From: Nitratidesulfovibrio vulgaris str. Hildenborough
GTDB taxonomy: Bacteria > Desulfobacterota > Desulfovibrionia > Desulfovibrionales > Desulfovibrionaceae
Length of the DNA stretch: 32,000 nt
NCBI RefSeq assembly: GCF_000195755.1
Contig: NC_002937.3
Coordinates: 1,200,001-1,232,000, forward strand
Reading direction: 5' to 3'
Part shown: piece by piece, positions 1 to 32,000 of the stretch
Layout: every line of letters begins with the position of its first letter
Position numbering within the stretch: position 1 is the first letter of the stretch
Translations under genes and position numbers: made by a program
Notes under the pieces: model-generated
Told to the model about the DNA's origin: nothing
The model's input: the letters and a program-made list of their open reading frames with translations, nothing else
Database searches by the model: none

Positions 1-779
1 AGGATGAACTCTTCGCACAGGCGCGAGAGGTGCGCCATGATCACCGACCCGTCGAACAGGGCCTCCAGAACGAAGTCGCGGTCAGAGACGGCATCCATGC
101 TGTTGCGGAAGGTGCCGTACATGCCCAGTTCGTCGGCGACGGATGCGGGGTCGAGCGGATAGGTCGTTCCGGCGAGCGCCGCCGCCCCCAGAGGGCAGAC
201 GCGGGCGCGCTTGTCGCAGTCTTCAAGCCGGTCGATGTCGCGGCGCAGCATCCACGCGTAGGCCAGCAGGTGCTGTGCAAGGCTCACGGGCTGTGCGGGC
301 TGCATGTGGGTGCAGCCGGGCAGCAGGGTGGCGGTGTGCTGGCGTGCCTGGTCGACGATGACGCCCACGAGGTCTCGCCCGAGTTCGCGCCATACGCGCA
401 CCCTGTCGGAGACGAAGAGCCTGAAGTCGAGCGCGACCTGGTCGTTGCGGCTGCGTCCCGTGTGCAGTTTCTTGCCCACGTCGCCGACGAGTTCGGTCAG
501 GCGGTTCTCGATGTTCATATGGACGTCTTCGAACTCGCGACGCCAGACGAAGCTGCCCGCTTCGATTTCAGAGCGCACGGTGGCGAGGCCATCCACGATG
601 ATGGCCGCCTCTTCGGCGGTGAGCACCCCCTGACGGGCGAGCATCCGCGCATGTGCCATGGAGCCCGCGATGTCCTGCGCGTAGAGGGCCCGGTCATACG
701 AGACCGACTCCGTGTACTCCTCGACGAGGGTGGCGGTACCCTGCTTGAAGCGTCCGCCCCACATCTTCTTTTCGGCCAT
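1..779 (-). CDS. argH: Argininosuccinate lyase, N-terminal ~259 codons; gene continues past the window start
   Basis: Not in the ORF track because there is no stop inside the window. Hand translation of the minus strand from ATG at 779-777 gives [15 protein letters not shown]...[19 protein letters not shown]...[17 protein letters not shown], the fumarate-lyase/ArgH signature blocks. It starts 3 nt after the argG stop. Confidence 0.9.
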
Positions 780-782
780 GGG

Positions 783-1973
<1,191 letters not shown>

Positions 1974-2024
1974 AGCGTTTGACCTCTTGAAATGAGACGG
2001 CCCGCCGGGGGCGGGCCGACGTTG

Positions 2025-2927
2025 TTATTCGGTGAAGACCCACTCCAGAATGGCCTTCTGCATGTGCAGCCTGTTCTCCGCCTGGTCCCATACGATGGAG
2101 GCGGGGCTTTCCATGACCTCGTCGGTGACTTCCTCGCCGCGGTGTGCGGGGAGACAGTGCATGAACTTGGCGTCGGGGTGTGCGCGCCCCATGAGGGCGC
2201 CGTCGATGCAGAAGCCCTTGAAGGCCGCCTCGCGACGCTTCTGCTCCTCTTCCTGCCCCATGGATGCCCAGACGTCGGTGTTCACATAGTGAGCGCCGTC
2301 GATGGCCATGTGCGGGTCGCGGGTGAGGAATATCTTGGCTCCGGCCTCGAGGGCGAGCCCAAGGAGCTGGCGGTCCGGTTCGTAGCCTTCGGGGAAGGCC
2401 ATGAACAGCTCGAACGGGAAGTACATGGCGGCCTCGATCCACGAATTGGCCATGTTGTTGCCGTCGCCTATCCACGCCACGCGTACCTGTGAAAGGTCGG
2501 GGGTGCGCTCGTACATGGTCAGCACGTCGCTCATCACCTGACAGGGGTGCCCCTCGTCGGTGAGTGCGTTGACCACGGGAATGGAGCCGAACGACGCGAG
2601 TTCGTCGATCTTCGCCTGCCCGAAGGTGCGGACGATCATGCAGTCGGTGTAGCGCGAAATCACGCGCGCCGTGTCGCGCAGGGGCTCGGAACGGCCAAGC
2701 TGGCTTTCGGCGGGCGTCATGAATATGGTGGTTCCGCCGAGGTGGCGTACCGCCACTTCGAACGAGATGCGGGTTCGCGTCGAAGCCTTCTCGAAAATGA
2801 GGGTCGCTACCTTTCCTTCGAGCGTGCGGCCACGGTAGCCCGTATCCTTCATCTCCTTGGCCCGCTCCAGCACCTTCCATGCGCCTTCGAAGCCAAGATC
2901 CCTGATTCTCGTGAAATGCTTCGGCAT
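2025..2927 (-). CDS. argF: Ornithine carbamoyltransferase (start chosen at the internal Met MPKHFTRIRDLG; the track ORF extends to 3089)
   Basis: Carbamoyl-phosphate motif FEKASTRTRISFE, plus DEGHPCQ and FMHCLPAHRGEE motifs. AAGGA lies 7 nt upstream of the ATG at 2927. The N-terminal extension to 3089 looks non-coding. Confidence 0.88.
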   Translation of the reverse strand: MPKHFTRIRDLGFEGAWKVLERAKEMKDTGYRGRTLEGKVATLIFEKASTRTRISFEVAVRHLGGTTIFMTPAESQLGRSEPLRDTARVISRYTDCMIVRTFGQAKIDELASFGSIPVVNALTDEGHPCQVMSDVLTMYERTPDLSQVRVAWIGDGNNMANSWIEAAMYFPFELFMAFPEGYEPDRQLLGLALEAGAKIFLTRDPHMAIDGAHYVNTDVWASMGQEEEQKRREAAFKGFCIDGALMGRAHPDAKFMHCLPAHRGEEVTDEVMESPASIVWDQAENRLHMQKAILEWVFTE

Positions 2928-3068
2928 CGGTACATCCTTTGTTGCGAGTAGCATCGACTTCCGAAAGGAAAATCCATAGAACCAAAGCCTGACGTTGTAA
3001 AGCCGCACGCGGGCCGCCCCGGCATACCGCATCCCGTCAGGGGATGCGCCCGTGCGCCACCTTCGGAG

Positions 3069-3818
3069 ATGCCCATGCAGCACGTCCACACATCACCCGT
3101 CCGCGATTACCGCAACCGCTGTGCCCGACGAGAAGGCGAGACCGTCTTTCAGGTCGTCGTCGAGGAGACGGACCTCAGGGTCACGGCCCTTGCCGAGCTC
3201 GCTACGCCGATGGCGGCGTATGTGGGTGAACTGCGTGCACAGCTCAAAGTGTGGATGGAGTTCCAGCCTGCGTTCAGGCACAGCCTCGTTCCCGTCGAGG
3301 TGCCCGAGGGTGCGCCGGAAGTGGTGCGGCGCATGGCCCACGGGGCGCGGCTTGTCGGCGTGGGGCCTTTCGCCGCGGTGGCGGGAACCATAGCGCAGAT
3401 GGTGGCGGAACGGTTCGTTGACGTATCGCCCGAACTCATCGTCGAGAACGGGGGCGACCTGTATCTGTACTCGGAACGTGACAGGGTGGTGGGCATCCTG
3501 CCCGACCCGGCAAGCGGCGACATGGTTGGCATACTCGTCCGTGCCGGGACAGCACCCGTCTCGCTGTGCGGGTCGTCGGCGCGTATCGGACATTCGCTGA
3601 GCCTCGGCGACGGCGACCTTGCTGTGGTGCGTGCCCGCGACGCCAGCCTTGCCGACGCAGCCGCCACCGCCTTCGGCAATATGCTTCGCCGCGCCGACGA
3701 CGTGGCGGCGGTCACGGAACGTGCCGCGCAGCTTGCCTCCATAGGCATCGAGGGCGTGTACGCCCAGTGCGGAGGGCGTATCGGCATATGGGGCGACATG
3801 GAACTTGCGGTGGCGTGA
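3069..3818 (+). CDS. UPF0280 family protein (ApbE-like fold), function unknown
   Basis: 249 aa, divergent from argF. The pattern YRNR...[12 protein letters not shown]...[14 protein letters not shown]...ENGGDLYL...[17 protein letters not shown] matches my memory of UPF0280 proteins. Exact start uncertain. Confidence 0.6.
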
Positions 3819-3890
3819 GGCATCACACAACGTGACGGCACTTTGCGCTTGACTGTTCCTGACGTTGGGCGTATCTACGCCTCCTCGAAT

Positions 3891-3966
<76 letters not shown>

Positions 3967-3976
3967 GAGATTTCAA

Positions 3977-4009
3977 GGCGTTACCCGTCAAGGCGGGTGG
4001 CGCCTTTAT
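3977..4009 (+). terminator. Rho-independent terminator downstream of tRNA-Thr
   Basis: 11-bp stem 3977-3987 / 3994-4004 (ggcgttacccg ... cgggtggcgcc, two G-U pairs), a 6-nt loop, then tttat. Confidence 0.55.
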
Positions 4010-4091
4010 GCGTTCTGCTCCCTGTTGCTACCCGGATGCGAAGAAAGCCTTATTTGTACCCGCTCGACCCCTTTGGCTGTGGGGTGTCACC

Positions 4092-4137
4092 CAAGTTGAG
4101 AAAATGCGTCACGCAAGTTGAGAAAGCTGTTTTCTCA
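4092..4137. repeat. Three copies of a TTGAGAAA core: direct repeats CAAGTTGAGAAA at 4092-4103 and 4114-4125 (22-bp spacing), plus an inverted copy forming tgagaaa-gctgt-tttctca (4119-4137)
   Basis: Read directly from the sequence. Located in the non-coding stretch between tRNA-Thr and the last phage gene, where end-binding or operator sites would be expected. Confidence 0.6.
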
Positions 4138-4197
4138 TCTGTCGTGACAGGCATAAGCGTTGCAACGCGCGCGTGCGCGAAGTTGGCCATCGTAGAA

Positions 4198-4232
4198 GCC
4201 CCCCGAAGGTGATGCCTTCAGGGGGCTTTTTT
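4198..4232. terminator. Strong GC hairpin with T6 tract directly downstream of the methyltransferase; canonical on the plus strand, possibly bidirectional
   Basis: gcccccCgaagg-tgatg-ccttcAgggggc, then tttttt (4227-4232). On the minus strand the hairpin is preceded by A6 and followed by uucuac, so it is weaker in the phage gene direction. Confidence 0.6.
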
Positions 4233-4237
4233 GTGGC

Positions 4238-4981
4238 CTAGCTCCCGACCGCCTGCTGGTGGGCTGCGAGCCTCTCGCAGGCCCTCTGGTGATACTCCTT
4301 GGACAGTTCGATGCCGAGGTAGCGCCGTCCGGTGTTGAGGCAGGCGACACCAGTGCTGCCACTGCCCGCGAACGGGTCAAGCACGAGTCCGCCCGGCGCG
4401 GTGATGTCCAGCAGGTTTTCGAGCAACGCCACCGGCTTTTCTGTGAGGTGGATCTTGCGGGCGGTGTTCACGCTATGGCTGTACACCCCCGGCGGGCACT
4501 TGCGGCTGTGCATGATCGGCTTCCCCTTGCTGCCGGTGATGACGTACTCGGCATCGCGCTTGAAGTCGCCAAGGCTGGGTCTGGCACTGGGTTTATGCCA
4601 TGTGACCACCCCTCTCCACATCCACCCTGCGGCTTGCAGGGCGTCCGTCATGGATGGCAGTTGCCGCCAGTCTGTGAAGACCATGATGCGTGCCCCATCC
4701 TTTGCCACGCGCCAGCATTCCGAGAGCCACAGCGTAGCCCACAGGGTGAAGCTGCGCTGGTCGCGGTTGTCTCCGAGCATGGCGGGATAGGTGCGCTTCG
4801 TGTTGCTCTGTTGGTACTTCTGCGCCGGGTCTGCCTGACGAGCCGCCATGGTGACGCCTCCGCTGGAATACGGCGGGTCAGTGAGCACCGTGTCCACGAA
4901 GCCATCCGGCAGAGTGCGGAGAATGGCGAGGGATTCGCCTTGCAACAGTGTCAGCCTTTCATCGTCGAAGATGCGGGTCAT
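4238..4981 (-). CDS. DNA methyltransferase, beta-class amino-MTase (N6-adenine/N4-cytosine family; DPPY favours m6A)
   Basis: 247 aa. Motif IV TDPPYSSGG lies near the N-terminus and motif I DPFAGSGSTG near the C-terminus, the beta permutation. The ATG lies inside the 3' end of the com-like gene. Confidence 0.9.
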   Translation of the reverse strand: MTRIFDDERLTLLQGESLAILRTLPDGFVDTVLTDPPYSSGGVTMAARQADPAQKYQQSNTKRTYPAMLGDNRDQRSFTLWATLWLSECWRVAKDGARIMVFTDWRQLPSMTDALQAAGWMWRGVVTWHKPSARPSLGDFKRDAEYVITGSKGKPIMHSRKCPPGVYSHSVNTARKIHLTEKPVALLENLLDITAPGGLVLDPFAGSGSTGVACLNTGRRYLGIELSKEYHQRACERLAAHQQAVGS

Positions 4982-5153
4982 GGGATGCTCCGTTCCGAGG
5001 CTCGTGGCCTGCCGGACTGGGACTCATGGCCCTCAAGTGGTTCATGGCCCCGCAACGGGGGCATTTGATGGCAAGTTCAATGGCCTCGCCTTTGGCGAGC
5101 AGGCGGTGACATACGCCGCAGCGCAGTTCCCGGTTGGACTGGTTTTCTCTCAT
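4959..5153 (-). CDS. com: Com-like zinc-finger translational regulator (start taken at MRENQSN; the track ORF starts at a GTG at 5201)
   Basis: RCGVCHRLLAKGEAIELAIKCPRCGAMNHL aligns by eye with phage Mu Com (CxxC-x16-CPRC). It sits immediately upstream of, and overlaps, a DNA-modification gene, as com/mom does in Mu. Confidence 0.8.
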   Translation of the reverse strand: MRENQSNRELRCGVCHRLLAKGEAIELAIKCPRCGAMNHLRAMSPSPAGHEPRNGASHDPHLRR

Positions 5154-5410
5154 ATCGGATGGTTGTGTTGGCCCGCTGTGTTCTGCTAGGTTCCGTGGCA
5201 CCCCTGATCAGGGCCATGGAGCAGCGGATCGAACCGGAAGGGGTCGGCCTTTCCGGGGGCCGTGGGCCGGTGTTCTCGCACCGGGCCAGTGGGGGCGTTA
5301 GCGCGCCCCCGCCTGTTCCTCCGGGTTGCCCGGTCGTGTCTCCTACATGCGGATACGACCGGGCGTTCTCGTTCTCCCTATGTGATTGTCACAGAGCGCC
5401 CCGCTTGGGG

Positions 5411-5857
5411 TTACACCGGATAGCTCACCACTATCGCCGTGACGGCCTCCACCGTCTGCGCGGCTTCGACCTGTGCTTCGAGTTCGGCCCGGCGTGTGGC
5501 CAGCTTCTGCCGGGCGTAGTCCAGCCCGGTGGGGTCGGTGGTGGCCAGCAGCGCCGCCTCAACAGCCACCACGGTGGGCGTGGGGTCGGAGATGGCCACC
5601 ACACCCGCGAGGGCGGCATCGTGCCCGGCGGCGATTGCCGCACGCTTGGCGGCCTTGGCGTCGACCAATGACTGTCCCGGCGCGGGCGCGACACAAGGGC
5701 GGCCCTCTGCGTCCATCTTTATGATGCACCCCTGCGCCAGAGCGTCTGTCAGGTCGACATGCTCACTATCGGTGATAGGGATGGCATCAGCGGGGATGTC
5801 GGAGTGTACGCCGTCGAGATAGAAGCCTCCGGTGGAGGGGGAGTGGTATCTCTGCAT
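5411..5857 (-). CDS. Tail fibre assembly / chaperone-like protein
   Basis: 148 aa, directly downstream of the tail fibre gene. The N-terminal YHSPSTGGFY pattern is typical of fibre assembly proteins. Assignment is mainly positional. Confidence 0.55.
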   Translation of the reverse strand: MQRYHSPSTGGFYLDGVHSDIPADAIPITDSEHVDLTDALAQGCIIKMDAEGRPCVAPAPGQSLVDAKAAKRAAIAAGHDAALAGVVAISDPTPTVVAVEAALLATTDPTGLDYARQKLATRRAELEAQVEAAQTVEAVTAIVVSYPV

Positions 5858-5870
5858 GACTGGTATCCTC

Positions 5871-7388
5871 TTATCTGCCGATGGCGAGGAATCTGGAGTT
5901 GATGGGATAGCTGGCTGCCGCCGTATTGATCGAGTAGTAGATGAACTGGGCCAGACTGTGGTGCACCCACGATTGCTGGGTCACGCCGCTCTGCTGCCCC
6001 ACGCTGCATGAAAGGAAGACACCGAGAACCTCGCTCGGGAACGCCACGGGATAGGTCACATACGTACCGTTGCCGACAGGCCCGGTGTTGCTGATCTGCA
6101 CAATCAACCCGTTAGGTAACTTCCACGCCTTGCCCGGAACCAGTTCTACCCAGTCGCTGCGATCCACCTTGCCCGCCAGAGACGCGGCGAGCACCGCCAT
6201 ATCCACCTGAGCGGCGTTGATGGCCGTGTCGAAGGCCTTGATGCACGGCAGCCAACTGACAGACGGCGGGCGCATCCGCCCTTCGGCCACGGAGAGTTGT
6301 GTGGTGGGGCTGCTGCTGTTCGCCGTGGAGGTTGAGACCGTTTGTTGCCCGTCAAGATCGCCTACGTTGAGACGCAGGCCCGAACCGGGGGAGCCTCCTT
6401 CATATAGCACCGTTGCAGAGATGCGCGATGCACGCTGCCATGCCCCCACAGGCCGTCCTCCGCTGGGGTCTGCCCCGCGCGCGAAGTCACGCATACGTGG
6501 GCAACGGAACGTGGTGGCGCCGTCGCCGCTGGAAAAGGCTCCCACCGAGCTTTGCACGGCGGCCTGTGCCTGCCATTCCGACTCGGTGATGATGTTGCCG
6601 CTGGCCTGCGCCATGGCCCATAACTGCGGGTAGGCGGCACGTTGCAGCAACGGGCCGTCGTGGATGGCCAGCGAGCCCGCCGGAGGCGTGGTGCCCGGCC
6701 ACCAGAACGGCATGCCCACGGGCATACCCGAGACACGGTTCAACGCATCCGCCAGTTGCTTCGGCGTCACATAGCGTTCGCCATCAGTTCCGGCCTGTGC
6801 CTCGGCATCGGTGGCGCGCTCCACCAGCCCCGCCGCGTCTTCAGTCGCATGGGGGTGCGTGTGCTCCTCCAGCCTGCGTACCATGTCGCCGTGGGCCGTG
6901 GGGCTTTCGTCATGGGCCTTCACTTGCGCCTGCACGAACTGCTGCGTCGCCACGGCCTGCGAGGCGATGGTCAACGTGATGGCCCCGGCGTTGGCTATGG
7001 GCAGCAGGATGCGTTCGACGATCTCGGCACTGGCCCCGGAACTGATGACGGGCTTGTAGAACTCTGCGTGCGCCCCCACGGCCACCATGTCGCCCTCGGC
7101 GTCGTACAGGCCCCATTCACGGATGAAGAAACCGCCGATGTTCAGCGGGATGACGGCATCGACCTGCACCTGACTGGCATTGTCGGGCGACGTCTGCACG
7201 CCGTTGACCATGCCGCGCCACACCTGCCGGGTAAGTGCCGTCCACGATGGCGCGGGGGCCGGGGCCGGGCTGCCGCCCCCGTCGCCCAGCGCCAGTTCGC
7301 GCAGCATGAGGGCCGTGCCGCCTGCGGCATGCCGGGCCAGCTTCTCAAGCCCCTTGGCCGTCCACATGCCCTGAAGTTCGTTTGCCAT
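5871..7388 (-). CDS. Tail fibre protein
   Basis: 505 aa. The N-terminus (MANELQGMWTAKGLEKLA...LRELALGDGGG...VDAVIPLNIGGFFIREWGLYDAEGDMVAVG) resembles the conserved P2 gpH/Mu S-type fibre N-terminal domain. Follows the baseplate genes. Confidence 0.8.
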   Translation of the reverse strand: MANELQGMWTAKGLEKLARHAAGGTALMLRELALGDGGGSPAPAPAPSWTALTRQVWRGMVNGVQTSPDNASQVQVDAVIPLNIGGFFIREWGLYDAEGDMVAVGAHAEFYKPVISSGASAEIVERILLPIANAGAITLTIASQAVATQQFVQAQVKAHDESPTAHGDMVRRLEEHTHPHATEDAAGLVERATDAEAQAGTDGERYVTPKQLADALNRVSGMPVGMPFWWPGTTPPAGSLAIHDGPLLQRAAYPQLWAMAQASGNIITESEWQAQAAVQSSVGAFSSGDGATTFRCPRMRDFARGADPSGGRPVGAWQRASRISATVLYEGGSPGSGLRLNVGDLDGQQTVSTSTANSSSPTTQLSVAEGRMRPPSVSWLPCIKAFDTAINAAQVDMAVLAASLAGKVDRSDWVELVPGKAWKLPNGLIVQISNTGPVGNGTYVTYPVAFPSEVLGVFLSCSVGQQSGVTQQSWVHHSLAQFIYYSINTAAASYPINSRFLAIGR

Positions 7389-7389
7389 G

Positions 7390-8046
7390 TCAGGCTACCT
7401 CGCTCTGGATGATGACGTATTGGATGCATCCCGCGCCCACATGGAGAGGCGCGGGCGGGAACGCCGCCTCGCCCACCCCCACACGGTGCTCCATGATGAT
7501 GGCGGTGGAGATGACGGCCCCGGCGGTGAGTCCTGCCGAGCTACGCAAGGTGAACCCTACCTTGCCGAGCACCGAACGGGCGGGTTTGTACTCGTTCGCC
7601 AGCGACCGTACCGCATCGATGTCCGCCGCGCCGAAACCTGTGGAAGGAGGAGAGAGAAGTTCGACGTCGAAGTGCGCCCACTGCGCCGGGTCGTCATCGC
7701 GCAGGTTGCGCACCCTTCCGTCGGGGTAGCCGTATTCGGCGAGGATCTGCGGCAGCCCGTCCACGGTGCCACCCATGCGATGCCACGCGAAGGCGCGTTC
7801 CACCCGGCGGCGGTGGCGCGCATCATCGTCGTGCCGGGTGCGCGGCGCACCGCGCGACGCCCCATAGCCCTGCATCCTGTCCTGCTCCGCCAGCGGCACC
7901 ACCCACTGGTCGCGCATCCACCGGATGTCGTCGCGCACGGCGTCCATGGTGTCGGCAAGCCCCTTGGCGATGACGCAGAGAGCCCCCGGCGTGGCAAGCC
8001 ACGGCCATGCCAGCGTGTCGCGGAAGTAGCGCCAGAAGAGACCCAT
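7390..8046 (-). CDS. Baseplate/tail protein, Mu gp48 / P2 gpI / XkdU position
   Basis: 218 aa between the J-like gene and the fibre gene. Its stop is 2 nt from the fibre start. Assignment from synteny and size. Confidence 0.65.
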   Translation of the reverse strand: MGLFWRYFRDTLAWPWLATPGALCVIAKGLADTMDAVRDDIRWMRDQWVVPLAEQDRMQGYGASRGAPRTRHDDDARHRRRVERAFAWHRMGGTVDGLPQILAEYGYPDGRVRNLRDDDPAQWAHFDVELLSPPSTGFGAADIDAVRSLANEYKPARSVLGKVGFTLRSSAGLTAGAVISTAIIMEHRVGVGEAAFPPAPLHVGAGCIQYVIIQSEVA

Positions 8047-8071
8047 TTACGCCTCCCGTCCATGCCGACCG

Positions 8072-8141
8072 ACCGCATGTGCCATGCGGTACGGTCTCTC
8101 GCTTGCGGGGCAAAGCCCCTGCTGTGCTCGCGCTGCGCGGC
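8072..8141. repeat. Structured intergenic element, copy 1: hairpin - TCTCGCTTGC - hairpin - TGCTGTGCTCGCGCTGCGCGGC (plus-strand reading)
   Basis: Hairpins accgcatg-tgc-catgcggt (8072-8090) and ggggc-aaa-gcccc (8107-8119). The conserved blocks are shared with 11332-11408. Confidence 0.6.
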
Positions 8142-8200
8142 CTGACATGTGAGTGAGGATGGAGGTGCCAGTGCTGGCGGGAATAATCGCCTTGAACATG

Positions 8201-9382
8201 CTACGCCTCCTCGGCCCACGCGGTGGTGATGGTCAGGTTGCGGAGCGAGGCGAGGCCATGCGGCGGGATGTCCACGTCGGCAGTGGGGGCCGTCCACACG
8301 ATGCGCTTCACGCCGGGCAGCGTGACGATGCCTGCGGCCATGCGGTCGCGCACCACGTCCGCACCGATGCCGAAACCCGGCACGTCGCCCGTGATGTCGG
8401 GCCTGTCGCCCCTGAAGAGGGCCTCCACCCACGAACGCGCGGCCTGTTCCGTGGCGGTGGGGTCGCCTGTGAGCAGTTCGATGCGCATGGCCACATCCAC
8501 TTCCACGGGGGTGGGTGCCTTGACCTGCACGTCGTGGTTGATGCGGATGCGCCCGGCCAGTGCCACGCGCACGGCTTCGAGCAGTTGTTCTGTGGGCAGC
8601 CCGGCGGCTCCCTGCACGATGACGTCCACCGTACCCTCGCCTCTGGGGTGCTGGTCGGCGATGTAGACGCCCACCACGCCGGGCACCGAAAGGGCTGCGG
8701 CTGCATAGGCTGCCGCGGTGACCCCGGCCTGCTCGCGCCATGCGAGGGCGTAGCGGGTGCGGAGCATGGCGTCAGGCTCGGCGTTGGCTCCCTCCTCGAT
8801 GAGCCAGCCGACCCTGTTGGTGACGGCCCCGACACCGGGCACGGGTGTGGCCAGTTCCACCACCTGCCCCGGTGCGGCGTTGGCAGCGGCTCCGTATTCC
8901 TCGGCCCTGACCTCGACCTCCACGGTGTCGCTCCCGGCGGGCAAGACGGCATCGGCCAGCGTCACATAGCGGTAGACATCGCCCCTGCCGTCGGGCCGTG
9001 TGCGCACGATGCGCCCGGCGGGGATGCGCAGGTTGGGCTTCTCGGTGACGCCAGAGACGCCGGGGGCACGGGTGAAGAGGATGCGCCCCCGCGCCCGTGT
9101 CGCCTCCTTGCGGGCCAGTCCCACCTGTTCGGCGTGGATGTCGAGCCAGTCGCCGCTGGCCGAGAGGGGCACCGCCTGCCCATGCACCTGTTCCAGCAAC
9201 TGGTAGAGTTGCCACAGCCCCCACGCGAAAAGCTCGATGAGTCCGCGCGCGATGCCCTTGTTGAGGGACAGGCGCTGGGGCAACCAGCCTTGGGCGGCGT
9301 ATTCGTCCTGCACGGCCTCCATGCGCGCGTACAGTTCAGTGCGGATCTGCTCCATGGATTTAGAGAGTCGTGGGGTCGACAT
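8201..9382 (-). CDS. Baseplate J-like protein (Mu gp47 position)
   Basis: 393 aa, the size and position of Baseplate_J proteins, downstream of the gp25-like gene. The start may be the internal Met at 9355. Confidence 0.8.
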   Translation of the reverse strand: MSTPRLSKSMEQIRTELYARMEAVQDEYAAQGWLPQRLSLNKGIARGLIELFAWGLWQLYQLLEQVHGQAVPLSASGDWLDIHAEQVGLARKEATRARGRILFTRAPGVSGVTEKPNLRIPAGRIVRTRPDGRGDVYRYVTLADAVLPAGSDTVEVEVRAEEYGAAANAAPGQVVELATPVPGVGAVTNRVGWLIEEGANAEPDAMLRTRYALAWREQAGVTAAAYAAAALSVPGVVGVYIADQHPRGEGTVDVIVQGAAGLPTEQLLEAVRVALAGRIRINHDVQVKAPTPVEVDVAMRIELLTGDPTATEQAARSWVEALFRGDRPDITGDVPGFGIGADVVRDRMAAGIVTLPGVKRIVWTAPTADVDIPPHGLASLRNLTITTAWAEEA

Positions 9383-9794
9383 CGTTCACCACCAGTTCGC
9401 GCACGGCCTTGTCGGCGTGCAGGATGAGGTTGAAGGGCTGGTCTTCGCCGATGAACGTCCACGCCACCTCGGCGAGCACGGCCCGCTCGTCCCACCGGAA
9501 GACCTTGGTGCGCACGCTACCCACCTGCACGCGCGGGTCGAGTTCCACACGCAGGGTGACCTCGGCCTCGAAGGCGATGCGGGCCGCTTCGGTGTTCTCG
9601 TCGAAGATCCAGTCGTGGATGAGGCTGCCCCACGCCTTGTCGTAGAAGAGCGTGCCGAGCCGGGTGAACAGCCGGAGCCTGATGTCCTGCAGGCCCGTCT
9701 CCACGCCTTCGGTCAGGATGAACTCGCCGCTTGCCGCGACGAGGGCTTGGCCGGAGGCATCGAGCGCGATGTCTTGGCCCCATATTCCTGTCAT
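9360..9794 (-). CDS. Baseplate wedge protein, gp25/W-like (Mu gp46 / XkdS position)
   Basis: 144 aa small acidic protein between the spike and J-like genes. Overlaps both neighbours. Confidence 0.6.
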   Translation of the reverse strand: MTGIWGQDIALDASGQALVAASGEFILTEGVETGLQDIRLRLFTRLGTLFYDKAWGSLIHDWIFDENTEAARIAFEAEVTLRVELDPRVQVGSVRTKVFRWDERAVLAEVAWTFIGEDQPFNLILHADKAVRELVVNDVDPTTL

Positions 9795-10522
9795 ATGATG
9801 CCCCCGCTTCGGCTGCCCGCGTGGCTGTTGCCGCTGACCGTGCTGTCACCATCCACCGACAGCCCCCCGTTGATGGCCACCGGGCCGTTGATGGTGAGGC
9901 TGCCGGTGATGGTGCGGTCGGCGTGCTCGCTCACCGTGCCCTTGCCGCCGTTGTGCCCTTCGCCCGTCACGTTGCCGCGCTGGATGATCTGCGGGGCTTG
10001 CAGGGTGATGGAGCCTTCGGCCTGCACGGTGGCGTTGCCGCCCACCTGCACCAGCCAGTCCGCCGGGGTCATGGACACGATGCGTTTGCCGGTGTCGATG
10101 CGCATCTCCACACCTTTCTCAAGTTGAATGACGAATTCGCCCACCTCGGCCAGCGGCGCGCCATGTCCCTGCCAGCGGATGTTGCCGATGCGCGGGTAGT
10201 TGGGGTCGCCGTCGTAGTAGGAGAGGTCGCACAACGTCCCCACCACGGGCGGGCACACCACGCCACGTTCCGGGCCACCCCACAGCACGGGCAGTTCCAC
10301 ACGGGGCACCACGGGTTCTGCGGGGTCGTCGCTCTCGTCGTTACGCAGGGGCTGCACGTCGGCGTAGTAACGCCCGTCGCTGGCATAGGCCGCCACCACG
10401 CGGGCCTTGCGGGTCATGCGGTAGTAGTGACGGAAGTCCGGCATGGCGAGTTCCACCGCGCGCCGGATGAGTTGCAGCAGGTTGGCGGTGCCGCCATTGC
10501 CGCCATTGCTAGGCCCAGCCAT
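9791..10522 (-). CDS. Baseplate central spike (gpV / Mu gp45-like)
   Basis: 243 aa. The C-terminus has Gly-rich beta-helix-like repeats (GNVTGEGHNGGKG...ITGSLTINGPVAINGGLSVDGDSTVSGN). Follows the hub gene. Confidence 0.72.
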   Translation of the reverse strand: MAGPSNGGNGGTANLLQLIRRAVELAMPDFRHYYRMTRKARVVAAYASDGRYYADVQPLRNDESDDPAEPVVPRVELPVLWGGPERGVVCPPVVGTLCDLSYYDGDPNYPRIGNIRWQGHGAPLAEVGEFVIQLEKGVEMRIDTGKRIVSMTPADWLVQVGGNATVQAEGSITLQAPQIIQRGNVTGEGHNGGKGTVSEHADRTITGSLTINGPVAINGGLSVDGDSTVSGNSHAGSRSGGII

Positions 10523-11309
10523 GGTCTGCTCCGTAACGGATGAGGGTTCTGTTGCCCGAGGGCGTCAGCACGTGGCGCACCTCTTGCGCACGGAACTGCC
10601 CGCTGACACCCCGCCGGGCATCTTCAAGCCTGAACTGCATGGAGTGCGTCAGCCCGGCCAGCAGCACCGTTTCCACTTCGGACAGCGCACCGGGAGCCGT
10701 CGCAGGGTTGTGCGTGATGAGGTTCTCGCCCGTGGCCACCGTGTACAGAGGGCCGGGTTCGTCGCCCGCGCTCCAGCGCAGGCCAGCCGCACCCAGCCAC
10801 AGGGCGTGGCGTGAAAGATCGTGCCCGTGCCCGCGCTGGATGGACTCCGCCAGTTGCCGCACGGCCCGCCACAGCGGCACCGTGGCGAAGACGATGTGCG
10901 GCAGGGTCACGTCGGGTATCGCGACCTCGGCCACGGGCAGGCCGCTTCGCTCAAGGATGCGGCGGGCCACCGTGGCGACAGGTTCGCCGTGGAACGATTC
11001 GGTGAGCGTGGTGCGGGTGAGCGCCAGTTCGCGCCCGGCGGCGAGCACGGTCACGGAGTCCGGCCCGGCCTGCCTGATGCCGTCCACCGTACCGGTGAAC
11101 TGCTGCATGGGGCCGCCCCGGTAGCCGAAGGCCAGCGTCACGTCGTGCCCCACGGTGATGGCGGCTTGCAGGGTTCCTTCCGGGTCGGGCAGTTCCACCT
11201 CGGCCCGCGTGACCACGGCCCGGCGGCGGCTGATGACCTCCGCACGCGGCGCGCGCAGGGCCTCGAACGTGCCGACCTGAACGCGGATGTCCACGCCTGT
11301 GATCTCCAT
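10509..11309 (-). CDS. Baseplate hub protein (late control D / Mu gp44 / XkdQ-like)
   Basis: Internal start MEITGVDIRVQ at 11309, preceded by GGGAGGGAG. The upstream part of the track ORF (to 11651) is an Arg-rich off-frame artefact. 266 aa, positioned before the spike. Confidence 0.65.
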   Translation of the reverse strand: MEITGVDIRVQVGTFEALRAPRAEVISRRRAVVTRAEVELPDPEGTLQAAITVGHDVTLAFGYRGGPMQQFTGTVDGIRQAGPDSVTVLAAGRELALTRTTLTESFHGEPVATVARRILERSGLPVAEVAIPDVTLPHIVFATVPLWRAVRQLAESIQRGHGHDLSRHALWLGAAGLRWSAGDEPGPLYTVATGENLITHNPATAPGALSEVETVLLAGLTHSMQFRLEDARRGVSGQFRAQEVRHVLTPSGNRTLIRYGADHGWA

Positions 11310-11331
11310 CACCTGCTCCCTCCCTGATGAC

Positions 11332-11427
11332 GGGCACCCGCGCTTCCTGCACGGGGTGCCCTGTCGCTTGCCGGAAACGCGGTTCCGGCTGCGCTCGCGC
11401 TGCGCGGCGTGCGGGCTTCCTGCCCGC
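11332..11427. repeat. Structured intergenic element, copy 2: hairpin - TGTCGCTTGC - hairpin - CTGCGCTCGCGCTGCGCGGC, plus an extra hairpin
   Basis: Hairpins gggcaccc-N14-gggtgccc (11332-11361), ccggaa-acgcgg-ttccgg (11371-11388) and gcgggc-ttcct-gcccgc (11411-11427). The blocks are 9/10 and about 19/22 identical to copy 1. Confidence 0.6.
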
Positions 11428-11454
11428 AGGCGCATGCCTCTGCTGGCCTTGCCA

Positions 11455-12006
11455 TCACCGGCTCCCTCTTGCCCGTTTGCCCGCCACGTCCACGAGGAGC
11501 GTGGCTTCCGGTTCAGGGTTGGTGGTGACGCCCGGCGTGGTGGCTGCGACGTCCGCAGGGCGCGGGGTCTTGGCCCCGGCCTCTTCCACGCGCACGATGG
11601 GTGGCCTGTGCTCCACGAAGGCGAGCGTGACCCGCAGGGTGTCGTCCACATCGCGCTCTTCGCTTTCGAGCCGCGAGAAGACCACCTGACGGATGCCCCG
11701 CGCCATGAGATGGCGGTTGGCCACCTCCAGCACGCGGGGGTTGGTGCGCCTGTCGGTGCCTCTGAAGGCGGCGTTGACCTCGGCCAGTTGGTCGTAGCAG
11801 TCGGCCCCGTCGTCGCTCACGAGGTCGAGCACCAGCACCACGTCGGCATCTTCCCAGCCGAGGGGGGTCTTCTTCTTGCCGGAGACCCCGTCCACCTTCT
11901 GTTCGTCGAAGCGCACCTCGCAGGTGACGCGCTGCGAGACGAGAACGCCCGGCAACGCGGTGTCGCCAAGGCGCACCATGCCGTCCTCGAAGGTCAGCAG
12001 GCTCAT
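11455..12006 (-). CDS. Tail/baseplate protein of unknown role (slot of XkdP / Mu gp43 N-terminal region)
   Basis: 183 aa. Its start overlaps the tape-measure stop (ATGA-type junction at 12003-12006). The composition looks coding. No motif recognised. Confidence 0.45.
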   Translation of the reverse strand: MSLLTFEDGMVRLGDTALPGVLVSQRVTCEVRFDEQKVDGVSGKKKTPLGWEDADVVLVLDLVSDDGADCYDQLAEVNAAFRGTDRRTNPRVLEVANRHLMARGIRQVVFSRLESEERDVDDTLRVTLAFVEHRPPIVRVEEAGAKTPRPADVAATTPGVTTNPEPEATLLVDVAGKRARGSR

Positions 12007-14345
12007 ACCAGTCCCCCTTCGGGAACGCCGTCGTATGCGGCAACGAAGTCCTGCAACTGGGCCACGAAGTCTTGCGCGTTGGTGACGCCGGGCAGGTTCA
12101 GGGTGCCGATGGTGATGGTCACCCCCCGGCCCTGTGCGGCCCTTGCGGTCTTGCGGCCCGGCTGCACGTCGGCTGTCGCCGGGGCTTCGATCTGCGGCGC
12201 GACGGCATCACCGAGCGCCGTCTCCAGCGTGTCGTGCAAGCCCGGCGCGGCTGCGGTCATGCCTTCGCCCATGGTCGAGAGCGTGGCCATGCCCGACGCC
12301 GTGAGGGTCGAGAGCGGCCCTTCGTCGGCATCGCTGTGGGGCAGGAGCTTGCCCACCATGTCCAGAGCCTTCTTGGCGGCCTCGAACGGTGCGCTGACCA
12401 TGGACATGATGCCGTCCACGAACGTGCCCAGCAGCTTGGCCCCCGCATCGAACAGCGAGACGCCGTTGAACAGGTCGAGCACGAACTGGAGCATACCGGC
12501 AGCCATCTCGATGGGGGCCAGCAGTGCCGTGAAGGCCGTGGCGAGGATCTCCACTGCCCCGCATACGACCGAGCCGATGACGTTGCCGAAGCGTTCCCAC
12601 CCGGAAACGTCCGAGGCTGCCGACACCCCGAAGAACGCTTCGCCAAGGCCGCCCAGCACCGTGAAGAGTTGCCCGAACACGGCCCCGAGGCGGTCGAGCG
12701 TGGGGCCGAAGACGACAGCGAGGCGGTCGCCGACACCAGAGACCCCGTCCCATAGCCCGCGAAAGAACGCCTGCACCCGGTAGACGACGCTGCCCACCGA
12801 GGCCACCAGTCCTTCAAGCCCGGCGGCACGTATCTCTGTGGCCAGTTCGCCCCTGATCTCGCCCACCCCGTCGGTGAGCGTCGAGAACACGGCCATGACA
12901 CCGCGCACCACCAGCGATACGGTCTGCCACCAGCGGCGGAGCGTATCGCCGATGCCTGCGAAGTTTGTTTTGTAGGCGAGATACAGCGCACCCACCACGG
13001 CGATGATGGCCCACATGGGCCACGAGAGTCCCAGCAGGGCCGCCTTGAGCGGGGCAAGGGCCGCAGCCAGCATCGGCCCGGCGGCAGAGAGTAGCCAGAG
13101 CGCACCCGACAGGGCCGTGGCCGCGACGATGGCCGCAGAGACCCCGGCCACCAGCTTCAGGGCGAACTCCCCGCCAGCGGTCTGGGCGGCTGCCCGTAAC
13201 ATGTCGACGAAACCCCCAAGGGCGTCCGCGACGGCTCCGATGACAGGCAGGAAGTAGCTGCCAATGACGATCATCAGGGCCTTGGCCTTGTTGCCGAGCA
13301 GGAGCAGTGCGTTCTCTGTGGTGCGGCTGCGCGCCTCGAACTCGCCCTGCATGCTGCCTGCGTAGGCCGCGCTGTCACCCACGAGGTCGAACGCCTGCGA
13401 GAGATTGCCCATGTTGGCCAGAAGCGGAGCGATGGCCCCCAGCGCCTCTTCTCCGAACATCTCGGTGAGCAGCGACATCTGCAATTCCTTGGGCTTGTCC
13501 GCCAAGGCTTGCAGCACCTTGAAGATGGTGCCTTGCGCGTCGGTCTGCATGTCTTTGGCCATCTGCGTTACGGAGAAGCCCAGCGCCCCGAAGGCGGCCT
13601 GCGCGTCTTTGGAGAGCGCAGAACCACGCACCAGCGTGGACGTGAACTTCTTGAGTGCCGTGGACGCGATCTCGGGCGATGCACCGGCAGAGAGGAAGGC
13701 CGCGCCAAGGGCCGCCACCTGTGTCTCTGAAAGGCCCGCCGCCATGCCCACCGCGCCCACGCGCTGGATGACCTCACCCAGTGCGGGGGCCGTGGCGTTC
13801 ATGTTGTTGGAGAGGTGGTTGGTGGCGTCGGCCAGCGCATAGACGCGCGGTAGCGTCAGGTTCATGCCTGCCCGCCAGTCCGCCATCATCTTGCCAGCCT
13901 GATCACCCGTCAGGTCGAAGGCGACGCCCATCTTCGCCGCCTGTTCCGCGAAGTCCGTAAGGTCTTGCCGCGCCACGCCGCTTTGCGCCGCTGCCGCGAC
14001 GATGGCGGCCAGACCGTCTGCCGCCATGGGGATACGGGTGCTCATGTCGAGAATGGTGGCAGACATGGCCTTAAGCTCGCCCGCACTCTCGAAGTTCACC
14101 ACCTTGGCCACGTCTGCCATGGCGCTCTCGAAGGCGATGGCCTCACGCGCGGCAAGGCCCAGTGTGCCCAGCAGCACCCCGGCAGCGAGGGCCACCGGGG
14201 CCATGGCCACGGCGAGCTTGCCCATGCGGCTGCCCAGTGCCGAGACCTTGCCGCCCAGCAGTTCCATCCCCTCGGAGACGGAGCCGAGCGGCCCGGAGAT
14301 CATGTCCACGAGGGAGAGTGTGGCGAAGACCTTGAAGACTTCCAT
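12003..14345 (-). CDS. Tail tape measure protein
   Basis: 780 aa, Ala/Gly/Leu-rich with several hydrophobic segments. Immediately downstream of the frameshifted chaperone pair and upstream of the baseplate genes. Confidence 0.9.
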   Translation of the reverse strand: MEVFKVFATLSLVDMISGPLGSVSEGMELLGGKVSALGSRMGKLAVAMAPVALAAGVLLGTLGLAAREAIAFESAMADVAKVVNFESAGELKAMSATILDMSTRIPMAADGLAAIVAAAAQSGVARQDLTDFAEQAAKMGVAFDLTGDQAGKMMADWRAGMNLTLPRVYALADATNHLSNNMNATAPALGEVIQRVGAVGMAAGLSETQVAALGAAFLSAGASPEIASTALKKFTSTLVRGSALSKDAQAAFGALGFSVTQMAKDMQTDAQGTIFKVLQALADKPKELQMSLLTEMFGEEALGAIAPLLANMGNLSQAFDLVGDSAAYAGSMQGEFEARSRTTENALLLLGNKAKALMIVIGSYFLPVIGAVADALGGFVDMLRAAAQTAGGEFALKLVAGVSAAIVAATALSGALWLLSAAGPMLAAALAPLKAALLGLSWPMWAIIAVVGALYLAYKTNFAGIGDTLRRWWQTVSLVVRGVMAVFSTLTDGVGEIRGELATEIRAAGLEGLVASVGSVVYRVQAFFRGLWDGVSGVGDRLAVVFGPTLDRLGAVFGQLFTVLGGLGEAFFGVSAASDVSGWERFGNVIGSVVCGAVEILATAFTALLAPIEMAAGMLQFVLDLFNGVSLFDAGAKLLGTFVDGIMSMVSAPFEAAKKALDMVGKLLPHSDADEGPLSTLTASGMATLSTMGEGMTAAAPGLHDTLETALGDAVAPQIEAPATADVQPGRKTARAAQGRGVTITIGTLNLPGVTNAQDFVAQLQDFVAAYDGVPEGGLV

Positions 14346-14360
14346 GCCGTTGCCCTTCTG

Positions 14361-14878
14361 TTAACCCGCGTCCCTGCTGCCGTGCAGCCGCGCAAGCACC
14401 CTGTTGTGGCGCTCTTCGAGCCACAGCGCCTGCGCCACCTGTTCGGCGAAGGCGTCCATATCGTCGGCGGGGCCGGTGTTGAGCCAGTGGCGAATGAGCG
14501 CCTCGCCCTTGCCGACCCCGCCAAGCTGCTGCCGGGCGCGGTCGATCAGTTTCCCAGATCGCCGAGACCCACGGCCTTGATGAGGGCCGCACTCATGGTG
14601 GTGACGATGCCGGGGTAGGTCTCTGCGTCGCTCTGGAACGTGGCCCTGTCGTCGGGGTGGATGACGTCAAGGATGAGGGCGCGCGCCGCCTGTGCCGGGT
14701 TGCGGTGGGCGGTGGCCTGCATGCGCTTGATGTGCGTGGGGGTGGGACGCCGGAAACGGTAGCTGACGCTCACCTCTGTATCGGCCCAGCGGTCTGTCCA
14801 GCTGTGCTCGAAGGTGGCATAGCCACCGGTTTCAGGGGTGGACGTATCGTCGTCGGAATGCTTCGGGGTGGTGGACAT
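14361..14878 (-). CDS. Tail assembly chaperone, -1 frameshift fusion product (GT-like), predicted 172 aa
   Basis: Hand translation of the -1 frame after the slip at 14555-14549 gives LIDRARQQLGGVGKGEALIRHWLNTGPADDMDAFAEQVAQALWLEERHNRVLARLHGSRDAG, then TAA at 14363-14361, 15 nt before the tape-measure ATG. This frame has no usable start codon of its own. Confidence 0.6.
14546..14878 (-). CDS. Tail assembly chaperone, 0-frame product (G-like, Mu gp41 slot)
   Basis: 110 aa between tube and tape measure. GGAGG SD upstream. Ends 2 codons after a GGGAAAC slippery heptamer. Confidence 0.7.
   Translation of the reverse strand: MSTTPKHSDDDTSTPETGGYATFEHSWTDRWADTEVSVSYRFRRPTPTHIKRMQATAHRNPAQAARALILDVIHPDDRATFQSDAETYPGIVTTMSAALIKAVGLGDLGN
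14549..14555 (-). promoter_or_regulatory. Programmed -1 ribosomal frameshift slippery heptamer G GGA AAC
   Basis: X XXY YYZ heptamer in the correct phase of the chaperone ORF, immediately followed by the 0-frame TGA. Confidence 0.6.
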
Positions 14879-15110
14879 GAGAAGGCCTCCGGTAAGGTGT
14901 TGCGTGCAGGTTGCCCTGCCATGCGGACACCCTAACGGAGGCGTAGGGGGCTTGCCGGAAGCTGTGAAAGCTGTGGATTGATATGGACGAAAATGACTAA
15001 AAAGAGTATATAAAGGCAGCTAGATAAAAGATTATCTTCTATTCTAATCGTTAAGGCATGTGAATGTTTTGCTTTGATTATTTTTAACTCTGCTAAGCAA
15101 GGAGGCACAC

Positions 15111-16133
15111 ATGACTGTTGTTTATGCTTTTTGGAATAACAAGGGAGGCACAGGTAAGACAAGCCTCGCATTTCAAACTGTTGCTCGTTACGCAAAACAT
15201 CACCATGCATCGAAAATCCTGATTGTCGACGCATGTCCTCAAGCGAACATGTCTGAATTATTGCTAGGAGGACTTGAGAGTGGGGGAAGTCATAACGTAC
15301 TTGAATTACACGATCTGAAAGGACGTAAATCTCTTGGAGGTTACTTTCAACTAAGACTTCCAAATCCATACAATGTCCCTCGCTTTGACTGTGATGATTT
15401 TATTATCAATGTTAGTGATTACAATGAACACATGCCCACAAATATAGACCTTCTTTGTGGTGATCCAATTCTCGAACTCCAATCTAACGCGATAAACACA
15501 CTCGCGAACAATAATATTCCTGGCACAAATACATGGATAAAAGTTATCGATTGGATTCGAGATTTTATAAATGCTTGCGATGGTACATATGACACTGTTT
15601 TTATAGACTGTAATCCTTCTTTTTCCATATACACACAGATAGCCCTTGCTTCATCAGATAGAATTATTTTGCCAGTAATGGCAGACGACTCATCTCGCAG
15701 AGCAATACAAAATGCGCTTTCGCTTGTATATGGATTGAGAATACCTTCTGATATATATGCTACATACATGTTCAAAACAAAGCTTGAAACAGAACATAGG
15801 GAAATCCCCAAGGTACACCTTGTGGTCAAGAATAGAATAACACAGTATATGGGATCAGCGTCGGCCTATGATGCTGTTCTTTCCATGATTAAAAATGATG
15901 TTAAAGAAATAAGGGAATCAAACCCTGATTTCTTTACATTTAACAACGTCGATGACGGTTTCGTTGATATCCGAGATTTTCAAACAACAGGCGTTATCTC
16001 TTTCGCAAAGGGAATACCCTTTTTTAAGATGACTCACGGTCGAAAAACGTTAAACGGAAGGAAAATTGCGATAAGGAAAGAGTACCTTGAAAAATGCCAG
16101 CAGGAAATTACCGTGCTTGCAGGAAAGTTGTAA
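15111..16133 (+). CDS. Orphan ParA/MinD/Soj-family P-loop ATPase with an unassigned ~100 aa C-terminal extension
   Basis: 340 aa. Deviant Walker A FWNNKGGTGKTS (residues 7-18), A' box ILIVDACPQAN, Walker B DTVFIDCNPS. AAGGAGG lies 5 nt before the ATG. It is the only convincing plus-strand gene inside the prophage and lies in a low-GC block. Confidence 0.85.
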   Translation: MTVVYAFWNNKGGTGKTSLAFQTVARYAKHHHASKILIVDACPQANMSELLLGGLESGGSHNVLELHDLKGRKSLGGYFQLRLPNPYNVPRFDCDDFIINVSDYNEHMPTNIDLLCGDPILELQSNAINTLANNNIPGTNTWIKVIDWIRDFINACDGTYDTVFIDCNPSFSIYTQIALASSDRIILPVMADDSSRRAIQNALSLVYGLRIPSDIYATYMFKTKLETEHREIPKVHLVVKNRITQYMGSASAYDAVLSMIKNDVKEIRESNPDFFTFNNVDDGFVDIRDFQTTGVISFAKGIPFFKMTHGRKTLNGRKIAIRKEYLEKCQQEITVLAGKL

Positions 16134-16138
16134 AATAT

Positions 16139-16194
16139 TGGCGCAATGGTCCATAGTTGCATTTGTTTAAAGGAACCATTGCGCCATTTTCTTT
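16139..16194 (+). terminator. Rho-independent terminator of the ParA-like gene; its T-tract overlaps the tail tube stop codon
   Basis: 12-bp perfect stem tggcgcaatggt (16139-16150) / accattgcgcca (16175-16186), then ttttcttt. On the opposite strand the stem is followed by auauuuuac. Confidence 0.7.
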
Positions 16195-16639
16195 ACCTCC
16201 TCCTCTTCGCGGGCAGCCCGTTCCACAGGATGGGTTCCAGTATCTTGAACTCGCATTTGACCGCACCCACGTTGGCCTCACCCTGACTGCCGGAGGTGTC
16301 GAAGCTGGTGATGCGGCAGGCGGGCAGCGTGTCGGTGATGGTGCCTTGGTCTTCGTTGGCGTAATTGACCACGATGGGGAACGGCACATGGTCGTAGATG
16401 CCGCCTCCTGTCGCCGTCAGTTCGCGCGCCAGCCTGTCGAACTCGTCGCGGTCGAGGGTCATGGAGCCGGACGCCTCATAGTTCTTGCGCCCGTAGCCGC
16501 GCGGTGTGGAGCCGCGCCCGTAGCGCGGGTCGACATCCTGCCCGTCCTTGTAGCCTATTTCGGTGACGCCCACCGTCTCCCCGCTGGGCAGCCTGATGCT
16601 CACGTCTTCCCAGTCGTACAATCTGCCGTTGATGCCCAT
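16193..16639 (-). CDS. Tail tube protein
   Basis: 148 aa, immediately downstream of the sheath gene (12-nt gap). Size and position match contractile-tail tube proteins. Confidence 0.72.
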   Translation of the reverse strand: MGINGRLYDWEDVSIRLPSGETVGVTEIGYKDGQDVDPRYGRGSTPRGYGRKNYEASGSMTLDRDEFDRLARELTATGGGIYDHVPFPIVVNYANEDQGTITDTLPACRITSFDTSGSQGEANVGAVKCEFKILEPILWNGLPAKRRR

Positions 16640-16651
16640 GTGTCGTCTCCT

Positions 16652-18337
16652 TTACGCGGCCTTGAGCCGGGGATCGAAGGCACTGCCCGCGTAGGCGTAG
16701 TTGGCGAACAGCTTGATCTGCCGGATGATGGGAATGCCGATGAGCGTGGCCTCTACGGCGACGCCGTTGTTCACGTAGTCCTGCCCCGGCGGGATGGTGA
16801 CCACATACCCCGCCATCTCGGGCGGCACGGCGGCGGTCATGGTGGTCAGGGCGCTTTCGAGGTTGGTACGCAGGTATTGCAGCCCGGCGGCGTTCTCCGG
16901 CACGAGCGGGTCGCCCAGTTCGTCGTACATGGACTTGAGCGCCGCGATACGCAGCTTGCGGACGGCCTTGAACACCACGCGCAGCACCTCTTCGTACTGG
17001 AAGTCGCTGGTGACCTCGGCCATGGTGCGCGAGTCTGCCCAGTAGGCCCCGCGAAGGCCGGCATAGGTCTTGGCGGTGACGTAGCCGGCCTTTTCAAGGG
17101 CACCCTGCACGGCCTCGTTCCATCCTGCGGGCAGCACGCCCGGCGCGATGGCTCCGTCACGCACCCGGCCCGTGGCCCGCTGTACCGGGATGGAGAGCAC
17201 CCGCCCGGCCTGAAGGCCGCCGAAGTTGCGCGTCTTGCGCTGGCCCGTGGCGTCGGTCACCTCGCCGAACTGGGCGCACACCTGCACGAAGCGGCCACTG
17301 AAGGCCTCACGTTCCACCAGAAGACCGGCCACCCAGTCGTTCAGGTCTTCGCCGTCGTAGGGCAGGCGGACCTCAAGCTTGAAGTAGGTGGGCCTGTGCA
17401 GGTTCCACAACTCGTCGGCCTTGGCCTGTGCCGCCGCCCAGTCCACAGAGTCGGACGGGCCGACGATGTGGACGAACTCCACGTCGTACAGTTCGAGGGG
17501 ACGTTGCAGCGTGGCCATCACGTCCACGATGGAGGGCACCGGGGCCAGCAGCGTGGCCGCGTAGCTTGTGCCGCCAACGTAGTCCCCTGCGGGGAAGGTG
17601 ATGGTGATGCCCGTGTCGCCAGCCGGGGCCGTGCCGTCCACGGGGATGGTGCGCACGGCGGTGAAGGTGTCGCCACCATCGAGCGAGAGGCGGTACGTGC
17701 CCTCGTTGCGGGCACCGCCGCGCATGATCTCCAGCACCAGTTCACCCCCCACCTTGGGCGTGCCCGCCAGCGTGATGGCCGGGCCGGTTCCGGTGCGGGT
17801 CACGGGGCCGACGTCCATGCGGGCCTTGCAGGCATACGTGGTTGCGGTCTTCAGTTCGCCCGCGTCGGGAAAGGTGAAGGTGACCCCGGTGCCGGGCACG
17901 GTGATCTGCGTGGCCGAAGCCTGCTGTGTCTCGAAGGTGGCCCCGCCATCCTTGGACAGTTGCACGCTGGCCAGCCCCACGGTGCCGTCGCTGGCCACCT
18001 TGAGCACGATGTCCGCGTTGGCCTGCGGAACGCCGGTGACCTTGACCGCCGCGCCGGGGCCGGACTGGCGCACGGGTGAGATATAGCCCGCAGGCTGTCC
18101 GGCCACGGGCACGGCGATGACGGTGGGGTTCTGCCCGCCTGTGGCGAAGACGTCGCGCAAGGCGTCCACCAGCGGCCCCACGCCCAGCAGGCCCGCAAGG
18201 TCGCTTCGCTTGCCGAGCAGGTAGCCCTTGCCGGGTTCGCCCCTGGAGCACACGCCCACGATCATGGCGGCACCGTCCACGCCGCCGGGCGCGAGGCCCG
18301 AGGTTCCATCCACGAGATATTCGAGTACGTCGCCCAT
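16652..18337 (-). CDS. Tail sheath protein
   Basis: 561 aa, upstream of the tube gene. Assignment from synteny and size, with coding-like composition throughout. Confidence 0.75.
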   Translation of the reverse strand: MGDVLEYLVDGTSGLAPGGVDGAAMIVGVCSRGEPGKGYLLGKRSDLAGLLGVGPLVDALRDVFATGGQNPTVIAVPVAGQPAGYISPVRQSGPGAAVKVTGVPQANADIVLKVASDGTVGLASVQLSKDGGATFETQQASATQITVPGTGVTFTFPDAGELKTATTYACKARMDVGPVTRTGTGPAITLAGTPKVGGELVLEIMRGGARNEGTYRLSLDGGDTFTAVRTIPVDGTAPAGDTGITITFPAGDYVGGTSYAATLLAPVPSIVDVMATLQRPLELYDVEFVHIVGPSDSVDWAAAQAKADELWNLHRPTYFKLEVRLPYDGEDLNDWVAGLLVEREAFSGRFVQVCAQFGEVTDATGQRKTRNFGGLQAGRVLSIPVQRATGRVRDGAIAPGVLPAGWNEAVQGALEKAGYVTAKTYAGLRGAYWADSRTMAEVTSDFQYEEVLRVVFKAVRKLRIAALKSMYDELGDPLVPENAAGLQYLRTNLESALTTMTAAVPPEMAGYVVTIPPGQDYVNNGVAVEATLIGIPIIRQIKLFANYAYAGSAFDPRLKAA

Positions 18338-18346
18338 GCTGCCTCC

Positions 18347-18727
18347 CTATCGGCCACCCTGCGGACGGGCATGCAGCACGTCGAGGGCCTGTTCGTAGTC
18401 TTCGGTGGTGACGCGCTTGCCCGTCTCCCAGCCGCACAGCCGGGCCAGCGCGGCCTGCTGCCACGAGGGCACCCGGTAGCGCATGGCCAGTTCGTCCAGC
18501 GAGAGCAGCGAGAGGCCCGCCGCTGTTGCGGACGCGGGGGGCACGGCCCCGGTTTCGGAAGCCGTCTCTGCCTCTGCGGCCTGTCCTTCGGCCCCGGTGC
18601 CGTCCGTCATGTCAGGCGGCGTGCCCGGAGCCATGTCCGGGGTCATGCCGGGTGACATCTGGGGAGTGTCGGCGTTCTGCGTCGCCTGCTCTGCCTGTGC
18701 CGCCTGCGGGTCGTTCTTCTTTGCCAT
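18347..18727 (-). CDS. Hypothetical phage protein with a low-complexity Pro/Thr/Asp/Met/Ala N-terminal half (Mu gp38 slot)
   Basis: 126 aa ORF filling the gap between the gp37-like and sheath genes. The C-terminal LSLDELAMRYRVPSWQQAALARLCGWETGKRVTTEDYEQAL looks like a folded domain. Confidence 0.5.
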   Translation of the reverse strand: MAKKNDPQAAQAEQATQNADTPQMSPGMTPDMAPGTPPDMTDGTGAEGQAAEAETASETGAVPPASATAAGLSLLSLDELAMRYRVPSWQQAALARLCGWETGKRVTTEDYEQALDVLHARPQGGR

Positions 18728-18728
18728 G

Positions 18729-19265
18729 TCAGCCTCCCTGCCCCATGCGGGGCGTGATGGTTATGTCGGTGAGCAGGCGGACGACCTCTTCGGTGGCCAC
18801 CCGCCATGTGAAGTCGATGGTGAACAGGCGCGAGCGCTTGGTGAACACGTTCACCGTCGCGGCGCCCACGCGCTTCTCGGCGTAGCCTGCGAACTCCGCC
18901 CGCTGCACGCGTACGGCCACCCACAGCCCTCGGGCATCGTTCACGCCGGGGGGCAATGCCGCGACGAAGGCGGGGGTGAAGGCGTCCAGCCATGCATCGT
19001 CATCAGCCAGAACGTGGGCCACGACAGGCAACCGGACGGCGTAGAGTTCACGCCGGGTGCGTTGCACCGGCGGGGTCGACGCCCCGTCGCGCTGGCGGCA
19101 CAGCACACGCCCGGTTCGCAGGTAGCTTTCGGGCAGGTACTGCACTTCAAGACGCGGGCGCGGCAGCGTGATGTTGTCCTTGGCGCTCTGCGTGGTGACG
19201 CGCCCGGCGGGCAGGCCAGCGGCCTCTGCCGCCGTGGCGATGATGGAGTGGGCCAGCGTTCTCAA
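18729..19265 (-). CDS. Head-tail joining / tail terminator-like protein (Mu gp37 slot); TTG start proposed
   Basis: There is no ATG near the upstream gene stop. TTG at 19265 is preceded by GGGAG 7 nt upstream. The longer track ORF (to 19553) overlaps the G-like gene out of frame. Confidence 0.45.
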   Translation of the reverse strand: MRTLAHSIIATAAEAAGLPAGRVTTQSAKDNITLPRPRLEVQYLPESYLRTGRVLCRQRDGASTPPVQRTRRELYAVRLPVVAHVLADDDAWLDAFTPAFVAALPPGVNDARGLWVAVRVQRAEFAGYAEKRVGAATVNVFTKRSRLFTIDFTWRVATEEVVRLLTDITITPRMGQGG

Positions 19266-19279
19266 CTCTTCGCTCCCGG

Positions 19280-19720
19280 TCAGCGCCTGAAGGCGCTGGC
19301 TAGATGCTGCGCGAGGAGGTTCTGCACCTCTTTCGCGTCTTCCTGTGACAGGCCGAGGTAGGGCCTTGCAGGCATGGTCACCGCGTGGCCGCGCCCGGTC
19401 TTGCCGCCATATTGATGTATGGCCGCGTATTCCACGGCTGTGCCCACCAGCACGGCGTCGTTCGTGACGGCATGACCGATGGAGTTGCGAAGCCGCGCCG
19501 TATCCACCAGCGTCTGCCCCTCTTCCTCCTTGGCCCTGTGTGACGCCTCCCATGGTTCACCGTCCGGCCCTTCGCCATCGCGGAACCGCTGGATGGTGGA
19601 CGACACGAGCGTCTCGCCCACGGCATCGAGTATGGCCCGCCTGTTCGCCAGTTCTCTGGCGGCCCGGCCCAGCGTCCGGTCAAGGCCGTTCCATTCGAGT
19701 GAGACTCCTGTCTTGGCCAT
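19280..19720 (-). CDS. Virion morphogenesis / tail completion protein (Mu G-like)
   Basis: 146 aa from the internal start MAKTGVSLEWNGLDRTLG at 19720, forming a TGATG junction with the upstream gene. Matches my recollection of the gpG/tail-S family pattern (STIQRF...GPDG.PW...LVDTARLRNSI...AAIHQYGG). Confidence 0.7.
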   Translation of the reverse strand: MAKTGVSLEWNGLDRTLGRAARELANRRAILDAVGETLVSSTIQRFRDGEGPDGEPWEASHRAKEEEGQTLVDTARLRNSIGHAVTNDAVLVGTAVEYAAIHQYGGKTGRGHAVTMPARPYLGLSQEDAKEVQNLLAQHLASAFRR

Positions 19721-20151
19721 CAGAACCCTCTTCGATCGAACAGCGGGGGACGAGTGACCACGGCCACGCTGGCCTCCTCGCGGTCGGTGTTCAGTTCCTG
19801 CGCAGGGGGCGGCAGCCGTAGCCGCCCGGCGGCGATGTCGTCGAGTTGGGCGGTGACTCGCTTCCACTGCTGTTGCAGGGGCAGCCACTCGTTGTTGGTG
19901 CTGCCCTCGGTGTCCACCAGTGACGTGATGGCCTGCACGATGCGGTACGCCGCGATCACCGAGGTGATGTACCGCAGCAGGTCGGGGACGGCGGGCAACG
20001 GGGTGACATACCGCCACGCGAGCATGGCGGTCACTTCGCCGGATACCGCCGCGATGGTGCGTTCGACGATGCCGGGGTTCTTCTGCTCGGCCACGGTCAC
20101 GTAGTCCTCGAGCAGCAGGTCGGTGATGTGGTCTCTGGTGCAGTATTCCAT
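19720..20151 (-). CDS. Head-tail connector protein, DUF1320 / Mu gp36-like
   Basis: 143 aa. The N-terminal MEYCTRDHITDLLLEDYV pattern is typical of gp36-like proteins. Downstream of the capsid gene. Confidence 0.7.
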   Translation of the reverse strand: MEYCTRDHITDLLLEDYVTVAEQKNPGIVERTIAAVSGEVTAMLAWRYVTPLPAVPDLLRYITSVIAAYRIVQAITSLVDTEGSTNNEWLPLQQQWKRVTAQLDDIAAGRLRLPPPAQELNTDREEASVAVVTRPPLFDRRGF

Positions 20152-20164
20152 GGTCGTTCCCGGC

Positions 20165-20185
20165 GTTTCATACTGGTTTCATACT
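20165..20185. repeat. Tandem 11-bp-period direct repeat GTTTCATACT(g)GTTTCATACT; on the minus strand AGTATGAAAC x2, 14 nt upstream of the gp36-like ATG
   Basis: Read directly from the sequence. It is an AT-richer patch inside the 280-bp non-coding gap after the capsid gene. Confidence 0.6.
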
Positions 20186-20431
20186 AGTCTGAAGGGCCGC
20201 CCCCCTGCCGTTGCCCGTTCCAGCCCTTTCGCGGCCCCTACGGGCCTTTGCCCGGTCGCCGCCCTCCGTGAAGACTCACGGCGGGCGAGAAGTTGCCTAG
20301 CCTCCTGCGCTACGGGGATTTTGTTCACCGGCTAGGAAGGCCCGCCGCGAGCGAGGGAGCGTACATTGTGGGTACGTGACCGCAGCGCGCGGCGTGGCCT
20401 GACGCAGCCGGTGGGCAAAAGGACGTAGCGC

Positions 20432-21427
20432 CTAGTCCACCGCCACGGTCTTGCAGATAGTCCTCGGATTCCGTGCGGGCAGGGGCTTGGACTGGGCGAT
20501 GAGCCGGTAGCCGGAGTCGCCCGGCAGGGGTTCGGGCACCACATAGAACGGGGTGGCGCTGTTGGCTGCGCTGATGGAGTCGATGGCGCAGTACCAGACC
20601 TTGCCCGGCACGTCGGTGGCGTATCCCACCAGCGCCTTGCGTTCGAGCTTGGGCGTCCATGTCCCGGTGACCGGGTGCGGATAGGTCTCGTCCATCAGGG
20701 CCACGGAGAAGCCGCCGATGCTCAACTTGCCCTCGCTCATCTCGACGCGGATGCCTCCGCCTTCGGCTGTGCTCGTCCAGCCTTGGCAGATGTCCAGCAG
20801 CACGGCGAAGACGTCGGCCCCTGCGTGGAACGCGACCTTGCCGCCGATGCCGCTTTCACGGATGCGGGTACGCATGGCCGTGAGCAGCTTGAACACCTCG
20901 CTGACCTTGGACGATGCCGTGAGTTTGGCCTGCATGGTGTGGTTGAGGATGCTGCCGTAGTCGATGACGTAGCTTTCGCTGTTGCCGCCATCGCCCCGCG
21001 AGGGCCAGTTCACCTGCCCGGTGTAGAGCACCACCGAGGCCATGGCCTCTGTGGTGTCGCGCACGAGGCGGCGCAGGGTGTCGATCTTGTTGCTACGCCA
21101 CATGTCGAGGGCTGCGGCGTTGCCGAGGATCATGCGCAGGTCGTTCAGTTCCGCCGCCGTCACTTCGATGGCGGGCTTCACGGGCTTGGGGGCGATGAGT
21201 TGCACGTCATAGCCTTCGCCGCCCACGGCCACGGGCTGGCCGCCACGCCGCACCACGGGCACGGTGCCCACGATGGCGGTGAGTTCGCCCACCCCCACCA
21301 CGGGGAAGGGATGCGTGGGCCTGTCGGGAAAGGCGGTGTCGAGCACGGTGGTGGCGAGGTCGGGCAGCTTGGTGAGCGATGCCGCGATAGCCTGCGCCGT
21401 GAATACGTTCTTGAGTGATGCAAGCAT
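20432..21427 (-). CDS. Major capsid protein (lambda gpE-like family)
   Basis: Internal start MLASLKNVFTAQAI at 21427, preceded by AGGAGA. 331 aa. Follows a decoration-protein gene as in lambda D/E. The Arg-rich N-terminal extension of the track ORF is rejected. Confidence 0.8.
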   Translation of the reverse strand: MLASLKNVFTAQAIAASLTKLPDLATTVLDTAFPDRPTHPFPVVGVGELTAIVGTVPVVRRGGQPVAVGGEGYDVQLIAPKPVKPAIEVTAAELNDLRMILGNAAALDMWRSNKIDTLRRLVRDTTEAMASVVLYTGQVNWPSRGDGGNSESYVIDYGSILNHTMQAKLTASSKVSEVFKLLTAMRTRIRESGIGGKVAFHAGADVFAVLLDICQGWTSTAEGGGIRVEMSEGKLSIGGFSVALMDETYPHPVTGTWTPKLERKALVGYATDVPGKVWYCAIDSISAANSATPFYVVPEPLPGDSGYRLIAQSKPLPARNPRTICKTVAVD

Positions 21428-21435
21428 GATGTCTC

Positions 21436-21783
21436 CTACAGGGCGTAGATGGTGGCCTTTTCGAGGCTGCGAAGGTCGGCGGGGGTGAGGGTCGCGCCGC
21501 CTGTCTTGGTCAGAGCGGCGGCCCGTACCGAGCCGTGGGCCAGATAGATGCAGCTTGCGCTGGTGGCGGTGTCGCAGGGGACGTCGCACACGCCCGCAGG
21601 CGTGGCGGAGCCGTCCCACGGCACGAGCTTGTCCTGCGCGTCGCGCATGAGGACGAGGCCAGCGGGGTAGATGCCGCTGGAGGCCTTCACCGCGCCCTGA
21701 CGCAGCACGGGCGGGTGATCCATGGTGTGGGCGTGTTCACCCTTGAAAGAGAAGGTGCCGAGCACCCCTTCGTTGGCGGGCAT
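21436..21783 (-). CDS. Head decoration protein (lambda gpD-like)
   Basis: 115 aa between the protease/scaffold and capsid genes. The pattern SGIYPAGLVLMRD...LVPWDG and the size fit the gpD-like family. Confidence 0.7.
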   Translation of the reverse strand: MPANEGVLGTFSFKGEHAHTMDHPPVLRQGAVKASSGIYPAGLVLMRDAQDKLVPWDGSATPAGVCDVPCDTATSASCIYLAHGSVRAAALTKTGGATLTPADLRSLEKATIYAL

Positions 21784-21798
21784 GGTGTCGTCTCCTTG

Positions 21799-22749
21799 CT
21801 AGATCTTGCGTGAGAGGTCGGGGGTGGAGGCTTCGGGCTGGCGGAACGGGGGATGGGCCGGGCCATGGGCCGGGCCGCCGGGCGCGGAGAAGGTCATGGC
21901 AAGGCCGGAGGGGGTGCGGGCCTCAAGCCCCTTCCAGAGACGCTCCTCCAGCGTCTCTTTGACGCCGTCGCTGAACTCCACGGGGTCGGGCACCTTCGAG
22001 AGGGCCTCGACCTGTGCGAGGATGTCCTTGTGTTCGCCGGGGGTGACCCGGCCTTCGGCGGTGAGGCGTTCGAGGCGGGCCATGCGGGACGCCTTGACCT
22101 GCTCGCCACGGTAGGCGGAGAACTCCGCTTCGACCGTGGCCTTGCCTTCTTCTGCGGTGGCCTTGGCCTGCTCGGCCTCGGCACGGCCTTTCTCGCTGGT
22201 GGCCAGCTGTTCCTTGAGCGCGGCGTTGGCCTCGTTCAGGGCCTGCAGCTGCTGCTCCAGTGCGCCGAGGCGCTTCTGCAACTCTTCAGGGGTCATGCTT
22301 CCTCCGGGGGCTTCACGCCCCGACGCGGCGAACTGGATGGAGACGACGCCCTCGCCGTCGGCCAGTTGCACCGGGCCGAGGCCCTTGATGGCTGGCGGTA
22401 CGGCTCCCAGCAGCCCCACATGCCGCAGGCGATCGCCGCCGGGGTGCAGGGCCATGGACACGTACCGATAGGCCCCACTCTGCACGACCTCGCGCACGGC
22501 TGCCGGAACCTGTGCAAGCTGTGCGAGCAATGTCTCTCCGTCACGCCGCAGGGCTTGCACCCAGCCGTAGGCCGGAGCGTCTTCGGCGGGGTGCCCGAAC
22601 ACCAGCGGGGCCTCTTCGGTGGCGGGGTCGTAGTTGCGGATGATGGCGTCGAAGTCGCGGGTCGTGAACGTATGGCTCTTGCCGCTGCTGTCCTTCCATG
22701 TGCCGGTGCGGGCGATGGCTATCCACGCGGTTTCGGGCTGTGCTGTCAT
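21799..22749 (-). CDS. Prohead protease/scaffold (Mu gpI-like) with a coiled-coil C-terminal half
   Basis: Internal start MTAQPETAWIAIARTG at 22749, preceded by AAGGAG. The N-terminal block (IARTGTWKDSSGKSHTFT..DFDAII.NYD..PLVFGHP) is Mu I-like. The Ala/Glu/Lys-rich helical region is scaffold-like. Confidence 0.78.
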   Translation of the reverse strand: MTAQPETAWIAIARTGTWKDSSGKSHTFTTRDFDAIIRNYDPATEEAPLVFGHPAEDAPAYGWVQALRRDGETLLAQLAQVPAAVREVVQSGAYRYVSMALHPGGDRLRHVGLLGAVPPAIKGLGPVQLADGEGVVSIQFAASGREAPGGSMTPEELQKRLGALEQQLQALNEANAALKEQLATSEKGRAEAEQAKATAEEGKATVEAEFSAYRGEQVKASRMARLERLTAEGRVTPGEHKDILAQVEALSKVPDPVEFSDGVKETLEERLWKGLEARTPSGLAMTFSAPGGPAHGPAHPPFRQPEASTPDLSRKI

Positions 22750-22938
22750 GTTGACTCCTTGGCAATGAGGGCTTACGTGTTGCGTACAAAAGGCGATGAC
22801 TATGCCTAGTTGCTTCCACCCCTCCATTGCGGAGAGATGGGACGGCGCTTGACGGCATAACCACTGAACCTCCGGCAGGCGGAGGGTCGCAAGTAAGTGG
22901 GTCGCCTGCCTCGTCTGGCCTGCCCTTTCGGGGCTGTC

Positions 22939-24243
22939 TTATTCCCCCTCCCGATAGAGCAGCGTCCCTGCGCGCTGCCGCTCCAGATACTCCAGCATGC
23001 TCTTGGTGTTCGTCCCCTTCGGGTTGAACACCGTGCTGCCGTGCCAGTTACGGCCTATGAGCGAGAACACGGCAAAGCCTCCGATGGTGGTTCCCTTTCC
23101 CCTGAAAAGGCGGATGAGGCGTAGCGCCGCATGCCTTCTTCCCGCGAGGGCGGCGGGTGTGAGCCATATCTCGTAGGGGGATTTGATCGTGCGAGCCAGC
23201 AGGCGCAGATAGGCTTCACGGCCCTCCTTGGTCACCTTGAACTCTCCGCTGGCCTTGTCGATGAGGAGGGCCTTGCTGATGACCACGGGCATCTTCACGC
23301 CCGGCAGCGTGATCACCGTGCTGGCGTCCATGTCGTTCAGGCCGAACTCGGCAAGGAAGGCCCGCACATATGCCGTGTGGGCCAGACCGCGCGGCAGCAG
23401 GTCTGCCTCGCGTATGGGCAGGATGTGACGCGGGTCGAGGGATGCGAGCGGAGGACGGCACGGGTCGCCCTTCTGGTCGTGGTCGGCAAAGGCCGGGCCG
23501 CCCCGGCGGCACAGGGCCGGGGCTTGCGGAAAGACCACCGCGCCGTCATCCAGTGGCGAGGGGGCGAGTCCCTGCAGCCAGTCCTTGCCGGGGTTGCCCG
23601 CAAAGCCCCTGTCCGGGCCGGGCATGTTCACGAAGTGCTCCATGCCCGTCTTGGCGTCCGTCCAGACCTGCGGCCCCGGCATGTTGCGCTCCACGGTCAG
23701 CCTTTCCGCCTCGACCTGACGGGGCGAGAGGCTGCGTACCGTGCAACGGCACTGGAATCCGTTGGGCGGGTAGTGAGCGTTCCAGAACTCGTGGTCGGCG
23801 GGGTAGACCTTGCCGTCGAGCACGGCGTGGGCTGGCCGGGTGCGCCTGTCCTGTACCGCCACATACTGCCAGTAGGGGCGGGCCTTGCTGGCCCTGCGCA
23901 TCTGGACGTAGCGCCCGGCCTGATAGGCCTGCTGCACGTTGGTGCGGAAGATGTTCTCCACCCGGCGGCCCTTCCAGCCCGCCTCTTCGATGATGGCGGC
24001 GGCCCGCTTCTGGAACGAGGCCAGCGTCTCTCCCTGTTCCAGAGCGTCTGCCAGCGCAGTCTGTAACGCACTCACCTGATCGAGCCGCGCCAGCCCCACC
24101 ACGGCAAAGGCCCGCGCCCGTGCTCCCGCTTCCAGCGACTTGAAGACCTCTGCGGTGATGGGCGTCTTGTCTCGCCAGAAGGCCAGCGCCTCTTCAGGCG
24201 GCAGCGGCTTGACCGTGAGTTCGGTGATGGAGGGGGGCATCAC
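22939..24243 (-). CDS. MuF-like head morphogenesis protein (gp30/SPP1 gp7 family) with a ~200 aa C-terminal region
   Basis: 434 aa. MuF core block YWQYVAVQDRRTRPAHAVLDGKVYPADHEFWNAHYPPNGFQCRCTV. ATGA-type overlap with the portal stop. Confidence 0.88.
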   Translation of the reverse strand: MMPPSITELTVKPLPPEEALAFWRDKTPITAEVFKSLEAGARARAFAVVGLARLDQVSALQTALADALEQGETLASFQKRAAAIIEEAGWKGRRVENIFRTNVQQAYQAGRYVQMRRASKARPYWQYVAVQDRRTRPAHAVLDGKVYPADHEFWNAHYPPNGFQCRCTVRSLSPRQVEAERLTVERNMPGPQVWTDAKTGMEHFVNMPGPDRGFAGNPGKDWLQGLAPSPLDDGAVVFPQAPALCRRGGPAFADHDQKGDPCRPPLASLDPRHILPIREADLLPRGLAHTAYVRAFLAEFGLNDMDASTVITLPGVKMPVVISKALLIDKASGEFKVTKEGREAYLRLLARTIKSPYEIWLTPAALAGRRHAALRLIRLFRGKGTTIGGFAVFSLIGRNWHGSTVFNPKGTNTKSMLEYLERQRAGTLLYREGE

Positions 24244-25832
24244 GCACCCCCTTGCTCTTCAGCTTCGGCGGCGGCGTGGCCATAGGCCGAGGCCGCGAGC
24301 ATGAGTTCGGTCAGCAACGATTCAAGGGCGTCCGGCTCCAAGGCCCTGCCCAGATGTTCCGCCAGCAGAAGATGCAGGTCGTTCCAGCTTTCCGCAGTCT
24401 GCACGGCTTTCTCAAGTTGCGTGACAATGGCGGCGTTCGCTCGCAGGGCTTCAGGCAGGTGACGCTCTATGGTGGCGTCGATGGTGCGTTGGGCCAGTTC
24501 GGCGAGCGACGCACCATCTTCCGGGTCGGGTTCGGAGGAGGTCGCCCGGGGGGACGAGAACAAGGCGGGGGACGCCGCGCCGCCCGGGGGCGTGGCTTCC
24601 GGCTGGCGCACATCGAACTCTTCGGGGTCGAGTGAATACGTTCTCTGGTAATGCGCCTTGCGGAACACCACCCCGGTGTCGGTGAGCGTCTTGTCCAGTT
24701 GCGCCTTGGCCAGCAGGTCTTCCGGCTCGCTGTAGGCGAAGAGCGGAGCAAGTGCCGCCGGGCGGTTGATCTGCGCGTAGACCCACGCGACCTCGTTCAG
24801 GGCCGCCTCCACCAGTCGGCGGTCGGCCTCGGCGATGTCGTCCGCCACGTCCTTGTGCGTGTCGGACGCTGCGCGTGAGCCGCCCTTGCCGTCCAGTTCC
24901 ACGGTGAGGGTCTGCCCCATGAGCACCTTGGATATGGAGGCGTCCCACCGGCGCAGGAAGGCTTCGTGCAGGTCACCCACCTGCCCTGTGGGCGTCTCGA
25001 TGCGTACATCCGCCCCGTGGGGGATGACGGCCACCGCGTCTTGCACCATGCGGGCGAGGTCTGCCGCCATGGCCCGCTTCTCATCCCTGCTGGCTCTGGC
25101 CGGGGCCACGCCCACGGCCCATGGCATGCCGTACTTCTCAAGAAAGGTGGTGTAGAAGGTGACGCCGCCCTTCTTGAAGGCCACGGGCCAGAGGCAACGC
25201 GAGAGCAGCCGCAGGCCGTAGGGGTTGCGATAGGTGGGGTGATGCCGGGCCACCACGAACTTGCCCGCAGGCAGGGGCGTGCCCTCTACCTGCGCGGCCC
25301 CGCGCCAGACGAGTTCATTCTCGGCATTGTAGCCGAACCATTCCGGCGGGCGGGGGGTGACATCCGCAAGGTGCCACCAGCCCCCGTCGAAACGCCAGAG
25401 CAGTTCGAGCGGTGTCATGCCGTAGTACGGCGCATCGAGGATGCCGGAGATGACCCCGGCAAGATCCCATCGCTCCATGTCTTCAGTGAGCCTGTCGCAT
25501 AGCAGCGTGGCGTCGGCATCTGCCTGCTGGCCTTTGCGCTGGCCCGGTTCCAGAGCGTAGTCACGGCGATTGAGCACCCGGTTCTTGCGGCCCAGCATGG
25601 CCGTGGTCACCTGATCGTCCGCCGCGAGGTCGTTGAGCACCAGTACATCGTCACCACGGGCGCGCAATACCGGGTCGGGGTCGGGCAGAATGCCGAGGTG
25701 GCTGCCCATGAGGGAAAGGAAGTCGCCCGCCCGCTCTCGCGTGGCGATCTCCGAGGTCAACGCCTCGGCGTCGAAGGGTCTGAAACTGCCGTCAGGCAGG
25801 TACAGGCCGCGTGGGCCTTGCGGGGTTTGCAT
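24240..25832 (-). CDS. Portal protein (DUF935 / Mu gp29-like)
   Basis: 530 aa, located between terminase and MuF. The sequence pattern is consistent with Mu-type portals. Confidence 0.88.
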   Translation of the reverse strand: MQTPQGPRGLYLPDGSFRPFDAEALTSEIATRERAGDFLSLMGSHLGILPDPDPVLRARGDDVLVLNDLAADDQVTTAMLGRKNRVLNRRDYALEPGQRKGQQADADATLLCDRLTEDMERWDLAGVISGILDAPYYGMTPLELLWRFDGGWWHLADVTPRPPEWFGYNAENELVWRGAAQVEGTPLPAGKFVVARHHPTYRNPYGLRLLSRCLWPVAFKKGGVTFYTTFLEKYGMPWAVGVAPARASRDEKRAMAADLARMVQDAVAVIPHGADVRIETPTGQVGDLHEAFLRRWDASISKVLMGQTLTVELDGKGGSRAASDTHKDVADDIAEADRRLVEAALNEVAWVYAQINRPAALAPLFAYSEPEDLLAKAQLDKTLTDTGVVFRKAHYQRTYSLDPEEFDVRQPEATPPGGAASPALFSSPRATSSEPDPEDGASLAELAQRTIDATIERHLPEALRANAAIVTQLEKAVQTAESWNDLHLLLAEHLGRALEPDALESLLTELMLAASAYGHAAAEAEEQGGA

Positions 25833-25837
25833 GAAAA

Positions 25838-25864
25838 AGCCTCCTGTCGCTTGGACAGGAGGCT
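25838..25864 (-). terminator. Terminator-like hairpin after the OB-fold cargo gene; its 3' arm carries the portal SD
   Basis: Minus-strand RNA reads AGCCUCCUGUC-CAAGC-GACAGGAGGCU followed by UUUUC-AUG (portal ATG at 25832). The stem is a perfect 11 bp. Confidence 0.6.
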
Positions 25865-25916
25865 ATGCAATGGCGGGGATGTTTGCCGGAAGGGGTGAGG
25901 AATGTGCGTGGGAATG

Positions 25917-26537
25917 TTAGTTAATCTGGCAGTCTCGCAAGAAGACGTTGCCGATGCTCATGCCGTTGACCGTGCCCACGACTTGGATCTTGGCCCCACG
26001 GCTTATTTTCGCAGCACTTGCCTCGTCCTCCATGATGCAGTTGACCCCGGTAAGGCCAAACTGGTCGACTGCCATCGCGACATACGGAGACCCTGTGATG
26101 TCTTTCTTGATGTCCGTGGCCGTGCCAACAACGAGGATTCTCTTGCCCTTGTATTTGTTGTCGGCAGCCACTTCATTCGCATCATAGGCAGCCCACAGAT
26201 CCCTCGCACTGATGCGTGAGGCTTGGAGGGCCTGCGCCTCGGCTTTTGCCTTGGCCTCTGCTTCGGCTTTTTGCGCACGCTCCTTTTCTGCCTTCTCTAC
26301 GGCTCGCACAGCTTCTGCCTCTTGTCGCACTTGGGCTTGCCTCGTTTTTTCTTCGGGACTCATGAGCGCAGTGCCTACGAGAGAACAGGCAAGGGCAATG
26401 ACAAAGTAAAAGCCAAACGCCTTAAGGCGCGTTCTGTGGTGCGGCTGCAAGAAGAACAACAGTTGCTTGGGAAGAATGATCCCGACCAGCGCAGCAAGCA
26501 TTGCAATAGCAGTAATCGCTCCAAAAAACTGAGTCAT
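25917..26537 (-). CDS. Membrane-anchored OB-fold protein (tRNA_anti-like OB domain), cargo gene
   Basis: Start MTQFFGAITAIAML at 26537, preceded by AGGAGG 4 nt upstream. Two predicted TM helices, a charged coiled linker (EAEAKAKAEAQ), and a C-terminal block ISARDLWAAYDANEVAADNKYKGKRILVVGTATDI...VNCIM...GAKIQVVGTV...VFLRDCQI typical of the tRNA_anti-like OB family. G+C is about 50-57% by hand count. Confidence 0.7.
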   Translation of the reverse strand: MTQFFGAITAIAMLAALVGIILPKQLLFFLQPHHRTRLKAFGFYFVIALACSLVGTALMSPEEKTRQAQVRQEAEAVRAVEKAEKERAQKAEAEAKAKAEAQALQASRISARDLWAAYDANEVAADNKYKGKRILVVGTATDIKKDITGSPYVAMAVDQFGLTGVNCIMEDEASAAKISRGAKIQVVGTVNGMSIGNVFLRDCQIN

Positions 26538-26576
26538 AATTCCTCCTGTTTGCTTGCCGCATATCGCTGATGACAC

Positions 26577-26585
26577 ATTATATCA
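26577..26585 (-). promoter_or_regulatory. Candidate extended -10 promoter (TGATATAAT) for the OB-fold cargo gene
   Basis: The minus strand reads ttcTTGATATAATgtg, 39 nt upstream of the ATG, in an AT-rich patch between the TerL stop and the cargo gene. No good -35 element. Confidence 0.35.
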
Positions 26586-26596
26586 AGAAAATGATG

Positions 26597-28081
26597 TTAA
26601 TTTATGTGAGACACGAACATGGAGCGTTCCACCGTCTCCACCTCCCACGGTTCCACCGCCCCCAGCGTGGCATGCGCGTGCTGTGCCAGTGCCAGCGCCA
26701 CGGCAGAGTCGGCGTGACGCTGGCCAGAACCTCCCCGGCTTCGGCCTTCGGGCACCTTGGGCACGCCACGCACCATGCGCAGGCTGCGCAGGTCGTCCTT
26801 GATGTCCGCATCACGGGGCAGGACGATGGCCCGGTCTTCAAGCCGGGCCTTAACGCGCGGCATATGCTCCCGATACCAGCCTTCAGAGAGCATCACCTCG
26901 GCCACCATGGAAGGCCCCCACGTCTGCCGGGCGAACTCGGCAAGGGCCTGTCCGTTGCCGCGCGCGTCCAGTGACACCCCACCGCAGCCCGGCAGCCCGT
27001 TGACGAGATGCGCGAGTATCTGCTCTTGCGTGCGGAACGGGGCGTCGCGCAACTCCATCACGAACGGCGTGGCCAGTGTGAGATCCACGCGCTCGGTCAG
27101 GGGCCAGAACACCGAAAGGTCGCCGTTACGCCCGAAGTCGCCGCCCACATAGTGCGCCCTGTCCTTGGGCAATGCAGCCAGAAGCGGATCGAGGTGCGCG
27201 GCCAGCCATTGGCGTACATGCTCTTCCGCCACGGTCAGGGGCCAGTCCACGAAGTCGGAGGCAGGAGGCCGCCACCGGAGCACCGGCACGTCTTCGGCCC
27301 GTTCGGCCATGCAGCCCTCGATGAGCGCGCCGGGCAGCCATGCCCCGCCGCTCCGCTTGGGGATGCAGAACAGCTCCTCGTCGGCGTTGTCTCCGTGGCG
27401 ATGCACGATGTCCGTGCGCCATGCGTCTTCGGCCTCTGGTGACCACTCCCGGCCTGTCTGTCGGCATATGGCCTTGTAGAGTCCCAACTCCAGCGCATCG
27501 TCCAGCGTGGTGCGATGCAGGGCATAGTCCCATTTTCCGGCGCGGATCTCCTGCACCCGTTCGTTGAAAAGGTTCTCCTCGCCGTTATGGGTCGAGATGA
27601 CGCGCACCTGCCCACCCCACATGAGCAGGGCCATGCTGGCCTTCAGCACCTCTTCGAGGTCGTCCACGAAGGCCGCCTCGTCGATGACCACGCGCCCCTG
27701 CTTCGACCGCAGGCTACGCGCCTCCGACGGCAGGGTCACCACCTCGTTGCCGCTGTCGAAGCGGATGCGGTAGACCAGCACGTCACGATCAGGGTCGCCG
27801 AGCAGACGCAGGCCGTCCTCTATCTGCCCGGCGACCACGTTCAGCGCCCGCGCCCACCACGCGCAGTCCTTGATGAACTGCTCGGTCATGTCCTTGTTGT
27901 AGGCGAGGTAGTAGGTCGACTGGCCACCGCCTTCACGGGTGACGGACGCGGCGAGCACGGCGTCGAGGGCCTCGGCCCAGCTTGCACCGATGCGGCGGCT
28001 CTTCTCCCACCATTTGACCGGATGCCTGTCGTTGATCCACGCACGCTGGTAGCCCAGCAGGATGTCGGGGTCGGTGTGCAT
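26597..28081 (-). CDS. Terminase large subunit (Mu gp28-like)
   Basis: 494 aa. The N-terminal LGYQRAWINDRHPVKWWEKSRRIGASWAEA block resembles Mu-type TerL. Flanked by the gp27-like gene and the portal gene. Confidence 0.88.
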   Translation of the reverse strand: MHTDPDILLGYQRAWINDRHPVKWWEKSRRIGASWAEALDAVLAASVTREGGGQSTYYLAYNKDMTEQFIKDCAWWARALNVVAGQIEDGLRLLGDPDRDVLVYRIRFDSGNEVVTLPSEARSLRSKQGRVVIDEAAFVDDLEEVLKASMALLMWGGQVRVISTHNGEENLFNERVQEIRAGKWDYALHRTTLDDALELGLYKAICRQTGREWSPEAEDAWRTDIVHRHGDNADEELFCIPKRSGGAWLPGALIEGCMAERAEDVPVLRWRPPASDFVDWPLTVAEEHVRQWLAAHLDPLLAALPKDRAHYVGGDFGRNGDLSVFWPLTERVDLTLATPFVMELRDAPFRTQEQILAHLVNGLPGCGGVSLDARGNGQALAEFARQTWGPSMVAEVMLSEGWYREHMPRVKARLEDRAIVLPRDADIKDDLRSLRMVRGVPKVPEGRSRGGSGQRHADSAVALALAQHAHATLGAVEPWEVETVERSMFVSHIN

Positions 28082-28131
28082 GTGTCCTCACGCGGGAAAG
28101 AGGGTTGCAGCGGACAGAACGCGGGCCGCCA

Positions 28132-28728
28132 TCATTTGAGTCCCAACGCCTCGCGCAGGGTCTGGACGATGTCGACGGGGATACCACGCGAGCGTTCCGC
28201 CTCCGGCGTCTCGTCCGGGGCGACGGTACGTTCCAGCGTCGCCAGCAGGTCGAGGCAGCGTTGCACCTCTTGCAGGGCGCGCAGGTCTACCGCTTCGGGC
28301 CGGGCCAGCAGCATGTGCAGCCGTCGCTCCACCGCCTTGCGCACGGCGGACACGGCATCGGCCCGCGTGTGGATGGCAGGCAGTTCGCCCGTGGTGGCAT
28401 CGGACAGGGTCTGCCCCTGCCGGGCGGCCTCGGCCTCTTTCAGGGCCAGCGATTCCAGCGCGGAGACGGCGAAGGCGTTCTGTGCATCCGGCTTGGCCAG
28501 CAGGGCCTTCAGGGTCTTCGAGCGCGCCAGCACCTTGTCGGCGCGGATCTCGCTTTCAGCCTGGGCGAGTTGTTCCCGCTTGTCGCGCCAGCCGTACTTG
28601 TCCGCCCAGCGGCACAGGGTGGAGACGGCCACCCCGGTGCTCTCTGCCACGCGCTCGAACGACAGGCGGTCGACGCAGTAGAGTTCCTGCGCCCGCCACA
28701 CGGTTTCCGGCTCATGTTCGCGGCCCAT
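28132..28728 (-). CDS. Terminase small subunit-like DNA-binding protein (Mu gp27 / DUF1804-like)
   Basis: 198 aa. N-terminal HTH block WRAQELYCVDRLSFERVAESTGVAVSTLCRWADKYGWRDKRE. Directly upstream of TerL. Confidence 0.68.
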   Translation of the reverse strand: MGREHEPETVWRAQELYCVDRLSFERVAESTGVAVSTLCRWADKYGWRDKREQLAQAESEIRADKVLARSKTLKALLAKPDAQNAFAVSALESLALKEAEAARQGQTLSDATTGELPAIHTRADAVSAVRKAVERRLHMLLARPEAVDLRALQEVQRCLDLLATLERTVAPDETPEAERSRGIPVDIVQTLREALGLK

Positions 28729-28739
28729 GTGTCACTCCG

Positions 28740-28982
28740 CTAGTCGCCCAGTTCGCGGTTGAGGATGCCCAGCTTGTGGTCGAGGGCCTGCAATTCGCCA
28801 AGGCGCTCGTACAGGGCCATGGCCACGTCGAGGAACTGCTCGCGGTCGAGGGTGCCCACCTCTTCGGCGATGGGCAGCGACAGTCTCACCCTGTCGCGCA
28901 GAGCCTCGCAATCGACCGCCTTGCGCTGGCGCTGCTGGCGCAGTTCGACACGCTGCCCAAGGTACTGGGTGCGTTCGCTCAT
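28740..28982 (-). CDS. Hypothetical small phage protein (80 aa, coiled-coil-like)
   Basis: Internal start MSERTQYLGQ at 28982 forms an ATGA overlap with the stop of the upstream 157-aa gene. The longer 254-aa track ORF is Arg-rich and overlaps that gene out of frame. Confidence 0.5.
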   Translation of the reverse strand: MSERTQYLGQRVELRQQRQRKAVDCEALRDRVRLSLPIAEEVGTLDREQFLDVAMALYERLGELQALDHKLGILNRELGD

Positions 28983-29452
28983 TTCTTCCCCCTTGCTGCC
29001 TCGCGCACGGCGGGGCACATCATGTTGTTTTCGATGAGGCTCAACACCCGCTCCATGGTGCGCGTGTTGTTGACCACCACGTCCTGCAGGCCGGTGGCGA
29101 TGCGCTCGTATGCTTTCACCAGTTCCACATTGTCGCGGTAGTATTGGGCCGTCTCCTGCTGGTGGTCGCCCAGCTCGCGCAGCACGGTCTGCATGTCGGC
29201 CCGGTAGCTCTCCAGCTTGCAGGCCGAGTCTTCGCGCATCTCCTTCACCATGTCGGCCACGTCGGAGCGGTAGGTCTCCAGCAGTTCGCCCTGCCGTCTG
29301 CTGCGCAGGTGGTCGAGGATGAGCACGGTGATGAGCACGGCGGCAGGCCCGGCCAGCATGAGCGACACGAGGCCGGGCACGCCGAGTTGCTGCAGGATGC
29401 CCGCGATCATCTGCAGGGCTTCGACAAGTTGTGTGATGTCTGCGGGGTTCAT
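28979..29452 (-). CDS. Phage membrane protein (one N-terminal TM, then coiled coil), function unknown
   Basis: 157 aa. TM segment LGVPGLVSLMLAGPAAVLITVLILDHL. ATGA overlap with the o-spanin stop. Confidence 0.6.
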   Translation of the reverse strand: MNPADITQLVEALQMIAGILQQLGVPGLVSLMLAGPAAVLITVLILDHLRSRRQGELLETYRSDVADMVKEMREDSACKLESYRADMQTVLRELGDHQQETAQYYRDNVELVKAYERIATGLQDVVVNNTRTMERVLSLIENNMMCPAVREAARGKK

Positions 29453-29754
29453 CGGTTCTCCATAGGTGCGGTTTGGGCGCGGTAGCAGTCCACAGCGGCC
29501 TCAAGGCCCTTGGCGTAGCCGCGCAAGGCGTCGTCGCGTTTCAGCAGGGCCGCCACGTTGGGCGGTGCATCGAAGGGGAGCGTGCCGTCCAGCATGGGCA
29601 AGACGGGCCGAACCGGGGCCGGGCACGGCTGCGTTGCCACGACGAGCACCGATGGCGGCGGCGCAGGACGTGAGGCACACCCCGTCAGCCCGCAAAGGGC
29701 CAGCATGCTACCAAGGACGGTTGAGGCGAGCAGCGGCTGCATGGCGCGTGGCAT
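29449..29754 (-). CDS. Outer-membrane spanin (o-spanin) lipoprotein; start at 29754 or 29742
   Basis: Lipobox LALCGLTGC followed by a Pro-rich mature part. The start lies inside the 3' end of the i-spanin gene in another frame (overlapped spanin architecture). Confidence 0.7.
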   Translation of the reverse strand: MPRAMQPLLASTVLGSMLALCGLTGCASRPAPPPSVLVVATQPCPAPVRPVLPMLDGTLPFDAPPNVAALLKRDDALRGYAKGLEAAVDCYRAQTAPMENR

Positions 29755-30121
29755 CGTCGACAACCTCCTGCGCTTCCGCATCGGTGCGGGGGCGTGGCTT
29801 GACGTTGGTCATGATGGCGGTGCGGGCCGCGAAGTCCGCGCGGGCCTCTGCCTCTCTCTCCATGCACGCCTCGGCGAGTTCTGACAGGGCGCTGGTTGCC
29901 CCGTTGGCCAGTTCCAGTGCTCGGGCGGCTTCGCTCAACTTGTCGCGGAGCTCCGTTTCACGGGCCACGGATGCCGCGTAGAGCTTCTCGCGCAGGTCGA
30001 GCATGCTGCCGAGGTAGTCACAACGCGCGGCCAGAACAGCGACCGTAGCGACAAGCGCCGCGCACAGAAGCACGCCACGCAATGCCCATAGTTGGTGCAG
30101 GATGAGCCTTACGCTAGTCAT
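29708..30121 (-). CDS. Inner-membrane spanin (i-spanin)
   Basis: Start MTSVRLILHQ at 30121. An N-terminal TM (LRGVLLCAALVATVAVLAA) followed by a helical Ala/Glu/Arg-rich periplasmic domain. Downstream of the endolysin. Confidence 0.65.
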   Translation of the reverse strand: MTSVRLILHQLWALRGVLLCAALVATVAVLAARCDYLGSMLDLREKLYAASVARETELRDKLSEAARALELANGATSALSELAEACMEREAEARADFAARTAIMTNVKPRPRTDAEAQEVVDDATRHAAAARLNRPW

Positions 30122-30779
30122 GCCGACCCCCTTCACTGCATATGCCCCCGCCCCAGCCCGCCGCCATGTAGGCGGGTTCCAGCGTCAGCAGGATGCGCCG
30201 GGGGTAGCCCCGGTTCTCGGTCAACGCCGCACGATTGCGTCCGGCGTTGACGGTCTCCACGTTGTCCCACCACCGCCGGGCATCCAGTCCGCGTGCGGCG
30301 GCAAGCCGGGCATCGCGCTGCACCCAGCCGAGGCCGCCGTTGTAGGCGGCCAGCGTCATGGCCATGCGGTCGCAGGGCGTGACGGCCTGCACCCGCTGCC
30401 ATAGCCAGCGGTCGTAGGTGACAAGGGCGCGGAGTGACCACGCGGGGTTGAACGGCAAGGGCTTGCCCGTGTCCGGGGCCACCTGCGGCAACCAGCGGGC
30501 GGTTGCGGGCATGAACTGCGCCAGCCCCTGCGCGCCCACCGGCGACACGGCGTCGGCGTTCCACGTGCTCTCTTGGTGGATCTGCGCGGCGAAGGTGGCT
30601 GTGGGTGCAGACATCCCCCATTGCACACGTGCTTCACGAATGAGTTGATAACGGTGCTGGAGGGCTTGCGCGGGGATGGATGGGGCGGCCTTGGTGACTG
30701 ATGTCCACATGAGGGCCAGCACCAACAGCAGGCAACAACCCATGCAGGTGGGCAATGCGGGGTAAGAACGCACCTTCAT
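30114..30779 (-). CDS. Endolysin, SLT-domain lytic transglycosylase with an N-terminal signal or signal-anchor sequence
   Basis: SLT catalytic block AAQIHQESTWNADAVSPVGAQGLAQFMPATA. N-terminal hydrophobic CMGCCLLLVLALMWTSV. TGATG junction with the holin-like gene. Confidence 0.85.
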   Translation of the reverse strand: MKVRSYPALPTCMGCCLLLVLALMWTSVTKAAPSIPAQALQHRYQLIREARVQWGMSAPTATFAAQIHQESTWNADAVSPVGAQGLAQFMPATARWLPQVAPDTGKPLPFNPAWSLRALVTYDRWLWQRVQAVTPCDRMAMTLAAYNGGLGWVQRDARLAAARGLDARRWWDNVETVNAGRNRAALTENRGYPRRILLTLEPAYMAAGWGGGICSEGGRHD

Positions 30780-31147
30780 CACAGCCCCAGCCCCACGGCC
30801 AGCATCGCCACTGCCATGACGGCGGCCCGGCGAAGGCTCGCGGCGATGAACAGGCGCTGGCAGTTCTCCACCACCGGGTAGTCCTCAACGCCGTCGCTGA
30901 ACTCGTCCTCGTCCTTCCATTCGTACACGAGGTACGAATCCGGGCGTGCGTACGGAAAGGCCCAGCGGTCGAGCCAGTAGCCCCCTGTCCCCGCAAGGGA
31001 GAGGAGCGATCCTTTGTAGATGATGACGGGTAGCTGCTGCGGAGAGAAGAGGCCCACCAGCCCCAGCAGCAGGACAGAGAGGGCTAGGCACCAGCCCATG
31101 CGGGGCAGGCGGTGGAACAGGGAAGCAAGCGAGGGGAAGAAACGCAT
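30779..31147 (-). CDS. Holin-like membrane protein (start at MRFFPSLASL)
   Basis: 122 aa with hydrophobic segments GWCLALSVLLLGLVGLF and AAVMAVAMLAVGLGL. Immediately upstream of the endolysin. AAGGAGG lies 6 nt before the ATG at 31147. Confidence 0.55.
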   Translation of the reverse strand: MRFFPSLASLFHRLPRMGWCLALSVLLLGLVGLFSPQQLPVIIYKGSLLSLAGTGGYWLDRWAFPYARPDSYLVYEWKDEDEFSDGVEDYPVVENCQRLFIAASLRRAAVMAVAMLAVGLGL

Positions 31148-31174
31148 ATGATCCTCCTTTTTAGGGAGGATCAT
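31148..31174 (-). promoter_or_regulatory. Perfect 10-bp hairpin sequestering the SD of the holin-like gene
   Basis: Minus-strand RNA reads AUGAUCCUCC-CUAAAAA-GGAGGAUCAU, immediately followed by AUG (31147). Confidence 0.55.
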
Positions 31175-31220
31175 AGCGACATGGCAGGATGTTTCCTGAA
31201 TTGGTGGAAGCTGTGGAGGG

Positions 31221-31685
31221 TTATTCCTCCCAGTTCTCCATCATCGCCCGCACATCCTCGGAAGGGACGCGCACGGGGGCCTCTTTCAATCGGCGCAGTC
31301 TGCCCTCGGCTATCCAGTTGTATATCTGGCCGGGGCTGACGTTCAGGCAATAGGCCGCCTGATGCACGTTGAGCAGGCGCAGTCTTGTGACCATCTCCTG
31401 CGGAGTGAGCGTGAAGGGCCGCTCTTTGCTGACGGGGTAGCGCACGGGTAGCGGCGGCTGGAAGCCGTTGGGCCTGTTCAGGCTGCAACGCCTGCCACAA
31501 CCGAGGCAGAGGAACACGTCCGCCCGGTGGAACCAGTACGGGCCGCCGCTCTTCGGCGCATTGCGTCCGGGTATGGGCAGGCGGGGGCACTCCAGCGCGT
31601 CGTAGACACTGGCATCCACATCGCCACGGTAGGGCCGCCAGCCGCCCGCAACCAGCTTCACCACGTCATCAATCAGTGTCGCCAT
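31221..31685 (-). CDS. DNA-binding protein with a C-terminal excisionase/MerR-type HTH; candidate late-gene activator (Mu C slot)
   Basis: Start MATLIDDVVK at 31685, preceded by AGGAGG. C-terminal HTH block LLNVHQAAYCLNVSPGQIYNWIAEGRL. Lies just upstream of the lysis cassette. Function inferred from position only. Confidence 0.45.
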   Translation of the reverse strand: MATLIDDVVKLVAGGWRPYRGDVDASVYDALECPRLPIPGRNAPKSGGPYWFHRADVFLCLGCGRRCSLNRPNGFQPPLPVRYPVSKERPFTLTPQEMVTRLRLLNVHQAAYCLNVSPGQIYNWIAEGRLRRLKEAPVRVPSEDVRAMMENWEE

Positions 31686-32000
31686 GGCAGCCTCCTTCTG
31701 TCTGCATAGGCAGCAGGTCGATGATTTCCTTGGCCTGTGCGGTGAACACGGGCAGGCAGGTTGCACAGAGCGAACTGTTGCGCACCATGCACCGAGCGCA
31801 GGCGTGTTTACGAAGAATCTGCATGATGCCCTCCACCGTGGGGACGGATGCTACGCGGCGCTGCAACGCCGAGCGAATCCGGTTGGCCTGCCGGGTCATG
31901 TCCCCGGCATAGCGGCCTGAAAGAACCTGATAGACCGTGCCGCGTGGCAGCCCGGTCGCCTTGCAGAACCGGTGCGCCGACCCGTAACGTCGCCTGATCT
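31669..32000 (-). CDS. HTH protein with a C-terminal CxxC...CxxC cluster, 5' end outside the window
   Basis: Hand extension of the 31669..31899 ORF frame stays open to the window end: IRRRYGSAHRFCKATGLPRGTVYQVLSGRYAGDMTRQANRIRSALQRR...HACARCMVRNSSLCATC. The N-terminal part looks like a Ner/Nlp-type HTH. Confidence 0.45.
   Translation of the reverse strand, partial: IRRRYGSAHRFCKATGLPRGTVYQVLSGRYAGDMTRQANRIRSALQRRVASVPTVEGIMQILRKHACARCMVRNSSLCATCLPVFTAQAKEIIDLLPMQTEGGCHGDTD

Follow-up and report, generated by a model that had tools for sequence, protein, structure and literature searches.

We identify a 38% G+C cassette (positions 14977/14980-16193 of the window, by which we mean the whole 32,000-nucleotide stretch analysed) inside a 67% G+C Mu-like prophage of Nitratidesulfovibrio vulgaris Hildenborough. 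Judging from homology, its product most likely acts as a single-protein defence or superinfection exclusion function guarding the lysogen against other phages, a reading that we favour with modest confidence. The encoded 340-aa protein belongs to the same family as the single-gene anti-phage protein GiPD474, and the gene is therefore probably phage-defence cargo.

The first-pass annotation of this DNA described a ~1.2 kb low-GC block at 14976-16194 that holds a lone gene antisense to the other phage genes, and our analysis bears this out almost to the base. Measured in 200-nt windows, G+C lies at 0.355-0.45 at ~14900-16200 against 0.60-0.74 on either side. The alignment with related prophages that the annotation called for places the borders at 16193/16194 and 14976-14979, where homology to the sibling prophages ends, and reveals the empty tube/chaperone site in more distant relatives. 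The cassette contains a single long plus-strand ORF (15111..16133, 340 aa, WP_010938408.1), and in the gene calls for this prophage all 22 other genes within ±10 kb lie on the opposite strand. Upstream, the slot is flanked by the tail tube gene, which the sheath gene adjoins, and downstream by a chaperone-like gene, after which the tape measure gene comes next (Table 1). The block is a horizontally acquired, foreign and self-contained single-gene cassette. Two minus-strand ORFs within it (14932..15369 and 15419..15829) are probably spurious, because they overlap the conserved gene and AT-rich sequence.

The flanks are 97-99% identical to those of the sibling prophages L110, L111 and L112, and siblings carry other low-GC cassettes (1394 and 1245 bp, 37-40% G+C) at the same breakpoints. 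Given these alternative cassettes and the empty site in relatives, the tube/chaperone slot is a swappable cargo hotspot. It is a true moron slot, as initially proposed. Related prophages show at least four states at these breakpoints: the site may be empty or carry the ParA-like gene, PDC-S19/DUF3644, or a 203-aa protein paired with DUF6680. One sibling carries PDC-S19, a defence candidate in PADLOC (E 4.5e-139), another alternative cargo is HEPN-like with an RNDIIH motif, and every sibling cassette opens with a hairpin directly after the tube stop. When the region was compared with phage records by blastn, no close relative of the prophage emerged, and the only match was to the homologue of the gene in Salmonella phage S.Inf 5-2.

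Table 1. Features of the cassette and its borders (window coordinates)
Feature	Position	Strand	Remarks
Tail assembly chaperone-like gene, DUF6848	14546..14878	-	PF20941; phrog_20303, 4.4e-38; downstream flank of slot
Backbone repeat, AAGCTGTG x2	14959-14966 and 14968-14975		At cassette border, outside cassette
Swappable low-GC cargo cassette	14977..16193		Between tail tube and tail chaperone genes; 1214 bp from 14980, 38.1% G+C
Palindrome AGATAA-N4-TTATCT	15022..15037		-89..-74; weak candidate for a copy-specific operator
Shine-Dalgarno AAGGAGG	15099-15105	+	5 nt 5' of ATG at 15111; read from sequence
Gene for 340-aa GiPD474-family ParA/Soj-fold ATPase	15111..16133	+	WP_010938408.1 / AAS95589.1
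Deviant Walker A, N10-K11-G-G-T-G-K16-T17	15138..15161	+	Signature Lys K11
Codon TGT for Cys42	15234..15236	+	At position of catalytic switch-I/A' Asp of ParA/Soj
Basic C-terminal beta-hairpin, candidate DNA-reading element	16038..16076	+	Residues 310-322, GRKTLNGRKIAIR; divergent in window copy
Intrinsic-terminator-like hairpin and T-run	16139..16194	+	dG -23.6 kcal/mol, z -4.7; covers tube stop codon
Tail tube gene	16193..16639	-	phrog_4579 'tail protein', 2.4e-51; UniRef name 'Tail tube protein'; upstream flank of slot

The window protein matches Pfam AAA_31 (1.3e-17) and phrog_164 (1.5e-38), and its AF2 model has pLDDT 88 and pTM 0.90. In structure and profile comparisons of the kind recommended at the outset, the best Foldseek matches are Soj/ParA proteins (E ~1e-12, TM ~0.75-0.80 on target), and hhalign pairs it with GiPD474 at probability 100 (E 4e-40). 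The translation does contain the ParA-type motifs originally read from it: Walker A NNKGGTGKT, VDACPQAN and FIDCNPS. K16 and the Walker A glycines never vary across 62 homologues, K11 is kept in at least 90% of them, and all of these residues are invariant in a 12-sequence set that includes GiPD474. The description of the ATPase as catalytically intact was inaccurate, however, because Cys42 occupies the position of the switch-I catalytic Asp, D44 of Thermus Soj (1wcv). Cys42 also lines up with the Ala that the trap mutants D44A and D41A (2bek, 8jmj) have at this site and with an Ala in 8ray; 3pg5 keeps an Asp there. C42 is invariant both across the 62 homologues and in the 12-sequence set with GiPD474. 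Judged from these alignments, replacement of the catalytic Asp of ParA/Soj by a family-invariant Cys is a new feature of the family.

The C-terminal part of the protein, which had been left unassigned as an extension, is not an add-on; it is a conserved, family-specific region common to the window protein and GiPD474. The two also share the unusual invariant motifs WNNKGGxGKT, DxCPQxNxSE and FxDxNPSF. Scores against curated families fall far below their cut-offs: 47.1 bits against 180 for NCBIfam ParA_partition, 29.8 against 348 for RepA, 23.6 against 400 for PrgP and 15.6 against 201.75 for MinD (TIGR01969), with no min genes adjacent. We therefore rejected an assignment to partition ParA, MinD or BcsQ, the NCBIfam matches to ParA, RepA, BcsQ, MinD and ArsA all being sub-threshold; the name given by JGI, 'cellulose biosynthesis protein BcsQ', is generic and applies at the level of the domain. 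PADLOC-DB v2 (2023) has no matching model for the window protein (only a P-loop-level MkoA match, E 0.036) or for the GiPD474, phi297, IncY and Salmonella Infantis homologues, and matches in BFVD, a library of viral folds, were limited to generic folds of the ParA/CpaE-like and kinase kinds.

GiPD474 (STM474_RS13505) is a defence protein of the Gifsy-1 prophage of Salmonella Typhimurium 4/74, reported in November 2025 (PMC12724215). We recovered its sequence via the knockout primer given in that paper, and it agrees with the published GGVGKT at residues 29-34. By BLASTP, residues 5-336 of the window protein align with residues 22-357 of GiPD474 at 30% identity (E 7e-51). GiPD474 confers ~5-log resistance to T4, FO1 and Alf5, its deletion restores FO1 plating, its expression in the lysogen exceeds 500 TPM, and plasmid-borne expression in E. 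coli gives ~5-log protection against T4 and Alf5 (PMC12724215). T7 and SP6, by contrast, are insensitive to GiPD474. GiPD474 is the sole characterised member of the ParA/Soj-fold family to which the window protein belongs, and its function comes from this single paper. Our literature searches on ParA-like anti-phage defence and on AAA_31 with defence found only that paper, and searches by guessed locus tags (DVU1109-DVU1114) found none on the window gene. The initial statement that the system is undescribed, with no named single-gene defence built on a ParA/MinD ATPase, is consequently out of date, since a full-length homologue was reported in 2025. At only 30% identity, the function of the window gene could differ from that of GiPD474.

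Within this family, the window protein belongs to a 340-aa clade that is ~60% identical across Bacteria and Archaea and ranges from Proteobacteria to Actinomycetota, Cyanobacteria, CPR and archaeal MAGs. At 80 genome loci, no ParB, replication gene, other conserved partner or small conserved ORF adjoins the clade homologues. The most recurrent neighbour identified by neighbour clustering is an integrase (5 of 80 loci), and the Pfam families of neighbours are heterogeneous; ParBc matches at most 1 of 135 nearest-neighbour ORFs, an upper bound that follows from its being missing from the list of families with at least two members. The absence of a ParB or centromere-binding partner and of a replication gene was thus rightly noted, and it applies both to the cassette and to the conserved neighbourhood of its homologues. 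Nor do the homologues sit consistently beside parB or replication genes, the neighbours that the first-pass annotation had named in advance, along with parS, as evidence against its reading. The gene is lower in G+C than its flanks at 78 of 80 genome loci and at all 56 viral loci, and the window copy shows the most extreme contrast seen. Terminal inverted and direct repeats surround the gene at 5 and 3 of 80 loci, compared with 0 and 1 in controls, which is not convincing; with no conserved downstream element either, we rejected a transposon-like or attC-like vehicle.

In lambdoid prophages, the gene occupies the rexAB slot, with cI on one side and N on the other, and reads on the cI strand. 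Among 101 nearest neighbours in IMG/VR we count 24 cI/LexA-type repressors and 11 N antiterminators, with the gene following cI and preceding N. The gene is found directly 3' of a cI-like repressor gene in phi297 and in a Salmonella Infantis lambdoid element, directly 3' of an HTH-protein gene in an IncY phage-plasmid, and between gpD and ogr in a Xanthomonas P2-like prophage. Among nearest chromosomal neighbours, the defence-type matches are only three PD-T4-6-matching kinases and one DpdJ-like helicase, with no clear defence-island signal. Taken with homology to GiPD474, occupancy of the lambda rexAB slot makes defence or exclusion the likely and best-supported function; this part of the original proposal stands, and the novelty claimed for such a system does not.

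Incompatibility can arise when a ParA-like protein titrates partition components, and the annotation had suggested that the product might act on incoming plasmids. It could accordingly disturb the partition or establishment of plasmids or phage-plasmids, not lytic phages, and homologues do occur on conjugative plasmids and phage-plasmids. We consider this quite improbable, as the only phenotype known for the family targets the lytic phages T4, FO1 and Alf5. Lysogenic conversion or host manipulation is also unlikely, though less so. Here the protein would bind DNA or a host ParA/MinD/Soj-type partner and alter host transcription, replication initiation, division or motility in favour of the prophage, with no action on incoming phages. 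Orphan ParA/MinD proteins do serve as regulators (Soj on DnaA, FleN/FlhG on FleQ), and such structures are among the fold matches of the window protein; the sequence-specific operators described below would suit a DNA-binding regulator, and non-defence cargo is also found in moron slots. However, ~60% identity across Bacteria and Archaea is hard to square with a host-specific partner, GiPD474 is active in a heterologous host, and the other occupants of its slots, PDC-S19 and rexAB-slot cargo, are genes for defence or exclusion.

Most clade members carry a further signature upstream of the gene. Palindromic operator arrays phased at 21 bp are present at 53 of 87 loci against 2.9 expected, and palindromic site pairs at 21-bp spacing number 61 against 0.45 expected. 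Typical members have 2-4 sites in strict 21-bp period just 5' of the gene. The canonical sites read GTCCA-N3-TGGAC (for example in Paraburkholderia and Lysobacter), and a second hairpin/operator class combines the GSVRVMNRRVKVN hairpin with TWACC-N3-GGTWA sites. In the AF2 model, strands at residues 310-314 and 317-321 form a C-terminal hairpin, and columns 311, 317, 319 and 312 are the four most strongly associated with operator presence across the clade, by a statistic that ignores phylogeny. Operator arrays that co-vary with the C-terminal beta-hairpin in most clade members are a new feature of the family. The window copy departs from this pattern: no canonical family operator array lies 5' of the gene. 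A single palindrome there (Table 1) is not significant on its own, because by our estimate chance alone would produce ~0.2 of this kind in the AT-rich stretch. With the family operator absent and the hairpin divergent, autoregulation and DNA reading as proposed for the clade may not apply to the window copy.

The arrays could be operators or centromere-like sites, which bears on one-component partition or maintenance as an alternative. A ParA-like ATPase alone would then act on a centromere-like array, with nucleoid-based stabilising of excised or episomal mobile elements. The ParA/Soj fold, the resemblance of 2-4 sites at a 21-bp period to the parC/parS-type centromere-operators of type Ib systems, and the presence of homologues on plasmids all fit such a role. 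Nonetheless, no conserved ParB or other adaptor accompanies the gene, the catalytic Asp used for cycling by partition ATPases is a Cys, and the score of 47 bits is well under the curated ParA cut-off of 180. Many copies are chromosomal singletons amid housekeeping genes, and the X. citri plasmid copy sits amid toxin-antitoxin and resolvase genes and not in a par locus. The host element in the window is an integrated Mu-like prophage with no need of partition, its copy is without an array, and the homologue GiPD474 has an anti-phage phenotype. We therefore regard partition as improbable, and its earlier mention as a means of maintaining an episomal form finds little support. The tandem repeat reported at 14959-14975 on the GC/AT junction does exist, but its suggested tie to the ParA-like gene fails. 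AAGCTGTG x2 also lies 5' of the chaperone gene in L110 (with one mismatch) and L112, and we reject it as a parS-like or ParA-linked centromere because, as conserved phage backbone, it is common to siblings carrying other cargo.

The expression signals reported for the gene are present. The Shine-Dalgarno sequence AAGGAGG is spaced 5 nt from the ATG, and the gene has its own terminator, a hairpin at 16139-16186 (as stable in 0 of 200 shuffles) with TTTTCTTT after it, overlapping the stop codon of the tube gene. A simple terminator scan did not pick up this hairpin because its loop is long, and a promoter scan of the plus strand 5' of the gene found no recognisable sigma-70 consensus promoter. 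The late tail transcript also runs across the hairpin. These signals weigh on whether the gene is a decaying or neutral hitch-hiker, functionless in the window prophage at present. The lack of an operator array, the divergent hairpin and the extreme G+C contrast (38% vs 67%) would agree with decay, but the ORF is intact at the canonical 340-aa length, every family-invariant residue is kept, and a strong Shine-Dalgarno sequence and terminator are in place. We consider a functionless gene highly improbable.

Returning to defence or exclusion, we propose how such a protein might work. An ATP-sandwich dimer would form via the intact deviant Walker A (K11, K16). Hydrolysis would be slow or trigger-only, since the water-activating Asp is a Cys, and the protein might behave as a long-lived switch or clamp, not as a cycling partition motor. 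It would bind DNA, and typical clade members may read the phased palindromic operators 5' of their own gene via the C-terminal beta-hairpin; reading sites upstream of its own gene would in turn imply autoregulation. As there is no enzymatic effector domain, binding and not degradation would block the phage after injection, by acting on the replication, transcription or packaging of its DNA or on a phage protein. More tentatively, and with considerable doubt on our part, the whole family including GiPD474 may constitute a new immunity class: an effector-less, hydrolysis-impaired (Cys for Asp) ParA-fold ATP switch that reads DNA sequence-specifically by a C-terminal hairpin and autoregulates on 21-bp-phased arrays. 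It would halt phages without destroying anything, either because it clamps or occludes DNA or because it traps a phage factor, and as a single-gene cassette it would have spread through both Bacteria and Archaea.

If the gene defends, a single-gene family known only from Enterobacteriaceae (GiPD474, 2025) reaches a sulfate-reducing model organism, and the family widens to a tightly conserved clade of 340-aa proteins whose range runs from Proteobacteria to archaeal MAGs. Hairpin DNA reading, if true, would be a mode of DNA recognition not known in the ParA superfamily. The Asp-to-Cys replacement, the phased operators, the co-varying hairpin and the lack of a partner or effector domain make the mechanism open to direct experiments. 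In addition, the tube/chaperone slot of Mu-like Desulfovibrio prophages is now precisely defined and offers a place to look for more candidates, the 203-aa + DUF6680 pair being one example.

The closest structural relatives are ParA/Soj proteins (Thermus Soj 1wcv/2bek, H. pylori Soj 6iub/8jmj, ParA 8ray), which share the fold, the deviant Walker A with signature Lys and the Walker B Asp. The window protein differs in its invariant Cys at the catalytic Asp (Soj D44, HpSoj D41), in having neither ParB nor parS, in ~80-100 extra residues (an insertion at ~55-110 and the C-terminal hairpin region) and in scoring far under the cut-offs of curated ParA families. Among solved structures, the best sequence match is DIP2308 of Corynebacterium diphtheriae (3pg5, an uncharacterised structural-genomics protein; E 3e-9 with a profile). 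It is similar in length (361 aa) and has an N-terminal FxNNKGGxGKT motif, but it keeps the catalytic Asp (VDCDPQ) and its sequence alignment is limited to residues 4-195. Autoregulating type Ia ParA proteins (P1 ParA 3ez2, F SopA) likewise are ParA-fold ATPases acting on a specific operator 5' of their own gene, as we infer for the clade. They do so with an N-terminal winged-HTH and ParB as co-repressor, whereas the clade has no N-terminal domain and no partner, and its candidate reader is the C-terminal beta-hairpin.

Among prophage cargo, lambda RexAB, SieB and other lysogen-expressed exclusion genes follow the same genomic logic as the clade, between cI and N on the cI strand. Expression of a self-contained moron from a repressed prophage, as for RexAB and SieB, has been seen within the family for GiPD474. 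RexAB is nevertheless an unrelated two-protein, membrane-depolarising abortive system, and the clade protein is a single soluble P-loop protein. PDC-S19 (a DUF3644 protein), like the window gene, is a single low-GC gene in exactly the same tube/chaperone slot, with sibling flanks more than 97% identical; it is unrelated in sequence and a defence candidate only. GiPD474 differs in length (361 aa against 340 aa, being 17 residues longer N-terminally in the pairwise alignment), in its Walker A (GGVGKT against GGTGKT) and in its location, a lambdoid immunity region as opposed to a Mu-like tail operon in which the window gene is antisense to its neighbours; the host of the window gene is, by contrast, a Desulfobacterota anaerobe. 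Even so, the two share the AAA_31 ParA/Soj fold, the same C-terminal region, Cys for the catalytic Asp and the organisation of a partnerless single gene as prophage cargo, and in other Salmonella/lambdoid phages the clade of the window gene occupies the same cII-cro-cI-adjacent slot as GiPD474.

We find that the low-GC block in the tail module is a swappable cargo cassette in a true hotspot of this Mu-like prophage. In the composition profile of the window, G+C is 0.355–0.45 across ~14900–16200 and 0.60–0.74 on both sides. The first-pass annotation had described a low-GC block with one gene, antisense to the phage genes and equipped with its own Shine-Dalgarno sequence and terminator, and each element is borne out (see table): the block has one supported long ORF, and all other genes called on the same element within ±10 kb lie on the opposite strand. 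The hairpin is directly followed by TTTTCTTT, which extends into the stop codon of the tail tube gene; a sigma-70 promoter scan gave no match upstream of the ATPase gene on the + strand. The product has the same sequence as WP_010938408.1 / AAS95589.1, a Nitratidesulfovibrio (Desulfovibrio) vulgaris Hildenborough entry recorded as 'ParA family protein'. Two minus-strand ORFs that overlap the gene inside the island (14932–15369, 145 aa; 15419–15829, 136 aa) are probably spurious products of AT-rich sequence.

Features of the window cassette and its flanks, and cargo at the same slot in related prophages
Feature	Position	Strand	Description
ParA-like ATPase gene	15111..16133	+	340 aa; sole supported long ORF in block
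Shine-Dalgarno AAGGAGG	15099-15105	+	5 nt ahead of ATG
Terminator-like hairpin	16139-16186		3' of ATPase gene; dG -23.6 kcal/mol, z -4.7 vs shuffles
Tail tube protein gene	16193..16639	-	phrog_4579, 2e-51
Sheath gene	beyond tail tube gene		phrog_907, DUF2586
Tail chaperone-like gene	14546..14878		other side of cassette; DUF6848
Cargo of L112	2752-3810		352-aa DUF3644 gene; PADLOC defence candidate PDC-S19, 4.5e-139
Cargo of L110	5572-6858		203-aa gene + 196-aa DUF6680 gene
Cargo of L099	4588-5469		293-aa low-GC gene; sub-threshold HEPN/DUF3644 matches; RNDIIH (R-x4-H) motif

Alongside a contractile tail, the element has Mu-type genes for portal, Mu F, protease and gp36; its tape measure gene also lies on the chaperone side of the cassette, which measures 1214 bp at 38.1% G+C. 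Sibling prophages, defined by a tube protein >90% identical, have flanks 97–99% identical to the window; homology ends at 16194, within the tube stop codon, and at 14976–14979, and between the same breakpoints the siblings hold different low-GC cassettes of similar size. The gene pair of one sibling, L110, has no PHROG or PADLOC match; it recurs in L111, and L113 begins alike before its contig ends. L099 is a more distant relative (tube identity 77%). In L100–L106 (tube identity 57–58%) the tube and chaperone genes nearly abut, and these loci therefore display the empty site. The sharp borders, the varied sibling cargo and the empty site together identify the block as exchangeable cargo, so that the proposed moron slot withstands the alignment with related prophages that the first-pass annotation had suggested. 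The AAGCTGTG ×2 repeat falls just beyond the cassette edge, in backbone that all siblings have in common (one mismatch in L110).

The cassette borders follow a fixed pattern (14959–14975 and 16139–16194 in the window; junctions of L110, L112 and L099). A terminator-like hairpin opens every variant right behind the tube stop, and every variant stops just ahead of the conserved backbone repeat CACAGCTT ×2, ~100 nt upstream of the chaperone gene; this repeat may serve in recombination or in regulation of the late genes. A 219-aa minus-strand ORF (25917–26576), placed between the genes for the Mu-type portal and the terminase in a local G+C dip to ~55%, matches phrog_8545 ('superinfection exclusion Sie-like', 2e-14) and Pfam tRNA_anti-like, and is probably a second moron of the same prophage.

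The ATPase has one characterized relative. The single gene gipd474, in the Gifsy-1 immunity region of S. Typhimurium 4/74, codes for a ParA/MinD/Soj-like protein of the AAA_31 type (PMC12724215; Bosma, Noireaux and Bowden, Appl Environ Microbiol, Nov 2025). Deletion of gipd474 restores FO1 plating; from a low-copy plasmid it confers ~5-log protection against T4 and Alf5 and also protects against FO1, with no effect on T7, SP6, S16 and other phages. Its protection functions in E. coli, its expression in the lysogen exceeds 500 TPM, and its mechanism is given as unknown (PMC12724215). We recovered the 361-aa GiPD474 sequence from five IMG/VR contigs via the knockout primer of that study; GGVGKT at residues 29–34 agrees with the published account, and the C-terminus agrees with the reverse primer arm. 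GiPD474 and the window protein are homologous over their full length (30% identity, E 7e-51; hhalign probability 100), and both carry WNNKGGxGKT, DxCPQxNxSE (Cys included), FxDxNPSF and NRxT. The first-pass view of the gene as undescribed thus gives way to a described homologue. Intermediate homologues, 34–37% identical, occur in Pseudomonas phage phi297, directly downstream of a CI-like repressor gene, and in an IncY phage-plasmid of E. coli, downstream of a gene for an HTH protein. A literature search by locus tag turned up no paper. The explanation with most support, in which we have moderate confidence, is that the cassette is GiPD474-family cargo that protects the lysogen by defence or exclusion.

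The window protein matches Pfam AAA_31 (1.3e-17) and PHROGs 'ParA-like partition protein' (1.5e-38), falls far under threshold for the curated NCBIfam ParA, RepA, MinD, BcsQ and ArsA models, and has no match in PADLOC. Exhaustive searching of 1.84 billion cluster representatives returned 101 at E ≤ 1e-30 versus 2778 at E ≤ 1e-3, so the family forms a small and separate branch within the ParA superfamily. An AlphaFold2 model built from 62 homologues is confident (pLDDT 88, pTM 0.90), with Soj, ParA, P1 ParA, ParA2, McdA and the uncharacterised 3pg5 as nearest solved folds; a search of the BFVD viral fold library gave only generic ParA/CpaE-like and kinase folds. Walker A K11 and K16 and Walker B D166 are conserved. 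The family-invariant Cys42, within V-D-A-C-P-Q, takes the alignment position of the Soj catalytic Asp (V-D-L-D-P-Q, 1wcv), and the label 'catalytically intact' is therefore unjustified. In Soj 2bek and 8jmj this Asp is mutated to Ala, trapping ATP dimers, and 8ray has Ala at the aligned position. By analogy with these trap mutants, the family would be expected to bind ATP and dimerize, yet hydrolyse poorly. The C-terminal third ends in a basic β-hairpin (residues 310–321) followed by a helix. Family members have this third in common, and the extension supposed at first pass is not an add-on.

The window protein has more than 3800 matches among database proteins, the top ones nearly all 340 aa and 60–65% identical. 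In a set limited to one genome per species, we found a relative encoded in 287 stretches. Of these, the best 80 (57–63% identical; 339–341 aa in 79, 332 aa in one) span Proteobacteria, Acidobacteriota, Verrucomicrobiota, Myxococcota, Actinomycetota, Cyanobacteria, CPR and several archaeal MAGs. Gene G+C lies below that of the flanks in 78 of the 80 (median 0.50 vs 0.62) and in 56 of 56 IMG/VR viral contigs. Within ±4 kb of the best 80 we found no conserved neighbour: integrase, the commonest ORF family, occurs at five loci, and TrwC relaxase and PIN toxin families at three each. The 135 nearest-neighbour ORFs match 153 different Pfam families, with ParB absent from those seen more than once, and a shared small ORF (25–110 aa) was found only in three Paraburkholderia loci. 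The homologue neighbourhoods thus show no association with parB, parS or replication genes, which counts against the displaced partition gene that the first-pass annotation had named as a refutation; the upstream palindrome arrays described below may be operators or centromere-like sites. Known defence genes show no clear enrichment among the nearest neighbours of chromosomal copies, and a search for terminal inverted or direct repeats gave unconvincing counts (5 and 3 of 80 loci, against 0 and 1 in controls). Rivals to a defence or exclusion role are that the protein is a host-manipulating regulator, that it excludes plasmids, or that the gene is a neutral hitch-hiker.

Among 101 nearest neighbours in the 56 viral contigs are 24 HTH + Peptidase_S24 (cI/LexA-type) repressors and 11 N antiterminators, in the order cI, gene, N on one strand; this is the rexAB slot. 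At locus L143, a 237-aa cI-type ORF is accompanied by an N ORF whose residues 1–45 we take to be those of lambda N. Homologues also lie between gpD and the ogr region of a Xanthomonas oryzae P2-like prophage, in an integrase-adjacent Paraburkholderia island with a DUF927 primase, amid toxin-antitoxin and resolvase genes on an X. citri conjugative plasmid, and on 5.9-kb Salmonella Infantis 'plasmids'. The latter, L010 (NZ_CP148796.1) and ~17 similar 5.87-kb non-mobilizable molecules, are fragments of a lambdoid immunity region (cII, cro-like, cI-like) that also hold the ParA-like gene and several small ORFs; they may be phage fragments or assembly artefacts, not true plasmids. Salmonella phage S.Inf 5-2 (40.7 kb, OR850760.1) carries the gene at 1930–2949; its product and that of L010 are each 57.6% identical to the window protein. 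Archaeal and CPR MAG loci (L023, L027, L039, L045, L067, L074), on contigs binned as Woesearchaeota, Methanosarcinales, Micrarchaeia, Ca. ainarchaeum and Parcubacteria, encode homologues 58–62% identical to bacterial ones, some with the canonical operator (two exact sites in L023), and reflect horizontal transfer that is recent and very wide, or else mis-binning.

That operator is a 13-bp palindrome, GTCCA-N3-TGGAC, found upstream of most clade members: exact in 20 of 87 loci (0.1 expected from shuffles) and with ≤1 mismatch in 53 of 87 (2.9 expected), the latter sites at a median position of -55. Two to four sites make up each array, at a strict 21-bp period (61 pairs at 21 bp and 19 at 42 bp, every other spacing at most twice; ~0.45 pairs expected by chance at ±21 bp). 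Arrays stand at -25 to -110 in L023, L024, L065, L081 and ~50 other loci. Because the ATPase gene is the sole thing common to array-bearing loci, the protein would appear to read its own operator, and autoregulation would be the simplest reading. When the 340 alignment columns are ranked by association with operator presence, the top four are 311, 317, 319 and 312 (p about 1e-6 for 311 and 317, in a test that ignores phylogeny), all within the C-terminal hairpin, consensus GKQTINGHRVQVK. L010 and L069, from Salmonella and Pectobacterium, share the hairpin GSVRVMNRRVKVN and carry TTACCAACGGTAA and TAACCTTTGGTTA at -50 and -49 in place of the canonical site; this second operator class, TWACC-N3-GGTWA, lends support to a hairpin–operator link. 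In the window copy the hairpin is divergent (GRKTLNGRKIAIR), no canonical operator lies upstream, and there is only a 6+4+6 palindrome at 15022–15037 that is not significant alone, so the operators inform the family mechanism more than this copy. Operator arrays and the ParA fold would also suit a one-component partition module. The missing catalytic Asp, the lack of ParB, the array-less window copy, the chromosomal singletons and a host element that is Mu-like and integrated all count against this rival.

For the favoured defence or exclusion role, the motifs, the operators and the lack of an enzymatic domain suggest a mechanism in which an ATP-sandwich dimer would form, hydrolyse ATP slowly and bind DNA with no effector, and the block would fall on a step after DNA injection. 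Apparently new are the pan-domain 340-aa clade linked to GiPD474, the swappable tube/chaperone slot, the Asp-to-Cys substitution and the phased operators that co-vary with the hairpin. The gene itself is an addition to a very recently described kind and not a novel system, since it has long been annotated in a model genome and its family includes one characterized member.
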